64,000 nt of DNA, from IMG/VR virus record IMGVR_UViG_3300027969_000040. One strand, 5' to 3'. The notes under the pieces were generated by a model. That model was not told where the DNA came from. It ran no database searches and saw only the letters and a list, made by a program, of their open reading frames with translations. This document shows positions 1 to 64,000 of this stretch, one piece after another. Made by a program: the position numbers and the translations under genes. Numbering within the stretch: the stretch's first letter is position 1; each line of letters begins with the position of its first letter. The DNA is from a virus. Its lineage: Duplodnaviria > Caudoviricetes.

Positions 1-226
1 GCATGCCAAAAGATCTACGGCTATAACTAGCCCACCCATACATACAACACTGAATAATAAAAACAGGATAAATGTAAATAAGAGGCGGATTGGGTACTGT
101 GAGTGCCATAGTGATACTGCATCCAATTGAAATAACCCAAGCCGCAGCTTCAACGATAAAACGAACAGGGTTAGTTTTATAGTCGTTTTTGATCCACGTA
201 AAAACATTACGGATACTGTCGTTCAA
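1..226 (-). CDS. Small membrane protein, truncated at the window edge (MNDSIRNVFTWIKNDYKTNPVRFIVEAAAWVISIGCSITMAL...)
   Basis: Manual translation. TTG start overlaps the TGA of the upstream gene (TTGA); hydrophobic segments; open to position 1. Confidence 0.7.
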   Translation of the reverse strand, partial: MNDSIRNVFTWIKNDYKTNPVRFIVEAAAWVISIGCSITMALTVPNPPLIYIYPVFIIQCCMYGWASYSRRSFGM

Positions 227-486
227 AGTGTCTTGCCTACAGTTTCCAATATAGTATTTAGATCGTCGTGATCGCGATTGGTCTCGCCTAGTTTACTCTT
301 GCTGGCTATCTTAATTGCTTTTTTAAGAATAGCAGGCTTAACTTCAAGTTCTTCAGCAATTGCTTTGATGGTTTCGTTGAGCCCTGTGCTTAGTGCTTCA
401 ACTTCGGCCATTACTTGCATGCCTTCATTGATAATTTGTGTTAGTTTAATTTTTTGATCGCCGCTAAACATACGTGATGATGACAT
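223..486 (-). CDS. Small dsDNA-binding protein, T4 DsbA/GapR(DUF2312)-like
   Basis: 87 aa, helical, with the pattern LTQIINEG..EVEAL..LNETIKAIAEELEVKPAILKKAIK; own sigma70 promoter. Confidence 0.6.
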   Translation of the reverse strand: MSSSRMFSGDQKIKLTQIINEGMQVMAEVEALSTGLNETIKAIAEELEVKPAILKKAIKIASKSKLGETNRDHDDLNTILETVGKTL

Positions 487-514
487 AAAGATCCTTTATA
501 GTGAATTATAGTTA

Positions 515-543
515 ATTATAGATTACTTATTTCACAAAAGCAA
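515..543 (-). promoter_or_regulatory. sigma70-type promoter TTGCTT-N17-TATAAT
   Basis: Read directly from the sequence, 17-nt spacer, upstream of the gene ending at 486. Confidence 0.7.
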
Positions 544-558
544 GTGTTTAGATAAAAA

Positions 559-647
559 AAGTGCTCACTTTCGAGATTCCCGGTAGCGAATCGGGCCGTC
601 CCGCGCCAGCAGCCGGCGCACACTTAATATAACGCAAAGGTCCTAAG
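559..647 (-). ncRNA. Candidate structured RNA or complex terminator
   Basis: GC-rich intergenic island with helices AAGUG/CACUU, GCGCC/GGCGC and CCCG/CGGG, followed by a U-run. Confidence 0.45.
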
Positions 648-661
648 ATAGTGTGTTCGTA

Positions 662-1057
662 TTAACCGTTAATGTAATTTGGATATGCTTTATTAAACTT
701 ACGCATAATAATGCCAGCTACGCTATTAGCTTCGTTTTCTTCATTGCTACCAGTTTCGCCACTGTTAGCATTGAGTTGATTTTCTTGATGTTGTTTAAAA
801 TGAACAAGTTCGTGTGCCAGTGTTCTACAAATATCAATTGGATGTCTGCGATCTATACCCAAACTAATGGTCATATCTGATGGGGAAAAACTACCAAATG
901 TAGGCTGCTCTTGTTGATTCATTGATTTGAAAATGTTAATTTCGGGTAAGTTAGTTAGTCCTAGTTCTTCCATGGCCAATGGAAGTAAATCCTTTATTGC
1001 ACTGTATACAACTTGGTAGGATTCCTTTGATTCAACTAGGAATTCAACAGCTCTCAT
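662..1057 (-). CDS. HExxH zinc-metallopeptidase-like protein with N-terminal MRAVEFLVE leader
   Basis: LAHELVH plus downstream ENEAN. Probable start 1057 (TAATG coupling) rather than 1096. Confidence 0.7.
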   Translation of the reverse strand: MRAVEFLVESKESYQVVYSAIKDLLPLAMEELGLTNLPEINIFKSMNQQEQPTFGSFSPSDMTISLGIDRRHPIDICRTLAHELVHFKQHQENQLNANSGETGSNEENEANSVAGIIMRKFNKAYPNYING

Positions 1058-4000
1058 TATTCTTGATCTCGCCAACGTTTCTCTGCAGAGTCCCAATATC
1101 TTCCACCAACTACATTTTTGGTTTCTGTTTTAGATTCTTCATATGGTTGCTCTTGTGTATCAGGCTCATTGGTAGCCGGTACAACTTGATCGTAGTCTTT
1201 CATGGTCAGAGTATTACCATTACTACTTAGATTTACTAGTTTTTCTGCCACATCGTGCAAATCTAAGTCAGTTTTTGCATCTTCTCTAGCAAATTCCATT
1301 ACACGCAATAGCATAGGAACATCCATGGTGACAGTATCAGTTGGGTTAGATGATGCTTCTTCGTCTAAGTTTATTAATTTTAGATAGTGGCGCTGTAGAT
1401 ATTCTTTAGCCCATTTTGCATCATCAAATAATGGACCAACACGTACACCTGAATGATTTAACACTTCAAATCTTTCGCCCTTGCTACCGTCCGGTCTCAT
1501 GATATTAACTTTACGTACACGCGGTCTGCCAGATTTAATTTCTTCGCCCTCAGGAATCATACCATTGCGGGCACTGTCTTCTAATTCTAAGTATGCAGCC
1601 TTGGCTTTTTGATAGTTGGTCTCGTCACCAATTTTATCGTAATGTTGCATCAGGTCGTGCAGTCGATCTGCTTCTTTAATATAATCGCGCATGCTCATTT
1701 TAGCAGGTTCGGCAGATTCGTTTTTATCTTGCCACCAGTAATTACCGTTAACAGGTTTTGATTTAGGCAACGATGGTGTTTTATTCAACATACGGCTACG
1801 TGCAGCTAGCGCCATTTTTTTTAATGTTTCTGGATCTTTGCCACTTAGATTAGGATGAGTGGAAGACTGGAAACGTTTAATCCATGTGTCTGGGGAATCG
1901 TTTGCAGTTAGTTTACCTTCGTCTATTTGTTGTGCTAGTATGCGTTCGACTTGTTTAATCCAGCTATTTAAATTATTCGATTCAATACCTTGTGCATTGT
2001 TTCCAACCATGCCTGCAACAGAATTAATAGCATCACTTACACGATCAGACCCATATTTTAGTAAATCTGGTCGTTTTTCTGTAATGCCCTTAACAATGGC
2101 ACTTATAACAGAACTATTCGATACGCCCTCCGCCACACCTTGCTCTTTAACCAAACGTAATGCTGTAGCAGGTAGATTGTTGGCTTGCCCGCCATCGTCT
2201 AGGTCAATGTAATAGGTTTTTGGGGCACCTTTAAAGGCACCGTGCTTAATTTCTCTAATCCAACCGGTCTTACCAGCGTGTTCGCCTTTGACAACTTTTA
2301 CCTTCTTGGCTAGCCCCTTGCCTTCCGCCACACCTTGCTTGTCAATACTTCCCCGTATACCGCATTTAGCACAATGATATTGTGTTAGCGTTGGGTGTTC
2401 TTTTTTCTTTACAGGACCATGGCAATGTGGGCAGGTACCTGTGGCCATTGCCTTGACTTCTTTACTCATATCTTCTTCGGAGCCTTCCGCCACACCTTCA
2501 TTAGGTTTACAGTTGCGAACCTGGCCGCCATTCTTACCTTTCTTAGTACCTACTGCATGTTTGCCTGGCCAGCAACGAGTAAATCCGTTGCTATCTTTGG
2601 CACCTTTCTTAATCTCATTCAAGTTGCCGTGTGTTTGACACATGCCGCAGTCTTCACACACCATTTCCATCTCTACTGATTCGTTGTGTTTTTTCTTGCC
2701 AGCACAATGTGCTCGTTGGCTGAACCCTTTGGGGTGACTACAGTTGATACTGTTCTTGTATTTTTGGCTCCACTCCTCTGCCACACCTTGTGCCGGTGCT
2801 TGAGGTTTAGATTGATTTTTTTGTACCCATTGCATTACTTGAGTTTTTAGTTGTAATGGAACTGTATCTTGTTTACCGTTTACAAAATCTACTACATCTA
2901 TAGTTCTGTTACCAAATGGGCCTTCGCCAGCGGAGTTAGTGCCTACAATACCTTGTGCATTTTGTCCAGCCGTACCTAAGTCTGGATCAGACCCTTTTGC
3001 TAAAAATTTATCAAGTCCTAATGTACTAGCAGTATTAGGTGGCACCCAAGACATTGATGTAAAAGTTACATTGTCGTATGCTGTATGCCCGCCCAATCCT
3101 TCACTTCCTCTATAATCTGCTTTAATATAATTACCGTCGGCCATTTTGAAATAAACTGTGCGAGGTGCAAACATATCTAATTCATTCAATTGATCCTTTG
3201 CTACACTGTGCTCGCCGGTACCTATATAGTGATGGTCGTGTACTTTATAACCTTTTTTGCGATAGTGAGCAATGGCAGATTTAATTGCCTTATCACGATT
3301 GTCGCTAGTTACCTTCACAGTTTTTTGTATAGTTTCTTTACGTTTGCTAACCATTGCGTGATTAGGGTCTGTAACAGTTAAACTAATACGATGTACAGAT
3401 TTTGTGCTTTCGTCAACTTGATCTCCGTTGCCAACTAATCTAATTAGATGCCCTTGTTTAAAATATGTTGGGTGATACATTACTACATTAAAGGTACTAT
3501 CGTTGTTATAGGAAATCTTTACATCACCTCCAGCAGCAACAATCTTACTTTTTATATCTTTTGTTGCTTGTGCATTTTTATTGGGCCCATACATAGCATT
3601 AGCCATTTGGTCTGCTAATTGTAATAGATATTGTTTCTCGTCTCCGCCACCTTCATCTGGTGCAAACTCTTTTAATTTTCTTTGAGCATCAATTTGTGCC
3701 AATTGCTTTCTAGCAGACTGATCTCCGGAGTGGGCGCGATCTATTAGCTTTGCCATGTCAGCTTTTAATTTGGCTATTTTATTATCGATTGAATTAATAT
3801 TACCTTTGACAACGTCATCTGGTACTGCGACTTTTGCACTGCCTGGGAAGTCTCTAAATTCGCCTTCGTTCATTACTCTGCTACTTAAATCGTTAATTTG
3901 AATTTCAAGATTTGCAATTTGTTTTTGATCTTTAACTTTAACTGGATATGGTTTTCCATTCCACTCAAACTGTTGCGCACCTTGTTTAGCGGCTGCAAGA

Positions 4001-4767
4001 TGTGCTTTTGCAAAAGCCAATGCTTCCTCTGTTGTACCAAATACTTTACTGGCTAGCCATTTAAGAGTTTTGTAAGTTATTACTCCACCTAATACTGCCA
4101 TTGCTCCTGTCAGCAATCCTGCACCTAGTGCCGGAGCAAATAAAGCAATACCCCCGCCAGAGCTTGCCATAGTAACACCAGCAGTGGAACCAGTTAATCC
4201 TGCCCCTACACCAACCCCTAATGCTTTGTTTAACTCGGTGTCGTGCATAAACGAATCTGCATTTCTGAGTTTATTTCCTAGTTCACTTCCCGGAAATAAT
4301 GCTTCGTTTACTTCAGACTCGTTCTTAACAAGTCCCATATCTTCAAGGTACTCAACTGCCTTTAATAAATTGGGTGTTGTTTTTTCTGTAGTCTTACCGT
4401 TATGTGTAATTCTTAATACATTTGTATCGCCGTCGGTACTGATAGTAGCAGTAACTTCTGAATTATCTGGATCTATGTAACTTAATATTTCTTTAAATTT
4501 ATCTTCTATAGTTTCTTTTTCTTTTTTATCAGCGTAAGTTCCGTTTTTACCTCTGATTAAATTGTGTACTTTGCCTTCTTTGTCGGTTCTGGTCATTGCG
4601 GCAGGTTTAAGGAATGCAGCATCGTATGCAACAGCCGTTCCGAATTTCTTTTCCAATGTGGAAAGGTCGTATGCTTTTGCTTCTTTGTCTTCGGTTTGAA
4701 TTGTTTTATTTTTAATCTGACCTAAAAATTCACGATCGTCATCGCTGAACATATCTAATACATACAT
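1057..4767 (-). CDS. 1236-aa mosaic protein of short modules (KOW-like, Cys/Zn ribbons, helical modules) joined at xxE sites
   Basis: Four GVAE linkers; CxxC pairs (CEDCGMC, CPHCH..CAKC); KOW-like KVKVVKGEHAGKTG. Confidence 0.85.
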   Translation of the reverse strand: MYVLDMFSDDDREFLGQIKNKTIQTEDKEAKAYDLSTLEKKFGTAVAYDAAFLKPAAMTRTDKEGKVHNLIRGKNGTYADKKEKETIEDKFKEILSYIDPDNSEVTATISTDGDTNVLRITHNGKTTEKTTPNLLKAVEYLEDMGLVKNESEVNEALFPGSELGNKLRNADSFMHDTELNKALGVGVGAGLTGSTAGVTMASSGGGIALFAPALGAGLLTGAMAVLGGVITYKTLKWLASKVFGTTEEALAFAKAHLAAAKQGAQQFEWNGKPYPVKVKDQKQIANLEIQINDLSSRVMNEGEFRDFPGSAKVAVPDDVVKGNINSIDNKIAKLKADMAKLIDRAHSGDQSARKQLAQIDAQRKLKEFAPDEGGGDEKQYLLQLADQMANAMYGPNKNAQATKDIKSKIVAAGGDVKISYNNDSTFNVVMYHPTYFKQGHLIRLVGNGDQVDESTKSVHRISLTVTDPNHAMVSKRKETIQKTVKVTSDNRDKAIKSAIAHYRKKGYKVHDHHYIGTGEHSVAKDQLNELDMFAPRTVYFKMADGNYIKADYRGSEGLGGHTAYDNVTFTSMSWVPPNTASTLGLDKFLAKGSDPDLGTAGQNAQGIVGTNSAGEGPFGNRTIDVVDFVNGKQDTVPLQLKTQVMQWVQKNQSKPQAPAQGVAEEWSQKYKNSINCSHPKGFSQRAHCAGKKKHNESVEMEMVCEDCGMCQTHGNLNEIKKGAKDSNGFTRCWPGKHAVGTKKGKNGGQVRNCKPNEGVAEGSEEDMSKEVKAMATGTCPHCHGPVKKKEHPTLTQYHCAKCGIRGSIDKQGVAEGKGLAKKVKVVKGEHAGKTGWIREIKHGAFKGAPKTYYIDLDDGGQANNLPATALRLVKEQGVAEGVSNSSVISAIVKGITEKRPDLLKYGSDRVSDAINSVAGMVGNNAQGIESNNLNSWIKQVERILAQQIDEGKLTANDSPDTWIKRFQSSTHPNLSGKDPETLKKMALAARSRMLNKTPSLPKSKPVNGNYWWQDKNESAEPAKMSMRDYIKEADRLHDLMQHYDKIGDETNYQKAKAAYLELEDSARNGMIPEGEEIKSGRPRVRKVNIMRPDGSKGERFEVLNHSGVRVGPLFDDAKWAKEYLQRHYLKLINLDEEASSNPTDTVTMDVPMLLRVMEFAREDAKTDLDLHDVAEKLVNLSSNGNTLTMKDYDQVVPATNEPDTQEQPYEESKTETKNVVGGRYWDSAEKRWRDQE
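2128..2790 (-). repeat. Dispersed repeat (C/G)AAGGTGTGGC(G/A)GA(A/G)G encoding (Q/E)GVAE
   Basis: Copies at 2128-2142, 2322-2337, 2483-2498 and 2776-2790; degenerate copy at 5751-5766 (QSVTE). Confidence 0.9.
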
Positions 4768-4768
4768 A

Positions 4769-5308
4769 TTAACCTCCCTGCCCTGACATATTTTGTTTTA
4801 CTGTGTTTGTAAGTGTCCCCAATTGGCTTGACGATAAGCCAGCATTGGCTAACATCTGTGCCATTGCTGCTAATCCTTGTGGATTAATTGGCGGTGTTGG
4901 TTTTGGTGTTTGCCCCGGCGTAGAACCAACTGTTGTTGTTTTTGGTGCAGTGTTGGCCGCAGTAGTAGGCGGTGTAGTCTGACCAGCAGATGTAGTTGGT
5001 GCAGCTTGCCCTGCAGATGCAGACGGTGTAGTTTGAGCTTGCCCTGCAGATTGCCCTACAGTTCCGACTACACCTACTTCGTTTATACTTCTTACATATT
5101 TTTGGTCTTTAAAATATTCAACCAATGAATCAACACTATCGTGATAATCGATTCCTGATTCAAGCAAATCATTTACAGATTGTTTAATGAAATGTCTTTC
5201 ATTCTCAGTTATACCGCCGTATACATTTTTATCTTCAACGATATCGTTTACACGTACCAGGCCTTCTACAATCCTGTTTAATAGTGTTGATGAAATAGAG
5301 TCAATCAT
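4769..5308 (-). CDS. Hypothetical protein with Thr/Pro/Ala-rich C-terminal linker
   Basis: 179-aa ORF in the operon; IVE/ITE/INE junction motifs. Confidence 0.8.
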   Translation of the reverse strand: MIDSISSTLLNRIVEGLVRVNDIVEDKNVYGGITENERHFIKQSVNDLLESGIDYHDSVDSLVEYFKDQKYVRSINEVGVVGTVGQSAGQAQTTPSASAGQAAPTTSAGQTTPPTTAANTAPKTTTVGSTPGQTPKPTPPINPQGLAAMAQMLANAGLSSSQLGTLTNTVKQNMSGQGG

Positions 5309-6267
5309 TTGCTGGTCCTTGACTTGGGACGGCCACCAAACAATTCACCTGCTTGTTGTCCACCCATATTAGTTGCCATACCACCACTTGAACTAGCACC
5401 TGCCGTTGATTCAAATTCTGCATCTGGCGCATCTACATCGCCTATTTTACTAGAGTTCATTGTGATGCCTTTATATTTAATTTTTAGATTAGAATACATG
5501 TTACCACGTTGTCTTAAAAAATTACTTAACCATTTGTCGGCCTGTATAATAACTTGTTTTGGTGCGCCTCCCCAATTATATTTTTCTATCATTGGTGTTA
5601 GATCAAATTCCTTATACTCACCACCCATTAGCATAGATGCCATTAATTTATTTGGATCGGTCTGATCGGCTGCTTTTGCTAACCCAGGTGCTGCTGCTAC
5701 TGCTGCGGCTGCACCAGCGCGCCCAAGGAATCCTCTACGGTTCATATCAGCTTCCGTCACACTTTGCTGACCTAATACAGGACCAACTTGAATACCTTTG
5801 CTTGCTAGTAAATCTTTAATACGACCGGCTCTGTTACTAGCGGCTTCATACTCTTGCTGTGTTTTGGCATTTTTTACAGCCATGACTGCTTGTTGGTATT
5901 GTTGTTTCCACTCATTAGCACCGGGTGTTTTGATAGAGGAGCCGTCTGGATAATCGCCTTCCTCTACAATGCCAAGAGTATTCATGTTCTCGTCGGCAAC
6001 TTTGTTCTCCATATGAGAACCTAATTCGTATTCTAACCATTCTTTTACATTACGTAAGTAATCATTCGCCAAAGTTATCTTTTCGCTTGCCCACCCCGGT
6101 ATACCATCTTCCTCGCTGATTTTTTTAAGCATTCTATGCAGTTCCATGGCATTTGATGCAGAATGATAACATTCTTCTCTGGCCATTTGTACTTCGTGGT
6201 CCATATGCATAGACTCAGCTGCTTGGACAATTGGGTGTTTTTCGGGTATAAAATCTATAGGTTTCAT
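5305..6267 (-). CDS. Mosaic protein with an internal twin-arginine signal-like segment
   Basis: 320 aa; DHEVQMAR..WASEKITLANDYL module; internal SVTE-ADMNRRGFLGRAGAAAAVAAAPGLAKA. Confidence 0.85.
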   Translation of the reverse strand: MKPIDFIPEKHPIVQAAESMHMDHEVQMAREECYHSASNAMELHRMLKKISEEDGIPGWASEKITLANDYLRNVKEWLEYELGSHMENKVADENMNTLGIVEEGDYPDGSSIKTPGANEWKQQYQQAVMAVKNAKTQQEYEAASNRAGRIKDLLASKGIQVGPVLGQQSVTEADMNRRGFLGRAGAAAAVAAAPGLAKAADQTDPNKLMASMLMGGEYKEFDLTPMIEKYNWGGAPKQVIIQADKWLSNFLRQRGNMYSNLKIKYKGITMNSSKIGDVDAPDAEFESTAGASSSGGMATNMGGQQAGELFGGRPKSRTSK

Positions 6268-6304
6268 AGTAGTAAATTGGTTAGTAATGTATTTATGTTA
6301 CAGT

Positions 6305-7903
6305 TTAATACGCACTGTTGGACTTGATGATAACTTGATCAATGGGTAAACTAGCCACTGAGTTATTAAGGCTAGTCCAGGACTCGATTCCTGTATTCTT
6401 ATTAGGGGTAAACAATACTTTATCGTTTTTAACTTCACCAGTAGCTATTCCTACTGGTTTACCTTTCCACCAAACAACATCGCCGCTTTTAACACGCTCT
6501 GCTTTATTCAAAAATTGGTCTGGTGGTGTAATGCCTTCTGTTACTTTATTTTCTAACTTATTAAAGAATATTACAATTGCTTGTTTTACATCTTCGGCAG
6601 CATATAATCTATCATTAGTGATAGCCAATCGTTTAGAAAACAGATCTCCGTCTTCTTTACTTTTAGCATATTCCTTTGCTGCAAGACTAGAAAAATGTGC
6701 TCGCGCTGCATATAGTCTACGTAATTCCATCCATTCTTCTTCGTCTGGCGTGGGTCTTGGATCGTGTTGCAGCAAAGACAATCGCTTCATTCTTTCTGCA
6801 TATTTTACCAACTCCACAGCTACTTTTTCTGCAAGGTGACCTTCGTATGGTTTTTCTTGTATAGGGGTATAGTCATTGACATCGTCCCAATTTGGATCTA
6901 CAAGATCGCCTTCGGGATCGAGCTCGGAGCGTGACAAGTATTGAACAAGTTTTTTTGCTAGATTGCTGTTGGTATCAGACATTTTTAAAAAGGCAAGGCG
7001 TCCTGCATTCAGCCCCCTTTCTGCAAATAATCGTGCTAACTCTACTAATTCCCTAGTATCTTTTTCAACTTCAGGATCTGACTCGGGGTCTAAGAACGTT
7101 CTTGTAAATTTTATAATTTCGCTGGCATATTTATAAGGTCTGTAGTCTGTTACACGTTGTTTAAAATCTTCTTCTAAGTTAGTTGCAGCGTCAACAACTG
7201 GGTCATATGGTATTTTATTAAAAATATGTACCAACTCAGGGGTTGCTTGCCCGTATAATTGTGTTAAGAATTCTTTACTGGCATTTTCATCTTCCCGCAC
7301 CATATTCCATAACATCCTGCATTCAGTGCCATGGCTAGCATCGTATGTCTTTCCATTGATATTAACCTGTGCTGGTTTTTCTGCTACAACTATTACATAG
7401 CTATGTTTGTCTGCGGTAGTTGATTCTGCAATGGATTTAAATGTTAAGAATGGTTTAAGATCACCAACATTTTTACCAGGCGGTATTCTGGACTTCCTGG
7501 GTGACCCGTCTTTTTTCGGTTTGGGTGTAAATTGTGTATAGACACTATCAACTTCTAGTCGTTGTTTATCTGGTTCGCCTACAGCAAAAATGGCTATTGT
7601 TTTACTAGGATCAAATCCTAATATTCTTGCATAATCTTGAATTTCGTAAGGTTGATTGGCTTCAACAATACGATCGTTATGTACACCTGCGGCATGCATT
7701 AGCTGTACTTTATCAGTAAAGCTAAATGGACTTTTAGGTAGATCTACATTATTACTAGTACCAATGAATACATTATCACGACCAAATTTTCTTTGCAGTT
7801 CGTTAAAAACCGCACTATGCCCTTTATGAAACGGCTGGAACCTTCCTGGGTAAATAACCACAATGTGGGTTGCTTGGGATTCAAAAAGGTCAAATACAAA
7901 CAT
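6305..7903 (-). CDS. HIGH-motif nucleotidyltransferase (cytidylyltransferase/NMNAT-like) fused to extra modules
   Basis: IYPGRFQPFHKGH near the N-terminus; later modules follow NLEE and KVTE junctions. Confidence 0.75.
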   Translation of the reverse strand: MFVFDLFESQATHIVVIYPGRFQPFHKGHSAVFNELQRKFGRDNVFIGTSNNVDLPKSPFSFTDKVQLMHAAGVHNDRIVEANQPYEIQDYARILGFDPSKTIAIFAVGEPDKQRLEVDSVYTQFTPKPKKDGSPRKSRIPPGKNVGDLKPFLTFKSIAESTTADKHSYVIVVAEKPAQVNINGKTYDASHGTECRMLWNMVREDENASKEFLTQLYGQATPELVHIFNKIPYDPVVDAATNLEEDFKQRVTDYRPYKYASEIIKFTRTFLDPESDPEVEKDTRELVELARLFAERGLNAGRLAFLKMSDTNSNLAKKLVQYLSRSELDPEGDLVDPNWDDVNDYTPIQEKPYEGHLAEKVAVELVKYAERMKRLSLLQHDPRPTPDEEEWMELRRLYAARAHFSSLAAKEYAKSKEDGDLFSKRLAITNDRLYAAEDVKQAIVIFFNKLENKVTEGITPPDQFLNKAERVKSGDVVWWKGKPVGIATGEVKNDKVLFTPNKNTGIESWTSLNNSVASLPIDQVIIKSNSAY

Positions 7904-7951
7904 AAAAATTCCTTATCTAATATTTATGGTCATTGATAAGAATCGTTGAAT

Positions 7952-7986
7952 CAAAAAAAAAGACTGAAATAATTTCAGTCTTTTTT
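7952..7986. terminator. Intrinsic terminator, bidirectional-looking
   Basis: A-run, AGACTGAAAT-A-ATTTCAGTCT, T-run. Confidence 0.85.
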
Positions 7987-7999
7987 ATGTATTGTAATT

Positions 8000-8854
8000 T
8001 TATTCTGCTGGTGTTGGTGCTTTTGGCGCTTTAGAAAAGTCCGGCATTTGACTCAAATCACCTTTGTATTCATAGTGCCCGATGTGATTTAACAAGACTT
8101 TGTTATGTGCCCAAATTTCGCCGCCAATAGCTTGCCAGCGTCGGCAGAACAGCCAATCTTCGCTAAGATAGTGGCCTTTTGCATCAATTGCTGTGTCAAA
8201 TATAGCATACATCATTGGTTCGTATTGCTTGCCTAACCCTACATCATCTACATACTTGGTTTCTGGATGTGCAGCAATTAGTTGCTCATATACGCTACGT
8301 TTAAAGATTAAAAATCCAGTTCCCATAGTATCTACTGTAAAGATATCGCCCTGTATTTTAGTCTGCGGCAACAAGTTAATCACATAGTTACTAGGAATGC
8401 TTTTCTTAGGATACAATCCGCCGATGACATCTTTTTCATAAACAAGCATTTGAAATATTGATTCTGCATCAAATCTGATATCTGCATCAATGAACATAAA
8501 ATGTGTAGCCTTATCATTAGTCATCATTTTAGCCATTAAATTATTACGGCCACGAGTAATTAAACTCTCGTTAACCATAGTATCTAAACTCCAATTGAGT
8601 CCTGTCCGTTGAGCCATTAATATGAAACGTAATAAACTGGTCATGGTAGGTTCGCTACACATACCGCCGTAGCATGGAATTCCAATATGCAAATGAAGTT
8701 TACTAAAATCGTACGGAGTGCCATTTTGTTGCTTCTCTTGTACTGCTTCACTTTGTTTTTTCATTATATCGGCAATTTTTTGTACAACGTCTGTAGCACT
8801 TTCACCGGGCAAATTAATTGGATTGCTCGATTCTGATTGATTATTATTTTCCAT
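8000..8854 (-). CDS. GT-A fold glycosyltransferase-like protein
   Basis: IGIPCYGG, NESLITRGRN, FMFIDADI (DxD) and YLSEDWLFCRRW motifs. Confidence 0.75.
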   Translation of the reverse strand: MENNNQSESSNPINLPGESATDVVQKIADIMKKQSEAVQEKQQNGTPYDFSKLHLHIGIPCYGGMCSEPTMTSLLRFILMAQRTGLNWSLDTMVNESLITRGRNNLMAKMMTNDKATHFMFIDADIRFDAESIFQMLVYEKDVIGGLYPKKSIPSNYVINLLPQTKIQGDIFTVDTMGTGFLIFKRSVYEQLIAAHPETKYVDDVGLGKQYEPMMYAIFDTAIDAKGHYLSEDWLFCRRWQAIGGEIWAHNKVLLNHIGHYEYKGDLSQMPDFSKAPKAPTPAE

Positions 8855-8864
8855 TTTTTTCTTT

Positions 8865-9590
8865 CTATTGATTTTTCTGATTGATTATAGTTTGATTTAC
8901 TGACCCAATTAAGGATGGTGATAACATTTTGAGTATATCTAACATCTTAATATCATTAAGATATATGAAGCCGCCTTGAAAATATTTATATCTATCCGAT
9001 AGCCTCTCCAATATAAACTTTGATATTTTTATCTCTCCATCTAAATTTTTTATATAATTTACTAGTGCATGTCGATCCTCAAGTTTGATGAAACCTTCTT
9101 TTAAGCGTACCTTATACGGATGATCACTTTCTTTTTTAGTGATAATAAAACCTTGATCTAACAATTTTTTGTCCGAATCAAATTCTAACAACGAAACCGA
9201 ACTCAATCTAGTTTTATGCTCGCTTAAAATTTCATTAGCTACATTATACAAGTAAGATTCTGAATCTGCAAATACAGTGAAAGAATAATAACTAATTCTA
9301 AATTTTACTTTAACATTGGTTGGTGTTGTATAATATTTGTAAAAGTCTTCTAGTGTTTTTAAACTTGCATTTTGATTTTTGTATCTGACAAATCTGTCTG
9401 TGTTTCTATAATTAAAAGCCTTCACAGTTGATGGTAGTTTATCAGCAGTTTTACAATTAATCAAACATCTTGCACCTTGTAAATTATAAGTTAAACTGTA
9501 ACAAAACTCGTTAAAAAATTTCTTCTTAGTATAAAGAAATCGCAAGTCTCGATTTAGTTTACTCCACTCTGATAAATCCATTTTTGTCAA
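8865..9590 (-). CDS. Hypothetical protein
   Basis: 241-aa ORF overlapping the 3' end of clpA. Confidence 0.75.
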   Translation of the reverse strand: MTKMDLSEWSKLNRDLRFLYTKKKFFNEFCYSLTYNLQGARCLINCKTADKLPSTVKAFNYRNTDRFVRYKNQNASLKTLEDFYKYYTTPTNVKVKFRISYYSFTVFADSESYLYNVANEILSEHKTRLSSVSLLEFDSDKKLLDQGFIITKKESDHPYKVRLKEGFIKLEDRHALVNYIKNLDGEIKISKFILERLSDRYKYFQGGFIYLNDIKMLDILKMLSPSLIGSVNQTIINQKNQ

Positions 9591-11862
9591 CTGATGGTAC
9601 CCCTTCGATCAATAGCTGCATGTTATAGGCAATTACAGTAAAAGTCAAATCTTTTTCCTGGCAATCTACATTAATAATAGATCCGTTTTCCAAATTCTCA
9701 AACAATATTTTTTTACTAATAGGTACTTTAATCAAATCGTTAATTACACGATTCAATGGCCTTGCGCCCATTCTCTTATCAAACCCTTTTTCAACTAGTA
9801 AGTCAACGGCACGTTCAGTTAGACGCAATTTAATTTGTCTATCGGATAGTAAATCATTGATTTCTGACATAAATTTAGCGACAATCTTTTTCATGCTAAA
9901 CTGATCTAATGTTTTAAACTTACATATAGCATCAAGTCTATTTCGAAACTCGGGTTTAAAAAATTCCTTAACTGCCTTATCGTCCTCACCTGTGCGCTCT
10001 AACGATTGACCAAATCCAATGGTATTGCGTTCGTTATCGGCAGCGCCTAGATTACTAGTCATAATTAAAATAGAGTTACGTGCATCGGCTTTTTTACCAT
10101 TGCTACCAGTAATAAATCCTTCATCCATAAATTGCAACAAGATATTTGTTACATCAGGATGAGCTTTTTCAATCTCATCTAATAGGATAATTGAGTTTGG
10201 ATTTTGTTCTAAAGCACTAATTAATAATCCACTGCCAGCTGCTGAATCTTCATATCCAACATACCCAGGAGGTGCACCGATTAACTTAGCCATGCTATGT
10301 TTTTCTTGGTACTCACTCATATCGTAGCGAACCATCTTCATTGACAAATTGGTTGCAAGTAACTTAGCTAATTCAGTTTTTCCAGTACCAGTTGGCCCCA
10401 AGAATAAAAAGCTACCAATTGGTTTGTTAATTGATTTAATACCTGCTTTACTTACGAATATTCGCTCTAACACAGAAGTTACGGCATCCTCTTGACCGTA
10501 CAGCCCTTGGTTTATATTGATTTCTAAATTAACAAGGCTATTAGTATTATCACTGCCAATTTGATCAACTGGTATCTTAGTAGCGCGACTTAGTGCTTCT
10601 ACAATCTGCGATTTGCCTAATACAAAGTCTGAATCTTGCTTGATTTGTATTTTTTGTTTAGCACATGCAGTATCCATTAAGTCTATTGCTTTGTCTGGCA
10701 GCTTTTTGTCAGGTTGATATCTAATGCTATAATCAACGGCGGCATCAATTGATTCATCTGAAATTTTAATGTTATGGAATTTTTCAAAATTTAATCTTAT
10801 ACCTTTAAGTATAAGTTTCGAATCACTTGCACTAGGTTCGTCTACAGTTAATCGTTGAAATCTACGCATCAATGCTCGATCTTTTTCGAAGCTTTGTACA
10901 TATTCATCCCATGTAGTAGATGCGATAACTTTAATCTTGCCCTTAGTTAATGCAGGTTTAATCATGTTACTAAAGTCGACCGAGCTAGAAGAGCCACCGC
11001 CAGCGCCACGCATCTGATGTGCCTCGTCGATGAATAGTATAGTTTTTTCTTTCATTATCAATGCTTTGATAACATTCTGAAATTTTTCTTCAAACTCGCC
11101 TCTATACTTACTTCCAGCTAATAAGCTACCTATATCTAAGTTATACACAGTATATGACTTTAGATATTCTGGTACATTACCGTCTACTATATTTTTAGCA
11201 AGTCCTTCTGCTAACATTGTTTTACCAACGCCCGGATCACCAACTAATAGGATATTGGCTTTATTACGTTTAGCCAATATATGAGACATTTCTGTTAGTT
11301 CAAACTCTCGTCCAATAATAGGATCAAGTTCACCTTTCTTGGCCAAGTTGTTCAGATTTGTACAAAACTCATCTAACATTTCTTCGGCACGCTCTGCATT
11401 TATATTTGGAGAATTTAAATCCGACTCGGTATTAAATTTTTTGTATAATTCCATTAGGGTTGCACGATCAATTCCGTACTTTAACATAAAATAGAATGCA
11501 TAGCTATTTGATTCCATTGAAATGCTTAATACCAAGTCAATGATTTTAATACGGTTAGATCCGTGAAACAACACTTGTGTTAGTGCTCTATTAAATACAC
11601 GTTCTAACGTTTGTGTTTTTCTTGGAGTATGCGATTCTTCGACTACTAAATGTGTTTGTGCATTTAAATAATGGCTTAGTTCACCCACCAGGCCGTTGAC
11701 ATCAAAATTTAATTTTATCAATATCTTCTTAAAAGGACTATATTGAAAAATAGCCAATGCTAGATGTTCTAAAGTTACATATTCATGTTTAAGCGACTTA
11801 GCAGCCTCGCTGGCTTTAAGTATAATTTCTTCAATCTCTGCATTTGGTCTCATTGACGACAT
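9559..11862 (-). CDS. clpA: ATP-dependent Clp protease ATPase subunit, ClpA-type
   Basis: Clp N-domain (HEYVTLEHL); Walker A motifs GDPGVGKT and GPTGTGKT; Walker B motifs FIDEAH and LLDEIEK; IGF loop (TIGFG); no ClpB middle domain. Confidence 0.92.
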   Translation of the reverse strand: MSSMRPNAEIEEIILKASEAAKSLKHEYVTLEHLALAIFQYSPFKKILIKLNFDVNGLVGELSHYLNAQTHLVVEESHTPRKTQTLERVFNRALTQVLFHGSNRIKIIDLVLSISMESNSYAFYFMLKYGIDRATLMELYKKFNTESDLNSPNINAERAEEMLDEFCTNLNNLAKKGELDPIIGREFELTEMSHILAKRNKANILLVGDPGVGKTMLAEGLAKNIVDGNVPEYLKSYTVYNLDIGSLLAGSKYRGEFEEKFQNVIKALIMKEKTILFIDEAHQMRGAGGGSSSSVDFSNMIKPALTKGKIKVIASTTWDEYVQSFEKDRALMRRFQRLTVDEPSASDSKLILKGIRLNFEKFHNIKISDESIDAAVDYSIRYQPDKKLPDKAIDLMDTACAKQKIQIKQDSDFVLGKSQIVEALSRATKIPVDQIGSDNTNSLVNLEININQGLYGQEDAVTSVLERIFVSKAGIKSINKPIGSFLFLGPTGTGKTELAKLLATNLSMKMVRYDMSEYQEKHSMAKLIGAPPGYVGYEDSAAGSGLLISALEQNPNSIILLDEIEKAHPDVTNILLQFMDEGFITGSNGKKADARNSILIMTSNLGAADNERNTIGFGQSLERTGEDDKAVKEFFKPEFRNRLDAICKFKTLDQFSMKKIVAKFMSEINDLLSDRQIKLRLTERAVDLLVEKGFDKRMGARPLNRVINDLIKVPISKKILFENLENGSIINVDCQEKDLTFTVIAYNMQLLIEGVPSVDKNGFIRVE

Positions 11863-11872
11863 TACAGTTCCT

Positions 11873-12724
11873 TTATGTTAATAAATTTTCTAATGCTTTA
11901 TGCTGATCCGATGTAATAGTCGACGGAACAGTTAGTGAAATTTCAACATGCAGATCGCCACGTATAGGTTGATTTACATCCCATAACCCTTGAGATGGAA
12001 TTCTAAATTTAGAATTATTTTGTGTACCCGGCGGGATTCTAATTTCAAATTGTGTATGATCTAACCCTGACACCATTGCCTTTGTTCCTACTACAGCATC
12101 GATGCAATTAACACTTATTGTTTTTATTAGATTCAACCCGGCTATTACAAATTCAGGATGCTGTCTTATTCGTAAATCAACTAGTAAGTCTCCAGGCGGC
12201 AAGTTAGAATGTGAAGTATCACCTTTTCCTTGGTATCTAATTTGCATACCAGTTTGAACTCCCCTGGGGATTTCAATCTCTACAGTTTTATTTGATCCAT
12301 TTGAATTTCGGACATTAATATGATGCGATTGAGTGTTAAGTGTTGATTCTAAATCTAGTTCAATTCCTACCCTTAGGTCTGCATTTTTAGCAGGTTGCCC
12401 GTGATGTCTGAAATTAAATCCTCCTGCAAATTGCCGGAATAGATCATCAATACCACCACCGCCACCACCAAAACTAAAGTGATGAAAATTACCACCGCCA
12501 CCACCTTGCCCAAACATTTTTTGTTGTTCCCATTGGGCACGTTTTTGTGGATCGGATAGTGTTGAGTATGCTTCCTGTATCTCTTGGAATTTATTTTGAT
12601 CACCACCCCGGTCTGGATGATGCTGCATAGCCAACTTTTTATACGCTTTCTTAATCTCGTCATCGCTCGCGTTAGCGTTGACACCTAAAATATTAAAATA
12701 ATCAGTCATAGTTATATAGTACAA
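11873..12724 (-). CDS. dnaJ: DnaJ-class co-chaperone, type II/CbpA-like (no Zn finger)
   Basis: J-domain with HPD (HHPDRGG), G/F-rich linker, C-terminal substrate-binding domain. Confidence 0.92.
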   Translation of the reverse strand: MYYITMTDYFNILGVNANASDDEIKKAYKKLAMQHHPDRGGDQNKFQEIQEAYSTLSDPQKRAQWEQQKMFGQGGGGGNFHHFSFGGGGGGIDDLFRQFAGGFNFRHHGQPAKNADLRVGIELDLESTLNTQSHHINVRNSNGSNKTVEIEIPRGVQTGMQIRYQGKGDTSHSNLPPGDLLVDLRIRQHPEFVIAGLNLIKTISVNCIDAVVGTKAMVSGLDHTQFEIRIPPGTQNNSKFRIPSQGLWDVNQPIRGDLHVEISLTVPSTITSDQHKALENLLT

Positions 12725-12782
12725 ATAAAAAAAGGTACAGCAGTTATAATACTATACCTTTGAGGAAATGTCAATATATTTA

Positions 12783-13031
12783 TTATTTCTTTTTCTTGTC
12801 CTCAGGAATTTCCGTTCCTTCTAATTTTTTATGCACTTTGATCTTTTTACAATCTTGTGCTTGTTTTCCAGTTTTTTTGTCCATAACTGGTTTCCCAGCT
12901 TTGTCCACTTTATCGTGGCAAACTTCTTTCATTTCGCCACCGGCATGAGCAGTGCTAGACATTATAACTGTACTAGCCATAAAGCATACAGTATATATAC
13001 CTATGAGTTGTGCTATTAATAATTTTTTCAT
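12783..13031 (-). CDS. Small exported Lys-rich protein
   Basis: Probable start MKKLLIAQLIG at 13031; signal peptide ending AHA; two Cys. Confidence 0.7.
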   Translation of the reverse strand: MKKLLIAQLIGIYTVCFMASTVIMSSTAHAGGEMKEVCHDKVDKAGKPVMDKKTGKQAQDCKKIKVHKKLEGTEIPEDKKKK

Positions 13032-13050
13032 GTTGTTTTCCTTTAATTTT

Positions 13051-13659
13051 TTATAACATTGGTTGCTGTGGTTGCATTGGTGCTGGTTTGCCACCAAACC
13101 CTGTTATAACTGTTGCTGTGCCACCAAACCCTCCTGCTGCTGGTGTACCAAACCCTCCTGCTGCTGGGGTACCAAACCCACCACCGCCACCTGTTGAGCC
13201 AAACCCACCACCGCCACCGCCACCTGTTGAGCCAAACCCACCACCGCCACCGCCACCTGTTGAGCCAAATCCGCCTCCACCCATGACAGGTTGGTTGCTT
13301 ACGCTAACGCTACCTTGACCTGGTGGAACATATGTTGTTCCTAACCCTGCTCCACCCAAGCCACCATTGTTGGCGCCATTTAGTTTTTCCTGTGTGCGGC
13401 CATGTGCAGCAATACCTAGTACCGCGCCCATGGCAATATGGAACAATCCAGCACCCTGCAAGGTCAATGGTTGCCATTGTGAATTAACTGCCCCGTGGCT
13501 AAGACTTTGCAATAGACTCCAAAGCACTGGGAATACCACCATGTCCATGGTACAGATCAGCATGTACATCCAACCCATCATTGGACGCCATTTGCTGTTC
13601 ATCCAATCTTCTTTTTTCTTTTCGCTTGCGCTGATTTTTTCTGCTGTTTCGTCTGCCAT
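13051..13659 (-). CDS. 3TM holin-like protein (GTA-holin-like) with Gly-rich tail
   Basis: WRPMMGW..WQPLTLQGAGLFHIAMGAVLG..GRTQEK pattern, followed by GGGFGSTGG repeats. Confidence 0.7.
   Translation of the reverse strand: MADETAEKISASEKKKEDWMNSKWRPMMGWMYMLICTMDMVVFPVLWSLLQSLSHGAVNSQWQPLTLQGAGLFHIAMGAVLGIAAHGRTQEKLNGANNGGLGGAGLGTTYVPPGQGSVSVSNQPVMGGGGFGSTGGGGGGGFGSTGGGGGGGFGSTGGGGGFGTPAAGGFGTPAAGGFGGTATVITGFGGKPAPMQPQQPML
13169..13270. repeat. Tandem 33-nt repeat encoding GGGGGGGFGST-type units
   Basis: ccaaacccaccaccgccaccgccacctgttgag occurs twice at 13199-13264, with flanking variants. Confidence 0.85.
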
Positions 13660-13681
13660 AATTGAAATCTCCTAGTGTAAA

Positions 13682-13696
13682 TATTTACCATAAATA
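13682..13696. promoter_or_regulatory. Back-to-back TAAATA late-promoter-like boxes for divergent genes
   Basis: tattta at 13682-13687 (minus strand) and taaata at 13691-13696 (plus strand). Confidence 0.55.
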
Positions 13697-13704
13697 CTAA
13701 TAAT

Positions 13705-14325
13705 ATGATGACTCGAACAATTTTAAATCAAAATCCATTTATTATCACTCTTGATGATGCAATTCCTGCAGAAATAATTAAAGAAATGGTGTCAGAAAAC
13801 GATTATGTTAATAGTTTGGGATATGTTCATGATAGCAAATCAAGTAGCGCAGTTGATCATCGCACAAGTATGTCATGTTTTGATCCTAATAACAAATATG
13901 ATAATGTAAGAAGAATAGTACTTAGCTGTTTAGAAAAAGAATTTAATTGTATACATTCAATTGATGCATGCGAAACTTGGCAGTTTACGCAATACTCTTC
14001 TAATCAATACTATAAACCACACTGGGATTTTTTTAATGTAAACGATCCCCGTTATACCAACTCGGTGCATAACGATCGTGTTGGTACGGTTATTATATAT
14101 TTGAATGATTCATACTCAGGCGGCACTACAAATTTTACTAAATTAAACTTATCTGTAACACCAAAAGCCGGTAGAATTCTTTATTTTAACTATCCAACTG
14201 TGCATGGTGATAGTTATGTAAGAGATTTAACATTACACGAAGGCGCAACTGTTCATACTGGAATTAAACGTATAGCCACAATGTGGATTAGAGAAAGTGC
14301 AATTATTCCGGGTGCCATTTTATAA
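13705..14325 (+). CDS. 2OG-Fe(II) oxygenase, prolyl-4-hydroxylase-like
   Basis: YKPHWDF (HxD), RVGTVIIYLND, GGTTNF, LHEG..V..GIKRIATMWIR. Confidence 0.85.
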   Translation: MMTRTILNQNPFIITLDDAIPAEIIKEMVSENDYVNSLGYVHDSKSSSAVDHRTSMSCFDPNNKYDNVRRIVLSCLEKEFNCIHSIDACETWQFTQYSSNQYYKPHWDFFNVNDPRYTNSVHNDRVGTVIIYLNDSYSGGTTNFTKLNLSVTPKAGRILYFNYPTVHGDSYVRDLTLHEGATVHTGIKRIATMWIRESAIIPGAIL

Positions 14326-14345
14326 CCGATGGTTATAAATACAGG

Positions 14346-14465
14346 ATGCATTTTAATATAATCATCACTTTCAACGATCTGTTATTTTTACTAGGGTGCG
14401 TGCCATTAGTTATGATATTTTGGGTAATGTTTAAAGATTGGTCTAACGATAGAAATAGGTATTAA
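14346..14465 (+). CDS. 39-aa single-TM protein (MHFNIIITFNDLLFLLGCVPLVMIFWVMFKDWSNDRNRY)
   Basis: Manual translation; preceded by TATAAATA at 14334-14341; below the ORF-track cutoff. Confidence 0.55.
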   Translation: MHFNIIITFNDLLFLLGCVPLVMIFWVMFKDWSNDRNRY

Positions 14466-15079
14466 TTTTTAATTCCTAATGCTTCATCTGTTTTTTTCTT
14501 CTGTTCCTGCTCTCTAGCCCATTGTTGTTCTCTGCGAATTCTTTGAGCTTTTGCCTGTGCAGCTTCGAATGCTTTCTGTTCTTCGGCCATGCTGTAAAAC
14601 TGAACTCCTAGCATAACAAATGCACTGATAACAAGCCCGCCAGCCAATACATATAAAGCTAGCATAAAATATTTGGCCATCTTTTCTTTATGCGCCTGTT
14701 TAGCTTTGGCCAGTGCTTCTTCGCCCTCGCGTTTTTCTTTTAATAATCTAGCACGTTCTTTAACCATTTCTTCCCAGATTTGTGGTTTACCCAGTTGCCA
14801 ATAAATCATATCCTTTAAGGCTCTTTCGTCCTCGCGCAGTTGATTGCTGTGCATAGCAAACTCAAGGGCCTGCCGCCCGAGCTGGGCATCTGTTTTACCC
14901 ATAGAACTATGCTTGGCTTGAATACTGGCCATATGCACTTGGTCGGCTGCTTCAAAGAAATGTCCCACTTGCCCAATGATGCTATTAACATCTTTGCCCA
15001 TGGCAATGGCTTGTTTAATGCCACTGATTGCTGATTGTGCTGCCGAAAAGGCCAGGCTGATGCTAATCGGATCAATCAT
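14462..15079 (-). CDS. Hypothetical membrane protein
   Basis: MIDPISISLAFSAAQ start, coiled coil, one TM segment. Confidence 0.8.
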   Translation of the reverse strand: MIDPISISLAFSAAQSAISGIKQAIAMGKDVNSIIGQVGHFFEAADQVHMASIQAKHSSMGKTDAQLGRQALEFAMHSNQLREDERALKDMIYWQLGKPQIWEEMVKERARLLKEKREGEEALAKAKQAHKEKMAKYFMLALYVLAGGLVISAFVMLGVQFYSMAEEQKAFEAAQAKAQRIRREQQWAREQEQKKKTDEALGIKN

Positions 15080-15082
15080 GTA

Positions 15083-15322
15083 TCACCCGCTGAGTTTACA
15101 TATTTCGGGATATAATCTATTAGAGCAATCCCTGATTGCCCATTCGATGCAAGTTACTTTGCCTTCAACGGGAGTGCTTGTCCATTGCCAGCGTATACAA
15201 ACACGCACCCGGTCTTTTTTTAATAGGTTTTGTTGGGACGACGCCACTACGATCGTGGACAATACAACGGATATTACAATCCATTTCAATATTGTTGATG
15301 TTCTGGCGGTGATCGATGCCAA
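15083..15322 (-). CDS. Small exported Cys-containing protein
   Basis: N-terminal hydrophobic stretch, four Cys. Confidence 0.55.
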   Translation of the reverse strand: MASITARTSTILKWIVISVVLSTIVVASSQQNLLKKDRVRVCIRWQWTSTPVEGKVTCIEWAIRDCSNRLYPEICKLSG

Positions 15323-15396
15323 TGTGACTCTCCATAATAGCAGTATTATATACTACTATTTAAATGGAAAGTCCAATTTGATAAAGCTAGCTTTAA

Positions 15397-15933
15397 CTAG
15401 ATCCAGAGCCAATAACCCTGTGCCATTAGAATTAATCCTATCACGCCAACTGCCCAACTGGCTCTATACATGTTGTTGTTGACAGTTAGTATGGCAGCAG
15501 ATAATAATACAATTGCCAGCTGAAATAGCATACCCGAGAATGTTAACCAAGGACTGTGCAATCTTGCTTCATCACGAGTAGCGTCTTGTGCCTTTGCTTT
15601 TTCAAGAAGTTCTTTTTTACCTTCGCCTTTTTCGGGTTCACTCTCGTAGCGAGCAATTTTTGCTTCTAGTTTAGCAATACGATCTTTATCTTTGGCTTGT
15701 TTGGCATCTTCTAATTGGCCTTCGGCAATCATTTGTTTAATACTCTTGGACTGATAAAATCCATAAGTGTTGCTGGCTTTTAGTAAATTAGTCTGTGCAA
15801 TGCCGCTAAAGTTATTGGCAAGGTAAGTGTTGCCTGCTAAAAATAGTGCCATAAAGACAATTACCAATCCTGCTTTGTCTTTGATTTGTGCTTCACGCTC
15901 TGAACGTGATAAAGGTTTTGCTTCATCTGCCAT
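15397..15933 (-). CDS. DUF4337-like membrane protein
   Basis: TM, then YGFYQSKSIKQ coiled coil, then two C-terminal TMs. Confidence 0.7.
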   Translation of the reverse strand: MADEAKPLSRSEREAQIKDKAGLVIVFMALFLAGNTYLANNFSGIAQTNLLKASNTYGFYQSKSIKQMIAEGQLEDAKQAKDKDRIAKLEAKIARYESEPEKGEGKKELLEKAKAQDATRDEARLHSPWLTFSGMLFQLAIVLLSAAILTVNNNMYRASWAVGVIGLILMAQGYWLWI

Positions 15934-15936
15934 TTC

Positions 15937-16275
15937 TTACTCCTTCATTGCGCCAATTTTCTTTGGACCAAATCCCTGTCTATCTTCCAAGACAGCAATG
16001 TGCTGACGGTTCTCCATGATAGCATCACGGTTCTTTTGGATTTCTTTTTCAAGATCTTGACGCAGTTTCTCACGTGCCAATTCAGCACCGCTGTTACTTG
16101 CTTGTTTATTGTCCGTAGTAACAACCAAACTAACTTTCTGATTTAAAATTGTCACATCATGTTGGATAGCACTTAACGATGAAATTAAATATCCAACTGA
16201 TCCAACTAATAAAGGTAATAGAGCAAACAATAGTTTCTCTACAAATGCACCTTTTTCTTTGTTTTCTTCTGCCAT
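15937..16275 (-). CDS. TM plus coiled-coil protein (lysis-associated candidate)
   Basis: Probable start MAEENKEK at 16275; directly downstream of the endolysin. Confidence 0.7.
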   Translation of the reverse strand: MAEENKEKGAFVEKLLFALLPLLVGSVGYLISSLSAIQHDVTILNQKVSLVVTTDNKQASNSGAELAREKLRQDLEKEIQKNRDAIMENRQHIAVLEDRQGFGPKKIGAMKE

Positions 16276-16297
16276 TTTTCGCTCCTTAGTACTTTTA

Positions 16298-16921
16298 TTA
16301 AGCACCTAGAACATGTAGTGCATGTTCGTAGTGTTTGATACGATCTTCTAAACCAATGTAACCACCATTGATTTTTCGGGTCATTGTTTTAATATCGCCG
16401 GCGTCGGCCTGTACATTTAAATTATTGCTTTCCCAGAACCAGCAGGCACTTTGTACAGCACCTTCAAATGTGGCTAAAAATTCTGGAATATCTTCTACAG
16501 GTGTTTCTATACTTTCTGCAAACCGGGTATAGTTATCCTTGCCAGTGAGCTGAATTAATCCACGACCGCAATACTTGTAGCCATCACCACTATGCTCGTC
16601 GCCATTGCCCATACGATTAGCATAGACTCGATTGGCAATCATTTCTTGCTTGCCTGCATATGCATTGGCTAAATCGTCACTGGGAAAATACTTAGGAAAT
16701 ACCTTACGTAAGGTTACAGCACGATAGTTTAAGTTTTCTTTTAAAAATACAAACCCGCCACTTTCATGAGCGCATTGTGCAAGGAATGCTGCTACTCTGT
16801 TTGGGGTATTAATATCGTAATCCGGAAGGGCTAATTCTAGTGCATGATACCAATGGTCAAGATAGGGATTTTTTGGAAGTAATTGAGATAGTTGTTCAAT
16901 TGATAAAATAAAATCTGACAT
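16298..16921 (-). CDS. Glycoside hydrolase family 19 endolysin
   Basis: AAFLAQCAHESGGF..ENLNY, GDGYKYCGRGLIQLTGKDNY, TRKINGG.IGLEDR. Confidence 0.92.
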   Translation of the reverse strand: MSDFILSIEQLSQLLPKNPYLDHWYHALELALPDYDINTPNRVAAFLAQCAHESGGFVFLKENLNYRAVTLRKVFPKYFPSDDLANAYAGKQEMIANRVYANRMGNGDEHSGDGYKYCGRGLIQLTGKDNYTRFAESIETPVEDIPEFLATFEGAVQSACWFWESNNLNVQADAGDIKTMTRKINGGYIGLEDRIKHYEHALHVLGA

Positions 16922-16924
16922 GAT

Positions 16925-17041
16925 TTACTCCTTACGAAATATAGCTAAAACTTTAGCCTGTATATTTTTAGCAAATTCGGGTTGTGGAAAATTCCACCCT
17001 ACAAATGCACCTAGTGCTAACCAAAACAATGTTTCTAACAT
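16925..17041 (-). CDS. 38-aa membrane protein (MLETLFWLALGAFVGWNFPQPEFAKNIQAKVLAIFRKE)
   Basis: Manual translation; GGAG SD; fills the gap between the o-spanin and the endolysin. Confidence 0.7.
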   Translation of the reverse strand: MLETLFWLALGAFVGWNFPQPEFAKNIQAKVLAIFRKE

Positions 17042-17042
17042 A

Positions 17043-17324
17043 TTAATCTCCTTGTACTTCTTCAAATATTTTCTTCTGTGCCTGGTACCATTCTATCCAT
17101 GCATCACTTTTTACAGCACATTCATAATATGTTGTATAATTTAATGTAACAGTTTTTGTAAAATCAATAATACTAACTGAATCACCTTCTATAGTTTTTA
17201 ACTGCGGACATTTTTCCATTATTAATATAGGAGCGTCGGGAAATCTAACAGTAACTGGTACGGTAGTACTACATCCTGCAATTAATAAAATAGATGCAAT
17301 GGCAAGTAATTTAATTAATTTCAT
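17043..17324 (-). CDS. Lipoprotein, o-spanin (Rz1-like)
   Basis: Lipobox LLIAGC, Pro-rich start, overlaps the i-spanin candidate. Confidence 0.75.
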   Translation of the reverse strand: MKLIKLLAIASILLIAGCSTTVPVTVRFPDAPILIMEKCPQLKTIEGDSVSIIDFTKTVTLNYTTYYECAVKSDAWIEWYQAQKKIFEEVQGD

Positions 17325-17782
17325 TTATTAGCCTCGATGGGTTGATTTAATGCTGCTGCATTGTGTGTATTAACAATAATTTGCGGAATAGGGCAATTTT
17401 CTACAAACTTGATAACTTCTCGATCTTTAACTACTTCACGATCAACATAGTTGATAATATCGTCACCGCGTGTTCTAACCAGTTCAAGTTTCTTAACAGT
17501 TTTAGTTACAATTTGAACATTGGTTTCTTGGCTTTTTGCTTCAGCTTCTGCAACCTTGACCTGCATTTCTGCCACACGGGCTTCCCATGCTGCTTGATTA
17601 CTCATTGCACCTTCAAACCATACGCCTGTTACAATTAGTAATATTGCTCCAACTTGTATAGGCAATCGGTAAGTACTAATAACTGGTATGAATTTTAATA
17701 CAAGACTAGCAAGTAATCCTAATACACCTGCTAACAGTATGGCATGGAATATCCAATCGGGTAAAAAATTCATTAGCCACAT
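17321..17782 (-). CDS. Inner-membrane spanin (Rz-like)
   Basis: N-terminal TMs, coiled coil, C-terminal Cys; adjacent to the lipoprotein and endolysin. Confidence 0.7.
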   Translation of the reverse strand: MWLMNFLPDWIFHAILLAGVLGLLASLVLKFIPVISTYRLPIQVGAILLIVTGVWFEGAMSNQAAWEARVAEMQVKVAEAEAKSQETNVQIVTKTVKKLELVRTRGDDIINYVDREVVKDREVIKFVENCPIPQIIVNTHNAAALNQPIEANK

Positions 17783-18366
17783 TATCTAATTCCTGCTGCT
17801 ATTCTTAAACTCTCTGTAAAATCATTTTTAGGTGCTTCTGTATTAACGTTAATACCAGCAGCGGTTTTCAATTGATCTATGGAGTTTTGTTTTTGTTTGT
17901 TCTTAGCTCTATATTGGGCCGGTGTGTTTGGGATAGCCAAATCCAATGATTCCTGATCGATAGCAATTGGAGTTTTTAAATTAGAGTATTCCAATTGCCA
18001 TGAATCCATTTTATTTCCGGTTAACTGCTCTAAGTCTCGGAACATTTTCATTAAGTTTTCTGGCACATCCGGTGTGCGTTCCATCTCAACAAATACTAGA
18101 TACGATCCATCAAATAGTTCACCAGAACTAACATCGGCATCTGCTACCCATTCGTATCCTTTTTCAATAAAATTAACAAGATCGACAGCTGGTTGTTTAC
18201 TTTGTAGTTGGAACGTTATAACTACAATTTCGTCGTCTGTTCCCATTTTACTTTTGTATTCGTCGATAGTCACGCGAGTAGAAACCAAACGATCAAGATC
18301 GCCGTGTTCGAGCCCTTCTTCTAAGGGCTTATTAAATGTTTGGTTGTGAAAATGTATTTTGTTCAT
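17782..18366 (-). CDS. Hypothetical protein
   Basis: ORF with uncertain start (18366 or 18396). Confidence 0.75.
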   Translation of the reverse strand: MNKIHFHNQTFNKPLEEGLEHGDLDRLVSTRVTIDEYKSKMGTDDEIVVITFQLQSKQPAVDLVNFIEKGYEWVADADVSSGELFDGSYLVFVEMERTPDVPENLMKMFRDLEQLTGNKMDSWQLEYSNLKTPIAIDQESLDLAIPNTPAQYRAKNKQKQNSIDQLKTAAGINVNTEAPKNDFTESLRIAAGIR

Positions 18367-18880
18367 TTGGTAATCCGCTTTGATCTTTGTAAACATCGTC
18401 CTCTAGTCCAACTTCGTATGCTTGTTCAATGTCCTCAATGTCAATTGTTTCTGATTCTAATTCGAGACTGCCTTGATGTATATCATGCATTAATTGTTTA
18501 GGCATAGTAATAGTTACTAGCCAAATTTGTTTTTTTGCTAATTTTGGAACTTTTGTACCCGATTTGAAATCCGACGGGTCGTCAACATGTACAGAATATG
18601 CTAAAGATTCTTCTTGGTATGTGACGTTGCACTTATAATCAAGCAACCTCTCGCCGCCGCGTGGATCGGGCATTAAATTATAAGGCCACATAAATGTGCA
18701 AGTAACGAAATATTTTTCGTAAATAGGACCCTCGACTAGTTCGCCTTTGTTCCAATTTTTAAATACATAAGTGTCAAGTTCATCTAATACACGTTCAAAA
18801 TCCATAAGACTTTCTAACGCACTGTTGGTCATATAGATATTTTTTGTATTTGCAATAACATCTTTAATGTGTTTGGCCAT
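18332..18880 (-). CDS. Hypothetical acidic protein
   Basis: 182-aa ORF with AAGG SD and upstream TAAATA boxes. Confidence 0.8.
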   Translation of the reverse strand: MAKHIKDVIANTKNIYMTNSALESLMDFERVLDELDTYVFKNWNKGELVEGPIYEKYFVTCTFMWPYNLMPDPRGGERLLDYKCNVTYQEESLAYSVHVDDPSDFKSGTKVPKLAKKQIWLVTITMPKQLMHDIHQGSLELESETIDIEDIEQAYEVGLEDDVYKDQSGLPNEQNTFSQPNI

Positions 18881-19057
18881 ATCCGCCCTTGTTTAAATTA
18901 TTTATTACTTTTTCAAGTATACTATATTTACCAAACTGTGCAGGCTTGAGCTAGTGTTTGAGTACAGCTTAATACTTAGTCCTAATAAAAAAATGTAATC
19001 TACTAGTAAAACCCGCAGGCAGATAGCCTTAAATATTTTTGTGCGCAGGAGGCACAG

Positions 19058-19852
19058 ATGAATCAAAATCAAAATCTATTAAATTTCAGGAGAATCCATT
19101 TGTCATCATCAGCTAAACGTAAACAACCTAGCCGCTCGTCCCGTAATCAATATAAAGAAGTAGATAATAATGTAGTAGGAATCAACGATTTTAGTCGCAG
19201 CAAACGTCAAGTTACATTACTACCAAAAACACTCAAACAGGAAGAATACATCGATTTACTAATAAACCCAAAGAAACTTATAATTTTTGCCACAGGCCCT
19301 GCAGGCACTGGCAAAACAATGTTGGCTGTAATGGCCGCAATCAAAGCCTACAAAGAAGGTCAAATTAATAAAATTATTATAACCAGACCTGCCGTGGGTG
19401 TAGATGATGAGCAGCACGGATTCCTTCCGGGGGATCTTAATGCTAAAATGGAGCCCTGGACTCGCCCAATTATGGACGTCATAGGCGAATACTATTCAAC
19501 CCGTGAAATCGCAGATATGCTAGCTAACCAAACCATAGAGATCTCTCCCCTAGCATATATGAGAGGCAGAAACTTTAAGCGTAGTTGGATCATCTTTGAT
19601 GAATCTCAAAACGCCACACTTAACCAGATGAAGATGGTTCTTACTCGCCTCAGCGAAGGGTCTAAATTAGTAGTCACCGGTGACTTACATCAAATGGATA
19701 GAAAATTTGAAGCAGACAATGGCCTAAGAGATTTTATTGACCGACTAGAAAAATCTGGTAGTTCGGCAATTGCCAATGTTAACTTTTCTCGACGAGATGT
19801 ACAACGGCATCCTGTTGTTGCGGAGGTACTAAAATTATACGGAGAAAATTAA
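19058..19852 (+). CDS. phoH: PhoH-like ATPase
   Basis: GPAGTGKT, ITRPAV, GFLPGDL..KMEPW, AYMRGR, DESQN, GDLHQMD. Alternative TTG start at 19100. Confidence 0.93.
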   Translation: MNQNQNLLNFRRIHLSSSAKRKQPSRSSRNQYKEVDNNVVGINDFSRSKRQVTLLPKTLKQEEYIDLLINPKKLIIFATGPAGTGKTMLAVMAAIKAYKEGQINKIIITRPAVGVDDEQHGFLPGDLNAKMEPWTRPIMDVIGEYYSTREIADMLANQTIEISPLAYMRGRNFKRSWIIFDESQNATLNQMKMVLTRLSEGSKLVVTGDLHQMDRKFEADNGLRDFIDRLEKSGSSAIANVNFSRRDVQRHPVVAEVLKLYGEN

Positions 19853-19855
19853 TAA

Positions 19856-19886
19856 CAAAATAAATGGGCCTAGCCCATTTATTTTA
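19856..19886. terminator. Bidirectional intrinsic terminator between convergent genes
   Basis: AAATGGGC-TA-GCCCATTT-type hairpin with A- and T-rich flanks. Confidence 0.8.
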
Positions 19887-20439
19887 TGTTCAAGTGTTTA
19901 AAATACTCGTAATGTTTTTCTAACGTCCATGTCGTTGGATCTATAGCGGTCCCATCATGTGTTTGATACTTTGCATCAAACACATTGGTATAACGTTCAA
20001 ACGGCAACCACATGTTAGGAGTCTTACTAGACCAACCTGCATCTTTGAGCATTGCATGTTTAGCACGACTTAATCTTACTGTGGGCGCATTTAATGCTTG
20101 CTCGATGGTGATTGCACTAGCCAGCAGCAAATCACGAATACGACTTGCTGGTATCAGGTGTTCAAAGTCGCACTCGTCGTCGGCGTCAACTTCATGATAA
20201 TGTGCTTTCATGCCGTCCCGTTGTTCAATGCAGTATTCATGATATCTACGTAGGTAGTATTCAATGTCTTTACGAATTTCTTGTAGCCATTGCTGGTCAT
20301 TTTTAACAGACTGATATTCAATTAACAATTTTTCAATTTGTATTAAACATCGTTTAGCAAGTGTCCTATAGGTATCGGGGCTACGTTTAGTTTTACCATA
20401 CACTGGTGCCGTAAAAGCCTCGAGCAAATCTTTAATCAT
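19879..20439 (-). CDS. Hypothetical protein with an HNH-like EHLIP motif
   Basis: CDFEHLIP..NAPTV.L...H pattern; probable start at 20439. Confidence 0.6.
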   Translation of the reverse strand: MIKDLLEAFTAPVYGKTKRSPDTYRTLAKRCLIQIEKLLIEYQSVKNDQQWLQEIRKDIEYYLRRYHEYCIEQRDGMKAHYHEVDADDECDFEHLIPASRIRDLLLASAITIEQALNAPTVRLSRAKHAMLKDAGWSSKTPNMWLPFERYTNVFDAKYQTHDGTAIDPTTWTLEKHYEYFKHLNIK

Positions 20440-20977
20440 TGGTATCCTCAAATAAATTGTTCCATAAATCAACGCTTACAAATGCCTTGCCGTCAATATA
20501 TGCTTCGTCTTTAATATTACCAATTGGCTTGTATCCAAATTGATCAACGTGTTCTTTTATTAGCTTTCTTTCAAGTTGCTTAACATGCCATTTTTTATCT
20601 GACGCATTGGGACTTTGAATTTCAGTTTGATCCATGATAATAATTTTCATACCGTTACGATTTAAATGATTACCTGTCTGTGCAAAATATTCAGCATCAA
20701 TATCAATCATATCTTTACCACTAGACCCGTGCAGTCTAATACCCCATCCGTCTAGGTTACCAGCCTGCCGATAAATTCTCTCTCCGGAATCCGAAGTAGT
20801 ATTAGATGGAATGCTCAGTCCATATTTAATAACAATGCCGTTGAATATAAATGCATAGACATAATCAGAAATTTTTAAAGATTTCATAGCCTTTAAAATT
20901 TCTGAATAATGCCGCATTTCACCAAGGTCGAACTCCCATGTAGGGCACGGGTCCCCGGTTATATATTTTACGCTCAT
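20432..20977 (-). CDS. GIY-YIG-like protein
   Basis: YVYAF...IKYG.S...RIY and a late E..LI; weak motif match. Confidence 0.5.
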   Translation of the reverse strand: MSVKYITGDPCPTWEFDLGEMRHYSEILKAMKSLKISDYVYAFIFNGIVIKYGLSIPSNTTSDSGERIYRQAGNLDGWGIRLHGSSGKDMIDIDAEYFAQTGNHLNRNGMKIIIMDQTEIQSPNASDKKWHVKQLERKLIKEHVDQFGYKPIGNIKDEAYIDGKAFVSVDLWNNLFEDTND

Positions 20978-22035
20978 ACTATTTCCTGATTTAATTGTGG
21001 GATTAAGCCGTCTGCAATGTTATCTTCAATGATACCCATAGTAGAACCTGCACCATGATATGGAAGATTAATAGTGCCACCTGCCAGCAAATAAATTTCA
21101 CGCAAAAAATTACTCATTGCTTCAGGAGCACTCCAGCTGGCACCCGGACGAACATGTGCCCATTGTATTTTGGCTTTGGAGTGAATTGTTCCTGAACTGT
21201 TGAATACTGTCTTTACAATTTTTAATACTTCTTTCATCCAGCCTGCAGGCATTGCAGTAGTTTCTACCCTTGCTAACTTATGCAATTCCAACAGACCAAT
21301 GTAGACACCCTGATCAATTTCCTCACCAATTGGAAATACTTCTTTAATGGTACTAAGTATTTCTAACAATACTTTACCGCTGTCATCAACCTCAATACCT
21401 TTTTGGGCATACTTAAAGTGACTAAAATAATAATCGTTGTCTCCACGAAGATTATCACTATTGCGTGACCCTTTGTCTTGTAAGTCAATTCTGGCAGAGT
21501 CAAATTGATCTTGCATTATTTTAGCACGAACTACTTTAACATCTCGACTACCGTTTTTATAACGTACCAATGCATTACGATGCAAGTCGCCAGGTGTCAG
21601 ACGCTTAACACCAGTGTCATTAAGCATTTCAAATGCATAGCTGGCAAAATTAGGATCGTCTGTTTCTACCACAGCACATGGAATTTCTGTGAATCCTAAA
21701 ATGCCAGCTGCAATAGTACGATGTTGTGCATCATACAAATATGTATTCGGCTTACCAATAAAGCGACATGCAGACCCAGGCGAACAAATACGCGGATCCC
21801 ACTTACGCATGATATTGATAATATGCTTGTGAATAACATCACGTTGTACTTCATAGTCAATCCAAAGATCTTCAATCTTTAACATTGCGCTAATGGGGAA
21901 TTTATGTGATAAAGCCTGGGCACGAGCTTGCCAGGCATTAATATCTTTTTGTGTTACACCGTAGTGTGCTTTGAGTTGGTTTTCGACTTCGGCGATAACG
22001 TCGGTCAGTTTACGTGTGAGGCGTTTTGCAGCCAT
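20974..22035 (-). CDS. ParB/Srx-superfamily (DGQHR-like) protein
   Basis: LWIDYEVQRD..WDP..YLYDAQHR motifs; probable start at 22035 with AAGGAG SD. Confidence 0.65.
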   Translation of the reverse strand: MAAKRLTRKLTDVIAEVENQLKAHYGVTQKDINAWQARAQALSHKFPISAMLKIEDLWIDYEVQRDVIHKHIINIMRKWDPRICSPGSACRFIGKPNTYLYDAQHRTIAAGILGFTEIPCAVVETDDPNFASYAFEMLNDTGVKRLTPGDLHRNALVRYKNGSRDVKVVRAKIMQDQFDSARIDLQDKGSRNSDNLRGDNDYYFSHFKYAQKGIEVDDSGKVLLEILSTIKEVFPIGEEIDQGVYIGLLELHKLARVETTAMPAGWMKEVLKIVKTVFNSSGTIHSKAKIQWAHVRPGASWSAPEAMSNFLREIYLLAGGTINLPYHGAGSTMGIIEDNIADGLIPQLNQEIV

Positions 22036-22130
22036 ATATGCTCCTTGGGTTAAATCGGAGCACCATGCTCCTACCGCTACTTGAACAAATGACGCACTAT
22101 GCACCCTACGTTCTCCTAGCAAGTTCTTCT

Positions 22131-22159
22131 ATTATAAGGCAAAAACTGCCTATTGTCAA
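22131..22159 (-). promoter_or_regulatory. Consensus sigma70 promoter TTGACA-N17-TATAAT
   Basis: Perfect consensus read from the sequence. Confidence 0.9.
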
Positions 22160-22177
22160 CCTCTTTTTGAGGTTTTT

Positions 22178-22765
22178 TTACGGGATAAACGTAACAATAT
22201 TGTATATTTCCCGCCAGTTTTTAACGGTTGTATACTGAGCACTAGGTTTGTCCATGTTATGCCCGTGTTCCATTAATATACTAGATAATCCCATTGAATT
22301 ACCCGTTATAGCATTGTCAATTTTATCCTCAATCCACCAAAGTTTTGAACCTTTATAAGGTGCAAGAGCTTGATCCTTGTCTGCACCTGTGTCTAAGAAA
22401 ACAAATTTCTCAAATGCAGTCTTACCAAATAATTTGCGTAAGTTCATTTTACGTAGTTCTTGGGCATTTTTATCTGCACTCAAACTAGTAATACAATGAA
22501 ACACATAACCATGTTCTTCATGCAGACGTTTAACATAGTACATACTATCTCTAAGTGCTGGCAAGAATCCAATGGCAGCACTTTCGTTGAACATTTTAAT
22601 TAATTTCTTACTTTGTTCAACATCAATGCCATATCGTTTGCCTATGCAGTATTTCAAATTGCCACCTTCTTGTTTGGCAAATCCGTGTTGCTGCATCCAA
22701 ATATCAAATGCGTATTCCCAGTCTAACAATACTCCATCTGCATCAGTAAGTATAATTTTTTCCAT
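22178..22765 (-). CDS. HAD-family 5'(3')-deoxyribonucleotidase-like protein
   Basis: ILTDADGVLLDW (DxDxV), K and WIEDK motifs; start at 22765 by TAATG coupling. Confidence 0.8.
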   Translation of the reverse strand: MEKIILTDADGVLLDWEYAFDIWMQQHGFAKQEGGNLKYCIGKRYGIDVEQSKKLIKMFNESAAIGFLPALRDSMYYVKRLHEEHGYVFHCITSLSADKNAQELRKMNLRKLFGKTAFEKFVFLDTGADKDQALAPYKGSKLWWIEDKIDNAITGNSMGLSSILMEHGHNMDKPSAQYTTVKNWREIYNIVTFIP

Positions 22766-23013
22766 TATCGTCCCTGGTTGCGTAATATCCAAGCTCTGAT
22801 TGTTTCAATGTTATTTTCAAGTCGCCGATTTTTCATTTCTAAATATTCTAATCGTTGACGCATAACAGACATCTCTGCAGACACCGATTCAACTGATTGT
22901 TTAGTGTCTTTGAGTTCTTTAACTTGACCTAATAGCGTCGGAGGTGGTGGCGCATTGGGATCTCTTACCCTGGTCTTTTTTTGCCGATATAATTTATTAA
23001 GCAGCGGGTTCAT
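22765..23013 (-). CDS. Small coiled-coil hypothetical protein
   Basis: 82-aa ORF in the operon. Confidence 0.7.
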   Translation of the reverse strand: MNPLLNKLYRQKKTRVRDPNAPPPPTLLGQVKELKDTKQSVESVSAEMSVMRQRLEYLEMKNRRLENNIETIRAWILRNQGR

Positions 23014-23464
23014 AGTGTTCGTTGGTACTAATTGATCCAGATATTACTGCTGAAATTTCAGCATTTTCTATAGCAGGTGTTTCAACTAATATTTCGTCTG
23101 CACCAATATCTACTACATGAGTAACGTCGCTGGGTTTGCTTAAAAACCTAGTCATATACTCTGGATCTAATTGATCCATAATATCTTTTGTATACTTGGG
23201 ATAGCCAGACATGAAATATGCAAACATTGTATCAAAATTACTATCTGGTTCCCATGCATTTCTGACTACTATTTTATTTCCAAGATCCAAGATAATCTTA
23301 GCGGTTGTTTTGTCGGATGTTTTTAAGTTCCTAACAACAGCCACTTGTTCGTCGTATTGTACAGCATTTTGTTCTTTCATCCAGCCCTTGTCCTGTGTTC
23401 TAACACTTTTAGATTTGGGACGAATATAGTAATATGCTACCAAGTATATAGTTTGTTTTTTCAT
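22997..23464 (-). CDS. Hypothetical protein
   Basis: 155-aa ORF with AGGT SD. Confidence 0.75.
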   Translation of the reverse strand: MKKQTIYLVAYYYIRPKSKSVRTQDKGWMKEQNAVQYDEQVAVVRNLKTSDKTTAKIILDLGNKIVVRNAWEPDSNFDTMFAYFMSGYPKYTKDIMDQLDPEYMTRFLSKPSDVTHVVDIGADEILVETPAIENAEISAVISGSISTNEHYEPAA

Positions 23465-23468
23465 TTGT

Positions 23469-24404
23469 TTACCTATTTAGTGAAATGAGTTCTGTTAATG
23501 TTGCACTTAAATTAATTTCTGCATCTGCGCAACTGTTGTGATTAACCAATCCTCTACGGATAATTAAAATAGCTTCATCTTTACCTTCTTCTGTGTCACT
23601 CCAAAGATCAAGATTATCGTAAGTCCATCGAAATACTTCTTCCATTTCTTCTGGCCTTGCTTGGCTACATATCAATTCTCGTGCCTGCCTAAACTTGCCC
23701 ATTTTAAATAAATTAACTGCATCTAATCTAAAATCATTAGCAGCAGATCCGATTTCTTTTGGCTCGTTTAATTTTCCGCTTACGCTATTTGTCTGCACTA
23801 AGTTCAAACATTTACGTAGATCTGGATATGTAGCTTTTACATAGCTATCTAATGTGTCTAGGTCAAAGTCGATATTTTCTTCCATTAGCACCATAGCAGC
23901 TCTTGCGGTGAATTCTGTTTGATCTGTTTTCTCAATATGAATTTCATGACATCTGCTATGCAATGGCGGAATAATTTTGTTTGGATAATTACACGTTAAA
24001 ATAAATCTAACATTCTCACTGTAATCTTCCATCAGATTACGCATTGCCGGTTGTACACTTTCTTTATTTAAATAGTCTGCTTCATCAATTAATACTATCT
24101 TAAATGTACCAAATGGCATAGTTTGACAAAAGCCTTCTAGCTTGTCGCGCAACCAATCAATCTTACGACCTTCCTTACTACCATTGACCATTAATACATC
24201 AATATCCTCAACTCCTAGTTGATTAATTAGTATTTTGGCCAATGTAGTTTTACCAGTGCCTGCTGGACCGTGCAATAGTAAATGCGGAATGGATTTATCT
24301 TTAATCCAAAATTCAACTTGTTCCTGTACGGATGGGTCTGTAAATACGTATCCGTCTACATTCGTAGGACGATATTTCTCTACCCAAAGTTGTGTAACTG
24401 ACAT
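23469..24404 (-). CDS. Sliding-clamp loader ATPase subunit (T4 gp44/RFC small subunit-like)
   Basis: LWVEKYRP, GPAGTGKTT, LIDEADYL, FILTCNY, PLHSRC (SRC motif), YPDLRK. Confidence 0.92.
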   Translation of the reverse strand: MSVTQLWVEKYRPTNVDGYVFTDPSVQEQVEFWIKDKSIPHLLLHGPAGTGKTTLAKILINQLGVEDIDVLMVNGSKEGRKIDWLRDKLEGFCQTMPFGTFKIVLIDEADYLNKESVQPAMRNLMEDYSENVRFILTCNYPNKIIPPLHSRCHEIHIEKTDQTEFTARAAMVLMEENIDFDLDTLDSYVKATYPDLRKCLNLVQTNSVSGKLNEPKEIGSAANDFRLDAVNLFKMGKFRQARELICSQARPEEMEEVFRWTYDNLDLWSDTEEGKDEAILIIRRGLVNHNSCADAEINLSATLTELISLNR

Positions 24405-24458
24405 GTGTGTGCCTTTAAAAAGTGTTATTACTAATAATAACACAAGGTTGTGTGAAAG

Positions 24459-24839
24459 TCAACGGTCTCTGGCAACTTCGTTGGCATGAATAGCAGTACT
24501 CATAGTGTCATCGTACTGTTCTTCATCGGACAATAGTAACATGTCATTTGGATCAATACGCCTGATAGTATGTTTACCGGTTTCGTCTTCAATTTCGACT
24601 CCCCGGGTCCATCTACCATGTGAAATTAAAACCCATTGACCTACATCAACATCTTTTTGCTCAGGGCCTACTGCATAGACTCTAGCCCAACGGGGACGTA
24701 TACCGTGTGTTTTACCGTTGTCGCTAGGAATAAAAATCCCAGAATTGGTTAGACGTTCTTTAAAATTCATATCCGCAACCAGAATTGAATTTCCAATTGG
24801 GGTAATTTTTTTAACTTTATGTATCAGTGGGATTCCCAT
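24459..24839 (-). CDS. groES: GroES/Cpn10-like co-chaperonin
   Basis: ITPIGNSILV..E..T.SGIFIP..ARVYAVGP...V.VGQWV. Confidence 0.8.
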   Translation of the reverse strand: MGIPLIHKVKKITPIGNSILVADMNFKERLTNSGIFIPSDNGKTHGIRPRWARVYAVGPEQKDVDVGQWVLISHGRWTRGVEIEDETGKHTIRRIDPNDMLLLSDEEQYDDTMSTAIHANEVARDR

Positions 24840-24843
24840 TTTA

Positions 24844-25167
24844 TTAATTTCCGTCGTTAACTATCGAGTCTGCTAAACTTCCTCTTAGAGATCCTGCTCT
24901 AACTGCTGGTGCCACCGGCGCCTGTTGTATTAAGATGCTTTCGTCTGCGGTTAGTTCGTTTTCAGCAACAGCCACAGTGGGTGTATTCAATTGATAATAA
25001 TCATTCATAATTTGATTACGTGATCGAATAACTTCGCCCCCTGGCCCTAACTCGTCTCCCCTAGCATTAACTTTCATATTGCCAACTGCAATAGTATCTT
25101 CGTTGCTTAGTCTCAGTTTGTCGATGTCAATTGATCGTCCAAGTGCTGATCGGTGTGTATTTGCCAT
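24844..25167 (-). CDS. Hypothetical protein
   Basis: 107-aa ORF with AAGGA SD. Confidence 0.75.
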   Translation of the reverse strand: MANTHRSALGRSIDIDKLRLSNEDTIAVGNMKVNARGDELGPGGEVIRSRNQIMNDYYQLNTPTVAVAENELTADESILIQQAPVAPAVRAGSLRGSLADSIVNDGN

Positions 25168-25170
25168 AAT

Positions 25171-25686
25171 TTAATCCTTTAAAAATTCCTCAATGGGTAA
25201 ATCGTAGTAAAGCGAATTAATTTTATGTACTCCTAATAGGTATAATACATAGCTGGCCACGCTACTACCTCTGCCAACTCCCCATACTATGTTATTCTTT
25301 CTCATAGTGTCTACTAGATATTTAAGATAACACAGCAACGGAAACATTTTTTTCTCTTGAAACAACAATAATTCTTGCCCTACACGTTGCAAGTCTTCAT
25401 CCGATTTACATAATTCAAGTATATGTTTAGCAATATCAATGTTTTTATATTCATCTGGCATAAACCAGGATTCTTGATTTTGTTGATCAAATTCTTCTAA
25501 CGAAATATCAGAAACAACATATTGTTGTAGCTTTGGAAAATTAACATGAGTTTCATCTACACTTTTATTATAAAGTTGTGGATTATCTATTAGGAAATTC
25601 CCCAAATCTAAATCTGGTTTGTCGTATAATAAACTGAACAAGTTTTGTTCAGTTAAATGCCGCTGCCCGAATTGATCGTAATTCAT
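25171..25686 (-). CDS. Stand-alone fragment homologous to DNA polymerase III alpha (DnaE)
   Basis: VWGVGRGSSVASYVLYLLGVHKINSLYYDLPIEEFL matches the DnaE GPGRGS..GS.V.Y.L.I..P..Y.L.FERFL block; only 171 aa. Confidence 0.8.
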   Translation of the reverse strand: MNYDQFGQRHLTEQNLFSLLYDKPDLDLGNFLIDNPQLYNKSVDETHVNFPKLQQYVVSDISLEEFDQQNQESWFMPDEYKNIDIAKHILELCKSDEDLQRVGQELLLFQEKKMFPLLCYLKYLVDTMRKNNIVWGVGRGSSVASYVLYLLGVHKINSLYYDLPIEEFLKD

Positions 25687-25919
25687 TAGTTAATATCAAT
25701 TATATTTTTAAAATTAGCATTCTTATTTGCATCATCAAATATTTTCTGCTGACGTTTGATAATTTCTTGTTGATAGTCATCCATTATCATTGACAGTTGA
25801 TTTATTAAATTGTAGTCTCCCATCCTCTGAACTTGTAGCCGTCTTTTAACAAGACTGTTATATTTTTCAGTGAGTTCCTCTATTTTAAGATTAGATAAAT
25901 CTGGTAATAATGGATGCAT
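25686..25919 (-). CDS. Hypothetical helical protein
   Basis: ORF; start at 25919 or 25934. Confidence 0.7.
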   Translation of the reverse strand: MHPLLPDLSNLKIEELTEKYNSLVKRRLQVQRMGDYNLINQLSMIMDDYQQEIIKRQQKIFDDANKNANFKNIIDIN

Positions 25920-25930
25920 AATAAATTCTC

Positions 25931-26119
25931 TCAACTAAAATCTTTGAACATTTCTTTTCTTCCTGGCTCGCCCAAAGTAATATCAAATAAATCTTTGGTA
26001 CGTTGTAGCATAACACATGCTAGCATTAACATTTCGTTTTTATCATCTGTTAACTGTATAGAAGAATCGATCAATATCATTAATTCTGCCATGCGATCTT
26101 TAGTGGGGTTAATGCTCAT
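25931..26119 (-). CDS. Hypothetical protein
   Basis: 62-aa ORF coupled to the MazG-like gene. Confidence 0.7.
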   Translation of the reverse strand: MSINPTKDRMAELMILIDSSIQLTDDKNEMLMLACVMLQRTKDLFDITLGEPGRKEMFKDFS

Positions 26120-26565
26120 TATAGATCGCCATCTTGCCGATTTTCGCTATAAAAAGGATCAAATTTTCCCCCGGGGTAGCGAGACTCTAGCTTACGTACA
26201 TTTTCAGCAATAACATCATTTGGATCTAAGTTTAATGCTCTGCAAGCATTAACCCAATACCACATGATATCTCCTAGTTCACGTTTCATATGAAAAAGTG
26301 ATTCGTCATTGAATGCTTTTCCTTGGAAAAATATCTTCTTTGGAATTTCAATAAATTCTCCGCTTTCAGCAGCAAGCCCTAAACATGCTGTAAACAACAA
26401 CGGGACATTGACATCGGGGCCGTGTTTCATTTCTCCATCTATCAATTCATAATTGGCGTCAATACGGTCGCATGTGTCCATAAATGTAGTTAAGTCATTA
26501 CTAGGCATACTAGTAACTTCTTCTACAAACTTTTGATATTTGTTTAAATCAATCTGCATTAACAC
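26119..26565 (-). CDS. mazG: MazG-like NTP pyrophosphohydrolase
   Basis: GLAAESGEFIE..KK..RELGDIMWY..N..KL..RYP. Confidence 0.85.
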   Translation of the reverse strand: MLMQIDLNKYQKFVEEVTSMPSNDLTTFMDTCDRIDANYELIDGEMKHGPDVNVPLLFTACLGLAAESGEFIEIPKKIFFQGKAFNDESLFHMKRELGDIMWYWVNACRALNLDPNDVIAENVRKLESRYPGGKFDPFYSENRQDGDL

Positions 26566-26578
26566 TCCTGTTTTAATG

Positions 26579-26607
26579 ATTGTATACTATACATTAATAA
26601 AGGTCAA
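26579..26607 (-). promoter_or_regulatory. sigma70-type promoter TTGACC-N17-TACAAT
   Basis: Read from the sequence, upstream of the MazG-like gene. Confidence 0.7.
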
Positions 26608-26608
26608 C

Positions 26609-29600
26609 TTATAAGGCAAGGATGGCATTTTTAAAGGCTGTAAAATTTGCCGACGACGATGCAATGCTCTTTAAACTTGCAACTGTTATTGAACCGTTGT
26701 TAATTCTCGACGAACTCGACGATATTACTTTTTCACCGTTTGTTATTACACTACCTAACAATACCTTTGAAAATCCATTGGCTATAATATCTGCCCCTGT
26801 TGTTATAAGTATGTTCTGGCGGTCGCCACCTACTAGTTCTGCATAAATGTAAGTAGTTGCATTTGCTGGTACAGCTACTATTGTGTCGGGTACCTTGGCA
26901 TAATACCCACCAATGAATAACGGATATGATTTTAAATAAACTGATAATCCAACTGTGGGTTCTGACGATATGTTCATATCGTATCTTCCTGAACCGTCGG
27001 CAAACCATTCATCCTCGTTATGCATAGCACCGGTTACAACATTCTTAGATGAACTAATCAATACACTAGTATGGGCCTCAGTTCCAATCATGCAATAGTA
27101 ACCAAACGTAGTACTAAATCCAAAACTACAACCATACCATGGACTTATACTAGAGTAAGTGGTAGGAACGGTGCGAGTAAATTTGTTCCAATCGTATGTA
27201 GTCATAGTGTTTGAACTAATATTAAATTCTAGTATCTTAAAGAAAGCACCGCCGGGAACATATATTTCAATGTAATGTAGGAATCTACCATTAGCGGTTA
27301 AACAAGCCGTGCCGTTATTAACACTCCAGGAATTAGCAGTATCCCCGCGTTGACCATTGGCATAGTCGTTTTCTGTAGTTACAAATGGTCCGTATATATC
27401 ATTCCAGCCGCCGCTGCTGTAGTGCGCAATATAAAATTGATGTGCGGGCCCAGATACAACCGCCCAGAATTTTTTATCCCCATCTAATCCGTTATATACA
27501 GTGTTTCCGGCTAATACAACATTGGTTACACTACCAATTGTAGTTGGAATTGCAGGAATAGTAAATCCAGTAGAAGTGTAAACTCTAACGCCATTCAAGA
27601 CAGTTATAATATACAGCAATCGGCCAGGAGTGGCACTATATGCCAACGGAGTTCCTTGTATAGATGTAATACCATAACTATTGGTGTCATTTGATATTAC
27701 TGCACTAGGATCCTCGACCCCACTGGTTATTGGATTTATTTTAATAGTGTCATTACTAGAATACGCGGTTGCAAAAACTCCTTGTGAGAAGTTTGCCGAG
27801 ATAGATTTACTACCATACGTTACGCTGTCTCCGGTAAACAATATGTTATTGCCAATGATATGCCCGTAGGATGCTGTAACACTCTTACTCCAGGCACTGG
27901 CGTCGGGAATTCCTACACTTTTACTATAGGTCGCTGTTGCACCATTGCCAATGGTTTGTGAAAATGTGTATGGGAAAGAATAGATTTGAAATCCTCTGGT
28001 ATCCCAAGTACCAACTATAGAAAGATTAACTGTTCTGGCATATTCGTCTGTGAGTACACTTGGTCCTTGTCCGGCAGTGCCAAATCCTTCGCCCATACCA
28101 CCTGTTGGTGTTTCCCAAGTAGTATCTGGCAGTTTATGATATCGATATCCAGACGCTTTAAGTGGTATTAAATTGTTCGGAGAGTCGGATCCGCTAATTA
28201 ACCAAGTTTTAGGAATTCTCCATAATATGGTAGTACCAAAACCTTGTCCAATGCCGCCGCCATTTTGTTGGTATACATAATAACCAACAGCTTTCATTAT
28301 AAACTTTTCAGTGAATTTATTCCAAGTAAATGCAAATGCAGATCCCCAGGGATTGTATCCAAACGGTAATGTGTTATCTGCTACAGTTTTACCGCTACTA
28401 GTCTGATCGATGTTAGTAACCTCGGCATTATCAAATAACTGATGCGATCTGAGTAAATTCAATGTGTTATCATAAACAGATAACAAAATTGACGTGCTGC
28501 TCATTGTTGTGCATAATATTCTATCACCACCAATATCTTGTAACAAGAATATATTATTTACACCACTAGTGATTGAAGTTACATCTTTGTAAAGCGTCCA
28601 CGTATTAGACTTGTTGTTACCATTGGTAAGAGCTATCACATTTCGTGTTACGCTAGTGACCGAATCCTTTAAACCTAAGTATGCAAAATTTGTTCCGATG
28701 TTGTATATTCGTTGAATATATTCATTGCTAGTTGTAAAAGTCACTGCAATAGGTTCTGTGTCATAAACAAATTCGTCTACTGCTGTGAATCTATAAGCTC
28801 TAAATGGTCTAACCAGACCGGTCGGGGTATCAGCATGAAAATATACTACTTGAAATCCTTGACTGTCTGTCAGATAAAATGCATAACTGCCTTGAGCACC
28901 TAAGCTAAATTTAAAGTCTGAATATAAAGGAACAAAATTTTCTTCCCCTACTCCTGCCGAAGGCGGCAAGTTTAAATAAGTGCTAGCATCTACGTACTGT
29001 TTCATAGCAACGTTGCCAGCAATTCGTTCGTTTCTTTCAAAAGAGTCACCGGCAACACGGGATTGAGTTTCGGCAGCTAGTCGGGCTAAAATTACAGTAT
29101 TACCAGTTAAGCGGTCGGCAGCTTCTGCTGCTACAACATCACCAATATGTGATAATATTGTAGCTTGTCTGGTAGGAGTATAATATTTGTTAGTAACTCC
29201 TTCGGTTAATTCGTCGCTGGTATTTGCCGCCAATGACGTATTAATATAGGGTTGATTATTTGACGAAAACTTAAACGCACTTGCATATACAGTGCCATTG
29301 ACATCCAATCCGGGTCGCGGACGTTGAACATTCACACCTACGCCGCCTGCTTCGGGAGTAACAAAATTTATACTATCCTCGGCTGGGCCAAACCCCTCAT
29401 TGCTAACACCTAATTCTAAAACAGTTTTCTCTCCATCGTATGCATGGTACCTAATATAGGCTGTGTCGCCTGCTCCGCCACCTGGATTATTAGGAAATTT
29501 AATACCATTAACAGAAGTATTGCCCGAGCTAGGAGTTATCAATGAATTATCTACTAGAATTCTTTTCCATGAACTCCAATTTGCCACATCACCAGTGTTG

Positions 29601-31576
29601 TCGTTTACTCTAAAAAATATTTTATCTGGTTCGCCCTCTTCTGCATTCCAGTTCATTGCCAATTGTGCTGCGGTATCATGCAAATTATCATGTACCGATA
29701 TTCCCATATAATATGGTCCAGGGAAGTCTGTTGAGCTATGTGCTTGGAATCCTAATATATTAGGAGATGGGAATGTTCTTGGTCCAGGGCTTTTAGCACC
29801 AACATTAAAATTATACCAACCGCCCATTCCATCTGCACCTGTTGCCCCCGACAATCCCGTTGCGCCAATTGGACCGGTTGATCCTTTTGAACCTGTTGCT
29901 CCTGTTGCTCCAGCAAATGCAACTATACCGCTTTCGCCTCGTGGGCCGGTTGCTCCGATTATTCCACCATTGTATATCCATGCAGCCATGGTGGTTGCGC
30001 CACCGCCTTCACCTTGTTTAACCTCGAATCCTAGTACGTCTCCGCTTGCAAATACTACACTTAAACCTATTACAACAGCACGAGGCGTAGCCGCTAACGC
30101 TATAGAAACTTCAGCCCCAGTTGGCTCACCATTTTTAGTAACTTGTATAACAGTATCATCGGTATATGGAGTTAAAGCATCTAATGTAATTGCAGACAAA
30201 GTACAATATTCAAGAATTGTAATCCCCGGGCCAACACCATCGCTGCCGTAACCAAAGGTAGCGCCAGGAAATATACTACCAGTATGTTGGCCTACTAATA
30301 CAATCCTACCGCCGCCTGGGCCGGCAGCACCAGTTGGTCCAGGGGCGCCAGTCGGTCCTACTGAACTCATGCCAGTAGCACCAACCGGACCCTCGGGTCC
30401 GGGAATTCCTTGTATACCTGTGGCGCCAGTAGAGCCCAATGGTCCGGTTTCGCCAATATATCCTCTAAAGCCGCTAGCACCAGTGGCACCAATGCCGGCA
30501 AATCTACCATCAATACCAGTTGCACCTCTTGCCCCAGTGGGACCGGTGGCCCCGACGTCACCTGTTCGTGCAAATGTTATTATAACATTTTCAAGATTGC
30601 TAAATGATTGAATACCGCTAACTTTTCCGCAAGTTACTGCAAAATATAATTCACGTTCGCTTATACTTTCGATAGTAAAAATTGCCGAAGTACTAGGATC
30701 TAAACTATCACTGATTCTAAAATGCCCTTTAATAGGATTAGTACTGTCGTCGATAGTTCTTAAAAATCCAGCCACAGCAACATTGTTAATATCAATTTTA
30801 CTAACAAACATTGTATTAACTGCACCCAGATCTGGACTATTCAGAGATACTTTGCCATCACCGGGGTATGTATCTCCGTAAATTGTTCTATACTTGTATT
30901 GTAATGTTATGCCACCAAACTGCCCAGCAGGCCCTTGTGCGCCAGTTGCACCTCTTGGCCCTGCACCGGTTGCACCGGTTGCTCCTTTACCGCTGCCTCC
31001 ACTGCCTCCCAAATTGGCAAAATCAATTAACCAATAAGTATTACCATTGTCGGCTGATGCAAATTCTACTAGAAAATCACCAGTATCGGGAAACATTAGT
31101 TGGTTGTTGACTACTTGTTGATTGCCTTTTATTCCGTATGCCATTTTAATTGGCAATTGAACTCTATGAGACGAATTTGCAACAGAAAACCAAATCACCA
31201 CGCTACCATATTGCCCAGTTGGTGGAAATCCAGTGAAATCCAATTCTATGTTATTTACTACTGTTATTTTTTGTACAGATCCGTCAGTATAAACTACACC
31301 AACTGTTCCTTGTCTGAGACCTAAATCTTTAAATGTATAGCTGGGCGATTTTAATTGTGGTCTTGTTACTAGTGTGTAATTGAAATCGTTTGTTACTACT
31401 TCATTTCCAATTGGGCCTAATACTACAGCTCTATTTTGTAATGAATTAATTTCAAGTTTAGCATTTCCTAATGCTACTTTGATATTAGAAAAGTTATCTC
31501 TAAAACCTTGACTGTCGTTATTCTGCCCAGCGATTGGGAAAAGTTCGTTAATCCTGCTTGTGTTGATGTTGCTCAT
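26609..31576 (-). CDS. 1655-aa tail fibre/baseplate structural protein with collagen-like segments
   Basis: N-terminal FPIAGQNNDSQGFRDNF anchor, GATG/GPTG repeats, beta-rich C-terminal region. Confidence 0.8.
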   Translation of the reverse strand: MSNINTSRINELFPIAGQNNDSQGFRDNFSNIKVALGNAKLEINSLQNRAVVLGPIGNEVVTNDFNYTLVTRPQLKSPSYTFKDLGLRQGTVGVVYTDGSVQKITVVNNIELDFTGFPPTGQYGSVVIWFSVANSSHRVQLPIKMAYGIKGNQQVVNNQLMFPDTGDFLVEFASADNGNTYWLIDFANLGGSGGSGKGATGATGAGPRGATGAQGPAGQFGGITLQYKYRTIYGDTYPGDGKVSLNSPDLGAVNTMFVSKIDINNVAVAGFLRTIDDSTNPIKGHFRISDSLDPSTSAIFTIESISERELYFAVTCGKVSGIQSFSNLENVIITFARTGDVGATGPTGARGATGIDGRFAGIGATGASGFRGYIGETGPLGSTGATGIQGIPGPEGPVGATGMSSVGPTGAPGPTGAAGPGGGRIVLVGQHTGSIFPGATFGYGSDGVGPGITILEYCTLSAITLDALTPYTDDTVIQVTKNGEPTGAEVSIALAATPRAVVIGLSVVFASGDVLGFEVKQGEGGGATTMAAWIYNGGIIGATGPRGESGIVAFAGATGATGSKGSTGPIGATGLSGATGADGMGGWYNFNVGAKSPGPRTFPSPNILGFQAHSSTDFPGPYYMGISVHDNLHDTAAQLAMNWNAEEGEPDKIFFRVNDNTGDVANWSSWKRILVDNSLITPSSGNTSVNGIKFPNNPGGGAGDTAYIRYHAYDGEKTVLELGVSNEGFGPAEDSINFVTPEAGGVGVNVQRPRPGLDVNGTVYASAFKFSSNNQPYINTSLAANTSDELTEGVTNKYYTPTRQATILSHIGDVVAAEAADRLTGNTVILARLAAETQSRVAGDSFERNERIAGNVAMKQYVDASTYLNLPPSAGVGEENFVPLYSDFKFSLGAQGSYAFYLTDSQGFQVVYFHADTPTGLVRPFRAYRFTAVDEFVYDTEPIAVTFTTSNEYIQRIYNIGTNFAYLGLKDSVTSVTRNVIALTNGNNKSNTWTLYKDVTSITSGVNNIFLLQDIGGDRILCTTMSSTSILLSVYDNTLNLLRSHQLFDNAEVTNIDQTSSGKTVADNTLPFGYNPWGSAFAFTWNKFTEKFIMKAVGYYVYQQNGGGIGQGFGTTILWRIPKTWLISGSDSPNNLIPLKASGYRYHKLPDTTWETPTGGMGEGFGTAGQGPSVLTDEYARTVNLSIVGTWDTRGFQIYSFPYTFSQTIGNGATATYSKSVGIPDASAWSKSVTASYGHIIGNNILFTGDSVTYGSKSISANFSQGVFATAYSSNDTIKINPITSGVEDPSAVISNDTNSYGITSIQGTPLAYSATPGRLLYIITVLNGVRVYTSTGFTIPAIPTTIGSVTNVVLAGNTVYNGLDGDKKFWAVVSGPAHQFYIAHYSSGGWNDIYGPFVTTENDYANGQRGDTANSWSVNNGTACLTANGRFLHYIEIYVPGGAFFKILEFNISSNTMTTYDWNKFTRTVPTTYSSISPWYGCSFGFSTTFGYYCMIGTEAHTSVLISSSKNVVTGAMHNEDEWFADGSGRYDMNISSEPTVGLSVYLKSYPLFIGGYYAKVPDTIVAVPANATTYIYAELVGGDRQNILITTGADIIANGFSKVLLGSVITNGEKVISSSSSRINNGSITVASLKSIASSSANFTAFKNAILAL

Positions 31577-31577
31577 A

Positions 31578-33581
31578 TTAATTAAATGCTCCAGTTTTAG
31601 GGAATTTCAGATACTTATTACCAATTTCCGAAACCCGACTACCCAATGAATAGTCTAAATTATCACCAAATTTGGTTGTTCCGTTTTCGAATAATGTAAA
31701 ATCGTCGTCGAATGAAGTGGGTTCGGAAATAGCAAATCCATCTGCTACGTTAATAAATGTACTTGCTAAGTTCTGATCTAATTCGTAACGATCAAATTCA
31801 AATTTAAAATTATTAAAATCAACACCCAATTGTTTTAATTTAAATGCAATTTGAGCGCTGCCGCCGGGTATGGTATATGCTAATACTATACCAGATATTA
31901 ATCCCAATGGTGAAAAGAATTGACCTGGTTTGTCGGGGATTGGTTGTGGGCTAGTCATCCACCTAGGCAAAATTCCACGGTTGTAATATCCAACTGTTGA
32001 TTTAATTCTATTTCTCATATTTACTAAACTAGTACTCTCAATGGTATAATTTATAGTTCCATTTTTTTGATAAAAGTTTTTTATGTAAGGGCGCAAGTCA
32101 ATTGTATCCGGTGCCGCTACTTCGGTGGTAATATTACGATCGAATCGACTTCCTTTATCAATGATTGGCAAGTATACTACTTCATAAAGTATATTTAATT
32201 GTTCGTCGTGCGCTATAGCAGTTTTTACATTACCAATTAATAAAGATTTGTTAGAATGATTTTTTTCTAACATAGCGGTATAATCTGCTATATCTGTGTA
32301 CTTTACACCTGGCGCAAATAAAAATCTCAGATCGCTACTTTTACCAAACCATTCGTCAATTGCTCTGTATATTAGTTTTGGTGGAAATAGTCTTGGATCA
32401 TTTAATATACTATTTAAATTAAGTCTTTCTTCTACTTTTGGAAATGCACGTATCCAGATATTAGTATATGGCTTATCGTGAAATCTTGTAACATGCCAAT
32501 TAAATGTTTGTTCGGCATACGTGAAATAATTGTCAGTTACAGCTCTAATAGTAAATTCATAGTAATCATTGATTGGCACAGTCGAAGGGTCATCTTGATA
32601 ACATCTAAAACTGGTTCTTCCTAATAATAAACCGGTTGAAGACAATGCTACACCCTGCGGCATCGAATTAGTATATCCTGGTTTCAGACTATAATATAAT
32701 TTTGAACGATCGCTGGTTGTTGCTACAATTGATAATTCACTTACTGCACCATTTATAATATCGGGTAGTTGAGGTGGAGTAACCCACTCTATATAATTGT
32801 TGTCGGAGATTGTGAAAAATATATAATAGGTATCCGGATTGAATTGTAGATAGGTACTATTTGTTTCAAACCATGTATCTTCTGACGATATCCGTTTGTA
32901 AATTAATCTTGCAGTTACAGATAATAATATTGGACCAGTGTCGGCTGAAAAATTAAGTACAAATTGATAATCAAATTCGCCGCCATCTACTGGTGCTGAC
33001 AATATGTCGGTGATCCAGGTATTCCAACTTGGTTGAGATAAATTTCCCGATAAGGGGGAACCCGGTTTTAAAAATTCTTCTCTGGCTAAGGGTTTCGCTA
33101 GGGAATTATTTTTAATAGTATTGCCAACTATTGATCCATTGGGATATACTACTACATTAGGCGGAAGTTCACCGCCACCTAATCGCCAATACACAGTATT
33201 GTCTGCAATAAAATCACCGCGATTAATTATATATTCAAATTGATTATTAAAAAATCTAACACGGTTTTGTCTAGGATCCGACGGGATATAAGATGAAAAA
33301 TATAAAACTGATAGACTAAATTCTTTATCAGCAGTCTCGCCAGATTCGCTTGTTGCTCTTACTATAAATGTATTAATAAAAATAGGAGTATTTGGAGTTG
33401 GATGTAATACAGTTCCGCTACCTTGCAACATTCCGGCTGCTGTAAGTTGAATATTTGGATACTGGCCACCTACTAGGGCATAGGAAACAGCATTTACAGC
33501 CGTGAGATACCTGACAAAAAAGTCAGATAATAAGACAGATCCCAGATTAGAATCTACGCCAGACCAATCAGGTACACTCAT
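31578..33581 (-). CDS. Baseplate/virion structural protein with Ig-like segments
   Basis: LPPNVVVYPNGSIVG and MPQGVALSSTGLLLG Ig-like signatures; EFDRYE C-terminal block; sits in the tail cluster. Confidence 0.65.
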   Translation of the reverse strand: MSVPDWSGVDSNLGSVLLSDFFVRYLTAVNAVSYALVGGQYPNIQLTAAGMLQGSGTVLHPTPNTPIFINTFIVRATSESGETADKEFSLSVLYFSSYIPSDPRQNRVRFFNNQFEYIINRGDFIADNTVYWRLGGGELPPNVVVYPNGSIVGNTIKNNSLAKPLAREEFLKPGSPLSGNLSQPSWNTWITDILSAPVDGGEFDYQFVLNFSADTGPILLSVTARLIYKRISSEDTWFETNSTYLQFNPDTYYIFFTISDNNYIEWVTPPQLPDIINGAVSELSIVATTSDRSKLYYSLKPGYTNSMPQGVALSSTGLLLGRTSFRCYQDDPSTVPINDYYEFTIRAVTDNYFTYAEQTFNWHVTRFHDKPYTNIWIRAFPKVEERLNLNSILNDPRLFPPKLIYRAIDEWFGKSSDLRFLFAPGVKYTDIADYTAMLEKNHSNKSLLIGNVKTAIAHDEQLNILYEVVYLPIIDKGSRFDRNITTEVAAPDTIDLRPYIKNFYQKNGTINYTIESTSLVNMRNRIKSTVGYYNRGILPRWMTSPQPIPDKPGQFFSPLGLISGIVLAYTIPGGSAQIAFKLKQLGVDFNNFKFEFDRYELDQNLASTFINVADGFAISEPTSFDDDFTLFENGTTKFGDNLDYSLGSRVSEIGNKYLKFPKTGAFN

Positions 33582-33635
33582 TTAAAATTGTTCCATACAT
33601 ACTATATTTATGGAACAATTTATAACCAACTATTA

Positions 33636-34025
33636 TCAGCGACGCATCCTTGCAATATCTTCTGCGTCTTGCTGCCGAAATACCGGGACAGCATTGCTCT
33701 TATGCAATTGTCCTATTCCTAACATTTCAGTTCCAGTATACATCTGAGTGGGTTTAAGAATAGCTACGCCGCCGCTATCTCTACTGGGAATATGTTTTGT
33801 ATTTGTACGTCCAATTGGCGTTTCAAGTTTATACACTAACGGTTCTGCTGCCATTGCCCGTTTACGCTTCTTTTCTTCTTGCTCAACACCCCAACGTTGT
33901 TGCAATTGTTTCCAATCGTCAGCTAATTCTCTAGCTCGTTTTGCTTCGGTTGCATTACGAAATTTAACTTTACCTTTTTTCTTGCCACTGGTACTAAGCC
34001 ACGGGCCTTCTAAATGCATGGTCAT
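33636..34025 (-). CDS. Basic hypothetical protein
   Basis: 129 aa ending GIGQLHKSNAVPVF; own sigma70 promoter. Confidence 0.8.
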   Translation of the reverse strand: MTMHLEGPWLSTSGKKKGKVKFRNATEAKRARELADDWKQLQQRWGVEQEEKKRKRAMAAEPLVYKLETPIGRTNTKHIPSRDSGGVAILKPTQMYTGTEMLGIGQLHKSNAVPVFRQQDAEDIARMRR

Positions 34026-34052
34026 AAGAAATAGTTGTTAGTTAAAAATGCT

Positions 34053-34081
34053 ATTTTAGCAGAAAAATAGCCCTGTGTCAA
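34053..34081 (-). promoter_or_regulatory. sigma70 promoter TTGACA-N17-TAAAAT
   Basis: Read from the sequence. Confidence 0.8.
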
Positions 34082-34086
34082 CCGTT

Positions 34087-34737
34087 TTAGGTTTCGTACA
34101 TTAATTTATTGGTGAATTTTAGCAATAATTTATGATGGGATCCGTTGTGCCAATTTGGACCCATGCGCTTATAGCTGTCATACCAAAACTTTTCACTTTC
34201 CGGGTGACATCCTATTAATCCTAAATTATTTTGGATAATTGCCATTGGTTCTCCATTTAAATATGTTGCTACAGTTTCAAATCTTTTTGGATTGCCTAAA
34301 AAAGTGCAACCATCATTAAAGAACATTTTTTCGTTACGATTATTCCATGTAACAGGCATAGCTTTAGTATGCGGGCGACGAGTACATGCTGTGGGTCTTT
34401 TATAGTATTGTACTGCATCTACACCTTCTAATAGATTAAAATAGTGGGATCCAGCCCAATAAGCGCCCATACATATACCCAAGTATTTCCCCCCGTTGCT
34501 TACAAAGTTAGCAATAGGATCGCCATTGATTCTAAGTAGATAATCGTAACTATCAGAGTTTCCAAACCCCCCGGGAAATGCCAACATATCCACATTATCA
34601 AAAAATCCTTTTTCTAGTTCGTGTTTGGTAAAAATTTTAAAGTTATAGTGGGATTTAAGTGCAGCGATAATACCATTTCCACTTTGTATGGAACACATGG
34701 GTTGATGAATAAACAACGCTATAGTGGGTTTTACCAT
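34087..34737 (-). CDS. Class I glutamine-amidotransferase-like protein (biotin-protein-ligase N-terminal, BPL_N-like)
   Basis: LAFPGG, YLGICMGAY nucleophile elbow, GCHPE; start at 34737 after AAGGTG SD. Confidence 0.8.
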   Translation of the reverse strand: MVKPTIALFIHQPMCSIQSGNGIIAALKSHYNFKIFTKHELEKGFFDNVDMLAFPGGFGNSDSYDYLLRINGDPIANFVSNGGKYLGICMGAYWAGSHYFNLLEGVDAVQYYKRPTACTRRPHTKAMPVTWNNRNEKMFFNDGCTFLGNPKRFETVATYLNGEPMAIIQNNLGLIGCHPESEKFWYDSYKRMGPNWHNGSHHKLLLKFTNKLMYET

Positions 34738-34774
34738 TGAAATCACCTTTTTGATATTATTATTTATTCAATGG

Positions 34775-34842
34775 GAAAGGGTCTTACGACCCTTAACTCT
34801 GGTTACGGGATCCAGAATCCACCCAATCTTGTGGCCGGTTAA
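34775..34842 (-). ncRNA. Candidate small structured RNA or leader
   Basis: Helices UUAAC/GUUAA, CCAC/GUGG and UCUGG/CCAGA, then AAGGGUC-GUAA-GACCCUU; TAAATA box at 34846-34851. Confidence 0.4.
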
Positions 34843-34874
34843 ATGTATTTAAACTTAAAATCATTACAATACCA

Positions 34875-35210
34875 TTACAATGACAATTTCTTTTTATTAT
34901 AATTTAATACTTTAGATTTTTCTCCGACACCCAATATACAAGCTGTCTCCTTGTCAAATTGTATAATAGACCAAGTTCCAGTTTCCTGATTTATTAACAG
35001 TCCAAATTTGGTTTTTTCGTCCTCTCCGGACCACGCCGGTAATTCTTGATATTCTCCGTTTATTAAGTCGTCAAATATTTTTTTAGTTTTATCACACATC
35101 ACCGGTTTTTTAAGTTCAAACGCTGTTGATGCAGTATCAACATATGCAGATTGCGCCAGTGCTATAGCAATAACAAATGCTAGTGTGGCAAAGATGATTA
35201 TTTTTTTCAT
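34875..35210 (-). CDS. Exported hypothetical protein
   Basis: Signal peptide MKKIIIFATLAFVIAIALA; two Cys. Confidence 0.75.
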   Translation of the reverse strand: MKKIIIFATLAFVIAIALAQSAYVDTASTAFELKKPVMCDKTKKIFDDLINGEYQELPAWSGEDEKTKFGLLINQETGTWSIIQFDKETACILGVGEKSKVLNYNKKKLSL

Positions 35211-35213
35211 AGT

Positions 35214-35753
35214 TTAACTTAAAAAAGGACGTACCCCGTATAAATCTGCTACTGCTTCTCTATTAGTTCTTACCATATATTCCTGTGCCCAATCCCAGGC
35301 ACTTTGACGATCGGGCGCAGTAAATGTAATTATTAATTGGTCACTGGATCTTTTGTATATTTCCCATTCTTGGGAATTATCATTATACTGCTGATCTTGA
35401 CTTGCGTCAACTGTATCCCAACCCAATAATCCATTGTTTGGAGTAACATCCATTCCTAGCCCTTTTAATGGGGATAAAACCGGAACCACTTCGATTTCAT
35501 TATGGTAATTATTTCTTTCGGCCCAACTCCGTGCAATTTTATTTGCATCGTCTTGTACATTTCCTATCCCACTAAATCTATACAGTTCTCTACCACTGGA
35601 GTCTATCACAGACCATGCACCACTGAATGCACCCATACGTTGATAATTATTGCCATTTCTAGTAAATAATCTATTTAGATTGTTTTTAATTCTATTAGAT
35701 TTACCAAAGAATTTGTCATTGTCAGATTCGGCAATAATTTCGTTAGCTCGCAT
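35214..35753 (-). CDS. Hypothetical protein with MRANEIIAE leader
   Basis: 179 aa; internal repeat W.I......L..F...........AW. Confidence 0.75.
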   Translation of the reverse strand: MRANEIIAESDNDKFFGKSNRIKNNLNRLFTRNGNNYQRMGAFSGAWSVIDSSGRELYRFSGIGNVQDDANKIARSWAERNNYHNEIEVVPVLSPLKGLGMDVTPNNGLLGWDTVDASQDQQYNDNSQEWEIYKRSSDQLIITFTAPDRQSAWDWAQEYMVRTNREAVADLYGVRPFLS

Positions 35754-35754
35754 T

Positions 35755-38391
35755 TTATACTCTTACATATTTCTTTGGTCTAGGATATACTCTTCCACTT
35801 CCACTTTCGTTATCAATTCTGATCCAATAGTTTTTCTTAGGATATACCATACCAGTCACTGGTCTTTCGTAAGGCATAAACAAATATCTATTATTTGCAC
35901 CTTGCAAGTGATGTTGATTTGACACCCAAGTCGGACTGGTACCAACAGTTGGGCTAAACATTTGACCAGTCTTACTGTGATAAGTTATATACTTTAATGC
36001 CTTTGCTGGGCTCATTCTTGGATATCTTTGTAACACACAAGCCAATACTCCTGTCACCTGTGGCGCGGCCATACTAGTACCTATATTTTTTCCAATGAAA
36101 TAACTGTTAGACCGTGCATCTACTGAAGTACCATTCCCTCCGCCGCCGATGTCTGACACTGAACTAATAATCCAGGTGCCCGGAGCAAACACATCAAGTC
36201 TAGGGCCTGTATTACTATAATAGGCTTTACGTTCCGTTCTATTTGCATCAACTGCTCCAACACAAATTGCTCCCAAGGACGCACCCGGTGCACACCCTCG
36301 GTTATAATTTAATTCAATTGCATATTGATTTAAATATCTAAAGTAGTAAACATTATTATAATCTAATCCACCAACCTTGTCGATATATTGACTTTCATTT
36401 CCGGCAGCGCCAACAACAATTATACCATCAGCAATCGCTTGCTGTACATCCGCAGTCTCGTCGGACCATAATATAGGTATGGTTGCTGTACCTGAATTAG
36501 CATATATACCTAAATTTGTTAATTGTGTTTGAGATAACGGTGTATCTGCTGTCCAGACACCAATCTTGCTTCCTCTGCGAGTTCCTTCAATGATAGGCCC
36601 TACCCCGCCGGTGGCGCTGGGGCTATGTGTTAAAGAGCTGCCATAACTACAATTACATATAGTAGGATTACGAAGTCCGGTAGCCGGATTTATTGGTTTA
36701 GAGTTATGAAATGCCCTGATGTAGTCCCATATAATTAATGAATCAATTGTACCCGACACCGGATCAATTTGATAAATGTTAGCATCGACAGCCCACCCTT
36801 GGCTATTACCTGCTACGGATCCTGCTGTATGTGCGCCGTGATTGGCATTACTTGCATCGGCTGCTTTTGCATACGAGTAAGATCCTGTCAATAAAGTAGC
36901 ACTGTCGTCATCTAAACTTGCTGCAATAGTATTTAATTGGTGCCAATCAAATTGAACACATCTAGAACCGCCGGTACCATCACGAACACGAGCAAACTCT
37001 GGGTGATTCGGAACTCCGGACATACCGTCTACTATAATAACATCAACGTGTTGCCCAGTGGGTTCTATCCTGACTGGTTTTATGTCACTAGCAGGTGGCG
37101 GCGGCGGATAATATGGTGGAGTAGGTGGCGGCGCAGGGCCAGGTGGCGGTGCCGGAGGATAATATGGTGGTGGTGCCGGTGGTGGAGCAGGCGGTGTGCC
37201 ATTATCACCAAATGGGCCAGGGGTAACTGTAATTAACGTTACATTGTTGTGATTAGTAATAGTACTAGATATTCCCGATACATCTGCAATTGCTTCTTTA
37301 ATCAGTAATACTGTACCAGTAATAGTATTCAATGGACTAGTTGGTACAGTAAAATTGCTGGTATATACTGGCGCAGATCTGGTGACTCTTACATTAGTTA
37401 TCTGCCCTTTAAAAGGATCTTCGCTTAAAAAGTCACTACCGCCAATCATAAATGGCAATGGGGTTTGTATATAATTTACTCCTGTTACGTTTTTTCTTAA
37501 TACTGACACACCATTTAAATAAATGTCTAACGAATTTCCATTTCTAACCGCTGCAACATGATACCATTGAGCGTTAACAATGTTCTCGGGTATTTGATAT
37601 ATGTCGGGACTGGAAATATTCCACTCTGTGCCGTTTGATGACGATGCTACTAGTAATTTTCCCGACTGTGTTCCTATACTAATTGGGGCATATTGACCTA
37701 CGTTTGTAGGGCTGCCATTGGTGGCTCTTAGTCCTATAATCTGAGCATACGAGGTTCTTGTTACTGTTTGTCTAAACCAACATTCCATACACCAGTTGCT
37801 TGTACCTAGTGCGACATTCATCGATGGAGATACACACTTTAACCATTGGTTAGCAGTCCCAGCAAAAGATAGTGCCGATATAAATGACGAACTAATTCTG
37901 TTACCTGGATTTGTAACTGATGTAGTATTAGCAATGCTGTAAGCACCTGTGTTTACTAATCCTCCTGTTGCATTATCGTCACCCCAATTTGATATTTGTG
38001 TTCCTAATGTACACCTTAATAACGCCCAGTTTGTAGATAAACTATCGATTGCTGTAGGGTAACCGCGTTTATCATAATTAGATCCAGAATTGGTTACTCC
38101 TGTTAGTATCCGTGTTAACTTTTTACTTTGACGGATTAAATTTGCCGGATTAACTGCCACGACCCTAGGGTCCGATCTTAACAAATTAATTTCTTCTACT
38201 GTTAACATATAATGAGTATTTACGCTCATAGGTCTGCGCATATACACTGGAACTTGCCTATCAGGAATATACAAATCGCCGCCAGGCGTTTCCATATCAT
38301 CATAGAATGACTCTAATAGTTCCATTGATTTCAATGTAACTACACACTCCATTAATTCAATTGATATAGGATCAGTTGACAGCATTTCCAT
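35755..38391 (-). CDS. Subtilisin-family (S8) serine protease with inserted LamG/concanavalin-like domain and polyproline linker
   Basis: Catalytic triad contexts VDVIIVDG, NHGAHTAGSVAG and GTSMAAPQVTG; LamG pattern WYHVAAVR...IYLNG and FKGQITNVRV. Confidence 0.88.
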   Translation of the reverse strand: MEMLSTDPISIELMECVVTLKSMELLESFYDDMETPGGDLYIPDRQVPVYMRRPMSVNTHYMLTVEEINLLRSDPRVVAVNPANLIRQSKKLTRILTGVTNSGSNYDKRGYPTAIDSLSTNWALLRCTLGTQISNWGDDNATGGLVNTGAYSIANTTSVTNPGNRISSSFISALSFAGTANQWLKCVSPSMNVALGTSNWCMECWFRQTVTRTSYAQIIGLRATNGSPTNVGQYAPISIGTQSGKLLVASSSNGTEWNISSPDIYQIPENIVNAQWYHVAAVRNGNSLDIYLNGVSVLRKNVTGVNYIQTPLPFMIGGSDFLSEDPFKGQITNVRVTRSAPVYTSNFTVPTSPLNTITGTVLLIKEAIADVSGISSTITNHNNVTLITVTPGPFGDNGTPPAPPPAPPPYYPPAPPPGPAPPPTPPYYPPPPPASDIKPVRIEPTGQHVDVIIVDGMSGVPNHPEFARVRDGTGGSRCVQFDWHQLNTIAASLDDDSATLLTGSYSYAKAADASNANHGAHTAGSVAGNSQGWAVDANIYQIDPVSGTIDSLIIWDYIRAFHNSKPINPATGLRNPTICNCSYGSSLTHSPSATGGVGPIIEGTRRGSKIGVWTADTPLSQTQLTNLGIYANSGTATIPILWSDETADVQQAIADGIIVVGAAGNESQYIDKVGGLDYNNVYYFRYLNQYAIELNYNRGCAPGASLGAICVGAVDANRTERKAYYSNTGPRLDVFAPGTWIISSVSDIGGGGNGTSVDARSNSYFIGKNIGTSMAAPQVTGVLACVLQRYPRMSPAKALKYITYHSKTGQMFSPTVGTSPTWVSNQHHLQGANNRYLFMPYERPVTGMVYPKKNYWIRIDNESGSGRVYPRPKKYVRV

Positions 38392-38392
38392 A

Positions 38393-39637
38393 TTATTGCT
38401 CCGTTTTAACTAGTGTTAGTGTAACAGTAACATTAGCAGTTTGTCCACTTAAATTAGTTAACGATACTGGTATTATGTTGGTTACAGGACTTTCGTCGTT
38501 ATATCCTAAAACTGCCGGGCTTAGTACAACAGTTTGAGATCCTGTGGTAATAACCTCTAATATTACGCCAGCGTCTGACAAGGGATCAGATGTCATACCT
38601 CTGGCAGAGTCGGCCGTCCTGGCTGCTACGTTTGTGTAGAGTCTAACCCATGCTGCTGCACTTACATTTATTTTATATAAATTATATCCTTTAAATCCAT
38701 TTATATTAAATGTAGTTGTTGCGTTATTCAAAACGCTTGGACTAGTAGTAGTAATACTTGTTCTTGATACTAATCCCGACGGACCAGTTTCTCCAGTTGC
38801 TCCAGTACCACCCGGCCCTGTTGGACCAGTTGGTCCGGTTGCACCTGCACCAGTTGCACCCGCTGGACCTGTTGCACCAGTATCGCCCATTGCTCCAGTT
38901 TCTCCAGTTGCTCCAGTTGCTCCGCCCGGATCTCCGGTGTCGCCAATCGGACCAGTCGGACCAGTTGCTCCTGAACCTGTTGCACCAATGGGACCTGTTG
39001 CTCCGGTGGCCCCAGTAGTACCAGTTAATCCAGTTGCTCCTGAACCTGTTGCACCAATGGGACCTGTTGCTCCGTTGTTACCTGTTACACCTGTACTACC
39101 TGTTAATCCGGTAGCGCCTATCCCTGTAGCACCTGTTGCTCCGGTCTCACCTGCACCAGTTGCACCAGTTGCGCCACCGGGAGATCCAGTGGCACCTTTA
39201 AGACCAGTAGCACCAACAAGGCCGGCTGGCCCAACGGCTCCAGTTGCACCTTTTGGACCAACTGCACCCGGAGTTCCTGCATCGCCTGTGAGTCCTGCTG
39301 GGCCGGCCGGCCCGGTTAGTCCAGTTAAGCCTCTTATACCAGTAGCACCCATCGCGCCAGCTGGCCCGGTTAGTCCAGCTGTTCCAGCATTTCCTCTGCT
39401 GCCTACATATCCCAATGTTCCGGCTAATCCAGCATTTCCTCTGCTGCCTACATATCCGATGCTGCCTACATAGCCAGCTGTTCCAGCATTTCCTCTGCTG
39501 CCTACATATCCAGAATTACTAATAGTAATTCTGGCAGTGTTAGTTCCTGTTCCAATATATGGTTTTGTTATAGCAACGCCGTTACCATAAAACTCCACAA
39601 ACGTTACATCAGGGTAGCCAATTATTTGAATGGACAT
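38393..39637 (-). CDS. Collagen-like virion protein
   Basis: About 250 aa of Gly-X-Y repeats (GAT/GPT/GLT) plus a globular C-terminal domain. Confidence 0.85.
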
Positions 39638-39655
39638 AATATTTTTCCTTTATAT

Positions 39656-40186
39656 TTATTCGTTATTAGCTGATCTTAATGGATACAGCGGCCATGATAC
39701 TTCTTTGGTCGGAGTCATTGGATCATAAGTTTTAGTCATATCTCTGAGTTGCTGTCTATAATTTAATACATCTTTGATTTGATCAGATGTTAATGATTTT
39801 GGCATTCCTAATATAGATTCTTCGTTGTGACGTAAAACAACCCAATCGCAGCCAGATAATCTACTATCTCTTTCCATTTCCATAGTAATTACAAATTCTG
39901 TTTTTTTAGATCTAATCTTAGCTGCTTCGGCTAGTGCGGTTAAATTATTTTTAAGCCAGGCTATCTCAATTGATGATTCGCCATTTTCGTTTAGTCCACC
40001 TGGCCGTTCAATATGAAATATATTTCGGTCTGGTTCAAAACTTAATATTCTTACTGTTTCTTCAAAAGGAAAGTTTGTAGAAGTTATAAAATCGTCCGAA
40101 TTGTCCCAATAGCCATGATTCTTTTTAATTTTAATACTAAAATTTTGGTTGTAGAAATCCATGCTTATATATGTATAATCCATCAT
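39656..40186 (-). CDS. Tail fibre assembly chaperone-like protein
   Basis: ERDSRL..CDW.VL...YRQQLRD....WP motif. Confidence 0.75.
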   Translation of the reverse strand: MMDYTYISMDFYNQNFSIKIKKNHGYWDNSDDFITSTNFPFEETVRILSFEPDRNIFHIERPGGLNENGESSIEIAWLKNNLTALAEAAKIRSKKTEFVITMEMERDSRLSGCDWVVLRHNEESILGMPKSLTSDQIKDVLNYRQQLRDMTKTYDPMTPTKEVSWPLYPLRSANNE

Positions 40187-40207
40187 TTAATGTTTCCTTT
40201 ATTGTAT

Positions 40208-41452
40208 TTAATATCCAGCACCATATTTTGCACCGCCGCCATTGAGTTTGCCTTTATATTGTATGAATGCAAATTTATATGTTGCTGGGTGAAAAGACCG
40301 TACACTACCGGTTAATGTGTGAGTATGATTCCAATCAAATTGAGAATGTCTTGCGCTTGCAAAACCGGGTCCACCACTCTGTCCAAGATTGTGATCATGT
40401 CCCGATCCACCAACTCCTACATATGGATCACCAGCAAATCTTGGAGCTGTTATTCCTGCCCCACTTGCTGCACTAATATTAATTTGTAAATATGAATTTG
40501 CCGTTTGTGGTACCATCCACCCATTCCCACCCGAAAACCCTATTACATTTTCACCAACGTTTATAGTTCCATTTGTCCCATCACATAGATACCAATCTGT
40601 TGGCAGTTTCAGTATATCTCCGATGTACATTACTACAGTGTCTATAGGAGTCAATCTTGCTTGAAGTACTTTCCATGCATTTAACAGCATTGCACCCTGG
40701 TATGGAAACTTTGTCGGACTACCAATTGAACTTTGGGTATGCGTGGCACCAACTAAATGCTTATGGTTGCCTGCATACGCATAATTATACCCAACTCCGG
40801 TGGTAGCGCGGTCATACCCACCTACTCCAGAGTGGGTGTGTCCACTTCCAACTTCGCCAGTTGCAGTATTTAACATTTGTACCTGGTTTCCTTGTACTGC
40901 TGCAACATTTCCACGATATGCTCCGACTATATAAGTTCCGGTGCTACCAAAACTTACTAATCCTTCGTCACTTGTTTCTTTAAATAACAATGCTCCTTCT
41001 GGCAATCTTTTAATTCTTCTACTGGCTCTAATATAGGTAACGTTCTGAGTATTCATTGATATTTTTGGTAACTGAGATTGTTCTAAACCAAACCCAACAT
41101 TATGTGTATGACTACCACCAATGCCATCTAATATAACGGCATTTTGTCCTTTTTGTTGTGAATAGGTAGCATCAGTTAAAAAAGTGATATCGCCGCTATG
41201 CTCACCTGCGTTACCGGTTGCATAGTCTAAAGTAACTTGGTTTCGTATTTCAAGAGTGGTTTTACCTATTTGTGATGCAGTGGTAGTAGATGCAAGATAA
41301 TATCCGTTAGCATCGGCATATTGTGTCCAACCTATATTTGCCAAGGTAGCAGCATTGCCTAAAAATGGAACAACTACATCTTTGGGTATAATAACCTGAG
41401 AAGGAACATTACCTGTCCTATAATGATATGCTTGACTAGTTTGAAACGGCAT
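40208..41452 (-). CDS. Tail-collar-like/short tail fibre protein
   Basis: VVMYIG...LPTDWYLCDGTNGT, repeated G.H.H motifs. Confidence 0.7.
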   Translation of the reverse strand: MPFQTSQAYHYRTGNVPSQVIIPKDVVVPFLGNAATLANIGWTQYADANGYYLASTTTASQIGKTTLEIRNQVTLDYATGNAGEHSGDITFLTDATYSQQKGQNAVILDGIGGSHTHNVGFGLEQSQLPKISMNTQNVTYIRASRRIKRLPEGALLFKETSDEGLVSFGSTGTYIVGAYRGNVAAVQGNQVQMLNTATGEVGSGHTHSGVGGYDRATTGVGYNYAYAGNHKHLVGATHTQSSIGSPTKFPYQGAMLLNAWKVLQARLTPIDTVVMYIGDILKLPTDWYLCDGTNGTINVGENVIGFSGGNGWMVPQTANSYLQINISAASGAGITAPRFAGDPYVGVGGSGHDHNLGQSGGPGFASARHSQFDWNHTHTLTGSVRSFHPATYKFAFIQYKGKLNGGGAKYGAGY

Positions 41453-41455
41453 GTT

Positions 41456-42418
41456 TTATGCTTCAATTCCATATGTGGCGCATTGACCCGTTACTACCCA
41501 AATTTCAGGGTTGGGTGCGCCACCAAGTTGCAAACAGCAAAAAGTAAATACGTCTAATCTATTAGCATCACCAACTGGCACTGTGCTATTTAACCATCTA
41601 ACCTGATGTGATGTTGTACCTATTTTTATATTAGGAGTAATAGTATGCGGACTTGAATTTTGTTGAACTGTTAAAACAAATACAATACTCTGACCAAATC
41701 CAGTTCCTAGTGCTGCATCCAATGGTGGCAACGACATAAATTTTGGAGTTAGGTCCCCCGATAACCCGTTTATGTAATAGTTGGTAAAAGTGGTATCATA
41801 TGTAAACGTATATTCGCCACCGATATTTGTATGTTTTTTTGTTAGTTCTGAATAAGTCCAAAATCCTGTATCACCGGTGGCCCCAGTTGCTCCACCTGGA
41901 TCGCCAGTGGGTCCAAGCGGACCAGTGTCGCCGGTGGGTCCTGTGGCTCCCATTTCACCTTGCGGTCCACCTGTTCCGGTGGCGCCCTGCTTAGAAGCAA
42001 ATCCTGGTAATCCTGTGGCTCCTCTTGGGCCAAGTGCGCCAGTCCTAGTAGGTCCGGTGGCGCCTGTTAGTCCAGTGGCTCCTTGCACTCCAGTAGCACC
42101 TACTGGGCCAATTGGGCCAGTAGATCCCTGCCTGCCACTTTCTCCGGTTGCCCCGGGCAATCCGACATCGCCAGCATAACCAGTGGCTCCTTGCGGACCG
42201 TGTGGTCCAGTTGCACCTATTTGTACATTATTATTAATAGTTCTACCAACAAATGCAGCAGAATTGTTAAACCAGTATACTCCATCTATGGTATAGATTC
42301 TTCTGGCTATTAAGCTACCGTCAATAGCAGCGCCACCTGCAACTACTAATGCGCCGGTGGTAGTACTTTGTGTTGGTTGTGTATTACTAGTTACAATTCG
42401 ATCCGTATATATAGGCAT
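41456..42418 (-). CDS. Collagen-like virion protein
   Basis: Gly-X-Y block of about 115 aa; C-terminal LTVQQ..W..G..P....N..DVFTF domain. Confidence 0.85.
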
Positions 42419-42450
42419 CTTTTTCTCTCCAATTTATTTATATTTATCGG

Positions 42451-43034
42451 TTATGCGATATTGGTATCCAACCAACCAACTCCGTTAAATACGTTGTAAG
42501 TTAATCTGGCTAATCCAGTTCCGTTACTTGATCCCGATTGGGTAACCAACGTTATGCGTTTTGTTGTTGATGTTATTGCTTTTGATTGTGCAGCAGTGGG
42601 ATTAGTCCAACCATATCCCGATTTCACTAAGGCGCCACCTTTGTATAAAACTAAAGCTAATGCAACAGGTTGCACACCAATTGATCCATACCAAAAACAT
42701 CTGAAATCTATAATTAAGGTATTACTAGTAGATCCGTATGTATTTTTAAACAATGCCACATCGATTGCCACCGATTCTAGCCCGGTTCCGGTGTTATCAC
42801 CTCCCCATATCAATACTCCCCCTGAGTTTCCGGATCTCGCCCAACCTATATAATCTGTCATTATTGCAGGACTTGTTATTTTTGTTCTTGTATCTAAATC
42901 TCTACCGTCGGTAAATGTATAAGTTGCAACCAACCACTCAGACGTATATACAATAGGAGTAATTCCGGGACCAGTAGGAATTGATGCAATTCCGGCGGCC
43001 CCGTTCCATAAAGCATGATGATGCATTTTAGGCA

Positions 43035-43035
<1 letters not shown>
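42451..43035 (-). CDS. Hypothetical protein in the tail cluster
   Basis: 194-aa beta-rich ORF. Confidence 0.75.
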
Positions 43036-46577
<3,542 letters not shown>

Positions 46578-46648
46578 AATAAGATCCTCAATATTGTTAT
46601 ATTTATGGATCTTAGCATATAGGTTAAATCAACCTATAATAAAAATTA

Positions 46649-46855
46649 TTACTTTTCGGGCAAATACATCTTTTTACTGCATATTTTGCACTCTTGCCAC
46701 TTCTCTAATTGCCCATTTACTGTGGCATGTTTGGGTGCAAGTTCTTCGTGCGGGCATTGAGCAAGTAATTCTACCACTTCTTTGTGATATTTGTTAGCCA
46801 ATTTAACTTTACGAGAAATATCTCGTTTGAGTTTTTTGTATTCGGGGGTGGTCAT
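46649..46855 (-). CDS. Small Cys-containing hypothetical protein
   Basis: 68 aa; CPH..CKIC. Confidence 0.65.
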   Translation of the reverse strand: MTTPEYKKLKRDISRKVKLANKYHKEVVELLAQCPHEELAPKHATVNGQLEKWQECKICSKKMYLPEK

Positions 46856-47091
46856 ACTATACGGCCGGTGACTTGATAAATCAAATTATCTAAAATCTGT
46901 TGGTAATCTTTACCGTTTCGGCGAAGCATCCAAATTTGTTCTACTAGTTCTTTACTATCATATGGCCCTGGGCCGGTGCGCGAAGATAATGCTCCACGAT
47001 CTTCTAATTCTTCAAGTAAATCTTCAGTATCAAAATCTGTCAGATCAACTTCTACTTCAACTTCTGTATATACACTTTTATATTTGCTCAT
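46852..47091 (-). CDS. Small acidic hypothetical protein
   Basis: 79 aa; ATGA coupling. Confidence 0.7.
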   Translation of the reverse strand: MSKYKSVYTEVEVEVDLTDFDTEDLLEELEDRGALSSRTGPGPYDSKELVEQIWMLRRNGKDYQQILDNLIYQVTGRIV

Positions 47092-47273
47092 ATTGAATCT
47101 TCTTTCTTATTAAAAACTCTGTCAATGGCTTGATCAATCCATCCTGTAAAAGCTATGACCCAGGCTGATACTTCGTGATCATTCCAATGTACATAAATCA
47201 TAAATCCACACAATAAAGTGAGCATAATTGAAACATATTTGAATATTTTATACATGTTGATACATCCTATCAA
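47088..47273 (-). CDS. Small membrane protein
   Basis: 61 aa with one or two TMs; start may be an internal Met. Confidence 0.6.
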   Translation of the reverse strand: MIGCINMYKIFKYVSIMLTLLCGFMIYVHWNDHEVSAWVIAFTGWIDQAIDRVFNKKEDSI

Positions 47274-47279
47274 ATTATA

Positions 47280-47308
47280 ATTATAGACTAAAACTAAGAT
47301 AAAGTCAA
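47280..47308 (-). promoter_or_regulatory. sigma70 promoter TTGACT-N17-TATAAT
   Basis: Read from the sequence. Confidence 0.85.
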
Positions 47309-47338
47309 AAGAAAAGGTAACCTAAGTTACCTTTTTTG
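47307..47338. terminator. Intrinsic terminator downstream of the porin
   Basis: AAAAGGTAAC-CTAA-GTTACCTTTT. Confidence 0.85.
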
Positions 47339-47357
47339 ATAGATCAATCTACTCGGA

Positions 47358-48239
47358 TCAGAAATTGTGTTCCATTCCTAAACCAAATTTGGTTGTTGTA
47401 GATGCTGTATCTTCCTTGACATAACGAGCATGAATCATAGTACGCTTGCTTAGGTTATAAGTAGCACCCAGGTCATAAGCCTTAGCACCAGATTTTTCAC
47501 CATAGCTAGCAAGAGCCACAAATGAACCTACTGGATGACTAACACCAATTGTTTTACCAGTTGATGTTACGCCTACAACTTTGTCATCTGAGTATAAACC
47601 AAATACGGTAGTACCTGTTTTAGCAATGCTATATCTTGCACCAGCAATGGTTGTGGTGCTTGTCGTACCGTTATCAAAATATGCTACAGTAGCAGCCATT
47701 GAACCGCGAATGAATTCAATACTACCTGCTTGTGCATTAGTAACACCTGCTGCTTCGCTGTTGCTATTTTGATAGTTAACAGACAAACCAGGCATGACTG
47801 TTGCAGAAACAAACAGTGCATTTTGTAAACGTGAACCTTGAGCAGTATGGATAGTAGTTACACTAGAGCCATATACATTAGCCATTGCGTCATAGTTATC
47901 AAGTGTACGTGCAATAGCATGTTTATCACGGCCAAGACTAACTGAACCCATGGCATTTGATACACCTACTAGAGCAGTTCTATCACCTAGTGTAGTTGCT
48001 GCTGGAGCATCTGTGCCAATACCAGTTTCGATTGTAAAGTTAGCAGATAGTCCGCCACTTAGTGCTTCAGTGCCTTTGAATCCCAAACGGCTTGAATCGT
48101 TGGTTAATGCTGTCACTGCGTCTGCAGATCCGACTTTAGTTGATTCTTCGTAGACCCGTAGTTTACCGTAAACGGTGACCTGTGCGGATGCTACAACTGA
48201 TGCAGCGGCTATCATTGCCGCAATTGCGATTTTCTTCAT
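47358..48239 (-). CDS. Gram-negative general porin (betaproteobacterial/Neisseria-type)
   Basis: Signal peptide MKKIAIAAMIAAASVVASA; VTVYGKL, SRLGFKGTEAL.GGLSA.F..ETG; C-terminal G.EH.F. Confidence 0.9.
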   Translation of the reverse strand: MKKIAIAAMIAAASVVASAQVTVYGKLRVYEESTKVGSADAVTALTNDSSRLGFKGTEALSGGLSANFTIETGIGTDAPAATTLGDRTALVGVSNAMGSVSLGRDKHAIARTLDNYDAMANVYGSSVTTIHTAQGSRLQNALFVSATVMPGLSVNYQNSNSEAAGVTNAQAGSIEFIRGSMAATVAYFDNGTTSTTTIAGARYSIAKTGTTVFGLYSDDKVVGVTSTGKTIGVSHPVGSFVALASYGEKSGAKAYDLGATYNLSKRTMIHARYVKEDTASTTTKFGLGMEHNF

Positions 48240-48371
48240 ATTTAATTTCCTTTTGTTAATCAATCTTGCGGATGCAAGATCTTAAGCACATTTTACTGTA
48301 CTAGTAGTATTTAAGCAAATAATAGTTTTCCAAAAGAAAATATTTGATACTTTTGGTATTATATATAGCTT

Positions 48372-49013
48372 TTACTTGTTAGCCAATGGATTATCGATGG
48401 CTTTTTGGATTTTAGTGTCAAGTTCTTTCTTCAAAGTTTCCACATCTTTGGTAACTTCTTTCTTCAACGCCTGTGTTTCTGCACTGACTTCTCTACGTGC
48501 CAAGGCCATTTCAGCACGAACAGCATTGGCCTCTGCACGGGCTTTGTCCAAATCTTCTCTAACACCTTTACGCATTTCACGCATTTCCCCTTCGGAATCA
48601 CGCTGCGCTGCTTTAACAAAACGTTCAACTTGCTCAGTGACTGATTCGTTTCTACGTAGGTCACTCTTTAGGTCATTCTTAATATCACGGGTGTATCCAT
48701 TTGCCTCTGTAACTGAATCTTCGGCTTTTTTAATCTTTTGATCAAGTATGGATATACGTTTATCAAACTCAGTTAAGTCTGGTGCTGAATATTCAGATAT
48801 CTTTTTCTTCATGCCCACGTAGTCTTTATAAACTTCAAAGGCTCCATACAGTCCACCCAGTAATGATGATACCAATGTAAACGCTACCATTAGTTTAGCA
48901 GGAGTAAATTCATATCCACCAATACTGATTACTGTATCTTTACTGGCATATTGTTTTACTGCCGCTTCTGCTTCATCAATCTTGGCATTGACGTCTTTAA
49001 TTTCTTCTGTCAT
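48372..49013 (-). CDS. Membrane-anchored coiled-coil protein
   Basis: Start at 49013; one TM followed by a long coiled coil ending AIDNPLANK. Confidence 0.8.
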   Translation of the reverse strand: MTEEIKDVNAKIDEAEAAVKQYASKDTVISIGGYEFTPAKLMVAFTLVSSLLGGLYGAFEVYKDYVGMKKKISEYSAPDLTEFDKRISILDQKIKKAEDSVTEANGYTRDIKNDLKSDLRRNESVTEQVERFVKAAQRDSEGEMREMRKGVREDLDKARAEANAVRAEMALARREVSAETQALKKEVTKDVETLKKELDTKIQKAIDNPLANK

Positions 49014-49014
49014 T

Positions 49015-51324
49015 TTATTTTCCTTTGTATTGTTGATCCACCATCTCTTGGTGTAACCTATCACTGCTTAATGATCGCAACGCACGAGCGTTATCGATTG
49101 TTTTTTGATTTCCGTATATGTCCTTTGGTGCATAAAATGTACCATCTTTCATTACTGTTATTGAATACACATCAAAGCCTCGAGGTTGTGTGGCTATTGA
49201 TGCAATATCTACTCCGCCTGCTAATTCATTTGGCTGCACATTCCGCTTAACTGTTTCGGTTTGTTGTTCGGTTTGTGCTGTTTCTATATTAGCACGAGTT
49301 TCTACTATTTCTGTAATAGATGTACCACGAGACATTGTACTAGTCGCAGGCATTACAGGCATGTCAATATCTAATGATCTACTTTCTATTTTAGAAAATT
49401 GTACTGGTGCTGTTTCTGCAACTGGTTGTTGTATGGATAACAAGGAACTCAACTGTTGTTCGTTATATGTAGTACTTTTATTTGCTGAATATGCAGCAGC
49501 CATTGAAAATACCGAAGTAGCATTTATCATTGGTTGATATATCTGTTCAACTGGTGTTGTACTAGCAACCAAATTTGAAGATTGCACCGATATAGCCATT
49601 AAACTTTGCAATGAAGTTGTAGTAGGACCTTGTAACTGTATTGCTGTCACTTGCTGAGGTGTTGCAATAGAAGTTTGAGATGATTGCATAGTACGATCTT
49701 GTGTTGCTTGGCCGCTGGCAGCACTCATTGTGTTCAGCACATCCACTGTGGCCATTGCTTGTTCTTGTGCATTAGCTGCCGAAGTTGCCGCCACTTGCTG
49801 TGCGTTCTGTACCGCTGCTGCTTGTGTAGCTCGATCTGCTGCTTGTATTTGCCCAATCAAACTCATAATTAAACTCATGTTAGGCGTTGACTTATTTGAT
49901 TGTTGCTGCTGAGCACCAGCACTTGCTACTGGTGGTGCAGATGCTTGTGATTGTTGTGCTATAGCTTGTACATCTTTCAATGTTTGCGGAATATTATCTG
50001 GGGCAGTAATTGCTCCAGTTGCAGATAATTGAGCACCACCTACATTAGTAACAGGTGCGCTGGCTGTACTGGACTCTTGTTGGGAAACAGATGCTGGGCC
50101 TACTACACTTGATGTAGTAGCACTGCTCTTACTCAGACTAGCAGCAAATGCAGCACCATATCCAGTGCAACTAGAACTATATAACGGATCTTTTGCACAA
50201 GGATCGGCAGTATAAATTATATTAGACCAAAAATTCCCAACCGACGATCCCTCACCAGATGATGCTCCTGACAGTCTAGCGGTACCCAATGCTACTTGAT
50301 TTAAACTTGATGGTAACAGGTATTTGTCTGTTACTATTCCGCTAGTACCTTCGGCTGTATAGTTATAAACTCGTTGGTTTAATATACGATTATTATTGTC
50401 GGTCACTGATGCGGTTACCCGCGCCATGGCAGGTATATCCATATACCAACTACATGAGCCGTCGCTATTTGTAGCAGTACATCCAGACCAACTTTGACCA
50501 ACATTATAGCTGAAGCCAAAATTAAATCCATGCACTGTGGCACCTATCCCCGCGTTAGTTAACGCAGTATTAATTGCAACTGCTTGATTATACGAGTTAG
50601 TAAAACCGTTTGACGGTAATAAATTATTAGTGGTAGTAACATTATTAAACCCTGCACATGTAGGTGCATATGCCGGATTTGTAATGCATGGATCAATGCG
50701 ATATTTTAAACTAAAACTAACATTGTAAATTTCAGGACCGTAATTGCCAGCCCAAAAATTGTTGTCCTTACCAATAAAACCCACTTGGGCATTGCTATAG
50801 TTTGTGGCAGCAATTGGGCTAGCAAATATTTCACTAAAGTTAAATTGAGTCCAATTGTATTTTCTATTAGTTTGGCTAGTGTAATCATAGTTTGCTGCTA
50901 GTCCACCTGCGGCATCATAAAATTTAACATAAGCACTCAAATAGTCCTGTCTGCCATCATCCCAACCATTGCCGTTCTTAGCCATAAAGCCAAAGTTGAA
51001 TCCGCTGAGTTGCACACCTGTGCCGCCAGCGGCCAGTGCTCGATTTATATTAATAATTTGATTTAAGTCGGTTTGACCGTAACTGAAATTGATATTGCCG
51101 CCATCTCTGATGCTAGGTCTAGGGCCACAATTACCGGGCTGACCAGCCTGAAAGCACAGTTGGTTGACATAGACACCGTTATTCCAGGTGCTGGTTGTAT
51201 CCGTGGCACCAGTACCGGTATTAATTAAATTACCGGTAGTTGGATCTACTGTTTGACTATTAGAAGAACTTAAAGACAAAAGCACCAAGCAAAGCGCCGA
51301 TGCCCAATTTCTGATACGTATCAT
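49015..51324 (-). CDS. 769-aa exported protein with beta-rich N-terminal domains and Gln/Ser/Ala-rich linker
   Basis: Signal-like N-terminus; repeated C..(N/D)P.Y...C.G; low-complexity middle region. Confidence 0.8.
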   Translation of the reverse strand: MIRIRNWASALCLVLLSLSSSNSQTVDPTTGNLINTGTGATDTTSTWNNGVYVNQLCFQAGQPGNCGPRPSIRDGGNINFSYGQTDLNQIININRALAAGGTGVQLSGFNFGFMAKNGNGWDDGRQDYLSAYVKFYDAAGGLAANYDYTSQTNRKYNWTQFNFSEIFASPIAATNYSNAQVGFIGKDNNFWAGNYGPEIYNVSFSLKYRIDPCITNPAYAPTCAGFNNVTTTNNLLPSNGFTNSYNQAVAINTALTNAGIGATVHGFNFGFSYNVGQSWSGCTATNSDGSCSWYMDIPAMARVTASVTDNNNRILNQRVYNYTAEGTSGIVTDKYLLPSSLNQVALGTARLSGASSGEGSSVGNFWSNIIYTADPCAKDPLYSSSCTGYGAAFAASLSKSSATTSSVVGPASVSQQESSTASAPVTNVGGAQLSATGAITAPDNIPQTLKDVQAIAQQSQASAPPVASAGAQQQQSNKSTPNMSLIMSLIGQIQAADRATQAAAVQNAQQVAATSAANAQEQAMATVDVLNTMSAASGQATQDRTMQSSQTSIATPQQVTAIQLQGPTTTSLQSLMAISVQSSNLVASTTPVEQIYQPMINATSVFSMAAAYSANKSTTYNEQQLSSLLSIQQPVAETAPVQFSKIESRSLDIDMPVMPATSTMSRGTSITEIVETRANIETAQTEQQTETVKRNVQPNELAGGVDIASIATQPRGFDVYSITVMKDGTFYAPKDIYGNQKTIDNARALRSLSSDRLHQEMVDQQYKGK

Positions 51325-52549
51325 CTATTTTTACCTCATCTGTTTTCGGAATTTGATCTTTGTTTTCGTTCCATGCTGTACGAGCTGCTTCACCAATTTT
51401 ACCATCATACGGGCAAGGTGTTCCTGCTGCTAACATAGCATCAAAAACTCTACGGTCTTGGCACATGGTAGCAACTGCTGCAACCTTCATACCCATATCG
51501 TATAATGTTTTGCTTAGTTTCAATCGTTCGCAATTCATATCACGAACTGTTCCACCACTGCTAACACCAAATATTTGAGTTTGCACACTTCCGCTAGTAC
51601 CTGTACTACATAGGTCGGCATTACCGCCCGACATCATTGTTGGTGCAACTGCTGTCGGGGGAGGTTGAATAACACGTTGGGTAATTGTTGTTTCGTTGAT
51701 ATTTCTGTTGGTCATGTCACCTGTATTAACATTGTTGTTTTGATTAACATTGTTATTTTTGTTTTCACTGGTACTTGTATTGGTATTTTTATTGTCACTA
51801 GTGGATGCATTGTTATTATTATTGGTCATTGTGCCAGTATTAACATTGTTATTATTATTGGTCATTGTGCCAGTATTAACATTGTTATTAGTGTTCACAT
51901 TAGTAGCGGTACTAGTATTTGAATTAACATTATTGTTATTGTTGGTCATTGTACCGCTGTTTATGTTGTTATTGGTGTTTACATTAGTAGCACTACTAGT
52001 ATTAGAATTTTGATTAATGTTAGTCATTGTACCACTATTAACATTATTGTTATTATTAGTGTTAACATTAGTAGCAGTACTAGTATTAATATTACGGTTT
52101 GTCATATCTCCGGTATTAACATTGTTGTTTGTATTAACATTGGTACTAGAATTTGTATTCTGATTGATGTTAGTCATTGAACCGGAATTGATGTTGTTAT
52201 TAGTATACGTCATCGAACCACTATTAACATTGTTGTTATTATTAGTCATTGTACCGTTGTTGGTATTCTGATTAATATTAGTCATTGTACCGTTGTTGGT
52301 ATTATTGTTATTATTAGTGTTAACACTTGTACTACCAACGGTAGTTTGATTGATATTAGTTATGGTACCACTGTTGACATTATTTGTATTGACTGTGCTA
52401 GTACTATTAGAAGTACTGTTGGTATCGACCAGCGTAGTCGAACCATAGCCGCCGGTTAGGCTAGTACTTTGGTTAATCGGTGTTGTTTGCGCAATTACTG
52501 TAATGGTAAAAATTAACGCAACTATCCCCGTGAGGATTTTTCTAATCAT
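51260..52549 (-). CDS. Exported protein with Asn/Thr-rich repeats and a Cys-rich C-terminal domain
   Basis: Signal peptide; about 10 N(V/I)N(S/T)G(T/S/D)MT units; C-terminal CERLKLSKTL..MCQD..GTPCP and TM tail. Confidence 0.85.
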   Translation of the reverse strand: MIRKILTGIVALIFTITVIAQTTPINQSTSLTGGYGSTTLVDTNSTSNSTSTVNTNNVNSGTITNINQTTVGSTSVNTNNNNNTNNGTMTNINQNTNNGTMTNNNNNVNSGSMTYTNNNINSGSMTNINQNTNSSTNVNTNNNVNTGDMTNRNINTSTATNVNTNNNNNVNSGTMTNINQNSNTSSATNVNTNNNINSGTMTNNNNNVNSNTSTATNVNTNNNVNTGTMTNNNNNVNTGTMTNNNNNASTSDNKNTNTSTSENKNNNVNQNNNVNTGDMTNRNINETTITQRVIQPPPTAVAPTMMSGGNADLCSTGTSGSVQTQIFGVSSGGTVRDMNCERLKLSKTLYDMGMKVAAVATMCQDRRVFDAMLAAGTPCPYDGKIGEAARTAWNENKDQIPKTDEVKIDDTYQKLGIGALLGAFVFKFF

Positions 52550-52612
52550 TATATAACTCCTATGCTAGTAACCGTATTTAATCAAAAACGGGTTAAAAGT
52601 ATAGTAGGTATA

Positions 52613-53206
52613 TTAATCTATTAGAAAACCTTTTTTTAGATAGTCTGGGGAAGAAATAAAACGCAGAGTGTCTGTTTCTTCAACAGCCATATCTTCCCAA
52701 ACGGGTATAGCTATGCTGTTATTGTAGACAAAATCTGGGTTACCTCTCAGGTGAACTTCGATTATTTTGTTGCCAATAAATTCAATGTTGGCATGCTCAA
52801 ATTTACGTAGCACTGACACTTCCAATGGTATATGATTCAGGTCGCTGACCTTTACCCATTTAGAAAAACGATACAAAGGATCATCAGCTTCTCTGAAACC
52901 TTCGACTGCTAGCACAGGCACGCCGTAATTATAATCTACACTTATGTGTCTGCCTGCAAAAATTTCACACCAAAAGTACCCTGCTGGCAGATGATCTGTT
53001 GAGTCTTGTATATAACGAACACTGGCACCTATTCCCATTCCTTTAAGATTACTAATAGGTCTAACAATATAGTTGCCGGGCGTGGACACAGGAATGCCAG
53101 CTGGGCCACACTTATAACCCAATTTCCGAGATAGAATTAATTTATCAAATAGCCAAAGGTCGTTAACTTCTGCGGCAACCCAAGCCTGTTCATCTGTTGT
53201 TATCAT
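52613..53206 (-). CDS. Hypothetical protein, possibly ATP-grasp-like
   Basis: YIVRPISNLKGMG, WCEIFAGRHISVD and IIEVHLR resemble ATP-grasp blocks. Confidence 0.55.
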   Translation of the reverse strand: MITTDEQAWVAAEVNDLWLFDKLILSRKLGYKCGPAGIPVSTPGNYIVRPISNLKGMGIGASVRYIQDSTDHLPAGYFWCEIFAGRHISVDYNYGVPVLAVEGFREADDPLYRFSKWVKVSDLNHIPLEVSVLRKFEHANIEFIGNKIIEVHLRGNPDFVYNNSIAIPVWEDMAVEETDTLRFISSPDYLKKGFLID

Positions 53207-53225
53207 AAAAATATTTATGTCATAA

Positions 53226-53250
53226 AGAAAGGTAGCCTAAACTACCTTTC
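53226..53250. terminator. Intrinsic terminator
   Basis: GAAAGGTAG-CCTAAA-CTACCTTTC. Confidence 0.75.
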
Positions 53251-53294
53251 TCGTTACTTGAACAATTTATTGAATATTTGCCGGAATCCGGAAA

Positions 53295-53951
53295 TTACTT
53301 TCCCAATAGTGTATCAACTTTGGCTTCGGCAGCATCTAAACGTGCTTCGATTGCATCCAATGCTGGATCTGCTGGGGTAGCAACTGCCTCAACAATTTGT
53401 TGTTGTACTTCAGGAGCAACTGTTTCAACACCAGTGGCAGTAGCAATAACTTCAGCAACTGCGTCGGCAACTTGTTGTGCTACTTCTGGTGCTGGTGCTG
53501 GCATGTCAGCAACTGCTTCCATGATAGCGGCTGTAATTGCAACTGGATCTGTTACAACTTCTGGCTCTGCGGTAACAACTGCCTGAACTGCGGCTGAAAC
53601 GATATCAGCAACTTCTTCATGAGCAAGTGGCTCTGCTTCTGCTTGTGCTTGAACAACGTCAGCAACAATGTCGGCGGCTGCTGGTACTTCGGCGCTTGGA
53701 GAAAGTGCAACTACTTCTGCAACTGCTTCTTCAATGCTTTCAATTGCTTGTGCTACTGCTGCAACAATAGCGTCAACGTGTTCTTGAGTTTTTACTGCGA
53801 TTAATTGATCAACTTGAACTTCAACAATGGATAATCTTGCATCTAATTCGTCAATGCTTGTGGCACTGTCGGTGTTAACTTCTGTACCAGTTAGTGTTGC
53901 TAACTTGGCTTCTACGGCTACTAATCTTGCGGCTAGGTCTTCTAATCTCAT
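53295..53951 (-). CDS. Highly acidic Ala/Val/Glu-rich protein
   Basis: Start at 53951 (AGGAG SD); heptad-like segments at both ends. Confidence 0.8.
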   Translation of the reverse strand: MRLEDLAARLVAVEAKLATLTGTEVNTDSATSIDELDARLSIVEVQVDQLIAVKTQEHVDAIVAAVAQAIESIEEAVAEVVALSPSAEVPAAADIVADVVQAQAEAEPLAHEEVADIVSAAVQAVVTAEPEVVTDPVAITAAIMEAVADMPAPAPEVAQQVADAVAEVIATATGVETVAPEVQQQIVEAVATPADPALDAIEARLDAAEAKVDTLLGK

Positions 53952-54122
53952 AATGTGCTCCTGATATTTTGAGTGTGTGCATCGCACACACGTATTTACA
54001 GATATAATCATTACACAAGTATTACACTTAGAATATTAATGTTTAAATGCATTAATATTAAAATTGTGTTACAACCTTAGAAAAATATTTTTAACTAATA
54101 AATACCACACAAGGAACACTAT

Positions 54123-54731
54123 ATGTCTATACTGGAAACACTGCGTCAACAGCGATGGGACGATCATCGCTACTATCACCATAGTCGTATTAATCAATTC
54201 TTACACTTAATCAGTGCTCTATCATTTATAGTAGCCTACATTTATTTGTTTATAGATCCTGTTGTGAGTGCTTATATAGCATGGTTAATTTCCATGACTA
54301 CACGTCAAGCAGGTCATTTCTTTTTTGAACCCAAAGATTACGACACTTATAATCAGGCTACACAAGATCATAAAGAAGCCATTAAAATTGGATATAATCT
54401 TAAACGAAAAAGAGTATTGATTGCTTGTTGGTTAGCAGTTCCGTTGCTAGCATATTTTGATGCAGCATTGTTTAACTTTGTCATGCCAGATGCTGCGCCG
54501 GACACATTATTAGATAGAATTGGTTGGGGATGGTTATGGTTAGGACTGGCCGCTGTTGTGTTTCGTATGATACAACTTACTGCTATACAAAGTCGCCGTG
54601 TCGCATTGGTATGGTGTATTAAGATATTAACAGATCCATTCCACGATGCAATTATATATCGCAAGAGTCCTATATATTTAATGCAGGGACAATTGATTGA
54701 TCCTGATCTAAGACAAGACTACGAAGATTAG
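54123..54731 (+). CDS. Multi-TM protein, Mpo1/DUF962-like
   Basis: DDHRYYHHSRINQFLH followed by TM helices, GH.FFE motif. Confidence 0.6.
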   Translation: MSILETLRQQRWDDHRYYHHSRINQFLHLISALSFIVAYIYLFIDPVVSAYIAWLISMTTRQAGHFFFEPKDYDTYNQATQDHKEAIKIGYNLKRKRVLIACWLAVPLLAYFDAALFNFVMPDAAPDTLLDRIGWGWLWLGLAAVVFRMIQLTAIQSRRVALVWCIKILTDPFHDAIIYRKSPIYLMQGQLIDPDLRQDYED

Positions 54732-55732
54732 AGTGGGGTAAGATTGTCTCGGAATATATTCCAGGCATTATCCCAACTCCAACGTTGGCTACCTTGTAGT
54801 ACTACGTCTCTGTTCAATCCCAAACAGCGATGCACAGCAGTGGCAAGGTCTTGGTCCGTGAATCCAGTAACACCCTGATCAACTACATCCAATGGACCTT
54901 GAACTGGGTAAGCAGCAACTGGTGTGCCGCATGCCATAGCTTCAATCATTACAATGCCGAATGTTTCCCACTTGCTAGGGAACACAAAGACATCGGCCAT
55001 CGCATAATATTTTGCTAATTCTTTACCAGTTTTAAATCCTACAAACTCTACATCAGGATATAACTTTTCTAATCTAGCACGGTCAGGTCCATCACCTACT
55101 AGTATTTTAGTAGCGTTAGGATAATCTAAACTACAAAAAACATCTAAGTTCTTTTCTGGACTTACTCTACAAACGCAAAGTAGTATTGGACCATTAACTA
55201 CAGTATCGGTTCTATAACTAGGATTGAATATATCTCTATCAACACCGCGTGTCCATGATTTGATATCTCCCCAGAATCCGTTATCTTTAAGTTCTTTGAC
55301 CATACTATCAGTAGTGGTCAATACACGACCACTATGTTTATGAAACCAACGAACGTACTTCCAAGTAATAGATTCAGGAATACCTAAAACGTTTTTCAAC
55401 CCCTCAGGAAATTTAGTATGGTAAGCAGTATTGTACCTACGATGGTGCCGGTCAAGATAAAATCTAGCGTACAGACCAAGAGGACCTTCTGTGGCGATAT
55501 GTATATAATCCGGAGCCACCTTCCTAATCTTTTTCCCAATTTGCCAGGGAGCCGAAATTTTAATCTCACGGTAGCCTGGGCAACTAACATGTAAGAACTC
55601 CAGGGGAGTAAGGAATACAACATTATAACCGTCCAGAATCGCACGTGCCTGAATATTCTTATACGTAGTGACAACGCCATTTATTTGCTCCGGTAAATTA
55701 TCAGTAATGATTAAGATTGTTTTTTTGTACAT
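54728..55732 (-). CDS. GT4 glycosyltransferase, Agt-like (glyco-diacylglycerol synthase candidate)
   Basis: ILIITD..P.QINGVV.T, IHIATEGPLG, YHTKFPE, RVSPEKNL, VFVFPSKWETFGIVMIEAMACGTPV. Confidence 0.85.
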   Translation of the reverse strand: MYKKTILIITDNLPEQINGVVTTYKNIQARAILDGYNVVFLTPLEFLHVSCPGYREIKISAPWQIGKKIRKVAPDYIHIATEGPLGLYARFYLDRHHRRYNTAYHTKFPEGLKNVLGIPESITWKYVRWFHKHSGRVLTTTDSMVKELKDNGFWGDIKSWTRGVDRDIFNPSYRTDTVVNGPILLCVCRVSPEKNLDVFCSLDYPNATKILVGDGPDRARLEKLYPDVEFVGFKTGKELAKYYAMADVFVFPSKWETFGIVMIEAMACGTPVAAYPVQGPLDVVDQGVTGFTDQDLATAVHRCLGLNRDVVLQGSQRWSWDNAWNIFRDNLTPL

Positions 55733-55887
55733 ACACCTTCTACTTTAAAATTTTTAAACTTTAATTCAAACTTCATTGATCCTAGGGCTACCTCGCAACT
55801 TATTTTATCTTTAAATTCAAGCTCTATCCTACCCGGTTGATCAGCGGGATTGTTTATGTGCATGGCTATTAGTATTAGAGTCCACAT
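55711..55887 (-). CDS. 58-aa protein (MWTLILIAMHINNPADQPGRIELEFKDKISCEVALGSMKFELKFKNFKVEGVCTKKQS)
   Basis: Manual translation; AGGA SD; overlaps both neighbours. Confidence 0.6.
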   Translation of the reverse strand: MWTLILIAMHINNPADQPGRIELEFKDKISCEVALGSMKFELKFKNFKVEGVCTKKQS

Positions 55888-56635
55888 TATCGTTTTCCTG
55901 TGTCCAAGTTATTATTTCCCACTTACCATCGTGATGTTCTACTAGTGCTGTACAACTTTCAACCCAGTCACCATCATTCATATAAGTGATGCCATCTATT
56001 TCTTTAATCTCAGCATGATGTATATGCCCGCATATTACGCCATCATACCCTCTCTTCTTACAGTAGTTAGCAAGATTATGTTCAAAGTGAAAAATAAAAT
56101 CGACAGCTTTTTTAACGCGATGTTTTAAATATTGACTCAGACTAAAATAACCAAAACCTAATTTATGTCTTACCCAGTTAAATCTGGTATTCCAAATTAA
56201 AATAATATCATAGGCAGTGTCACCTAAGAATGCTATCCATGGAGCCAAGCGGGTTATCCCATCAAACATATCCCCATGCACTACAAGATAGTGTTTGCCA
56301 TCAGCACCTATATGTTCTATTTGATTGTGTATCTCAACGAGTCCAAAACTGAACCCATATGGTATCATCGGGCGCAAGAATTCGTCATGATTTCCTGCAA
56401 TATAAACGACACGAGTACCACGTTTAGCATGACCGAGAACACGACGGACCACATTAGTGTGGCTCTGTTTCCATCTCCATTTGTTTTGTTGGATTCTCCA
56501 GGCATCAATTATGTCTCCTACAAGGTATAAAGTGTCGCTGGAATTGTGCTTGAGAAAATTATTGAGTTGATCTGCCTTAGAATCCCTGGTACCGAGGTGA
56601 ACATCGCTGACGAAGATAGATCGGTATGTCTTCAT
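55841..56635 (-). CDS. plcP: Calcineurin-like metallophosphoesterase, PlcP-like phospholipase C (usually annotated as UDP-2,3-diacylglucosamine hydrolase)
   Basis: SDVHLG, LVGDIID.W, GNHDEFLR, HGDMFD, CGHIH, YMNDGDWVESCTALVE. Confidence 0.8.
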   Translation of the reverse strand: MKTYRSIFVSDVHLGTRDSKADQLNNFLKHNSSDTLYLVGDIIDAWRIQQNKWRWKQSHTNVVRRVLGHAKRGTRVVYIAGNHDEFLRPMIPYGFSFGLVEIHNQIEHIGADGKHYLVVHGDMFDGITRLAPWIAFLGDTAYDIILIWNTRFNWVRHKLGFGYFSLSQYLKHRVKKAVDFIFHFEHNLANYCKKRGYDGVICGHIHHAEIKEIDGITYMNDGDWVESCTALVEHHDGKWEIITWTQENDNVDSNTNSHAHKQSR

Positions 56636-56687
56636 ACCAATATTTACCCGTCTAATTAATTTTAAATATTACACTTATGTTACATAA

Positions 56688-56711
56688 GAAGAAACCCGCC
56701 GAAGCGGGTCC
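56688..56711 (-). terminator. Intrinsic terminator of the tmRNA gene
   Basis: ACCCGC-TTCG-GCGGGT-TTCTTCTT on the minus strand. Confidence 0.85.
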
Positions 56712-56755
56712 TTGCTATTTTTGGTGACAAGGTATAACTACCTCGGGTCTAGCAA

Positions 56756-56857
56756 TCAAGCGGCTAGTAAAACTGCTGAGTCATTAGCGGCTTGACGTCC
56801 AAAACGGAAGTTTTTGCCCATAGTAACTTTTACAGTACCTGTTGTATTTGCGTTTGC
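56756..56857 (-). other. tmRNA tag reading frame ANANTTGTVKVTMGKNFRFGRQAANDSAVLLAA*
   Basis: Translated from the GCA after TAAAT to TGA; 33 sense codons. Confidence 0.75.
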
Positions 56858-57013
56858 ATTTACGGATTTTGCGTCTGCAACCAAGCTTCGTCTTTCTATG
56901 CTATGAGCATAGCGACTAAAGTTACCTTAGTCCTGCGGCTTCTGCATTGCCGAGCTGTCCACTCATTTACTTGTTGCTCTGTCGAAACCAGGGCAGGCCC
57001 ATCAAAAAGAAAC

Positions 57014-57148
57014 TTACCATTTACCAATTGGACAATGTGCAAATGGTATTAAAGTTTTAGCCGGCATGTAACATCCGCACTTGTTGCAAACTTTTCGATC
57101 AGTATCAAAATGCTCACATACTATACAAATTGTGTACTTGTCGTTCAT
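57014..57148 (-). CDS. 44-aa Cys-rich protein inside the tmRNA intervening sequence (MNDKYTICIVCEHFDTDRKVCNKCGCYMPAKTLIPFAHCPIGKW)
   Basis: Manual translation; AAGGA SD; CxxC..CxxCGC..K..CP.GKW pattern (DUF6171-like). Confidence 0.8.
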   Translation of the reverse strand: MNDKYTICIVCEHFDTDRKVCNKCGCYMPAKTLIPFAHCPIGKW

Positions 57149-57243
57149 GAATTCCTTTTTGGTGGACCTGGCGGGAGTCGAACCCGCGTCCAGAACACTT
57201 TTCTCTTTGCTTCATACAGCAATAACTTTTATTTATCTCCAAA

Positions 57244-57480
57244 TCAATGTCTCACAGCAAACATACTGCTGATCATTGCTCTTACTAAAACTAAATCACT
57301 TTCACATGTAACTTCTATAGGTTCATCAAGATCTTCATCATCTTCCCATGCTTCCTTTGGAAACTGTAAAAAAGTAAAGATAGTTCTAAAGGTCACAGTC
57401 CTGCCTTGCGTGTAAGCCAACTCTATCACATCCACTATAGAATTCACCACCTGCTGTGTCTTGAAATCTAGCGGAGTCAT
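57244..57480 (-). CDS. Hypothetical protein
   Basis: 78-aa ORF. Confidence 0.65.
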   Translation of the reverse strand: MTPLDFKTQQVVNSIVDVIELAYTQGRTVTFRTIFTFLQFPKEAWEDDEDLDEPIEVTCESDLVLVRAMISSMFAVRH

Positions 57481-57485
57481 GGTAG

Positions 57486-57692
57486 TTAATTAAATGTCAT
57501 GTGCCCGGTTGCATACAGCACAGCCATCACAGGACCTGCAATATGCTCGCCAATCTCATACAGTGCCCACACAGTCAAGGCCACTGCCCACCACGGATTT
57601 GATTCTGCTTTTTGTCCTAACCACATGAAAAACTTGCCATGTGCTTGACCAATTTTATTTGCTAATCGGACTATCATTGTGTTTGATAGCAA
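57486..57692 (-). CDS. Small membrane protein
   Basis: 68 aa, hydrophobic C-terminal half. Confidence 0.6.
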   Translation of the reverse strand: MLSNTMIVRLANKIGQAHGKFFMWLGQKAESNPWWAVALTVWALYEIGEHIAGPVMAVLYATGHMTFN

Positions 57693-58018
57693 CTACGCTC
57701 ACGATAAATTGAACCATCGGCTACTTGGATTTCTTTCCATTCAGAGCATACAGTCTGACGACTAACAAGACTTCGATCTATGTAAATGGTTTGCGGCCGC
57801 ACATACATCGGTTGTGGTCGCACATACCCAAATAACCTACTATCTCTTTCCATTTCCATAACTGTTTGTGGTCGTATATATACTGGTTGCGCTTCACGTG
57901 CAATGATTGCACCTGCAATACCACCAATGATCAACGGCCCAACCCAATCGTTTCGCCCTTGCGCAAAAGACAATGTTACCACACTTGCCAAAATTGTTGC
58001 AATTACTAATTTTTTCAT
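57674..58018 (-). CDS. Exported protein with internal (Y)xRPQ repeats
   Basis: Start at 58018 (GGAG SD); signal peptide ending SFA; three RPQ units. Confidence 0.75.
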   Translation of the reverse strand: MKKLVIATILASVVTLSFAQGRNDWVGPLIIGGIAGAIIAREAQPVYIRPQTVMEMERDSRLFGYVRPQPMYVRPQTIYIDRSLVSRQTVCSEWKEIQVADGSIYRERSCYQTQ

Positions 58019-58050
58019 TGGAATCTCCAAGTTAATAAAGTATTTATAAA

Positions 58051-58896
58051 TTAAGTCCACAAACTATCACGAGCCTTAATCAATCGGATCATCATGTCGG
58101 TATCTTCTTTTTCGTAGGCTCGTTCAATCTTGTCTAATAGTTTCATAGCCTTGCTACTTGCATTTCTACTAGCAGCGTCTTTCTCAGAAATCCCAATCCA
58201 CCGATTACCATGTTTGATACGTAACATTTCACAGTAAGCAGTCCAGCCACTGGCATCATGTGGATCTGGGCGATTTGGATATACAGTGGTCCACCATAGA
58301 TACAGTTCTTTGATTTCTTTAGCACGTAATGCTTGACCAGTAGGCTTGCCGTAGTTGGGATCAGTTTCTTCCACTCCCCAGTCTGTTCCCATTGTTAAGG
58401 TCATTGCCCAGTCAAGATGATCAAGACCTGCTTGGGGACAACGCCATGTGCGCCAGCGGAACCAACCACTTGCCCAAAATGGAGGATTGTATTTGGCACG
58501 GGCTTCTTTATCTCCCCAGGCAATGTGATGCCAGGCTTGTTCTATCTCAACAAAATCAACCAACTCATTGAATAGACAAGGCAAAAAGCGGTTCCCCACG
58601 TCGCACCATTCACCCGGTTTAATATTCCGGGCATGAGCGGTAAGACCATGAGTGCGACTAACCCAACGGTTGTTAATGTAGTACTTGATATCATATAGTT
58701 TCCTTACAGGCCAGGTTACAAAATCTTGGAGATGGCTAAGTCCTTCTTCGGCTAACCAATAACGAACAGGGTGATAGCCTTTAGCTTGGTCAGTCCAGTC
58801 GTCCCATTGCTCGCTAGTACCCATGTCTAGTTTAGGAGTACCTCTAATCCAATCTGCAAAAGGAGTGCAACTCCAGTAACGTCCATGTTGTGCCAT
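58051..58896 (-). CDS. Trp-rich hypothetical protein
   Basis: 281-aa ORF. Confidence 0.8.
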   Translation of the reverse strand: MAQHGRYWSCTPFADWIRGTPKLDMGTSEQWDDWTDQAKGYHPVRYWLAEEGLSHLQDFVTWPVRKLYDIKYYINNRWVSRTHGLTAHARNIKPGEWCDVGNRFLPCLFNELVDFVEIEQAWHHIAWGDKEARAKYNPPFWASGWFRWRTWRCPQAGLDHLDWAMTLTMGTDWGVEETDPNYGKPTGQALRAKEIKELYLWWTTVYPNRPDPHDASGWTAYCEMLRIKHGNRWIGISEKDAASRNASSKAMKLLDKIERAYEKEDTDMMIRLIKARDSLWT

Positions 58897-58898
58897 TA

Positions 58899-59441
58899 TT
58901 ATTTTCCAGGTGGATTGTAGGTTTGATTATATTCAAAGGCAGCAATTCTATAATACTTACCTTCATCTTCTTTTACAAGAAAGTCGCCGGGTTTGAGAAC
59001 CATTTGTTTTCCCCAAGGTGCAACAAAATTAACTGTTGCGGCGCCAGTATACTTTGCCACCATTCGCACGGCGCTGATATCGGGCTTTCTACGACCGTTA
59101 CCTGCATCAACAGGATAATTCTTCATAAGTTTAGCTTCGCCGCCGATATTGTATTTTTCTTTGCTAGGCCCGCTGACAATAACATCCCCAACAGCCACAG
59201 CGTTCTGAGTTTCGTCCCCATCTTCTGTTACTGTTTGTAACATGAATTGCTGACTGCTTTTACCAAAACTCAAAGCAGGCATTTGATCAATATTGGTTTG
59301 ATCAACACTTTGCTGGATTGGACTATAAGTCAAATCTTTTTTATGAGTAGGTAAAAAATTAAGTTGGCTAGCAACTTGTTCAATATCAACTGGTGCTTCA
59401 CTTAACCCAGTTTCAACAATGTTGATGAAGTTTCGAATCAT
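58899..59441 (-). CDS. PGDYG-like duplicated-domain protein with MIRNFINIVE leader
   Basis: VGDVIVSGPSKEKY and PGDFLVKEDEGKYY..TY repeats. Confidence 0.65.
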   Translation of the reverse strand: MIRNFINIVETGLSEAPVDIEQVASQLNFLPTHKKDLTYSPIQQSVDQTNIDQMPALSFGKSSQQFMLQTVTEDGDETQNAVAVGDVIVSGPSKEKYNIGGEAKLMKNYPVDAGNGRRKPDISAVRMVAKYTGAATVNFVAPWGKQMVLKPGDFLVKEDEGKYYRIAAFEYNQTYNPPGK

Positions 59442-59451
59442 TTTAATCTCC

Positions 59452-59664
59452 TTAAGAATCTCGTTCCATTGAGCAGGCTTCTTGTACCAATGCTACTAGT
59501 TGCTCAACATTTGAGCACATGATTTTAGCGTTAGTGTAATCGCCCTTTTTATTACGACCACCAACTTCGATCATGAAGCCATTGTCGTACATATTTACGG
59601 TAAAAGATTCATTTACTTTTACTAGTTTGTCGCTTAGATTGCTTACCGGTTTTGCTGTTGCCAT
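59452..59664 (-). CDS. Hypothetical protein
   Basis: 70-aa ORF. Confidence 0.7.
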   Translation of the reverse strand: MATAKPVSNLSDKLVKVNESFTVNMYDNGFMIEVGGRNKKGDYTNAKIMCSNVEQLVALVQEACSMERDS

Positions 59665-59665
59665 T

Positions 59666-59941
59666 TTATTGTCCTTTAAATACTTCTGGATTATCTTCTA
59701 CTAATGCAATCAATGCATGAGTTTGAAACTTAACCTGTTCTTCAGTCATTTTAAGATTGTAAGCATGATCTAATATATGTAATACTTCGTGCCACAATGC
59801 AATCTTTTTAGTTTGATCGGTAAATTGATTACCAATCCAAATTTCTTGATCATTAAATCTTGCAAGTCCGATAGTACCTTGCATTTCTTCTTGTGTCTTG
59901 TACAAGACTTCGTAATCAATACCGCATATTTTTAATTTCAT
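59666..59941 (-). CDS. Small HExxH metallopeptidase-like protein
   Basis: LWHEVLH; start at 59941. Confidence 0.7.
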   Translation of the reverse strand: MKLKICGIDYEVLYKTQEEMQGTIGLARFNDQEIWIGNQFTDQTKKIALWHEVLHILDHAYNLKMTEEQVKFQTHALIALVEDNPEVFKGQ

Positions 59942-59990
59942 ATATATTACCTTTGTAGTATTATATATGAAATTAAACGTATTGCAAATA

Positions 59991-60012
59991 GAAAAGGGCA
60001 TTGCCCTTTTCT
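59991..60012. terminator. Intrinsic terminator
   Basis: GAAAAGGGCA-T-TGCCCTTTTC inverted repeat. Confidence 0.75.
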
Positions 60013-60031
60013 AATATTGGGCATAACTTGC

Positions 60032-60391
60032 TTATGCCGCTTCGGGGGCCTTGGTGCCCACACTTGCGGTATTTTTAGTACCACGTGCCTTAATGTTAGA
60101 AAGGCTAGGCTTAGCCTTAGTAACAACCACAGTCTTAACATCTTGGTTGTACTTAGCATCCGCAGCTTCGATTGCTTGAAGATACTCGGGACGATTGACC
60201 AGCTCAGTGGTCTTAAGGAAAGTTACTGCTTCGCCTTTGCTCATTGCACTAGGCAACTCGCACAGTTCAATTTCGGTGTGTCCTGTTTTCATTAGGACTT
60301 TGACACGGCTAAGGTCATTAGCAAAGCGAACTTTGTAGTTACCCTTAACAGTTGAAACACCAGCTACACGGAAAGATTTGTCATTAGACAT
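60032..60391 (-). CDS. Basic hypothetical protein
   Basis: 119 aa behind a sigma70 promoter. Confidence 0.75.
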   Translation of the reverse strand: MSNDKSFRVAGVSTVKGNYKVRFANDLSRVKVLMKTGHTEIELCELPSAMSKGEAVTFLKTTELVNRPEYLQAIEAADAKYNQDVKTVVVTKAKPSLSNIKARGTKNTASVGTKAPEAA

Positions 60392-60449
60392 ATAAACACC
60401 TCTATTAGAGTTAAGTTAAAAAAATGTGTTCGAACTAAACACAGTACTA

Positions 60450-60478
60450 AGTATACTGCCATTTGTTGCGGTTGTCAA
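60450..60478 (-). promoter_or_regulatory. sigma70 promoter TTGACA-N17-TATACT
   Basis: Read from the sequence. Confidence 0.85.
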
Positions 60479-60513
60479 CCACATTTTGGCCGGCAGTGTA
60501 ACCAAAATTCTTT

Positions 60514-60705
60514 TCATTTTACCGAATATGCAGATCCAACTTGAACGCGATCGCGTCCACCGAACATGCTTTCGACAATTTGCATAGCTTGCCCGGGGGA
60601 CACCGCTTGCACTACAGTTTTCAAATATTGCATACCAGCAATACCGTGTAGAATATTTGCACGATCCCGCGCTAACAGGCTGTATGTAACTTCATAGTGT
60701 TTCAT
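60514..60705 (-). CDS. Small hypothetical protein
   Basis: 63 aa; AGGTGG SD. Confidence 0.7.
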   Translation of the reverse strand: MKHYEVTYSLLARDRANILHGIAGMQYLKTVVQAVSPGQAMQIVESMFGGRDRVQVGSAYSVK

Positions 60706-60726
60706 TTTAAATCCACCTAATGTTAA

Positions 60727-61146
60727 TTAAACTTCAATTGCTCGGCGCATAACAATTTCTTGTTTTGCGAAAGCGTCGAGTTCCCACGGCATATCTAAGT
60801 ACTTGGTTTTCTTGGGATACACTTTACCCATCCATGAAAACTTACCACGACTCATTGGCTTGAGCATGCCTTTAGCATATTGTCGCACATGAACCATTTC
60901 GTGTGCTAGTGTGGCTGCAACTTCTAGCAATGGCCCGGGCTTAACCAAAACCATATAGCTATCAATAAAATCTAAATTAATAGTGCAACCCAAATTTGGA
61001 CCATCTGCGCTGTCAATGTCAGCATCAATCTTGACCAGCAGAGCCTTTCTGCTGTTAGTAAGTCCCAATTGGTCTATCATCGACGGCAGTATGGCCTTGA
61101 GGAACTTGCGACGATTGCGGTTAGAATCTTCAACATCAAATTCCAT
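60727..61146 (-). CDS. HExxH metallopeptidase-like protein
   Basis: LAHEMVHVRQY..PWELDAF. Confidence 0.75.
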   Translation of the reverse strand: MEFDVEDSNRNRRKFLKAILPSMIDQLGLTNSRKALLVKIDADIDSADGPNLGCTINLDFIDSYMVLVKPGPLLEVAATLAHEMVHVRQYAKGMLKPMSRGKFSWMGKVYPKKTKYLDMPWELDAFAKQEIVMRRAIEV

Positions 61147-61418
61147 TATTTGGCTACCTTCATAACATATTCAAATAAGACCCATTTAGCACGATTTAGC
61201 AATTGTCGTTGATCTTCGATAACATTAAAATCGGGTTGCTCGTAAGCCATCATTTCTTGTGCATCACTCATCATGCTGGCTACAATCATTGCAGGACCCG
61301 ACAGTTTAAAAGTAAGGCTAGACTCAACACTTTCGCGCATGCCAGCTTCGGTAACACCATACATGCGAACTTCGCGTTTTTCTTGCTCGGATAGTGCGTT
61401 ATAGGTAGCAGTTGTCAT
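61146..61418 (-). CDS. Hypothetical early protein
   Basis: 90 aa; AAGGA SD. Confidence 0.75.
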   Translation of the reverse strand: MTTATYNALSEQEKREVRMYGVTEAGMRESVESSLTFKLSGPAMIVASMMSDAQEMMAYEQPDFNVIEDQRQLLNRAKWVLFEYVMKVAK

Positions 61419-61436
61419 TTCAAGTCCTTTTACTAA

Positions 61437-61853
61437 TTAAACAGATTCAACCGTATAAGGTTTATCCCACTTACCAATATTAACATCCACATACCAACCC
61501 ACATTGAAGTAGTCAGATTGAATGTCGCTATGGTCGTGATTACCTTTGTTCATTGCAGTAAACACTTCCTGCATAAAAGCCAGAGCCTTGCCGTTGTAAT
61601 GATTCTGAAAGTGATATGGGTTAACTTGATCGTACCCTTGATTGCTAGGAACAAAACCACGAGCCAATTGATAGAAATCATTACTGCAAACCTTGTTGGA
61701 ATTTGCAATGAAATCAATGGTACCAGATTTCAGGGTCAAGCACAGGGTCATGTGATTACGAATAGACAACGAACCCTTAATCTTGTACTTGGCAAGAACT
61801 GCCTTGATTTTAGGGGCAATTTTTGCTTTCTTTTCCTGAGACATATAAGCCAT
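61437..61853 (-). CDS. Hypothetical early protein
   Basis: 138 aa directly behind the promoter at 61887-61915. Confidence 0.8.
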   Translation of the reverse strand: MAYMSQEKKAKIAPKIKAVLAKYKIKGSLSIRNHMTLCLTLKSGTIDFIANSNKVCSNDFYQLARGFVPSNQGYDQVNPYHFQNHYNGKALAFMQEVFTAMNKGNHDHSDIQSDYFNVGWYVDVNIGKWDKPYTVESV

Positions 61854-61953
61854 TTTTAAGTCCTATTTGTTGCTGTGTAAGTGTATATTATACTGCAATT
61901 TTGCCCGTTTGTCAACCGTTTTTTTGTTGTTTTTTTGCAACAATTAGCATAAT

Positions 61954-62097
61954 TTAGTTCCAAAATTGGATAGAAATGTTGTGAGCCCAGGTGGTTTTTT
62001 CTAGCTCTTGGCGCTTTGTTACAGCCTCATGGCGCGTACGAAACTCGTAGGACTGGAACTCTTGAGCGACTAAATCGTACACTTGAACCATCCACAT
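61954..62097 (-). CDS. 47-aa early protein (MWMVQVYDLVAQEFQSYEFRTRHEAVTKRQELEKTTWAHNISIQFWN)
   Basis: Manual translation; AGGAG SD; own promoter. Confidence 0.7.
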   Translation of the reverse strand: MWMVQVYDLVAQEFQSYEFRTRHEAVTKRQELEKTTWAHNISIQFWN

Positions 62098-62161
62098 AGT
62101 CTATTCTCCTTGCTGTTGAAGTGCATATTATAACACTTTTGGACCAAGATGTCAACCGTTT

Positions 62162-62404
62162 TTAATTTCCAAAATATTTGGCAATTGCCAACCCTGCGTT
62201 ATTTGCACCTACAATTTGATTATGATCGGTTGATGCATTTCTTGCTCCTTCGACCTGTGCCAGACAATCCCGCACAATTAGCTCGCCAAACCGCTGGCAA
62301 AATTCTTCCATTTGGTTCTGCCATTGTTCTTGGGATTCGGCCCTGGGCAATTCTACCATATGCCCTCTTGCCTCGGCAGCAAGTAATTTAATTTTTTCGT
62401 TCAT
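62162..62404 (-). CDS. Hypothetical early protein
   Basis: 80 aa; AGGAG SD. Confidence 0.75.
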   Translation of the reverse strand: MNEKIKLLAAEARGHMVELPRAESQEQWQNQMEEFCQRFGELIVRDCLAQVEGARNASTDHNQIVGANNAGLAIAKYFGN

Positions 62405-62449
62405 CTTTTATCTCCTTTGTGGTTAACGTTGTCATATTTATGCACTTTT

Positions 62450-62704
62450 TTAACCCCACTCCTTCTTGTCGCCATTGGCTTCGTTGTCTGTGTAGCCTGC
62501 GGTGTAGGCCACAATCTCTTGGGCAGTCATCTGTGCTAGGTCAATTCTAGGACTACGATGAGTGTCTCTCACAAAGTAATGCGGCATATAGTCACGACCG
62601 TAATAGCTGTCTGCCATGCCGCGATCGTAAGGGCCACCGTGGCGTGGGTCATAGTTAGGTTGGCTGGTGTGGTTACCAGCAACTGCGTCCATGTATGTTG
62701 CCAT
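62450..62704 (-). CDS. Hypothetical early protein
   Basis: Start at 62704 (AAGGAG SD); GGPYDRGMADSYY motif. Confidence 0.75.
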   Translation of the reverse strand: MATYMDAVAGNHTSQPNYDPRHGGPYDRGMADSYYGRDYMPHYFVRDTHRSPRIDLAQMTAQEIVAYTAGYTDNEANGDKKEWG

Positions 62705-62714
62705 TTTAAACTCC

Positions 62715-63071
62715 TTAAACCGATTTACGAAAATAACTGTAGGGCAAGCCCACCAAGTAGCACAGGAACTCGTCGTCACCGTTAGAACCTTCTGCTTCGT
62801 GGATCCAACGCAGGGCCATCTCACGATCCTTAGCACCGCAGGCTATGATGCTCTGCACTCGCATCTCAAAGGCATGTGCTGCCTCGTGCTCGGCAATCTT
62901 ACGATTGCGTTCGTTGTCAGCGATCACCTGTTCCAGGTAGTCAAACTCTGTGTTGAACTGGGACTCGGTCCAGGCAGTGGTATCCACATGGCGCGGACGG
63001 AAGTTATAGGCATCCTTGTACATATCCCAATAGATGCTCTGTAGTTCTTCCAGTCGGGTCATTGTTTCCAT
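62715..63071 (-). CDS. Hypothetical early protein
   Basis: Start at 63071 (GGAG SD) or 63098. Confidence 0.75.
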   Translation of the reverse strand: METMTRLEELQSIYWDMYKDAYNFRPRHVDTTAWTESQFNTEFDYLEQVIADNERNRKIAEHEAAHAFEMRVQSIIACGAKDREMALRWIHEAEGSNGDDEFLCYLVGLPYSYFRKSV

Positions 63072-63113
63072 TGTGTGCTCCAGTGTGTTGCTGTTCATGT
63101 GTGTATTATACTG

Positions 63114-63290
63114 TCAAACGCCCACTATGTCAACCAGTTCTTCCCAGGCTTCTTCGATGGTGTCAAAGCCGCAGACATCATAGGATCCATCGTAGAGTCG
63201 AACATAGAACTGTCCGTTGCCCGGGCTGGCTTCTGTGTCCAAGCCTGCTTCGCCCACGCTGGGGATCACTCGCATGGTACGATCAGTCAT
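63114..63290 (-). CDS. 58-aa acidic early protein (MTDRTMRVIPSVGEAGLDTEASPGNGQFYVRLYDGSYDVCGFDTIEEAWEELVDIVGV)
   Basis: Manual translation; GGAGA SD; its last codons contain the next -35 box. Confidence 0.65.
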   Translation of the reverse strand: MTDRTMRVIPSVGEAGLDTEASPGNGQFYVRLYDGSYDVCGFDTIEEAWEELVDIVGV

Positions 63291-63520
63291 AGGTTCTCTC
63301 CTGTTTCATCATCAATGGCACCAGTGTAGACAGCAACGACGCCGTTGCCTTCCTCAAGCCAGCCATTTATGTTCCAGACGTCACGATGTCGATTGTAGGA
63401 TTCCACCCACATGAGTGCATCCTCACGGGTGTCGAACTCTTCCTCTCCGAGCACCTTGTGATCATTCACATGGAAAGCATAGATAGGGTAGATTTGAACA
63501 TTGTGTACGATTGCCATCAT
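63287..63520 (-). CDS. Hypothetical early protein
   Basis: Start at 63520/63517 (AGGAG SD) rather than 63688. Confidence 0.7.
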   Translation of the reverse strand: MMAIVHNVQIYPIYAFHVNDHKVLGEEEFDTREDALMWVESYNRHRDVWNINGWLEEGNGVVAVYTGAIDDETGENL

Positions 63521-63584
63521 GTGCTCCTGTTTGTTGCTGTTCATGTGTGTATTATATGATCTTTTGGCTGTGTTGTCAACCCGA

Positions 63585-63896
63585 TTACCAAGCCAACTCT
63601 TTGGCGGGGTAAGTGATCTTACCTTCGTACTCCAACTGGCTCTTTTCGAACTCTGTGAGGTAGTCATCAGCAACCACTTCCCAATCAATCACCCACTCGC
63701 GGAAGTAAGGGCTGGCTTGCTCAATCTGACTGCGCAGAGCCATCACAGTGTCTGTGGCTGTGTTGATGTCTTTGAACTTCTTTATGACATAGTCGTTGCC
63801 GCCCTTCATCTTCCAGTACTGGGGGCACTCACCTTGGCCGTCCCAATCATGGGCGCCGTAGTTCTCTTGTGTCTGTGTGGTGATTAGCAGTTTCAT
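63585..63896 (-). CDS. Hypothetical early protein
   Basis: 103 aa; AGGAG SD; own promoter. Confidence 0.8.
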   Translation of the reverse strand: MKLLITTQTQENYGAHDWDGQGECPQYWKMKGGNDYVIKKFKDINTATDTVMALRSQIEQASPYFREWVIDWEVVADDYLTEFEKSQLEYEGKITYPAKELAW

Positions 63897-64000
63897 AGTT
63901 CGCTCCTGTTTGTGTGTATGTGTCTATTATACTGCCAAAAAGCCTCGGTGTCAACCCCTGCGAAGTACCCAGGCGTGTTGCAGGGTCTAGTGGCAAGGGT

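Follow-up and report, generated by a model that had tools for sequence, protein, structure and literature searches.

Shuffled modules and hydrophobic-x-Glu junctions in candidate head-targeted polyproteins of a jumbo phage

A group of minus-strand genes in a Caudoviricetes genome fragment (IMG/VR record IMGVR_UViG_3300027969_000040; the whole stretch of 64,000 nucleotides analysed is hereafter called the window) encodes proteins with a modular, shuffled architecture and a Glu residue at the module junctions, accompanied by leaders, a protease gene, late-type promoter boxes, conserved linker DNA and one recombination breakpoint. We consider, with moderate confidence, that these proteins are polyproteins which are targeted to the head and cleaved by the prohead protease, and that their linkers also provide the joints at which modules are shuffled; the steps that we infer are cleavage, packaging and injection. 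Under this model P0004, P0003, probably P0002, P0001 and P0133 would be late-expressed precursors of phage-head cargo, each brought into the prohead core by a short leader similar to the T4 capsid-targeting sequence (CTS). A gp21-type serine protease would then cleave after Glu at the hydrophobic-x-Glu junctions ahead of every module, and the freed pieces (55-190 aa) would stay associated with the DNA and reach the host cell on infection; some of them would reveal an N-terminal twin-arginine (Tat) signal only once cut, and would be exported by the host to the periplasm. The extreme mosaicism would arise because phages recombine at the ~16-nt DNA encoding QGVAEG. The DNA-level constraint and recombination at the main linker, as well as a zincin module as a second candidate processing enzyme, are new with respect to the initial annotation of this DNA.

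Gene content and module borders

The four open reading frames that the initial annotation had read as polyproteins (P0004, P0003, P0002 and P0001) were all found, as were the 15 junction motifs that it had listed. The genes considered here are the following:

6305-7903, minus strand: P0004, 532 aa, module array (type-2 leader, nucleotidyltransferase module at ~1-240, then C-terminal segments without assigned function)
5305-6267, minus strand: P0003, 320 aa, modules a (10-103) and b (104-172) behind a CTS-like leader, then a Tat-signal module (173-320)
4769-5308, minus strand: P0002, 179 aa, with a Pro/Thr-rich low-complexity middle
1057-4767, minus strand: P0001, 1236 aa, array of ~12 modules with the type-2 leader MYVLDMF
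662-1057, minus strand: P0133, 131 aa, minimal zincin metallopeptidase behind a CTS-like leader
35214-35753, minus strand: P0134, 179 aa, standalone protein in the tail-fibre region

The locus genes lie ~75 kb from the head-gene block, and the P0134 module is found close to arrays with the Cys-rich module D (described below) in 7 other phage loci. The first 77 residues of P0002 hold six [LIV]xE motifs; as a homologue search with this protein returned none, it is its position that places it in the system. Among the functions proposed earlier for single modules, the nucleotidyltransferase of P0004 was borne out (PF01467 at residues 17-110, 39.4 bits; TIGR00125 above cut-off) and the Zn ribbon gained support from an AF2 model, while the match for the KOW-like domain (E 0.045) falls short of the significance threshold. 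For nearly all modules the role of effector is a putative one.

The view of these proteins as strings of separate modules held, as their relatives share single modules in other orders and with other neighbours. Homologues cover just 5-12% of P0001 (at 80-90% identity), and full-length colinear homology, which would have spoken against modularity, is clearly not the case. Every module has counterparts in hundreds of phage proteins from metagenomes, nearly always directly after a hydrophobic-x-Glu motif: the P0003 module at 9-82 recurs at many positions, the one at 101-210 sits within the P0001 orthologues P0005 and P0006, and residues 1-232/240 of P0004 form the N-terminal part of other family members in which the Cys-rich module is found too. 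The claim that composition switches right after hydrophobic-x-Glu stood for 11 or more out of 15 sites, which are homology breakpoints (the homology data cover all listed sites but KVTE456 of P0004), but gained no support for NLNE718, located inside the always contiguous Cys-rich module. In P0001 the breakpoints fall at E155, E301, E367, E453, E529, E664, E761, E815, E880, E950 and E1136; in P0003, E172 fits a breakpoint at ~residue 177, just ahead of the Tat module, and IVEE103/GDYPDG (the slash marks the junction) is a border absent from the earlier list. E245 of P0004 is merely near a breakpoint, with homology stopping at 232-240.

Motif density by itself is uninformative, as [LIVM]xE in P0001 (1.6 per 100 aa) is neither above chance nor denser than in the other open reading frames of the window (0-3.5). 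Judged by sequence comparison, the coincidence of the sites with homology-defined module borders is nevertheless far above chance, and density contributes nothing to it. The ordinary raw density in P0001 would suit an artefactual origin (chance [LIV]xE sites, or metagenome assemblies that are chimeric where a module is repeated), as would the mostly metagenomic provenance of the relatives and one IMG/VR contig that stops ~40 codons upstream of a linker, within the divergent module. We find such an origin barely credible, given that the modules and junctions occur, differently arranged, in cultured and fully sequenced cyanophages and in terminal-repeat records, that GVAE is the most frequent 4-mer in 120 family proteins (265 observed against 3.2 expected), and that Glu occupies P1 in all 70 non-redundant contexts upstream of module D.

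The QGVAEG linker as protein junction and DNA joint

Module D and the GVAE linkers, which within the window are confined to P0001, are arranged as follows:

2776-2790, minus strand: QGVAE linker 1, residues 660-664, DNA CAAGGTGTGGCAGAG
2485-2775, minus strand: module D, Cys-rich and basic, P0001 residues 665-761, EWSQKYKNSINCSHPKGFSQRAHC..., surpassing all other modules in conservation and spread
2485-2499, minus strand: EGVAE linker 2, residues 757-761, C-terminal edge of module D
2323-2337, minus strand: QGVAE linker 3, residues 811-815, DNA CAAGGTGTGGCGGAA, between the Zn-ribbon and KOW-like modules, pLDDT <50
2128-2142, minus strand: QGVAE linker 4, residues 876-880, DNA CAAGGTGTGGCGGAG, pLDDT <50

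Module D (AF2 pLDDT <40) was matched in 2191 protein clusters (E<=1e-3). T4-like cyanophages also have it, in proteins encoded among their late structural genes (following g23, or in the interval from g16 to g17); the protein of cyanophage S-SRM01 begins M-GWSEKYK. In the 70 contexts upstream of this module P3 is mostly hydrophobic (V40, L15, M4, Y3, T3, F2) and P2 is variable, and the junctions of other modules read LNE/, MDE/, VAE/ and LGE/. Across the family [LIVM]xE is enriched 1.69x over shuffles (z 33.6), in contrast to xD (1.09x) and xK (1.02x). AF2 models predict flexible linkers (pLDDT <50) between better-defined flanking modules (78-94). Alternatively, both the Glu at P1 and the hydrophobic residue at P3 could belong to the structure of the module N-termini.

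At the DNA level, an identical 12-mer with rare codons (GGTGTGGCGGAA) is found at 122 of 174 GVAE sites, where GTG and GCG are the codons used at 84% and 87% of the sites (versus 25% and 11% in the same open reading frames), and the conserved core of ~16 nt is bordered by unrelated flanks. Furthermore, linker 4 is a natural recombination breakpoint with respect to an IMG/VR variant (L001), identity switching exactly inside the linker. From these nucleotide comparisons we consider that QGVAEG, the commonest linker, is constrained as DNA and serves as a recombination joint. Short conserved recombination joints reportedly also flank variable genes and allow modular shuffling in the mobile regulatory PeSL cassettes and at the IP locus of T4-type phages; those joints are intergenic or at gene starts, whereas the joint described here is in-frame coding sequence within an open reading frame.

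Since the conservation of QGVAEG is partly at the DNA level, its amino-acid motif could be a by-product, and the shared 12-mer, the short core and the identity switch may also be accommodated by uncleaved multidomain chains of the 'polyvalent' type, in which the linker is a DNA recombination joint for in-frame cassettes and QGVAEG a tolerated flexible linker; some polyvalent proteins, e.g. N4 vRNAP, are indeed packaged unprocessed (PMC5512222). We regard this reading as rather unlikely: about 30 of the 70 module-D junctions are non-GVAE, with varied codons and residues, yet they retain Glu at P1 and a mostly hydrophobic P3, the same Glu closes the N-terminal leaders, the enrichment is confined to xE, and internal Tat signals are hard to explain without cutting. 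More tentatively than the cleavage model itself, as a possibility to which we give less than even weight, we propose that such in-frame cassettes are widespread in aquatic jumbo and T4-like phages, and that the joint (~CAAGGTGTGGCGGAAG, QGVAEG) is at once a recombination site and a prohead-protease site. If so, one late gene could be enough to bring an exchangeable collection of small proteins into the host, and part of this cargo would become Tat substrates only after cleavage, ending up in the periplasm of the cell that has just been infected.

Leaders, candidate proteases and late-expression signals

The family leaders resemble, in sequence, the T4 capsid-targeting sequence MKTYQEFIAE, which is encoded twice in T4 (the leader DNA of ipII and ipIII being identical). 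The 9-aa leader M[KR]xxE[FI][ILV]xE often directly precedes module D (M[KR]xxE[FI][ILV]xE/xWSQKYK was read in 42 of 136 top representatives), and 61 of 240 family proteins match M..xE[FI][ILV]xE. Leaders of this kind, which fit the T4-type pattern of ~10 aa with hydrophobic or aromatic residues near positions 4 and 7 and [L/I]-x-Glu at the end, are carried by P0003 (MKPIDFIPE/K), P0133 (MRAVEFLVE/S) and P0134 (MRANEIIAE/S), and a second type, less like the T4 sequence, by P0001 and P0004 (MFVFDLFE/S); within the window both types are confined to the locus and P0134. In T4, targeting to the head requires no more of IPIII than its first 10 residues, and cleavage by gp21 takes place after L/I-X-E (PMC9026906).

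The phage also encodes a Peptidase_S77 (PF03420, 84.8 bits; also phrog_207), whose gene sits between those for the portal and the capsid protein. This protease shares 36% identity with T4 gp21 and conserves the columns of His85 and Ser140, which we take to be the catalytic residues of the T4 enzyme. The capsid protein (65-68% identical to those of PA5oct/Rak2-type phages) carries LLE7, LLE19, ILE34 and LAE42, all of which precede its part alignable to mature T4 gp23. Peptidase_S77 was found in 7 of 10 large module-D records (4 of 4 of those >=90% complete), a co-occurrence that is not independent evidence, because these records are probably from one related clade. The Tat signal and the late-type elements are as follows:

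7921-7927, minus strand: late-promoter-like ATAAATA box, 24 nt before the start of P0004
6290-6296, minus strand: late-promoter-like ATAAATA box, 29 nt before the start of P0003
~7950-7990: hairpin and T-run terminator, just upstream of the P0004 box
5671-5751, minus strand: internal twin-arginine signal (ADMNRRGFLGRAGAAAAVAAAPGLAKA) directly after SVTE172 of P0003, TIGR01409 exactly at cut-off

ATAAATA is found 21-37 nt upstream of 12 genes, tail-fibre genes among them, and the family holds 13 non-redundant internal Tat signals, in 11 of which a hydrophobic-x-E site ends 2-4 aa before RR. Taken together, the S77 protease, the LxE-rich capsid N-terminus, the leaders, the Tat signals and the late boxes indirectly support the reading of the junctions as protease sites. 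Against a fate as head cargo count the distance of the locus from the head-gene block and the fact that many small cleavage products leave the head in T4.

A different enzyme might do the cutting: the zincin (P0133, or the homologues that occur as fusions) or a protease of the host could process the arrays, either in the cytoplasm or once they have entered the cell, without the prohead protease. P0133 directly follows P0001 (its start overlaps the P0001 stop) and holds HELVH and a downstream Glu, with H82, E83, H86 and E107 invariant in 11 homologues. Its predicted fold is zincin-like (AF2 pLDDT 86; best PDB match Wss1, TM 0.62), but all PDB fold matches are weaker than E 1e-3, and a Pfam M78 match is below threshold. 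The zincin lies <=6 kb from module D in 11 of 80 loci; it is free with its own leader here and fused to module D via VFE/ in another locus (L017), and fused and free module forms are, judging by these arrangements and by the start of the S-SRM01 protein, interchangeable. The junction motif matches no zincin specificity known to us. It does fit the gp21-type one (L/I-X-E; PMC9026906), and the zincin itself bears a CTS-like leader or a VFE/ joint, as any cargo module would, and is found in a minority of loci, although many of the loci are truncated. Although zincin processing of MPTase-bearing polyvalent proteins has been proposed before (PMC5512222), we consider it distinctly improbable as an account of these arrays.

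Relation to known systems and implications

As candidate head cargo processed by the prohead protease, the arrays would have their closest parallels in the T4 internal proteins (IPI, IPII, IPIII) and Alt, with which they share a short leader ending in hydrophobic-x-Glu (M[KR]xxE[FI][ILV]xE in this family), a gene for a gp21-family protease, payloads that are diverse and evolve fast, and conservation at the DNA level (of the leader in T4 ipII/ipIII, of the linker here). They differ in that the T4 proteins have a single payload and one cleaved leader, whereas up to ~12 modules per open reading frame and internal sites are found here, and the four open reading frames gave no internal-protein PHROG or Pfam match. 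As in polyvalent proteins, many unrelated domains are combined per polypeptide in highly variable architectures, a zincin MPTase is part of the system (adjacent as P0133, fused in L017), and delivery with the DNA and proteolytic release, predicted for those proteins (Iyer et al. 2017, PMC5512222), are predicted here as well. Relatives also carry module types directed against the host (sigma70 r4, SutA RBD, zeta-toxin kinase, Lar-like). In contrast to polyvalent proteins, the modules are small, with a conserved protease-type junction motif, a DNA joint and CTS-like leaders, and a Pfam search of the four open reading frames and nine relatives found none of the hallmark polyvalent domains (SWI2/SNF2 with adenine methylase, ArdC-N, DdrB-ParB, ART, PBECR). 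In phiKZ, 201phi2-1 and SPN3US, gp175/gp245 cut many head proteins after Glu (S/A-X-E; PMC9026906, PMC10052503), and the inner-body and ejection proteins of such jumbo phages likewise combine a gp21-related protease, a three-residue Glu motif and multiple sites per precursor. Here, however, P3 is V/L/M instead of S/A and the capsid protein is of the PA5oct/Rak2 and not the phiKZ type; moreover, all identified substrate cleavages in SPN3US remove N-terminal propeptides, not module arrays.

If the model is accurate, a large clade of aquatic phages would load their heads with an adaptable assortment of small effectors encoded by few polyprotein genes, which would extend the T4 internal-protein paradigm and provide the 'polyvalent protein' idea with an explicit cleavage code. 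It would furthermore offer a rule for recognising virion-delivered early effectors in metagenomes (a leader, then hydrophobic-x-Glu junctions) and a likely context for thousands of function-unassigned proteins, including those with the module present in 2191 clusters. The conserved coding joint represents a clear natural case of in-frame module shuffling, and could be copied in order to load T4-type capsids with several foreign proteins at once. Finally, the internal Tat signals suggest that injected proteins may be re-exported through the Tat pathway of the host, an unexpected route.

Locus and array genes

The window derives from a metagenomic jumbo phage whose 1236-aa protein is also recorded on a 260-kb contig; nearly all of its genes are carried on the minus strand, and a near-identity DNA search found no match among cultured phages. 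For genes outside the window we used an IMG/VR record of the same phage, while the region downstream is covered by a 109-kb IMG/VR contig (L001/G001) of essentially the same phage.

Adjacent array ORFs in the window
6305-7903, minus strand: P0004, 532 aa
5305-6267, minus strand: P0003, 320 aa
4769-5308, minus strand: P0002, 179 aa
1057-4767, minus strand: P0001, 1236 aa

In Pfam and PHROGs comparisons the sole recognised domain of these four ORFs was a nucleotidyltransferase at the start of P0004, which bears out the module of that kind proposed in the initial annotation; for P0002 the homology search detected no relatives. Just upstream of the arrays lies a gene for a ClpA/ClpB-like double AAA+ protein (767 aa, 9559-11862, minus strand; phrog_4871, E 1e-239), with a homologue within 6 kb of module D (the Cys-rich basic module at P0001 residues 665-761) in 7 other phage loci; this protein may serve in cargo unfolding or loading, or may help after entry. 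A phrog_1574 protein (284 aa, 8000-8854, minus strand) is encoded beside the arrays at 8 of the 80 loci, and ARAGORN called a permuted (two-piece) tmRNA gene at 56665-57252 (minus strand).

Module borders and their junction motif

The four ORFs had been read as module arrays joined at hydrophobic-x-Glu sites, and all 15 motifs listed for them are present. Motif density alone proves nothing, and we rejected it as evidence for junctions, since P0001, at 1.6 [LIVM]xE sites per 100 aa, does not stand out from the other ORFs of the window. The decisive comparison, proposed beforehand, was whether homologues align colinearly. Those of P0001 fail to do so: from 5.8 billion proteins searched came more than 120 relatives (690-1900 aa) which have only 5-12% of P0001 in common (at 80-90% identity), and the mapped matches fall into discrete modules whose positions and neighbours vary from protein to protein.

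P0001 module borders from mapped homology matches (residues)
155/156, 301/302, 367/368, 453/454, 529/530, 664/665
761/762, 815/816, 880/881, 950/951, 1136/1137

Eleven of the 12 P0001 sites listed initially stand as borders, the exception being NLNE718, which falls in the interior of a module. Furthermore, close orthologues of P0001 contain modules of P0003, and P0004 residues 1-232/240 stand at the head of other arrays. Module D occurs in 2191 clusters (50% identity; 1.84-billion-protein library), at any position within proteins of 141-1296 aa; it yielded no Pfam family, no useful Atlas lead and no confident AF2 fold. The Zn-ribbon module claimed initially was recovered with confidence, as were helical modules, in an AF2 model of P0001 655-955 (pLDDT 78-94), in which the GVAE linkers between modules score below 50. 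The module at P0001 residues 156-301 (3865-4302, minus strand) holds a Gly/Ala-rich hydrophobic stretch of ~50 residues (GVGVGAGLTGSTAGVTMASSGGGIALFAPALGAGLLTGAMAVLGGVITY) that looks membrane-inserting, and recurs in other arrays behind MDE/A[LM]FPGS (here and below, a slash within a sequence marks the junction).

Among 120 family proteins GVAE was the top 4-mer (265 observed vs 3.2 expected), in the context [KEQ]-Q-G-V-A-E-G. Before module D, the residue preceding the junction (P1) is Glu in 70 of 70 non-redundant upstream contexts and P3 is hydrophobic in most (V40, L15, M4, Y3, T3, F2), with P2 and P4 onward variable; other modules are preceded by LNE, MDE, LGE or VAE. Family-wide, in counts that took in redundant modules, [LIVM]xE reached 1.69x the shuffled expectation (z 33.6), as compared to 1.09 for [LIVM]xD and 1.02 for [LIVM]xK. 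A family-wide profile of HSP endpoints gave just ~2.6x enrichment, as the alignments extend into linkers that the proteins have in common, and anchoring on module starts worked better. As one near-complete phage carrying module D has no GVAEG sites, we take the generic junction to be hydrophobic-x-Glu. Taken together, the module-border observation is confirmed and strengthened, and we give scarcely any credence to the pattern being an artefact.

Leaders, Tat signals and linker DNA

Module D directly follows a 9-residue leader in 42 of 136 top representatives (e.g. MRANEFITE/K, MKINEILTE/K, MKAYEFVTE/K). The T4 capsid-targeting sequence that such leaders resemble (MKTYQEFIAE) is found in two T4 copies of identical DNA. 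In T4 IPIII the first 10 residues suffice for head targeting and processing is governed by residues 8 and 10, gp21 cleaving after L/I-X-E (Black review, PMC9026906). The only proteins of the window with leader-like N-termini are the arrays P0001, P0003 and P0004, P0133 (a 131-aa protein encoded beside P0001) and P0134 (a standalone protein of the tail-fibre region). The N-terminus of P0135 (58899-59441, minus strand; weak PGDYG-domain match, E 0.006), MIRNFINIVE/T, has the look of a leader but falls outside the family leader patterns.

Fused and free forms are interchangeable. P0133, a minimal zincin (AF2 pLDDT 86; best PDB match Wss1, TM 0.62; no PDB match reached E 1e-3), has its own leader in the window phage and is joined via VFE to module D in another phage (L017), and gp206 of cyanophage S-SRM01 begins M-GWSEKYK, the exact predicted mature end. 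Directly upstream of the zincin-module D fusion is an 859-aa ORF (L017:3009-5588, plus strand) without leader or GVAE motif.

In P0003 a Tat signal (residues 177-199, RRGFLGRAGAAAAVAAAPGLAKA/ADQ) sits right behind SVTE172. The family has 13 non-redundant internal Tat-like signals, and in 11 of them the RR comes 2-4 residues after the end of a hydrophobic-x-Glu site (for any such site at a distance of up to 14 residues, the null rate is 0.28). Tat signals would be expected to function when N-terminal, so this is the strongest functional argument for new N-termini being made at the sites.

The linkers are also conserved as DNA, a layer which is an addition to the initial annotation. Across 80 loci and the window, 122 of 174 GVAE sites are encoded by exactly GGTGTGGCGGAA (GTG 84% vs 25% in the same ORFs; GCG 87% vs 11%), within a conserved core of approximately CAAGGTGTGGCGGAAG between unrelated flanks. 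An IMG/VR variant of the window phage matches the window at ~95% identity on the downstream side of the fourth linker, whereas its upstream side is unrelated; the change occurs within GTGGCGGA. The linker thus acts as a natural recombination joint. For QGVAEG itself this takes away part of the case for a protease site and suits a reading of the arrays as mosaic proteins that stay uncleaved. Generic Glu junctions, leaders and Tat signals are left unexplained by such a joint, and we consider that reading rather unlikely.

Prohead protease, head genes and related systems

Head genes of the same phage form a T4-like block encoding portal, acidic protein, Peptidase_S77 protease, scaffold-like protein and major capsid protein. 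With T4 gp21 the protease shares 36% identity, and the alignment columns of T4 His85 and Ser140, the catalytic residues, are conserved in it.

Major capsid protein
L005:8749-9918 (outside the window), minus strand: only 389 aa, T4 gp23 insertion absent

Its alignment with T4 gp23 begins just past the T4 maturation site, and the 42 N-terminal residues ahead of the aligned part contain four L-x-E sites; among cultured phages, the jumbo phages of PA5oct/Rak2 type come closest (65-68% identity). Between portal and protease lies a very acidic, repeat-containing protein of 325 aa (L005:11697-12674, minus strand; ENPFGDEEGGEEG twice), likely a prohead core component in the position of T4 gp67/gp68. 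Peptidase_S77 scored over the cut-off in 7 of 10 large IMG/VR records with module D, and in all 4 that are at least 90% complete, a co-occurrence that is weak as independent evidence since the phages concerned are probably related. That the arrays are processed by another protease seems to us improbable.

On the coding strand, 12 genes have an ATAAATA box 21-37 nt ahead of their start codons, among them P0004 (24 nt), P0003 (29 nt) and four tail-fibre genes (collagen-like).

ATAAATA boxes upstream of starts (examples, window)
46600-46606
42441-42447
39653-39659
33605-33611

The strict TATAAATA showed no enrichment in the window, the positioned element being the shorter ATAAATA; read against the T4-type late promoter consensus, the boxes look like a late promoter set of that type.

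T4-like cyanophages, too, have module D and other modules, in multi-module proteins of their late regions.

Cyanophage homologues
P-TIM68: ORF directly after g23; N-terminus MMKSFIDFSE, junction RMNE/GWSDKYK
S-CAM9 (gp160), S-SRM01 (gp206), S-SM2: between g16 and g17
S-SCSM2R (815-aa ORF): adjoining an NMNAT gene

S-SM1 virions are reported to contain a cytidylyltransferase, T4-GC190 (Sullivan 2010); P0004 was rejected as a link to it, not being a close homologue of the cyanophage cytidylyltransferases, and a search of the published cyanophage virion-proteomics supplement for the module returned nothing. The arrays are predicted to work as T4 internal proteins do, through a leader and a gp21-type protease, and share predicted processing with polyvalent proteins (PMC5512222); unlike either, they have many small payloads lined up behind explicit junction motifs and a recombination joint in the coding sequence. 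In SPN3US, every identified substrate cleavage removes an N-terminal propeptide (PMC10052503). Our searches of the accessible literature, incomplete in coverage, turned up no earlier account of arrays like these.

We favour, by a modest degree of belief, the plausible reading of the arrays as putative head cargo cut by the prohead protease; belief not placed on this or the other readings is left unassigned. Pfam domains in relatives comprise DUF6321, DUF5872, DUF7351, Zn ribbons, Lar-like, zeta-toxin/AAA_33, sigma70 region 4, SutA RNAP-binding, GP88 and PG_binding_1, besides internal Tat signals and, in some (precomputed Pfam), the deaminase domain PF00383. Judged by its domain content, this repertoire would suit host takeover.

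Follow-up and report, generated by a model that had tools for sequence, protein, structure and literature searches.

The evolution of phages by modules joined through conserved linkers was proposed long ago and has been documented for the intergenic PeSLs and for adhesin motifs. In T4-type phages, PeSLs (promoter-early stem-loops) are short conserved linkers that flank unrelated cassettes, and it is at these linkers that close strains differ by the gain, loss or replacement of a cassette (Arbiol et al. 2010, PMC2839356; PMC4122927). They are about 100 bp long, carry an early promoter, a stem-loop, a terminator and a Shine-Dalgarno sequence, and move whole ORFs. Exchange has been proposed to proceed via the phage's own recombination system, and the authors liken PeSLs to integrons (PMC2839356; PMC4122927). 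In the T-even adhesins, motifs within the ORF (the glycine-rich motifs, GRMs, of gp38 and the His boxes of gp37) separate variable segments, and exchanges occur within or near these conserved motifs (PMC3157838, citing Tetart et al. 1996, 1998); the GRMs make up the structural core of one domain and come in a set order. The T4 internal proteins (IPI-III and Alt) are diverse small cargo proteins that have only a short leader in common, ending in hydrophobic-x-Glu and cut by gp21 (PMC3012670, PMC8442874, PMC5694885).

In a 64,000-nt window (the whole stretch of viral DNA analysed), the same principle is found inside a reading frame, at a recurring coding word. As with the PeSLs, gains, losses and replacements between relatives occur at the word (contigs L081, L003 and L040), but the joint is 17–18 nt, lies within an ORF, keeps the frame, moves protein modules and encodes a probable peptide signal; mini-circles have been demonstrated for PeSLs, whereas the word-bounded cassettes are known from sequence comparison alone. 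Unlike the adhesin motifs, the linker joins independent, unrelated domains in variable order and number and resembles a protease site. The T4 internal proteins are encoded by separate genes and cut once, whereas here many modules share one ORF with repeated predicted sites, and the nucleotide sequence of the site is fixed as well.

The first-pass annotation had proposed an integron-like array. The analogy is apt in that unrelated cassettes form arrays bounded by a recurring recombination sequence and pass horizontally between unrelated backbones. It does not extend to membership, because no integrase or site-specific recombinase domain was found (Pfam and PHROGs; about 50 window ORFs, including all genes up to 10 kb from the array). 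IntI integrase, attI and attC were not found; attC sites are imperfect inverted repeats with a single-stranded fold, whereas the repeat is a direct 17–18-nt coding word, and integron cassettes are promoterless genes, whereas these are protein modules in one reading frame. Shufflons differ in needing inverted repeats and an Rci-type recombinase, while the copies here are direct and no recombinase was found. No published description of this linker system was found in the literature, and a full-text search for QGVAE or GVAEG returned just alpha-synuclein and unrelated papers.

The modular ‘polyprotein’ gene P0001 (1057–4767, minus strand; 1236 aa) has a conserved N- and C-terminal backbone and a central cassette array. 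It contains four in-frame copies of the word (about 16–18 nt; consensus codons CAA, GGT, GTG, GCG, GAA and GGC), which encode [Q/E]GVAE at aa 660–664, 757–761, 811–815 and 876–880, and the encoded peptide is the inter-module linker QGVAE(G). Linker 1 (2773–2790, minus strand; PAQGVAE|EW, CAAGGTGTGGCAGAGGAG) is the most degenerate of the four. It is followed by linker 2 (2482–2499, minus strand; PNEGVAE|GS, GAAGGTGTGGCGGAAGGC), linker 3 (2320–2337, minus strand; DKQGVAE|GK), which is the exact 18-nt consensus (CAAGGTGTGGCGGAAGGC), and linker 4 (2125–2142, minus strand; KEQGVAE|GV, CAAGGTGTGGCGGAGGGC). The four copies, and a variant at 5751–5766, had been noticed on first reading; the same five were recovered by a pattern search (2127–2142, 2322–2337, 2484–2499, 2775–2790 and 5751–5766, all on the minus strand; five matches against 0.09 expected from shuffles) and by an independent repeat finder, with spacings of 195, 162, 291 and 2976 nt. 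The degenerate fifth copy is in a neighbouring 320-aa gene. All copies are direct and on a single strand, with no inverted-repeat structure. A further, putative fossil linker (3196–3207, minus strand; aa 521–524, SVAK, AGT GTA GCA AAG) was recognised from the junction alignment and blastn blocks; at this position L081 has DVAE (GAT GTG GCG GAG), followed by three extra cassettes.

Identity of the synonymous positions, as first reported, holds for GGT and GTG in all four copies and fails for the codons that follow, with one GCA for GCG and two GAG for GAA; one copy begins with GAA (Glu) in place of CAA. GTG and GCG are indeed unfavoured, with 11% of Val codons and 5% of Ala codons, respectively, in the 44 long ORFs of the window. 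Given the peptide and this codon usage, the probability of four GGT, four GTG and at least three GCG is about 2e-9. No tRNA that could account for the rare codons was found in the 64-kb window.

The linkers of P0001 separate three unrelated cassettes (Cys-rich, zinc-ribbon-like and KOW-like), and the spacers, previously judged unrelated, fall in three separate cassette families. Cassette M1 (2485–2775, minus strand; aa 665–761) is Cys/His-rich with the motif WSxKYKxSINCSHPKGFSQxAHC and is widespread, being found in 107 of about 120 homologues among the matches listed, at 77–94% amino acid identity and at differing positions. Its first part is common to cyanophage proteins, and its fold was not resolved in the AF2 model (pLDDT <50). 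Cassette M2 (2323–2484, minus strand; aa 762–815) is zinc-ribbon-like (CxxC...CxxC), with sub-threshold zinc-ribbon Pfam matches in a per-module scan and a pLDDT of about 88–93. Cassette M3 (2128–2322, minus strand; aa 816–880) is KOW/SH3-like, with a KOW Pfam match under the family cut-off (E 0.0018), a pLDDT of 86–94 and weak Foldseek matches to KOW-domain proteins. AF2 models M2 and M3 with confidence as two separate folds, the score falling at both linkers. Module N2b (2776–3195, minus strand; aa 525–664, LDMFAPRTVYF...) is, in orthologues, a cassette with QGVAE on both sides. P0001 as a whole matches no Pfam or PHROG family; cultured phages gave no match to the gene at the nucleotide level, and a protein search gave short module matches in cyanophages only.

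Comparison with relatives revealed that the modules are exchanged at the word. M2 is 100% identical in nucleotide sequence to L040 over 180 nt (98.9% to L053 and L054) and the identity stops at both linkers. For M3, the nucleotide match to L003 is 98% over 208 nt and lies between linkers 3 and 4. Identity collapses right beyond the words in the L040 and L003 comparisons; the backbone genes of these two contigs are 66–77% identical to those of the window, and those of L040 merely 67–72% despite the 100% identical cassette. L003 precisely lacks M2, with M1 joined straight to M3. L081 is syntenic with the window and its flanks are 91–96% identical, but the array at 2143–2815 is replaced by wholly different cassettes, with homology resuming exactly at linker 4. 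The orthologues P0006 (the closest) and P0007 show 98% identity over aa 1–524, 88–95% over the C-terminal part, and different central arrays. Module order is thus not identical among relatives, the arrays of L081, L003, P0006 and P0007 all differing from that of P0001. In independent lake metagenomes (Logan contigs) the flanks match and divergence is found at 2125–2142, 2320–2340 and 2498; at 2125–2142, the contigs of other lakes either end or part from the window.

For blocks of at least 90% identity, 46 of 129 unique block ends lie no more than 8 nt from a word, where 1.6 would be expected. Perfect words are weakly enriched at recent breakpoints (80% versus 64%), which is not significant (p = 0.10). 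The shuffling is extensive, with 255 internal cassettes of 183 families in 150 proteins, including lysozymes, a zeta-toxin-like kinase and a SutA-type RNAP-binding domain. Families occur with different left and right neighbours (7/7 for the M1 family, 6/4 for M2 and 3/3 for M3). Stretches of the polyprotein gene without contig cover in other runs were not counted as evidence. Candidate deletions and circles from read joints were rejected as ambiguous, the joint sides being just 20–24 nt, which is the repeat itself.

A set of 152 distinct GVAE linkers from related viral contigs, ascertained by peptide only, was used to examine the silent sites. Codon frequencies in the linkers are CAA 95%, GGT 93%, GTG 82%, GCG 87%, GAA 87% and GGC 80%, against a background in the same ORFs of 74, 44, 22, 7, 81 and 34%, respectively, so relatives keep the linker almost fixed at its silent positions. 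This fixation persists when the set is reduced to the 98 linkers that share related flanks, on either side, with no other retained linker. Silent sites within the cassettes, by contrast, are scrambled, and at invariant Gly, Ala, Val and Ser columns in M1 the top codon accounts for just 28–69% (50 distinct sequences). Information content drops to baseline directly outside the 17–18 nt or so of the word. Of 71 exact 12-mers, 69 are read in the GVAE frame within an open ORF. In bacterial genomes the 18-mer gives single matches in high-GC actinomycetes or lies on short contigs in MAG bins, the latter of which may be phage sequence binned by mistake; none of these matches shows a bacterial home for the system. 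Because relatives differ in module order and keep the silent codons of the linker, the reading of the repeat as a recombination joint holds, and the first-pass annotation's proposal of in-frame cassettes joined at the repeat is supported by module exchange, codon fixation and identity blocks that end at the word.

Based on these comparisons, the word is probably a dual-coded inter-module linker, both DNA joint and protease site, in a cargo polyprotein encoded by a T4-like jumbo phage of fresh water that has not been cultured. At the DNA level, the 18-nt word would serve as an identity patch for the phage's general recombination machinery, at which otherwise unrelated coding segments are joined. 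Since the word is always in the same frame, whole modules of about 50–150 aa would be swapped, gained, lost and duplicated without a frame shift, whether the partners are strains, distant phages or separate genes. The encoded peptide, QGVAE|G, would be cut by a gp21-type protease to give several separate small proteins from one gene, which would probably be released inside the capsid. The word, its silent-site fixation and the identity blocks ending at it are observed directly, and they lead us to infer that crossovers are placed by homology at the word and not by selection alone; a concentration of breakpoints at linkers would also be expected from selection for intact domains. Short-homology recombination by the phage's general machinery is the likely mechanism, and presumably no dedicated enzyme is needed. 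A length of 17–18 bp is short for homologous recombination and counts against this mechanism; the requirement for T4 recombination is given as under 50 bp (PMC2839356).

The short length could instead point to a dedicated, word-specific enzyme that moves the cassettes after recognising CAAGGTGTGGCGGAAGGC, be it a site-specific recombinase, a nuclease of the nicking or homing type or a copy-choice factor; this possibility was also raised for PeSLs by their authors (PMC2839356). The array would then be a true in-frame integron-like system, with the word conserved as a protein recognition site, and both the sharp confinement of conservation to about 18 nt, which would suit a recognition site better than a patch of homology, and the occurrence of the same word in at least 120 IMG/VR contigs are consistent with this. 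However, a scan of approximately 50 window ORFs gave no domain of the integrase, recombinase, transposase or HNH/GIY-YIG kind, and the word is never found outside the GVAE reading frame, which fits a peptide constraint plus homology. In addition, some insertions are at word-like or unrelated microhomologies, as in an NMNAT-like gene, where a 60-aa indel is at GAYCAA microhomology and not at the word; this weighs against the main reading too. An enzyme of this kind is therefore unlikely, and an ‘integron for protein domains’, in which a dedicated nuclease or recombinase mobilises the cassettes in frame and the head protease reads the same word again, is similarly improbable.

A cause at the level of RNA or translation was also considered, in which a pause at the rare GTG and GCG codons, or at Shine-Dalgarno-like AAGGUG/GAAGG, lets each module fold or be cut, and breakpoints fall at linkers through selection for intact domains. 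Here GTG is the rarest codon for Val and GCG the rarest for Ala, AGGUG and AAGG in the word can, as read straight from the sequence, pair with the anti-Shine-Dalgarno, and pauses are usually proposed at domain boundaries. The remaining codons, however, are fixed to common ones (GGT, CAA, GAA), and an explanation by codon preference is disfavoured because one Gly of the linker is fixed as GGT and the other as GGC. Codons are at background usage where GVA is not followed by Glu (GTG 27%, GCG 8%) and vary freely at other hydrophobic-x-Glu junctions at the same module boundary, and no start codon is found downstream at a usable distance. Such a cause, which we consider unlikely, also leaves unexplained the blocks of 100% identity that end a few bases from the word in phages with a 30% diverged backbone.

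All sequences compared are short-read metagenome assemblies, Logan contigs break at words, and a repeated word in a single frame would keep chimeric assembly joins in frame. It is nevertheless very improbable that the mosaic arrays are chimeras joined at the shared repeat, or the copies a local tandem duplication: assemblers generally use k-mers longer than the 17–18-nt word, contigs of separate samples show the same arrangements (e.g. L022/L023 and L048/L049/L059), P0001 is present on two contigs, silent-site fixation in 152 linkers cannot come from assembly, and tandem duplication is excluded because the three spacers are unrelated. CRISPR-like arrays, tandem duplication, shufflons and DGRs were ruled out, as the repeat is direct, in-frame and 17–18 nt, the spacers are coding and no matching enzymes were found.

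The preferred reading, a recombination joint that is also a cleavage site, draws its second part from the similarity of QGVAE|G to the hydrophobic-x-Glu site of T4 gp21-type prohead proteases, with cleavage and packaging both predicted. Stand-alone M1 genes begin with leaders of the MKANEFITE|KW type (MKxxEFITE), followed by M1 itself, and these are close to the T4 capsid-targeting sequence (CTS) MKTYQEFIAE (PMC8442874). In other contexts of M1, different hydrophobic-x-Glu sites are found at the same place. Peptidase_S77 (gp21) was detected above cut-off in four of five large relatives, including all three that are at least 90% complete, and no gp21-family protease was found in the 64-kb window itself. 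P0001 starts with MYVLDMFSDDD and has no clear CTS-like leader or site. Together, the motif, the CTS-like leaders and the gp21-type protease of relatives make the earlier suggestion that each cassette has its own cleavage site a reasonable one.

One 18-nt word would thus carry two messages, a recombination joint and a probable protease site. Any module that lands between two words is in frame by default and, if cleavage occurs as predicted, is released as a separate protein, which would explain the very diverse cargo sets in giant freshwater phages. The word also offers a clean natural case of selection, or of recombination-driven homogenisation, on synonymous sites, and points to a rule by which phage capsids with multiple cargoes might be engineered.

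The neighbouring 320-aa gene (5305–6267, minus strand) has an internal Tat-type signal and one inserted cassette (5749–5958, minus strand; GDYPDGSSIKTP...QQSVTE), whose 3′ end is the variant word (CAAAGTGTGACGGAAG, 5751–5766). The L081 orthologue of this gene encodes 247 aa and lacks the cassette. Over 218 nt the cassette is 84% identical in nucleotide sequence to a cassette in the L081 polyprotein that is set between two perfect words, and this homology indicates a transfer of cassettes between genes; entry was at GIVEE, which is merely word-like. The 320-aa protein begins with MKPIDFIPE|, a plausible capsid-targeting sequence.

The 18-nt word with consensus CAA GGT GTG GCG GAA GGC, encoding the linker QGVAE(G), is present as four copies on the minus strand (2127-2142, 2322-2337, 2484-2499 and 2775-2790) of the polyprotein ORF P0001 (1057-4767, -; 1236 aa), with a two-mismatch variant at 5751-5766 (-). 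The pattern search gave these five window matches, where dinucleotide-preserving shuffles would yield 0.09, and an independent repeat finder recovered the same word family, in agreement with the four copies and variant reported by the first-pass annotation. All four P0001 copies are in frame and read [Q/E]GVAE (residues 660-664, 757-761, 811-815 and 876-880). The spacers, described earlier as unrelated, correspond to three mutually unrelated cassettes: M1 (residues 665-761), which is Cys/His-rich; M2 (762-815), which has a CxxC...CxxC pattern and sub-threshold zinc-ribbon matches; and M3 (816-880), which is KOW-like, its Pfam KOW match (E 0.0018) falling short of the family cut-off and its Foldseek matches to KOW proteins being weak. 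In the AlphaFold model M2 and M3 are confident separate folds (pLDDT 86-94), with confidence dropping at both flanking linkers; M1 is not resolved in this model. A direct repeat of a second kind, 32 nt long (1983-2014 and 2946-2977, -; 84% identical), encodes G-x-NAQGI. It is located in the modules that immediately precede linker 1 and follow linker 4, and may reflect an ancient duplication within the gene or another conserved joint.

Comparison with related contigs revealed cassettes shared exactly as far as the word. Taken together with its two linkers, M2 matches contig L040 at 100% identity over 180 nt and L053/L054 at 98.9%, while M3 and M1 are 98% and 88% identical, respectively, to L003; outside the word, identity in these comparisons falls to random within a few bases. 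In the cassette-sharing contigs the backbone genes reach just 66-77% identity with the window, so the cassettes were recently exchanged between diverged phages. M1 is joined directly to M3 in L003, so M2 was gained or lost precisely at the repeat. The P0001 orthologues P0006 and P0007 match it at 98% amino acid identity across residues 1-524 and at 88-95% in the C-terminal part, but have six GVAE sites and cassettes that differ throughout. In the syntenic strain L081 the flanks are 91-96% identical, the array (2143-2815) is replaced and homology restarts at linker 4. Across all loci, blocks of at least 90% identity have 129 unique ends, of which 46 fall no more than 8 nt from a word (1.6 expected). 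Contigs from four other lake metagenomes follow the flanks but part from the window at 2125-2142, 2320-2340 and 2498. A count over 150 proteins gave 255 internal cassettes of 183 families (median 97 aa), and the M1, M2 and M3 families have seven, six and three different left neighbour families and seven, four and three right ones. The comparative evidence points to the word as a recombination joint, as the first-pass annotation had proposed; module gain or loss at the repeat, which it suggested looking for, is found in relatives.

Cassettes also move between genes. The neighbouring 320-aa gene (5305-6267, -) contains a 70-aa cassette inserted after GIVEE, and the variant at 5751-5766 is the 3' linker of this cassette, decayed to QSVTE; the L081 orthologue lacks this cassette, and a homologue (84% nt identity) lies within the L081 polyprotein gene, flanked by two perfect words. 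Residues 521-524 of P0001 (SVAK) are a fossil linker, where L081 has DVAE followed by three extra cassettes. A Tat-type signal (DMNRRGFLGRAGAAA) directly follows the SVTE site of the 320-aa protein.

No integrase or recombinase domain was found in the approximately 50 window ORFs scanned, so the simplest mechanism would be recombination at short homologies, carried out by the general, T4-type machinery of the phage; the same has been proposed for the PeSLs (promoter-early stem-loops), the intergenic shuffling elements of T4-type phages (PMC2839356). Crossover placement driven by homology and selection for intact domains would both fit the breakpoints. Caution about homology-driven crossovers is warranted by three observations: perfect words are only weakly enriched at recent breakpoints (p = 0.10); the insertion in the 320-aa gene used a merely word-like site; and the NMNAT-like (CTP_transf_like) gene (6305-7903) has, relative to L081, a 60-aa KOW-like insertion (6340-6512, -) bounded by GAYCAA (DQ) microhomology and not by the QGVAE word, such that in-frame module indels also arise without it. 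A dedicated enzyme acting on the word is improbable.

The DNA of the word is conserved beyond the requirement of the peptide. GTG and GCG, noted earlier as unfavoured, are indeed just 11% of Val and 5% of Ala codons in the window, and the comparison with genome codon usage suggested by the first-pass annotation gives a probability of ~2e-9 for the codons seen, given the peptide. The same was found for 152 distinct linkers from fetched loci, selected by the peptide GVAE alone, with the same ORFs as background: CAA (95% in linkers, 74% in background), GGT (93%, 44%), GTG (82%, 22%), GCG (87%, 7%; binomial p = 1.6e-127), GAA (87%, 81%) and GGC (80%, 34%). These figures were nearly unchanged in a subset of 98 linkers in which neither flank is related to the flanks of another retained linker, and GVA without a following Glu has background codons. 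Invariant Gly, Ala, Val and Ser columns within M1 have a top-codon share of just 28-69% (50 distinct sequences), indicating that cassette silent sites are saturated. Information content is at baseline beyond ~17-18 nt, and peptide variants such as SVAE derive from it by a single DNA step (AGT), their silent sites being half decayed. The exact word lies in the GVAE frame of open ORFs in 69 of 71 occurrences. A constraint on the word at the level of RNA or translation is given little probability. Codon preference is argued against by the linker having a different fixed codon for each of its two glycines, GGT and GGC. An assembly artefact is unlikely.

At the peptide level, M1 in its other contexts follows different hydrophobic-x-Glu sites, whose codons are ordinary; the T4 cleavage consensus is [L/I]-x-E. 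Stand-alone M1 copies of relatives start with leaders such as MKANEFITE|KW, closely resembling the T4 capsid-targeting sequence MKTYQEFIAE, which is removed by the prohead protease (PMC8442874, PMC3012670). Cleavage is C-terminal to Glu in T4 and in the giant phages phiKZ, 201phi2-1 and SPN3US (PMC5694885). A T4 gp21-family prohead protease (Peptidase_S77) is above the curated cut-off in four of five large related contigs, among them each of the three with a completeness of 90% or more. Cargo domains among homologues include lysozymes, a zeta-toxin-like kinase, the SutA RNAP-binding domain and DUFs. Cleavage at the linkers and packaging of the products are plausible from these sequence features. 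Similar leaders (MFVFDLFE, MKPIDFIPE and MYVLDMFSD) begin three of four adjacent genes (starts 7903, 6267 and 4767, -), which may share a capsid-targeting-type N-terminus.

The exact 18-mer is present in at least 120 IMG/VR contigs, and large relatives have one to eight exact 12-mers each (none for the reversed control). Matches in bacterial genomes are chance or short MAG contigs only. Three exact words occur in an 8.9-kb contig of the MAG 'uncultured Bacteroidetes' LinL4_bin-1161, which suggests misbinned phage sequence and not a bacterial copy. Several further short MAG-bin contigs have one word each. A literature search found no published description of the QGVAE cassette system.

The window is phage DNA, with genes for tail fibres, a tail-assembly chaperone, PhoH, a clamp-loader-like ATPase, MazG and a holin; relatives are IMG/VR contigs reaching 524 kb, and the sequencing runs in which the sequence occurs have freshwater, lake or aquatic metagenome labels. 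Two chaperone-type genes (9559-12724, -) immediately upstream of the polyprotein gene block encode a ClpB-like double-AAA+ protein of full length (767 aa) and a 283-aa DnaJ-like protein; their arrangement is syntenic in L081 and the P0006 contig, and they may be a dedicated chaperone pair for cargo proteins. An unusual auxiliary gene (47358-48263, -) encodes a protein resembling Gram-negative porins (Pfam Porin_4, E 8.6e-27), hinting at a Gram-negative host. A 179-aa gene contains three imperfect 27-33-nt tandem repeats (4959-5051, -) encoding a Thr/Pro/Ala/Gln-rich low-complexity stretch. The phage also encodes a permuted tmRNA (56756-57221, -; Rfam RF04321, 88 bits, gathering score 47); ARAGORN also calls a permuted tmRNA here, at 56665-57252, and gives a tag peptide whose last residues are of the AAVLLAA type.

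Follow-up and report, generated by a model that had tools for sequence, protein, structure and literature searches.

What is a twin-arginine (Tat) export signal doing in the middle of a phage protein? Tat signals are textbook N-terminal elements, and to our knowledge the accepted exceptions are few, namely the streptomycete Rieske proteins and FecR. The signal in question lies in a 64-kb stretch of phage DNA (the window), where nearly all genes are on one strand and the gene content includes collagen-like tail-fibre genes, a ClpB-like ATPase and a cytidylyltransferase-like gene. The gene that carries it (5305..6267, minus strand) encodes a modular protein of 320 aa, P0001, as given by the ORF list and its translation and by the full-length homologues P0002 and P0003. 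The parts of P0001 are, in order, a leader, an N-module, a middle module, the Tat cassette, a cargo domain and a C-terminal tail.

The Tat signal of P0001

A sequence-only reading of the window had placed a Tat signal about 175 residues into this ORF, with an RRxFL motif, an Ala-rich core and an AxA peptidase site. All of these features (RRGFL, the Ala-rich core and AKA) were found at residues 173-199, and the twin arginine is at residue 177 of 320, which is not N-terminal. It may be noted that the span of 5671-5768 given in that reading corresponds to residues 167-199, while the cassette itself takes up 5671..5751 on the minus strand. It consists of the n-region ADMN, the motif RRGFLGR, an h-region of 13 uncharged, Ala-rich residues and the signal-peptidase site AKA, and SVTE (residues 169-172) stands directly before ADMN-RRGFLGR. 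All the sequence features of a Tat signal are thus present in residues 173-199 of P0001. Across the six frames of the 64-kb window, a simple Tat pattern (RRxF[LIVM], at least 12 uncharged residues, AxA) was matched a single time. None of 200 shuffled sequences (100 mononucleotide, 100 triplet) contained it, by which a chance motif is ruled out.

Scored by profile, the P0001 copy reaches 16.7-16.9 bits against TIGR01409 (cut-off 16.7) and 7.6 bits against PF10518 (cut-off 22.7), the latter score being low because NRRGFLGR replaces SRRGFLKG. P0002 and P0003 are above both cut-offs (PF10518 27.9 and 28.1 bits; TIGR01409 21.5 and 23.1 bits), and 5 of 9 further cassette proteins pass the PF10518 cut-off of 22.7 with the other 4 scoring 20.4-22.2. 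The copy in the window is the most divergent of the family and the weakest by profile; its departures from the family consensus are N for S, GR for KG and one extra Ala, the last of which places the preceding Glu at -5 from the RR instead of at -4. The motif as such had already been flagged by machine, as the automatic NCBI name of P0003 is 'Twin-arginine translocation pathway, signal sequence', but its internal position had not. The h-regions of the cassettes comprise 12-18 uncharged residues (24 in L031), and their maximum Kyte-Doolittle value over 19 residues is 0.7-1.45, which is below the value of 1.6 usually taken for a membrane helix and makes a stable membrane anchor unlikely. Tat signals are typically of low hydrophobicity (PMC13673990).

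Conservation and portability of the cassette

Residues 175-320 of P0001 were used in an exhaustive, profile-free search, which gave 33 representative proteins with the cargo domain. Of these, 16 carry the signal, 1 has a fragment of it and 16 are without any signal. In the signal-less representatives the cargo domain is joined directly to a linker, which is either a QGVAEG joint or a leader such as MKTLRDYINLIE. Since about half of the representatives lack it, the signal is optional, a cassette rather than a part of the domain. Loss of the twin arginine in homologous modules had been named beforehand as the observation that would speak against a Tat signal; in fact the RR is kept in all 19 signal-bearing proteins and in all 15 copies from a separate search of IMG/VR described below, with the cassette missing altogether from the signal-less half of the cargo-domain representatives. 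In the 19 signal-bearing proteins, F of the motif is likewise invariant (19/19), and S at -1 and D at -3 are present in 17 each. The h-region varies in sequence among them and stays uncharged, and the AxA is kept, as AKA in the window and as AHA, AQA, ARA or AGA in the relatives. These features are conserved despite a divergence of 30-45% in the cargo. No decayed intermediates were seen among the copies, which are either intact (RR, F, h-region and AxA) or cleanly absent.

The residue in front of the cassette is conserved as well. Glu is present at -4 from the RR in 18 of the 19 signal-bearing proteins, and its counterpart in the window, at -5, is Glu172 (5752..5754, minus strand), the proposed P1 residue of a putative cleavage site V-T-E|A. 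The P3 residue before the cassette in the 19 relatives is V in 9, T in 3, M in 3, F in 2, I in 1 and S in 1. The junction reads V-T-E in the window, mostly V-A-E elsewhere and T-N-E or T-D-E in two relatives, and so differs from the L/I-x-E motif of T4. As to depth, 15 of the 19 have their RR beyond residue 50, and the deep copies have it at residues 53-455. N-terminal cassettes were encountered only in P0135, P0139, P0147, L025, L027 and L028. Among these, P0139 has its signal directly behind a 9-residue leader, the gene start being secured by an ATGA that overlaps the preceding gene (its gene context by PHROGs was uninformative), and P0147 begins MSEDLSRRDF. Taken with the deep copies, P0139 and P0147 indicate that one and the same cassette is found both as an ordinary N-terminal signal and deep in longer chains.

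A degenerate DNA pattern for RRGFLKGAGA, run on IMG/VR, matched 15 loci, all of them in phage proteins. In 11 of the 15 the match is 169-605 residues from the first Met, and in 3 it comes after a leader. At least 8 different cargos stand behind the cassette in these matches, among which are the D-P-N-K-L domain, a Gly/His-rich region, several domains with no assignment and two giant proteins (one with an LPD22 domain). In L028 the AxA is replaced by a lipobox, LSGC, a variant that makes sense only if the protein is exported. P0100 has yet another cargo and a cassette with no M, I or L before it, and in L026 and L029, which are of polyvalent type, the cassette is internal with no Glu in front. 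Overall, internal copies outnumber N-terminal ones by about 4 to 1 and are intact across diverged DNA in which different codons are used. By these sequence comparisons the Tat cassette is portable.

As a control, bacterial genomes were scanned with the same RRGFLKGAGA pattern, giving 118 matches, 116 of them complete in their upstream sequence. Ahead of the RR there was a median of 31 open codons in bacteria and of 224.5 in the viral matches, and at least 100 open codons were present in 11 of 14 viral cases against 11 of 116 bacterial ones (Fisher p = 7e-8, for viral copies that share ancestry). Glu exactly at -4 was found in 9 of the 15 viral pattern matches and in 2 of the 116 bacterial ones; within the range -5 to -3 it was present in 12 of 15 and 15 of 116, respectively (p = 2e-7, again for viral copies of shared ancestry). 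Because of this shared ancestry the p-values overstate the independence of the viral copies. The S or T at -1 and the hydrophobic residue at -2 are shared with the bacterial matches and belong to Tat signals in general. Bacterial Tat signals of minimal length have their start Met at -4, the place of the Glu in the phage proteins; Met stands there in 14 of the bacterial matches.

The sequence-only reading had allowed for internal initiation at an ATG at 5745, by which a small protein with its Tat signal in the usual N-terminal place would be made on its own. The ATG is indeed present where that reading put it (codon of Met175, 5745-5743), and Met occupies this place in the window, P0002, P0003 and P0007. 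Over the 19 proteins, however, the residue is M in 9, I in 8 and L in 2, and the 16 distinct DNA copies have ATG in 6 cases, ATA in 3, CTC in 3 and CTA, TTA, ATC and TTG in 1 each, so that one of the common bacterial start codons (ATG or TTG) is available in only 7 of the 16. P0100 has none of M, I or L there, and bacterial Tat signals, too, normally have a hydrophobic residue at -2. The GGAAG that had been noted 6 nt upstream of the ATG does exist, but it is forced by the codons of the Glu-Ala/Gly junction and is unlike the AAGGAG-type ribosome-binding sites that precede about half of the genes of the window; apart from it there is no ribosome-binding site at this ATG. As the codon is not conserved and a ribosome-binding site is missing, the internal start is rejected as highly improbable.

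Modules, joints and genomic setting

The protein begins with the leader MKPIDFIPE (6241..6267, minus strand), which ends in I-x-E and in its sequence resembles the capsid-targeting sequence of T4. The latter reads MKTYQEFIAE (PMC8442874) and is removed by gp21, which cuts after L/I-x-E (PMC9026906). Leaders of the form M, 4-11 residues and [LIVFM]-x-E were found in 107 of the 149 retrieved relatives that begin with Met, examples being MKPTDFIPE, MRATEFVTE and MKVYQIVE. The leader is followed by the helical N-module (residues 10-103; 5959..6240, minus strand), which was recognised by its conservation in the homologue search and ends in GIVEE. The search gave 336 matches, most of which cover only the first 25-30% of the query; in more than 300 proteins the match lies in about the first 90 residues and the modules downstream differ. 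A helical hairpin is predicted for it at low confidence.

The alignments mark the next part, from GDYPDGSS to GQQSVTE (5752..5958, minus strand), as an optional middle module. It is absent in P0003 (250 aa), where GIVEE is followed at once by DMSRRGFL, and in P0002 (299 aa) its place is taken by another module that ends in QGVAE, after which comes DMSRRGFL. In P0144 a middle module of the P0001 type again precedes a Tat cassette. Other inserts are present in P0005, P0020 and P0031, and P0123 (locus L001) is made up of the N-module and the C-terminal tail only. GGAAG occurs at both flanks of the middle-module insert. Because the relatives swap or delete the module before it, the cassette can be said to lie at a module boundary. 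The C-terminal tail of P0001 (5308..5409, minus strand) is Gly/Ser-rich, ends in ELFGG and basic residues, and is common to relatives with no Tat cassette; in P0005, P0123, P0020, P0031 and P0100 it stands behind other modules, always directly after x-x-E. In fact all homology breakpoints of the protein family fall directly after x-x-E (IVEE; SVTE or GVAE; EFE, VTE or VAE), and many relatives are punctuated by (Q)GVAE(G) joints, for which no description in phages was found in the literature searched. The modules downstream of the cassette are also present in signal-less proteins, as seen for the C-terminal tail and for a zinc-ribbon module, the one in P0141 being shared with a 1236-aa ORF of the window (BLASTP 2e-34). 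This distribution suggests that the downstream modules act as separate pieces. The AlphaFold2 model of full-length P0001 was poor (mean pLDDT 46), and shows only that the cassette lies apart from the helical modules that it predicts.

P0001 is recorded on a 260-kb contig, and the order of the genes around it is conserved on a contig of 348 kb: DnaJ, ClpB, glycosyltransferase-like, cytidylyltransferase-like, the Tat protein, a 179-aa gene, a giant modular gene and PolB. Among cultured phages this PolB is nearest to those of Sinorhizobium phage Phosso (51%) and Agrobacterium phage Atu_ph07 (45%), both of which are jumbo phages of the T4 superfamily. Both encode a gp21-type prohead protease (Peptidase_S77; 94.6 and 77.5 bits, cut-off 27). 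No such protease was found in the 64-kb window or in the retrieved loci, where tblastn with the Phosso protease also gave no match; nor was a prohead protease found in the contig fragments of the relatives that were examined. In a homologue search with the Phosso protease, the matches listed belong to closer relatives and none is on the 260-kb or the 348-kb contig. The P0001 gene itself is in none of the cultured phages among 50,697 phage records.

Upstream of the gene, 29 nt before the start codon of P0001, lies CATAAATA (6290..6297, minus strand), whose sequence resembles a T4 late promoter, the consensus of which is TATAAATA. ATAAATA is present 16 times on the coding strand of the window and 3 times on the other; 11 copies are 12-30 nt before start codons, including those of tail-fibre genes, of the neighbouring 532-aa gene and of the P0001 gene. 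The 1236-aa ORF, also a neighbour of P0001, matches T4-like cyanophages only through single small modules. About 60 of its residues form a hydrophobic, Gly/Ala-rich stretch that bears no RR motif.

Proposed exposure of the signal, competing readings and the cargo

The recurrence of the cassette just after a Glu suggests that it is probably exposed by cutting. Our main reading, to which we give a probability of about 40%, is that late proteins of T4-superfamily jumbo phages carry a portable and working Tat cassette which is exposed when a prohead protease of T4 type cleaves after this Glu. P0001 would be made late, with a leader like the T4 capsid-targeting sequence, and a gp21-type prohead protease would presumably cut it after Glu at the module joints. 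A cut after Glu172 would create a new N-terminus 4 residues before the RR (3 in the relatives), which is the minimal length of a natural Tat signal, so that the product would begin A-D-M-N-R-R in the window and D-(M/I/L)-S-R-R in the relatives. The released piece would then be exported by the host Tat system and trimmed by signal peptidase I after AKA, leaving a free periplasmic domain of about 87 aa. The protein may be packaged in the head, and export could take place either in the producing cell or, after ejection, in the next one. Cleavage would explain the phage-specific Glu, the breakpoints at x-x-E and the presence of the downstream modules in signal-less proteins; as far as sequences can tell, it also fits the leaders, the late-promoter-like motifs and the gp21-type proteases of the nearest cultured relatives. 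On the other hand, the junctions depart from the L/I-x-E of T4, the copy in the window barely attains the TIGR01409 cut-off, and the conserved E-D-x-S could simply be inherited together with the cassette.

A stronger form of the cleavage reading is a two-stage address, in which the leader loads the protein into the head like a capsid-targeting sequence, the prohead protease uncovers the Tat signal and the piece is re-exported to the periplasm of the next host. From the sequences at hand we consider this doubtful. Small proteins that consist of leader, signal and cargo have an N-terminal signal from the outset; this speaks for export in the producing cell, where the signal would compete with packaging into the head. 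Also, no precedent was found in the literature for Tat export of an ejected virion protein.

The cleavage reading has to be weighed against one in which no phage protease is involved and TatBC uses the internal signal directly in the full-length protein. The N-terminal modules would remain cytoplasmic while the C-terminal part crosses the membrane, to be freed by signal peptidase after AKA. An internal Tat signal behind a folded N-terminal domain is an accepted substrate class (FecR; PMC13673990), and P0001 has two helical modules before its cassette, as seen in the alignments and in a low-confidence model. Neither an extra enzyme nor a packaging step is required, the conserved AxA and the lipobox variant fit equally well, and in L026 and L029 an internal cassette stands with no Glu before it. 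However, the known examples of the FecR type retain the signal as an uncleaved membrane anchor, for which the hydrophobicity of the phage cassettes (0.7-1.45 against 1.6) is too low. Direct use further leaves unexplained the phage-specific Glu at -4 and the coincidence of the breakpoints with x-x-E, and under it zinc-ribbon and tail modules would end up in the periplasm for some proteins and not for their signal-less relatives. We regard direct use as the main rival, of lower probability, and favour the cleavage reading over it. A less probable view, which we hold unlikely, is that the cassette works only where it is N-terminal and that the deep internal copies, that of the window included, are decaying or are silent passengers of module shuffling. 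The window copy is indeed off consensus in the three respects given above and below the Pfam threshold, and about half of the cargo-domain representatives do without a signal; against this stand the lack of decayed intermediates and the preponderance of intact internal copies.

The cassette might also resemble a Tat signal only, and be in reality a membrane-interacting element of an ejected virion protein, for example a part of a DNA-entry channel. Ejection proteins of other phages do insert into host membranes, and the hydrophobic stretch of the neighbouring 1236-aa ORF, being devoid of an RR motif, would agree with such a function at this locus. But a membrane element does not explain the S-R-R-x-F-L-K consensus, the AxA, the lipobox or the scores above curated Tat thresholds, and the hydrophobicity is too low for insertion; we find this quite improbable.

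Returning to the cleavage reading, its separate elements have counterparts in known systems. The cassette is like the bacterial Tat signals of Class I/II (PF10518, TIGR01409) in its S/T-R-R-x-F-L-K motif, in the h-region of 12-18 residues and in the AxA or lipobox, and it differs from them in that most phage copies are 170-600 residues inside the protein and that Glu at -4 and Asp at -3 are almost always present. With the T4 internal proteins and Alt (PMC9026906, PMC8442874) the phage proteins share a leader of about 9 residues ending in hydrophobic-x-Glu, a late-promoter-like motif, Glu at the joints and, by PolB, membership of the T4 superfamily. The T4 internal proteins, however, are single-module proteins that are cut once, whereas the present ones, which we know from their sequences, have many modules, (Q)GVAE(G) joints and mostly Val at P3, and the piece released from them would begin with an export signal. 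FecR and the other Class V Tat substrates (PMC13673990) are alike in having an internal Tat signal behind folded modules; judged by its sequence, the phage cassette departs from their uncleaved anchor in being too weakly hydrophobic and in keeping a signal-peptidase site. The polyvalent proteins (Iyer et al. 2017, PMC5512222) similarly combine unrelated modules in one chain, from which processing is proposed to send domains to different targets, and the LPD22 domain of that system is present in the cassette protein L026. No polyvalent-type domain (MPTase, LPD) was found by Pfam in P0001 or its neighbours, and the paper on polyvalent proteins mentions no twin-arginine or signal peptide (PMC5512222). 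Nor was any paper found in the literature searched that connects twin-arginine signals with jumbo phages or with phage proteins that are ejected or lie inside the head.

A further analogy lies outside bacteria and phages. In the bipartite transit peptides of thylakoid-lumen proteins, a Tat signal is exposed once the stroma has removed the targeting peptide that precedes it. Both arrangements are serial address labels, the second of which (Tat) is uncovered by a protease, and P0139, L025 and L028 have precisely the order of leader, Tat signal and cargo. The likeness is one of analogy only, for the organism, the protease and the first compartment (chloroplast stroma against phage head) are all different.

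If the cleavage reading is true, a stereotyped Tat cassette placed hundreds of residues inside a protein, after a Glu, would constitute a new kind of Tat substrate, and the late jumbo-phage proteins punctuated by (Q)GVAE(G) would provide sequence evidence of being cut into separately routed pieces. Should the two-stage address hold in addition, the cassette would be a portable label used with at least 8 cargos across jumbo phages. If the pieces travel in the head, phage proteins would reach the periplasm of a new host before any gene expression, and superinfection exclusion, envelope remodelling and counter-defence would be likely uses of what is delivered.

The cargo of P0001 is a domain of about 80 aa (residues 200-286; 5410..5670, minus strand), which begins with D-P-N-K-L, ends in AEFE and is defined by the 33 representatives. 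It gave no family match in Pfam, PHROGs or NCBIfam. Its predicted fold has the order strand-strand-helix-helix-strand-strand (AlphaFold2, mean pLDDT 79.5, from an alignment of 27 sequences). Foldseek found nothing in the PDB at E <= 0.001, the AlphaFold DB clusters gave no match below E = 0.05, and the best hits by VIA-align (Z 5.5, below the tool's noise level of 7-8) were generic folds of like strand-helix order. In P0131 and P0143, which have the signal, and in P0068, which is without it, the cargo domain stands behind a cytidylyltransferase-like domain, and a cytidylyltransferase-like gene is the neighbour of P0001 in the window.

Modules joined at Glu codons

On comparison with the 348-kb relative that shares the gene order of the window (L006:10270-10420), the optional middle module of the 320-aa protein (5752-5958, minus strand) was found to be an exact in-frame insert, flanked at both ends by GGAAG, that is, a Glu codon plus G. 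These flanks fit a recombinational exchange of modules at the joint codons, although a repeat of 5 nt could also be due to chance. The Gly/Ser-rich C-terminal tail of the same protein (5308-5409, minus strand) is conserved in P0005, P0020, P0031, P0100, P0105 and P0123 and forms the end of many modular proteins that are otherwise unlike, directly preceded every time by the x-x-E joint motif. It terminates in (E/S)LFGG followed by a basic run, and could serve as a second element for targeting or binding.

Two segments of the 1236-aa ORF (1057-4767) are also of note. One, a module of ~45 residues containing Cys and His, starts with EEWSQKYK (about 2668-2820, minus strand); it is found again in the relatives P0004, P0098, P0073 and P0101, and in T4-like cyanophages, including S-SM2, S-CAM9 and P-TIM68, its matches (59-80% identity) are small hypothetical genes that stand alone. 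Therefore, modules of such chains circulate as separate genes too. The other is a glycine-zipper-like, hydrophobic Gly/Ala-rich stretch of ~60 residues (about 4018-4200, minus strand), in which the RR motif is absent and which is possibly a membrane-active module of this giant modular protein.

Variants and partners of the Tat cassette

At two other loci (L020:1-1239 and L030:2-1207, both minus strand) the cassette lies ahead of a Gly/His-rich low-complexity cargo. A third (L028:231-590, minus strand) encodes a 120-aa protein that is likely a Tat-exported lipoprotein, as predicted from the presence of the leader, the Tat signal and a lipobox (LSGC) together. In the relatives P0131 and P0143, which have the Tat signal, and P0068, which has none, a cytidylyltransferase-like domain precedes the cassette's cargo domain within one fusion protein. 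Since a gene of this type also adjoins the 320-aa gene in the window (6305-7903, minus strand), a functional link is suggested.

Other phage-encoded functions and late-promoter-like motifs

The phage encodes a ClpB-type double AAA+ ATPase (9559-11862, minus strand; phrog_4871, E = 1e-239) adjoined by a 283-aa gene (11873-12724, minus strand); in the relative with the window's gene order, a DnaJ homologue adjoins the ClpB-type gene. A permuted (two-piece) tmRNA gene at 56756-57221 (minus strand) scored 88 bits against Rfam RF04321 (gathering score 47) and was also called by ARAGORN. As permuted tmRNAs are known from alphaproteobacteria and cyanobacteria, this circularly permuted form may hint at the phage host.

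ATAAATA motifs, which resemble the T4 late promoter, show a strong strand bias in the window, with 16 copies on the minus (coding) strand vs 3 on the opposite one. Minus-strand copies lie at 6296, 7927, 18905, 33611, 34767, 39659, 42441, 42447, 46606 and 53218, among others. Start codons follow 12-30 nt downstream in 11 copies, and the genes so preceded include the tail-fibre genes, the 320-aa gene and the 532-aa gene.

Follow-up and report, generated by a model that had tools for sequence, protein, structure and literature searches.

A permuted tmRNA gene encoding an extended, probably selected tag in an uncultured freshwater jumbo phage

Tags encoded by tmRNAs are usually treated as a minimal degron of 10 residues, and the gene examined in this study raises the question of whether a phage tag can carry a second peptide module in front of that degron and, if so, what such a module might do. 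The gene lies in a 64,000-nucleotide stretch of DNA (hereafter, the window) that forms part of the genome of an uncultured freshwater jumbo phage and also encodes tail-fibre proteins and a ClpA-like ATPase. A sequence-only reading of the window had proposed a 33-codon tag in which a canonical degron is preceded by an extension of 22 residues, and had suggested that the extension is a second recognition element, for instance for the phage ClpA, or changes the fate of rescued proteins, by which the phage might reprogramme ribosome rescue. A search of INPHARED gave no megablast match to the window, and neither the window nor the tag region has a close relative there. Relatives of the gene were found in IMG/VR, where a 32-mer from its tRNA-like 3' half (57191-57160) is identical in at least 119 contigs, approximately 100 of which contain a permuted tmRNA. 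Permuted (two-piece) tmRNAs are known to be borne by phages, including the OM43 phage Melnitz, and one survey found 53 of 133 unique phage tmRNAs to be two-piece (PMC9004378); tmRNAs are also carried by huge phages (PMC7162821).

The single gene that ARAGORN identified in the window is a permuted tmRNA at 56665-57252 (minus strand), with the tag ANANTTGTVKVTMGKNFRFGRQAANDSAVLLAA followed by a stop. The Rfam model of permuted tmRNAs (RF04321, tmRNA_permuted) aligned in full (model positions 1-213) to 57221-56756 with a score of 88 bits (E 1.5e-15; gathering score 47), and its resume region fell on UAAAU followed by GCA AAC. Delimited by its parts, the gene spans 57221-56686 on the minus strand in the permuted order, with the acceptor piece ending at 57160, the coding piece beginning at 57000 and 159 nt between them. 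According to the RF04321 alignment and ARAGORN, the acceptor piece (57160-57221) comprises a strand of helix 2, the T arm (GCGGG-UUCGACU-CCCGC, 57187-57171), the 3' acceptor strand CAGGUCC (57170-57164) and the sequence ACCA (57163-57160), consisting of the discriminator A and an encoded CCA (57162-57160). The 159-nt intervening sequence (57001-57159), which would be removed on maturation, contains a Cys-rich open reading frame of 44 amino acids (MNDKYTICIVCEHF..., 57014-57148) with an AAGGA ribosome-binding site and a weak match to DUF6171 (E 0.003). The 5' part of the coding piece (56858-57000), delimited from the sequence and an alignment with 11 relatives, contains the resume context GCAAAAUCCGUAAAU (56872-56858) as well as the 5' acceptor strand GGGCCUG (57000-56994), helix 2 and the PK1 region. 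The extension ANANTTGTVKVTMGKNFRFGRQ occupies tag codons 1-22 at 56792-56857 (ARAGORN and a codon alignment of 13 family versions), and codons 23-33 (56759-56791) encode AANDSAVLLAA, a canonical-type C-terminal degron by comparison with the E. coli ANDENYALAA codons and with short-tag relatives (e.g., ANDEQFALAA). The tag stop UGA (56756-56758) sits in the loop of a predicted short hairpin, CUAGC...GCUAG, and the 3' part of the coding piece (56686-56755) consists of a conserved hairpin, GAGGUA...UACCUU, and an intrinsic terminator (56711-56686), as indicated by the consensus fold and a terminator scan.

Several hallmarks of a permuted tmRNA are present in these parts. The tRNA-like domain has a 7-bp acceptor stem with G3:U70, the alanine identity element, together with the T arm and the 3' CCA, and the tag frame combines an alanine resume codon after U(-5)A(-4), a stop in a hairpin and the ending CUA GCC GCU UGA. 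In a consensus fold of 14 relatives, pairing of the GGGGUA/UACCUU helix is kept through two-sided changes. A hairpin in the PK1 region (CGGC...GCCG) fits the RF04321 model, and UGCAG could pair with UUGCA as judged by eye; the alignment with 11 relatives also places a 41-nt insert of two hairpins in this region (56930-56890). The insert is missing from the nearest relatives of the window tmRNA (L077, L034 and L099) and nearly identical in a short-tag relative (L085), and is perhaps a small RNA element that is mobile or was recombined. Compared with the Caulobacter type represented by RF04321, the window tmRNA shares the acceptor piece with CCA, the intervening sequence, the coding piece, G3:U70, the UAAAU context before GCA AAC and the hydrophobic-AA end. 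It differs in that its intervening sequence carries a small protein gene and in that its tag has 33 codons, whereas the modal tag is 10 amino acids in the largest tmRNA database, which holds 97,179 sequences, 79 of them from phages (PMC11915505). Genes of related phages were surveyed in 20 large contigs (G001-G020, behind L005...L109), seven of which are at least 90% complete. A profile search for SmpB found no gene in any of the 20, so SmpB would have to come from the host, and the locus is best explained as a functional two-piece tmRNA of the phage that would use host SmpB. One relative (L151, JGI24890J29729_1005363) has an acceptor end reading ...CTCGTCCAAAAAG, in which CCA is apparently not encoded; in this it differs from the other members of its tag family (family C, below).

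Contigs from lake-water metatranscriptomes of three studies match the coding piece at 99-100% identity (56653-56991, 56816-56991 and 56816-56978), and none at that identity covers the intervening open reading frame or most of the flanks. Other metatranscriptome pieces contain mismatches or match over only a few dozen bases. This pattern weakly suggests that RNA of the coding piece accumulates. The contig ends at 56991 and 56978, although near the predicted 5' end at 57000, were not taken as ends of the RNA, because the sequence shared with related tmRNAs starts there and DNA depth spikes at the same place.

The length of the tag depends on where translation resumes. Read from GCA at 56857-56855, the frame has 33 sense codons (56857-56759) before the stop TGA at 56758-56756, and the positions and peptide that had been proposed earlier are exact. 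The degron itself begins with GCC GCT AAT GAC (56791-56780), and resumption at GCC 56791 would instead give a normal tag of 11 codons and leave 66 nt upstream untranslated. Such a reading draws on the resemblance of AANDSAVLLAA by itself to a complete tag and on the occurrence of a full internal ANDSRFALAA in some versions of another tag family (family A, below). However, both the upstream GCA (GUAAAU) and the resume codon of E. coli (UAGUC) follow a U(-5)A(-4), which is lacking in the CGUCAA ahead of the internal codon, in keeping with the earlier remark that no comparable context precedes the internal AAND. A GCAAA-N3/4-(G/A)UAAA(U/C) block lies directly 5' of the tag frame in all of the approximately 100 related phage tmRNAs, and E. 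coli K-12 ssrA, whose known tag was recovered by ARAGORN, has the homologous block GCAAAAAAUAGUC followed by GCAAACGAC. The distance from the 5' end of the coding piece to the resume codon is 79-110 nt in most relatives, with short and long tags alike; it is 143 nt in the window tmRNA because of the 41-nt insert, and a few relatives also exceed the usual range. A canonical internal tag is missing altogether from some members of the same family (e.g., ...FRFGGSKSARTEAAFA), and the region upstream of the GCC is conserved at the codon level (see below). The conserved context and spacing, together with these relatives, make internal resumption extremely improbable, and on this comparative evidence the upstream GCA at 56857 is the resume codon. 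A further in-frame GCA at 56872, five codons upstream, would give a 38-codon tag; it was rejected as a start since it belongs to the universally conserved GCAAAA block, which is not the resume site in E. coli.

It is also important to note that ARAGORN misplaced or shifted the resume codon of at least seven relatives (L001, L077, L085, L098, L100, L158 and L159). The call was too far downstream in three of them, masking long tags (L001, L100 and L159), and too far upstream in two (L085 and L098). Applying the GUAAAU context rule to the miscalled relatives yields consistent tags, and the rule is needed wherever ARAGORN resume calls are used in this group of phage tmRNAs.

With resume codons corrected in this way, the tags of 99 IMG/VR relatives fall into two length classes: 53 are 10-14 codons long and 46 are 22-34, and the range of 15-21 is empty. 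This bimodality suggests that the extension is a discrete module rather than a product of drift, and the phenomenon is broad, including about half of the related phage tmRNA group. The long tags comprise 30 distinct peptides that start with A-x-A-x-T and belong to three families. Family A has ANADTFDFSAMSFTGNTV and family B has ANANTFEYFQV..., each followed by a degron, and family C, to which the window tag belongs, has the core GxVKVTxGKxFRFG. Families A and B are acidic and family C is basic, and the three have little in common beyond the A-x-A-x-T start. Two targeted scans, first of IMG/VR and then of JGI metagenomes, enlarged family C to 13 versions that differ in nucleotide sequence; their tags have 29, 32, 33 or 34 codons, and all lie in permuted tmRNA genes. 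The exact peptide of the window tag occurs in three metagenome contigs, which differ from the window only at synonymous third positions. Long tags do not appear to be a common property of bacterial tmRNAs, as the sequence-only reading had allowed they might be: the 11 of 185,579 bacterial species that share the exact 32-mer all have one-piece tmRNAs with tags of 8-10 codons, in line with the modal length of the database (PMC11915505), and no bacterial genome among those species has the 32-mer in a permuted gene.

Several lines of evidence indicate that the extension is maintained as a peptide. By our own estimate, an open frame of 33 codons would arise by chance roughly once in eight times at 40% G+C, which is not rare; the tag frame goes beyond chance because it is open in all 13 versions of family C and the other frames are interrupted by stops (0-5 per frame, mostly 1-4), with frame 2 closed in 12 and frame 3 in all 13. 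All length differences among the 13 versions are multiples of three. Across six independent close pairs, the extension has 14 synonymous changes at 88 sites against 15 non-synonymous changes at 269 sites (pN/pS 0.35, binomial p 0.005), and column parsimony over families A, B and C counts 36 synonymous and 49 non-synonymous changes, where 25% synonymous would be expected (p 3.5e-4). In-frame indels, the synonymous excess and closed alternative frames together therefore point to an extension that is translated and selected, and by these codon-level measures it is kept as coding sequence under purifying selection. Within family C, the core of the extension is kept and the C-terminal part varies (AANDSAVLLAA, SKSARTEAAFA, SATRTAAFA). 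The tag is not claimed to be the best-conserved part of the RNA, since its nucleotide identity in family C (0.67-0.82, compared in 10 of the 13 versions) is no higher than that of the remainder.

The same region might be kept for the RNA rather than the peptide. In that case the additional 66 nt would provide the mRNA-like domain with a structure or binding site, for instance by extending helix 5 or by aiding stability or ribosome loading, and the peptide would be a by-product. A consensus fold of 14 family members offers this some encouragement: one helix joins the FRFG codons to the region of the stop codon, a few of its pairs change on both sides (83-140 and 84-139), and the degron-coding part of the window tmRNA folds into a long hairpin. 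However, the covariation term is just -0.52 kcal/mol and the fold z-score is -1.84, and little of the covariation falls within the extension, which places the signal mainly at the protein level. Since strictly in-frame indels and an excess of synonymous third-position changes are the signature of selection on protein, an RNA-level role is very unlikely to account for the extension. A full 33-codon tag carrying a selected peptide is very probably the correct anatomy, and the extension is probably functional because related phages keep its 22 residues at the protein level.

The history of the extension bears on how specific that function might be. When the tmRNA backbone is used to build a tree, families A and B fall in one well-supported clade, members of family C are dispersed over short-tag lineages, and the supported branches require at least five switches between tag classes; since the RNA is short and many forks are unsupported, the tree was used to count changes and not to read their direction. 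The extension has therefore been gained or lost repeatedly and, to the extent that these changes are losses rather than gains, which the tree does not distinguish, it would be dispensable. This is what might be expected if the extension were a tolerated spacer, translated but important only in its length or general character (e.g., to hold the degron off a truncated protein) and with no sequence-specific partner. The great dissimilarity of the three families in sequence and charge fits that view, as do the repeated gains or losses in sister lineages and the failure to find a co-occurring phage gene in a comparison of three long-tag and four short-tag genomes (see below). A pure spacer, however, predicts a continuous range of lengths and low complexity, against the observed gap at 15-21 codons, and would not readily explain a pN/pS of 0.35 or the retention of a motif in each family across diverged tmRNA backbones. 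A spacer without a partner is considered unlikely.

The alternative favoured here is that the extension adds to what the degron already specifies. The E. coli SsrA tag, AANDENYALAA, contains separate determinants for SspB, ClpX and ClpA. The last 11 residues of the window tag, AANDSAVLLAA, have the same layout (an AAND start and a hydrophobic-AA end), the block before the resume codon is homologous, and position 7 is Val rather than Tyr, so that the mirroring of the E. coli tag and the replaced tyrosine described by the sequence-only reading are borne out. The window tag is unlike that of E. coli in having 22 further residues in front, and the E. coli system further differs in its SspB, for which a profile (PF04386) found no match in the 20 related phage contigs; a host's own SspB would lie outside these contigs. 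In the proposed mechanism, the alanine charged on the tmRNA would be passed to the stalled nascent chain, and the ribosome would resume at GCA 56857 and read 33 codons to UGA 56756. Rescued chains would end in Ala, ANANTTGTVKVTMGKNFRFGRQ and AANDSAVLLAA, an added tail of 34 residues including the charged alanine. The last 11 residues would act as the usual ClpX/ClpA-type degron, and the extension as an auxiliary recognition segment that alters which protease or adaptor takes the tagged chains, or how well. Its role would parallel that of the SspB-binding half of the E. coli tag and of the Lon-directed tag of mycoplasmas. The complete account, from functional tmRNA through 33-codon tag to auxiliary recognition segment, is put forward tentatively, with slightly less than an even chance of being right in all its parts.

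In the passage of PMC8403727 that cites Gur and Sauer 2008, the 27-residue tag of Mycoplasma is described as adapted to Lon, and as presented there it offers a precedent for long tags that change the choice of protease. The Mycoplasma/Mesoplasma tags resemble the window tag in being two to three times the usual length, with extra residues thought to carry determinants for a protease other than ClpXP. In contrast, they are encoded by one-piece bacterial tmRNAs in hosts without ClpXP and are dissimilar in sequence. The window tag keeps the canonical LAA-type end, the phage has ClpA, ClpP and ClpS, and a Lon profile found no match in the 20 related contigs.

A segment that directs rescued chains to degradation is not the only fate that can be imagined. 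The extension might do something other than speed up proteolysis: tagged chains might be sequestered, aggregate or be captured by a chaperone, or they might occupy or block a protease or defence factor of the host to the benefit of the phage. Hydrophobic or aromatic residues alternate with polar ones in the extensions (e.g., VKVTM-GKN-FRF, FDFSAMSF, FEYFQVDFDV), and some members of family C end in AAFA, AVLA or SFAV instead of LAA. However, the canonical xLAA at the end of most long tags implies that degradation is still the end point, and structure prediction lends no support: AlphaFold2 with the 13-sequence family C alignment gave a low-confidence helix (pLDDT 57, pTM 0.20) and no usable structure. 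An impression of a beta-hairpin pattern in the extension was likewise supported by no tool and was set aside. A fate of this kind is distinctly unlikely, and an auxiliary segment that acts within proteolysis is preferred.

If the extension is such a segment, a reader might be expected among the genes of the phage. The window encodes a ClpA-like AAA+ unfoldase of 767 amino acids (9559-11862, minus strand) with the Pfam domains Clp_N, AAA, AAA_2 and ClpB_D2-small and a score of 826 bits against TIGR02639 (ClpA), under the equivalog cut-off of 993; it is regarded here as genomic context. Orthologues with 50-63% identity are found in 15 of the 20 related contigs and in all seven that are at least 90% complete, with either tag class, and ClpP has the same pattern. 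ClpS is present in 12 of the 20 and absent from two complete short-tag genomes, a difference that is not significant. ClpA, ClpP and mostly ClpS are thus core genes of this phage clade regardless of tag length, a combination without SmpB that bears on why large phages carry rescue and proteolysis genes. A second, divergent ClpP was also observed in two of the contigs (G002 and G004). The equal presence of ClpA with short tags led to its rejection as a reader specific to long tags; of the earlier proposal of a second recognition element, the conservation of the extension as protein and a likely function hold up, but the particular link to phage ClpA does not.

A phyletic profile (tblastn, all open reading frames) of near-complete genomes compared three with long tags (G005, G001 and G007) to four with short tags (G018, G016, G011 and G017). 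A fatty-acid desaturase and two adjacent oxidoreductase-like genes (38703-39404 and 288097-289874 in G005; 304539-305279 and 260089-261842 in G001) were present in all three long-tag genomes and in none of the four others, as were an open reading frame of 832 amino acids with weak partial matches and short open reading frames that look spurious. The desaturase and oxidoreductase-like genes are probably patchy auxiliary metabolic genes unrelated to the tag, and the three-versus-four comparison yielded no plausible phage-encoded reader specific to long tags. A blastp-short search with four tag peptides against the open reading frames of at least 30 amino acids in the window matched only the tag itself. 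A reader of the extension, if there is one, most likely comes from the host or is the core phage ClpA, ClpS or ClpP, and is not an accessory phage protein confined to long-tag genomes. The differences among the three families in sequence and charge argue against a single common receptor.

A more far-reaching idea is that the segment between resume codon and degron (12-24 residues, at least three families) is a cassette serving as an interchangeable address label chosen by the phage, a speculative possibility that we regard as unlikely. If true, chains rescued by the phage would be distinguishable from those rescued by the host tmRNA and would be routed to a particular machine (e.g., phage ClpAPS) or away from host adaptors, making ribosome rescue a programmable part of host takeover. 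Irrespective of this idea, three unrelated versions of the extension, repeatedly gained or lost, constitute a natural experiment on how a tag controls the fate of rescued proteins, and they are ready-made peptides to test with ClpXP, ClpAP/ClpS, Lon and adaptors. A literature search found no publication on conserved extended tags in phage tmRNAs, which are apparently new to the literature; the novelty lies in the conserved peptide module, as two-piece tmRNAs of phages and the long Mycoplasma tag were already known.

Among cultured phages, the Xanthomonas phages XacN1 and X1 and the Stenotrophomonas phage Marzo have permuted genes with a closely similar T arm and acceptor end, but their tags have 12-14 codons and lack the extension. 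The permuted tmRNAs of XacN1 (L162 1473-1893; AP018399.1, about 37201-37621) and X1 (L164 778-1228; OQ427096.1; tag VAANDADYSVARYA) are unannotated in GenBank. XacN1 is a jumbo phage of approximately 385 kb, and its 12-codon tag, ANANTFDYALAA, starts with ANANTF as families A and B do. Elsewhere in the window, an open reading frame of 429 amino acids (51260-52549, minus strand) has an N-terminal hydrophobic segment, a very long Asn/Thr-rich repeat (NNNNVNSGTMTN...) and a Cys-containing C-terminal domain. In addition, tRNAs with a CUA anticodon (amber suppressors, labelled tRNA-Pyl by ARAGORN) lie within a few kb of the tmRNA in four relatives (L004, L046, L060 and L074) and in XacN1, which has two (L162 319-477), hinting at TAG read-through or recoding in this jumbo-phage clade.

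Follow-up and report, generated by a model that had tools for sequence, protein, structure and literature searches.

A small cysteine-rich protein gene within the spacer of a phage two-piece tmRNA gene, and the recurrence of this layout among phage permuted tmRNA genes

Main finding

A phage circularly permuted (two-piece) tmRNA gene carries, in the intervening segment (IVS) that is inferred to be removed during maturation, a real 44-codon gene for a six-cysteine protein, and the same layout recurs with many unrelated small genes in other phage tmRNA genes. The DNA analyzed, referred to here as the window, is a 64,000-nt stretch of viral sequence (IMG/VR record IMGVR_UViG_3300027969_000040), and the tmRNA lies on its minus strand. 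Loci compared in this study are designated by L followed by a number. In an earlier note made from the sequence alone, the two permuted halves, the spacer with its Shine-Dalgarno sequence (SD) and intact ORF, the TAAATA box and the terminator were described, and our analysis confirms this observation to the base. The interpretation offered in that note, in which tmRNA maturation releases a mini-mRNA and thereby couples a small metal-binding protein to tmRNA processing, is only partly supported. The permuted gene, the conserved SD-led ORF, the plausibility of metal binding, the single promoter-like box and terminator, and the absence of a published description from the literature we could search all hold, whereas the release of a translated mini-mRNA is not shown and the proposed coupling has no direct support. 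The note also treated the arrangement as a one-off, but it is one case of a common layout in phage permuted tmRNAs.

Anatomy of the tmRNA gene

The Rfam model tmRNA_permuted (RF04321) matched positions 57221-56756 (-) at 88 bits against a gathering score of 47 (E 1.5e-15), covering model positions 1-213 in full, and was the only Rfam family found in the window. Independently, ARAGORN called a permuted tmRNA at 56665-57252 (-), with the 3' tRNA-like half preceding the 5' half. The minimum-free-energy (MFE) fold of 57225-56972 was more stable than every one of 200 dinucleotide shuffles (z = -3.96) and contained the T arm and a seven-pair acceptor stem that includes the G3:U70 alanine identity pair. 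The 33-codon tag frame is unusual in length, although this length is shared with L077 and L034. An SmpB partner is presumably supplied by the host. The features of the locus are listed in Table 1.

Table 1. Features of the permuted tmRNA locus, in window coordinates
Feature	Position	Strand	Supporting observations
Promoter-like -10 box (TAAATA, T4-late-like)	57230-57235	-	About 6-9 nt upstream of the conserved start of the acceptor piece
Acceptor piece	57160-57224	-	5' hairpin; T arm 57187-57171; 3' acceptor strand 57170-57164, pairing with 56994-57000 and including G56998:U57166 (G3:U70); discriminator A57163; CCA 57162-57160; Rfam, ARAGORN and MFE fold agree
IVS, 159 nt, inferred to be absent from the mature tmRNA	57001-57159	-	Lies between the CCA end and G1; treated as an unaligned insert by the Rfam model
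5' strand of the IVS closing stem	57150-57161	-	Contains the SD AAGGA (57157-57153); pairs with 57003-57014 in the MFE fold
44-codon gene for a six-Cys protein (DUF6171-like, PHROG 13558)	57014-57148	-	ATG at 57148; stop TAA 57016-57014
3' strand of the IVS closing stem (anti-SD, U-rich)	57003-57014	-	Followed by the conserved TGAT leader before G1
5' tRNA-like domain of the coding piece	56974-57000	-	Starts at GGGCCTG with G1 = 57000; predicted RNase P site between 57001 and 57000
Tag reading frame	56756-56857	-	33 codons plus stop, ending in LLAA, with a resume consensus (ARAGORN)
Intrinsic terminator	56685-56711	-	Stem 56711-56692; 8-bp stem with 5 G-C pairs and a T tail; same hairpin present in L120

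In many related loci, TAAATA or TATAAT sits at the same fixed distance upstream of the acceptor piece, which supports a promoter there. However, TATAAATA was not enriched in the window (5 found against 9 expected), so usage of a T4-type late promoter is not supported and we do not assign a promoter class. No sigma-70-like promoter was found inside the acceptor piece or the IVS on the coding strand.

The spacer ORF is a real gene

An exhaustive HMMER search of 1.84 billion cluster representatives returned 1208 homologous, mostly viral proteins at E <= 0.001, the best at 1.2e-15. An alignment of 27 of them revealed nine invariant positions, C8, C11, C21, C24, C26, K31, C39, P40 and W44, all of which are kept in the window's protein. 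The protein matches PHROG 13558 (unknown function) at E 9.8e-13. Its similarity to Pfam DUF6171 (PF19668), at 18.5 bits and E 0.0028, falls below the curated cut-off of 27, so it is not a formal member of that family; nevertheless, all 27 aligned relatives hit PF19668 at E <= 0.01 (best 5e-9), and the nearest ESM-Atlas clusters are viral clusters carrying PF19668.

AlphaFold2 predicted a confident, compact model (pLDDT 91.6), but a Foldseek comparison with the PDB gave no match and VIA-align across 48,161 chains gave no Z >= 2. Similarly, a profile search of PDB sequences yielded only non-significant hits to zinc-ribbon proteins (bL32, eL37 and YfgJ; E >= 0.15). Metal binding is therefore a reasonable inference from six invariant cysteines, not a result.

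A close relative, the 2.5-kb lake metagenome contig L120, carries the same arrangement. Identity between the window and L120 was 100% in the 5' tRNA-like domain, 95.6% in the IVS, 89.4% in the upstream flank plus acceptor piece, and 45% in the rest of the coding piece, where L120 has a different, 10-codon tag. The 3' tRNA-like part of the acceptor piece is identical by eye. Within the ORF, four synonymous and two conservative replacement changes give a dN/dS of 0.10 (binomial p = 0.013), although this and the other dN/dS estimates reported here rest on few substitutions. These data indicate that the gene travels with the tRNA-like module and is kept under protein-level constraint.

The layout is general in phage permuted tmRNAs

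The survey of phage permuted tmRNA genes for spacer ORFs, a check proposed in the earlier note, showed that the arrangement is widespread. The 32-nt T-arm/acceptor sequence of the window occurs in at least 119 IMG/VR viral contigs but in only 11 of 185,579 bacterial species genomes (GTDB); among these 11, ARAGORN called a tmRNA in 10, all one-piece, and none in the eleventh (L125). The generality described here refers to phage genes. Among the viral loci, 102 yielded permuted tmRNAs, with IVSs of 53 to 255 nt that fall into two clean classes: those with no ATG in the first 25 nt, and those with an ATG at position 7-15 and an ORF covering 81-95% of the IVS.

After clustering at 70% identity, 18 of 57 IVS clusters held a sense ATG-ORF filling at least 80% of the IVS, against 0 on the antisense strand and a mean of 0.56 (maximum 4 in 200) in dinucleotide shuffles. 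For IVSs of 110 nt or more, the proportion was 12 of 16. In a second IMG/VR sample, obtained with a different T-arm/acceptor 32-mer, 6 of 34 new clusters were coding on the sense strand against 1 on the antisense strand, and all three IVSs longer than 170 nt were coding.

The ORFs are unrelated to one another, and 10 of 18 encode single-helix hydrophobic peptides of 19-75 aa. PHROG and Pfam scans of nine other IVS ORFs gave only weak hits, such as DUF6552 at E 1e-4 for L051. Other homologous IVS-ORF pairs give dN/dS values of 0.16-0.66, whereas a few IVS ORFs, for example that of L003, look frame-shifted relative to the terminal stop. Near-identical tmRNAs with the same tag carry coding, different-coding or non-coding IVSs, which indicates that the slot turns over quickly.

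A covarying stem closes the spacer

The first and last roughly 12 nt of the IVS pair with each other and extend the acceptor stem. Across the 57 clusters, cognate ends pair at -10.4 kcal/mol on average against -4.0 kcal/mol for non-cognate combinations (p = 7e-25), demonstrating covariation. In coding IVSs the 5' strand of the stem contains the SD core (12 of 18 coding against 4 of 39 non-coding clusters, p = 2.8e-5), and closing stems are weaker in coding IVSs (-6.65 against -12.1 kcal/mol). In the window, SD positions in the isolated IVS have a predicted probability of being unpaired of only 0.02-0.06, while the start codon is open.

Of the 18 ORFs, 14 stop at a TGA one nucleotide before G1 (binomial p = 1.4e-4 against one third), and three, including that of the window, stop 13 nt earlier, exactly before the 3' strand of the stem. 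However, a TGA or TAA triplet at -4 to -2 is present in 56 of 57 IVS clusters, non-coding ones included, and is therefore a general leader feature that ORFs run into. A conserved sub-class, the L112 and L230 groups, has no stop before G1 at all.

Expression in lake metatranscriptomes

Three lake metatranscriptome runs contain contigs of this tmRNA's coding piece. One contig matches 56653-56991 at 100% identity over 339 nt, and in two runs the contigs end at 56991, 9 nt inside the predicted RNase P site. No contig covers 57005-57138, and a second search with the IVS alone listed no RNA run that holds it. This shows that the tmRNA is expressed in nature and is what excision with rapid IVS turnover would give, although these are low-depth contigs, which say nothing about translation and in which absence is not proof of absence.

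Origin of the cassette

The nearest homologues of the 44-aa protein are free-standing genes upstream of permuted tmRNA genes with non-coding IVSs: in L132 and L135 (68% identity, about 0.35 kb upstream), L136 (60%, about 0.9 kb), Xanthomonas phages X1 and BUDD (46.5%, about 0.5 kb) and Stenotrophomonas Menderavirus phages (45.2%, about 1.1 kb). This suggests a short-range relocation of a neighboring gene into the IVS. It is not a general association, since none of 239 other permuted-tmRNA loci carries a DUF6171-like gene nearby, in a search whose positive controls worked. Most family members, for example those in cyanophages, were not found near a tmRNA, and only 2 of the 80 best DUF6171-like viral loci have one within 1.5 kb.

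Interpretation

We consider it likely, though not certain, that the excised IVS serves as an expression slot for a small protein gene. In this view, one transcript runs from the -10-like box to the terminator and contains, in order, the acceptor piece, the IVS and the coding piece; the tRNA-like domain forms by pairing sequences on either side of the IVS, and a 12-bp closing stem loops out the 135-nt ORF, which encodes a probably zinc-binding protein. This protein would most likely be made from the nascent or unprocessed precursor, before the anti-SD strand is transcribed or while the weak AU-rich stem breathes, although it may also be made from the IVS RNA released when RNase P cuts at G57000 and 3' maturation exposes CCA at 57160, an RNA that would then be short-lived. 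Processing of permuted precursors by RNase P and a 3' tRNA-type activity is the established view (PMC3985003), and excision here is inferred from it. As the slot holds many unrelated small genes, or none, in related phage tmRNAs, its main benefit is probably compact, promoter-free expression where insertions do not damage the tmRNA, rather than a function specific to this protein.

Our analysis itself establishes the anatomy, the reality of the gene and the selection on it, the generality of the layout, the stem covariation and the natural expression of the coding piece; co-transcription, the cleavage sites, the release of the IVS as a mini-mRNA, translation itself and its timing, and metal binding are inferred. 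The paired SD would hinder initiation after folding.

A less likely possibility is functional coupling, in which the gene is placed in the IVS so that its expression is gated by tmRNA maturation or by trans-translation. The SD, masked by the closing stem, would permit only a co-transcriptional pulse of translation or would require 3' trimming of the excised IVS, as with hok-type mRNAs. In many relatives the stop codon sits 1 nt from the RNase P site, so slight 3' nibbling would make a non-stop message whose product is tagged by the same tmRNA, and messages of the L112 and L230 groups would be non-stop after RNase P cleavage. The proximity of the nearest free-standing homologues to permuted tmRNA genes and a ClpA-like unfoldase encoded by the phage are also consistent with this reading. 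However, the leader triplet is equally present in non-coding IVSs, the ORFs are unrelated and dispensable among near-identical tmRNAs, the 239 other loci lack a DUF6171-like gene nearby, and in the window the stop lies 13 nt before the IVS end, not at the cleavage site.

In its boldest form, which the data do not rule out but which we regard as improbable, the spacer would be a dedicated, exchangeable cassette slot for small proteins (membrane peptides, zinc-type mini-proteins) whose translation is timed by tmRNA biogenesis, with the SD free only until the anti-SD strand is transcribed or again after 3' trimming. With the stop codon at or beyond the RNase P site in most cassettes, processed messages would become near-non-stop or truly non-stop, and the tmRNA would police the product of its own spacer. 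That would be a new mode of gene expression, an mRNA born inside, and regulated by, a ribosome-rescue RNA.

It is also unlikely that the ORF is a silent passenger, foreign DNA in a tolerant spacer that is transcribed but not translated, like the S23p ORF in the Coxiella 23S rRNA IVS, which is apparently not translated in vivo (PMC4990558). The absence of the IVS from RNA contigs, the predicted pairing of the SD, the documented analogue and the frame-shifted appearance of a few IVS ORFs are compatible with this reading. Conversely, the intact ORF with all invariant residues, the excess of synonymous changes against L120, the strong association of an SD and an ATG at canonical spacing with ORF presence, the strand asymmetry and large excess over shuffles, and the weakened stems of coding IVSs argue against it.

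An independent gene between two separately transcribed RNA genes is very unlikely: no supporting evidence was found, no promoter-like site lies in the acceptor piece or the IVS on the coding strand, only 11 nt separate CCA from the ATG and 13 nt the stop from G1, the closing stem spans the ORF and covaries, and the layout matches the permuted tmRNA model end to end. A chance ORF, which its short length and the AT-rich sequence might suggest, is refuted by the homology searches and is further opposed by the shuffle and antisense controls.

Permuted tmRNA spacers have been treated as disposable linkers. If they routinely encode small proteins, annotation pipelines that mask tmRNA genes will systematically miss a class of phage small proteins and membrane peptides, and tmRNA precursors become bifunctional RNAs, both coding and non-coding, offering a natural system for studying how translation and tRNA-type processing compete on one transcript. 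The recurrent placement of the SD in the closing stem and of the stop at the RNase P site offers a testable link between a gene's expression and the ribosome-rescue machinery. Isolated phages such as the Stenotrophomonas and Xanthomonas phages, which carry the same tmRNA lineage with the DUF6171-like gene next to it, provide an experimentally tractable entry point.

Comparison with known systems

Circularly permuted tmRNA genes occur in Alphaproteobacteria, some Betaproteobacteria, cyanobacteria and aquatic phages (RF04321; PMC11915505, PMC9004378, PMC3985003), and 53 phage-borne two-piece tmRNAs, mostly aquatic, are already known among isolates (PMC9004378). The window's gene shares with them the order of acceptor piece, IVS and coding piece, the tRNA-like domain with G3:U70 and CCA, a tag frame ending in LAA, and the presumed processing. 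However, the IVS has been described as a sequence absent from the mature RNA, and the 2025 tmRNA database paper singles out only a tRNA-Ala gene and a repetitive element as unusual IVS contents, with no mention of ORFs (PMC11915505). Full-text searches for ORFs in permuted tmRNA spacers and for DUF6171 found nothing relevant in the literature we could search. Here, and in about a fifth to a third of the sampled phage IVS clusters, the IVS is an SD-led protein gene.

The closest documented analogue is the IVS of Coxiella burnetii 23S rRNA (PMC4990558), likewise a stem-closed segment of a stable-RNA precursor that is excised without re-ligation, leaves a fragmented but functional RNA, carries a small ORF and is rapidly degraded. 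That excision is by RNase III rather than by tRNA-type processing, with IVSs of this type located in 23S rRNA helix 25 or 45, and the S23p ORF lacks evidence of in vivo translation and is decaying. In contrast, the window's ORF lies in a tmRNA, has a good SD, is under purifying selection and belongs to a family found as ordinary genes elsewhere, and the slot holds many unrelated genes.

Group I introns with homing-endonuclease ORFs in tmRNA and tRNA genes (PMC11915505) also nest a protein gene in a removed segment of a tmRNA gene. However, no intron family was matched anywhere in the window at the gathering threshold, there is no splicing or ligation, the ORF is not an endonuclease, and the segment lies between CCA and G1 rather than in the T loop.

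Free-standing DUF6171/PHROG 13558 proteins of cyanophages and of Stenotrophomonas, Xanthomonas and Acidovorax phages have the same C-x2-C ... C-x2-C-x-C ... K ... CP-x3-W pattern and similar length, but only in the window and in L120 is the gene inside a tmRNA IVS.

Finally, in tRNA-punctuated polycistronic transcripts, such as those of the mitochondrial tRNA punctuation model or bacterial tRNA-mRNA co-transcripts like the tufB operon, an mRNA is delimited and released by RNase P and 3' tRNA processing of flanking tRNA-like structures, as would be the case here. In the present layout, both flanking ends belong to one tRNA-like domain that forms around the mRNA, and the mRNA's SD and 3' tail pair with each other.

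Intervening segments and their reading frames across permuted tmRNA loci

In the loci L112, L113, L016 and L083, whose tmRNA genes have an IVS of 101 nt, and in the L230 group of loci, where the IVS is 107 nt, we observed a conserved family of IVS ORFs that begins MKYTALCPSCF and ends KHKCFSD exactly at the IVS end. This ORF has no in-frame stop before G1, so it reads 9-87 nt into the tRNA-like domain with variable tails, and after RNase P cleavage it would be a non-stop message. The family occurs in tmRNAs with two different T-arm/acceptor sequences. The longest gene in the sample, at 635 nt, was found in locus L066, where the 5'-domain call made by ARAGORN looks misplaced: an SD-led 83-aa membrane-type ORF starts 13 nt after CCA, so the true IVS is probably about 265 nt.

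In RNA data, a metatranscriptome contig from run X8, which belongs to a relative with 4 differences, runs from the acceptor piece 108 nt past CCA into a different, non-coding-type IVS. This contig represents either an unprocessed precursor or DNA carry-over in an RNA library.

Coordinates of the features described in this section
Feature	Sequence	Coordinates	Strand
ClpA-like protein gene	Window	9559-11862	-
Tag reading frame	Window	56756-56857	-
Permuted tmRNA gene compared with L120	Window	56665-57252	
Corresponding region of L120	L120	1448-1910	
DUF6171-like gene	L132	1667-1801	
DUF6171-like gene	L135	1501-1632	
DUF6171-like gene	L136	62-190	
DUF6171-like gene	L134 (Xanthomonas phage X1, OQ427096)	120380-120508	
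Longest gene in the sample	L066	1383-2017	
Contig of run X8, as aligned	Window	57155-57226	

Tag peptides and mosaicism

The tag of the window's tmRNA is unusually long, at 33 codons, a length shared with L077 and L034; long tags were also noted in L066 and L079. Many phage permuted tmRNAs in the sample have tags of 23-32 codons that fall into a few recurring sequence families ending in a normal ALAA-type degron. A comparison with L120, a lake metagenome contig carrying the same arrangement, revealed a mosaic breakpoint just after the 5' tRNA-like domain. The acceptor piece, the IVS gene and the 5' domain are 96-100% identical, whereas the tag-bearing remainder is only 45% identical and its tag has 10 codons instead of 33.

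A ClpA-like gene and genes neighboring the tmRNA

A 767-aa protein encoded in the window, with two AAA+ regions, matches PHROG 4871 “ATP-dependent protease” at E 1e-239 and is ClpA-like. The phage thus carries both a tmRNA and an unfoldase of the kind that degrades ssrA-tagged proteins.

Small DUF6171-like genes sit 0.35-1.1 kb upstream of permuted tmRNA genes in several phage lineages, namely in the loci L132, L135, L136, L133 (Stenotrophomonas phage Bhz51) and L134, although this linkage is absent in 239 other tmRNA loci. In Xanthomonas phage X1, the ORF is not annotated. In locus L030 and in many other loci whose upstream flank ends in ...CAGCCTGC(C/T)TAA, a cold-shock-protein-like gene of the CspA type, whose product begins MVTGKVKWFN, ends immediately upstream of the permuted tmRNA. 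These loci form a large subset and have no promoter-like box in between, which suggests co-transcription of csp and tmRNA.

Cassettes shared between tmRNA lineages

Homologous 25-aa hydrophobic IVS peptides, both with a C-x2-C motif near the N terminus and ending in HFFF, occur in locus L008 of the first sample and locus L308 of the second, in tmRNAs with different T-arm/acceptor sequences and different tags. The cassette is therefore conserved, or moves between tmRNA lineages.
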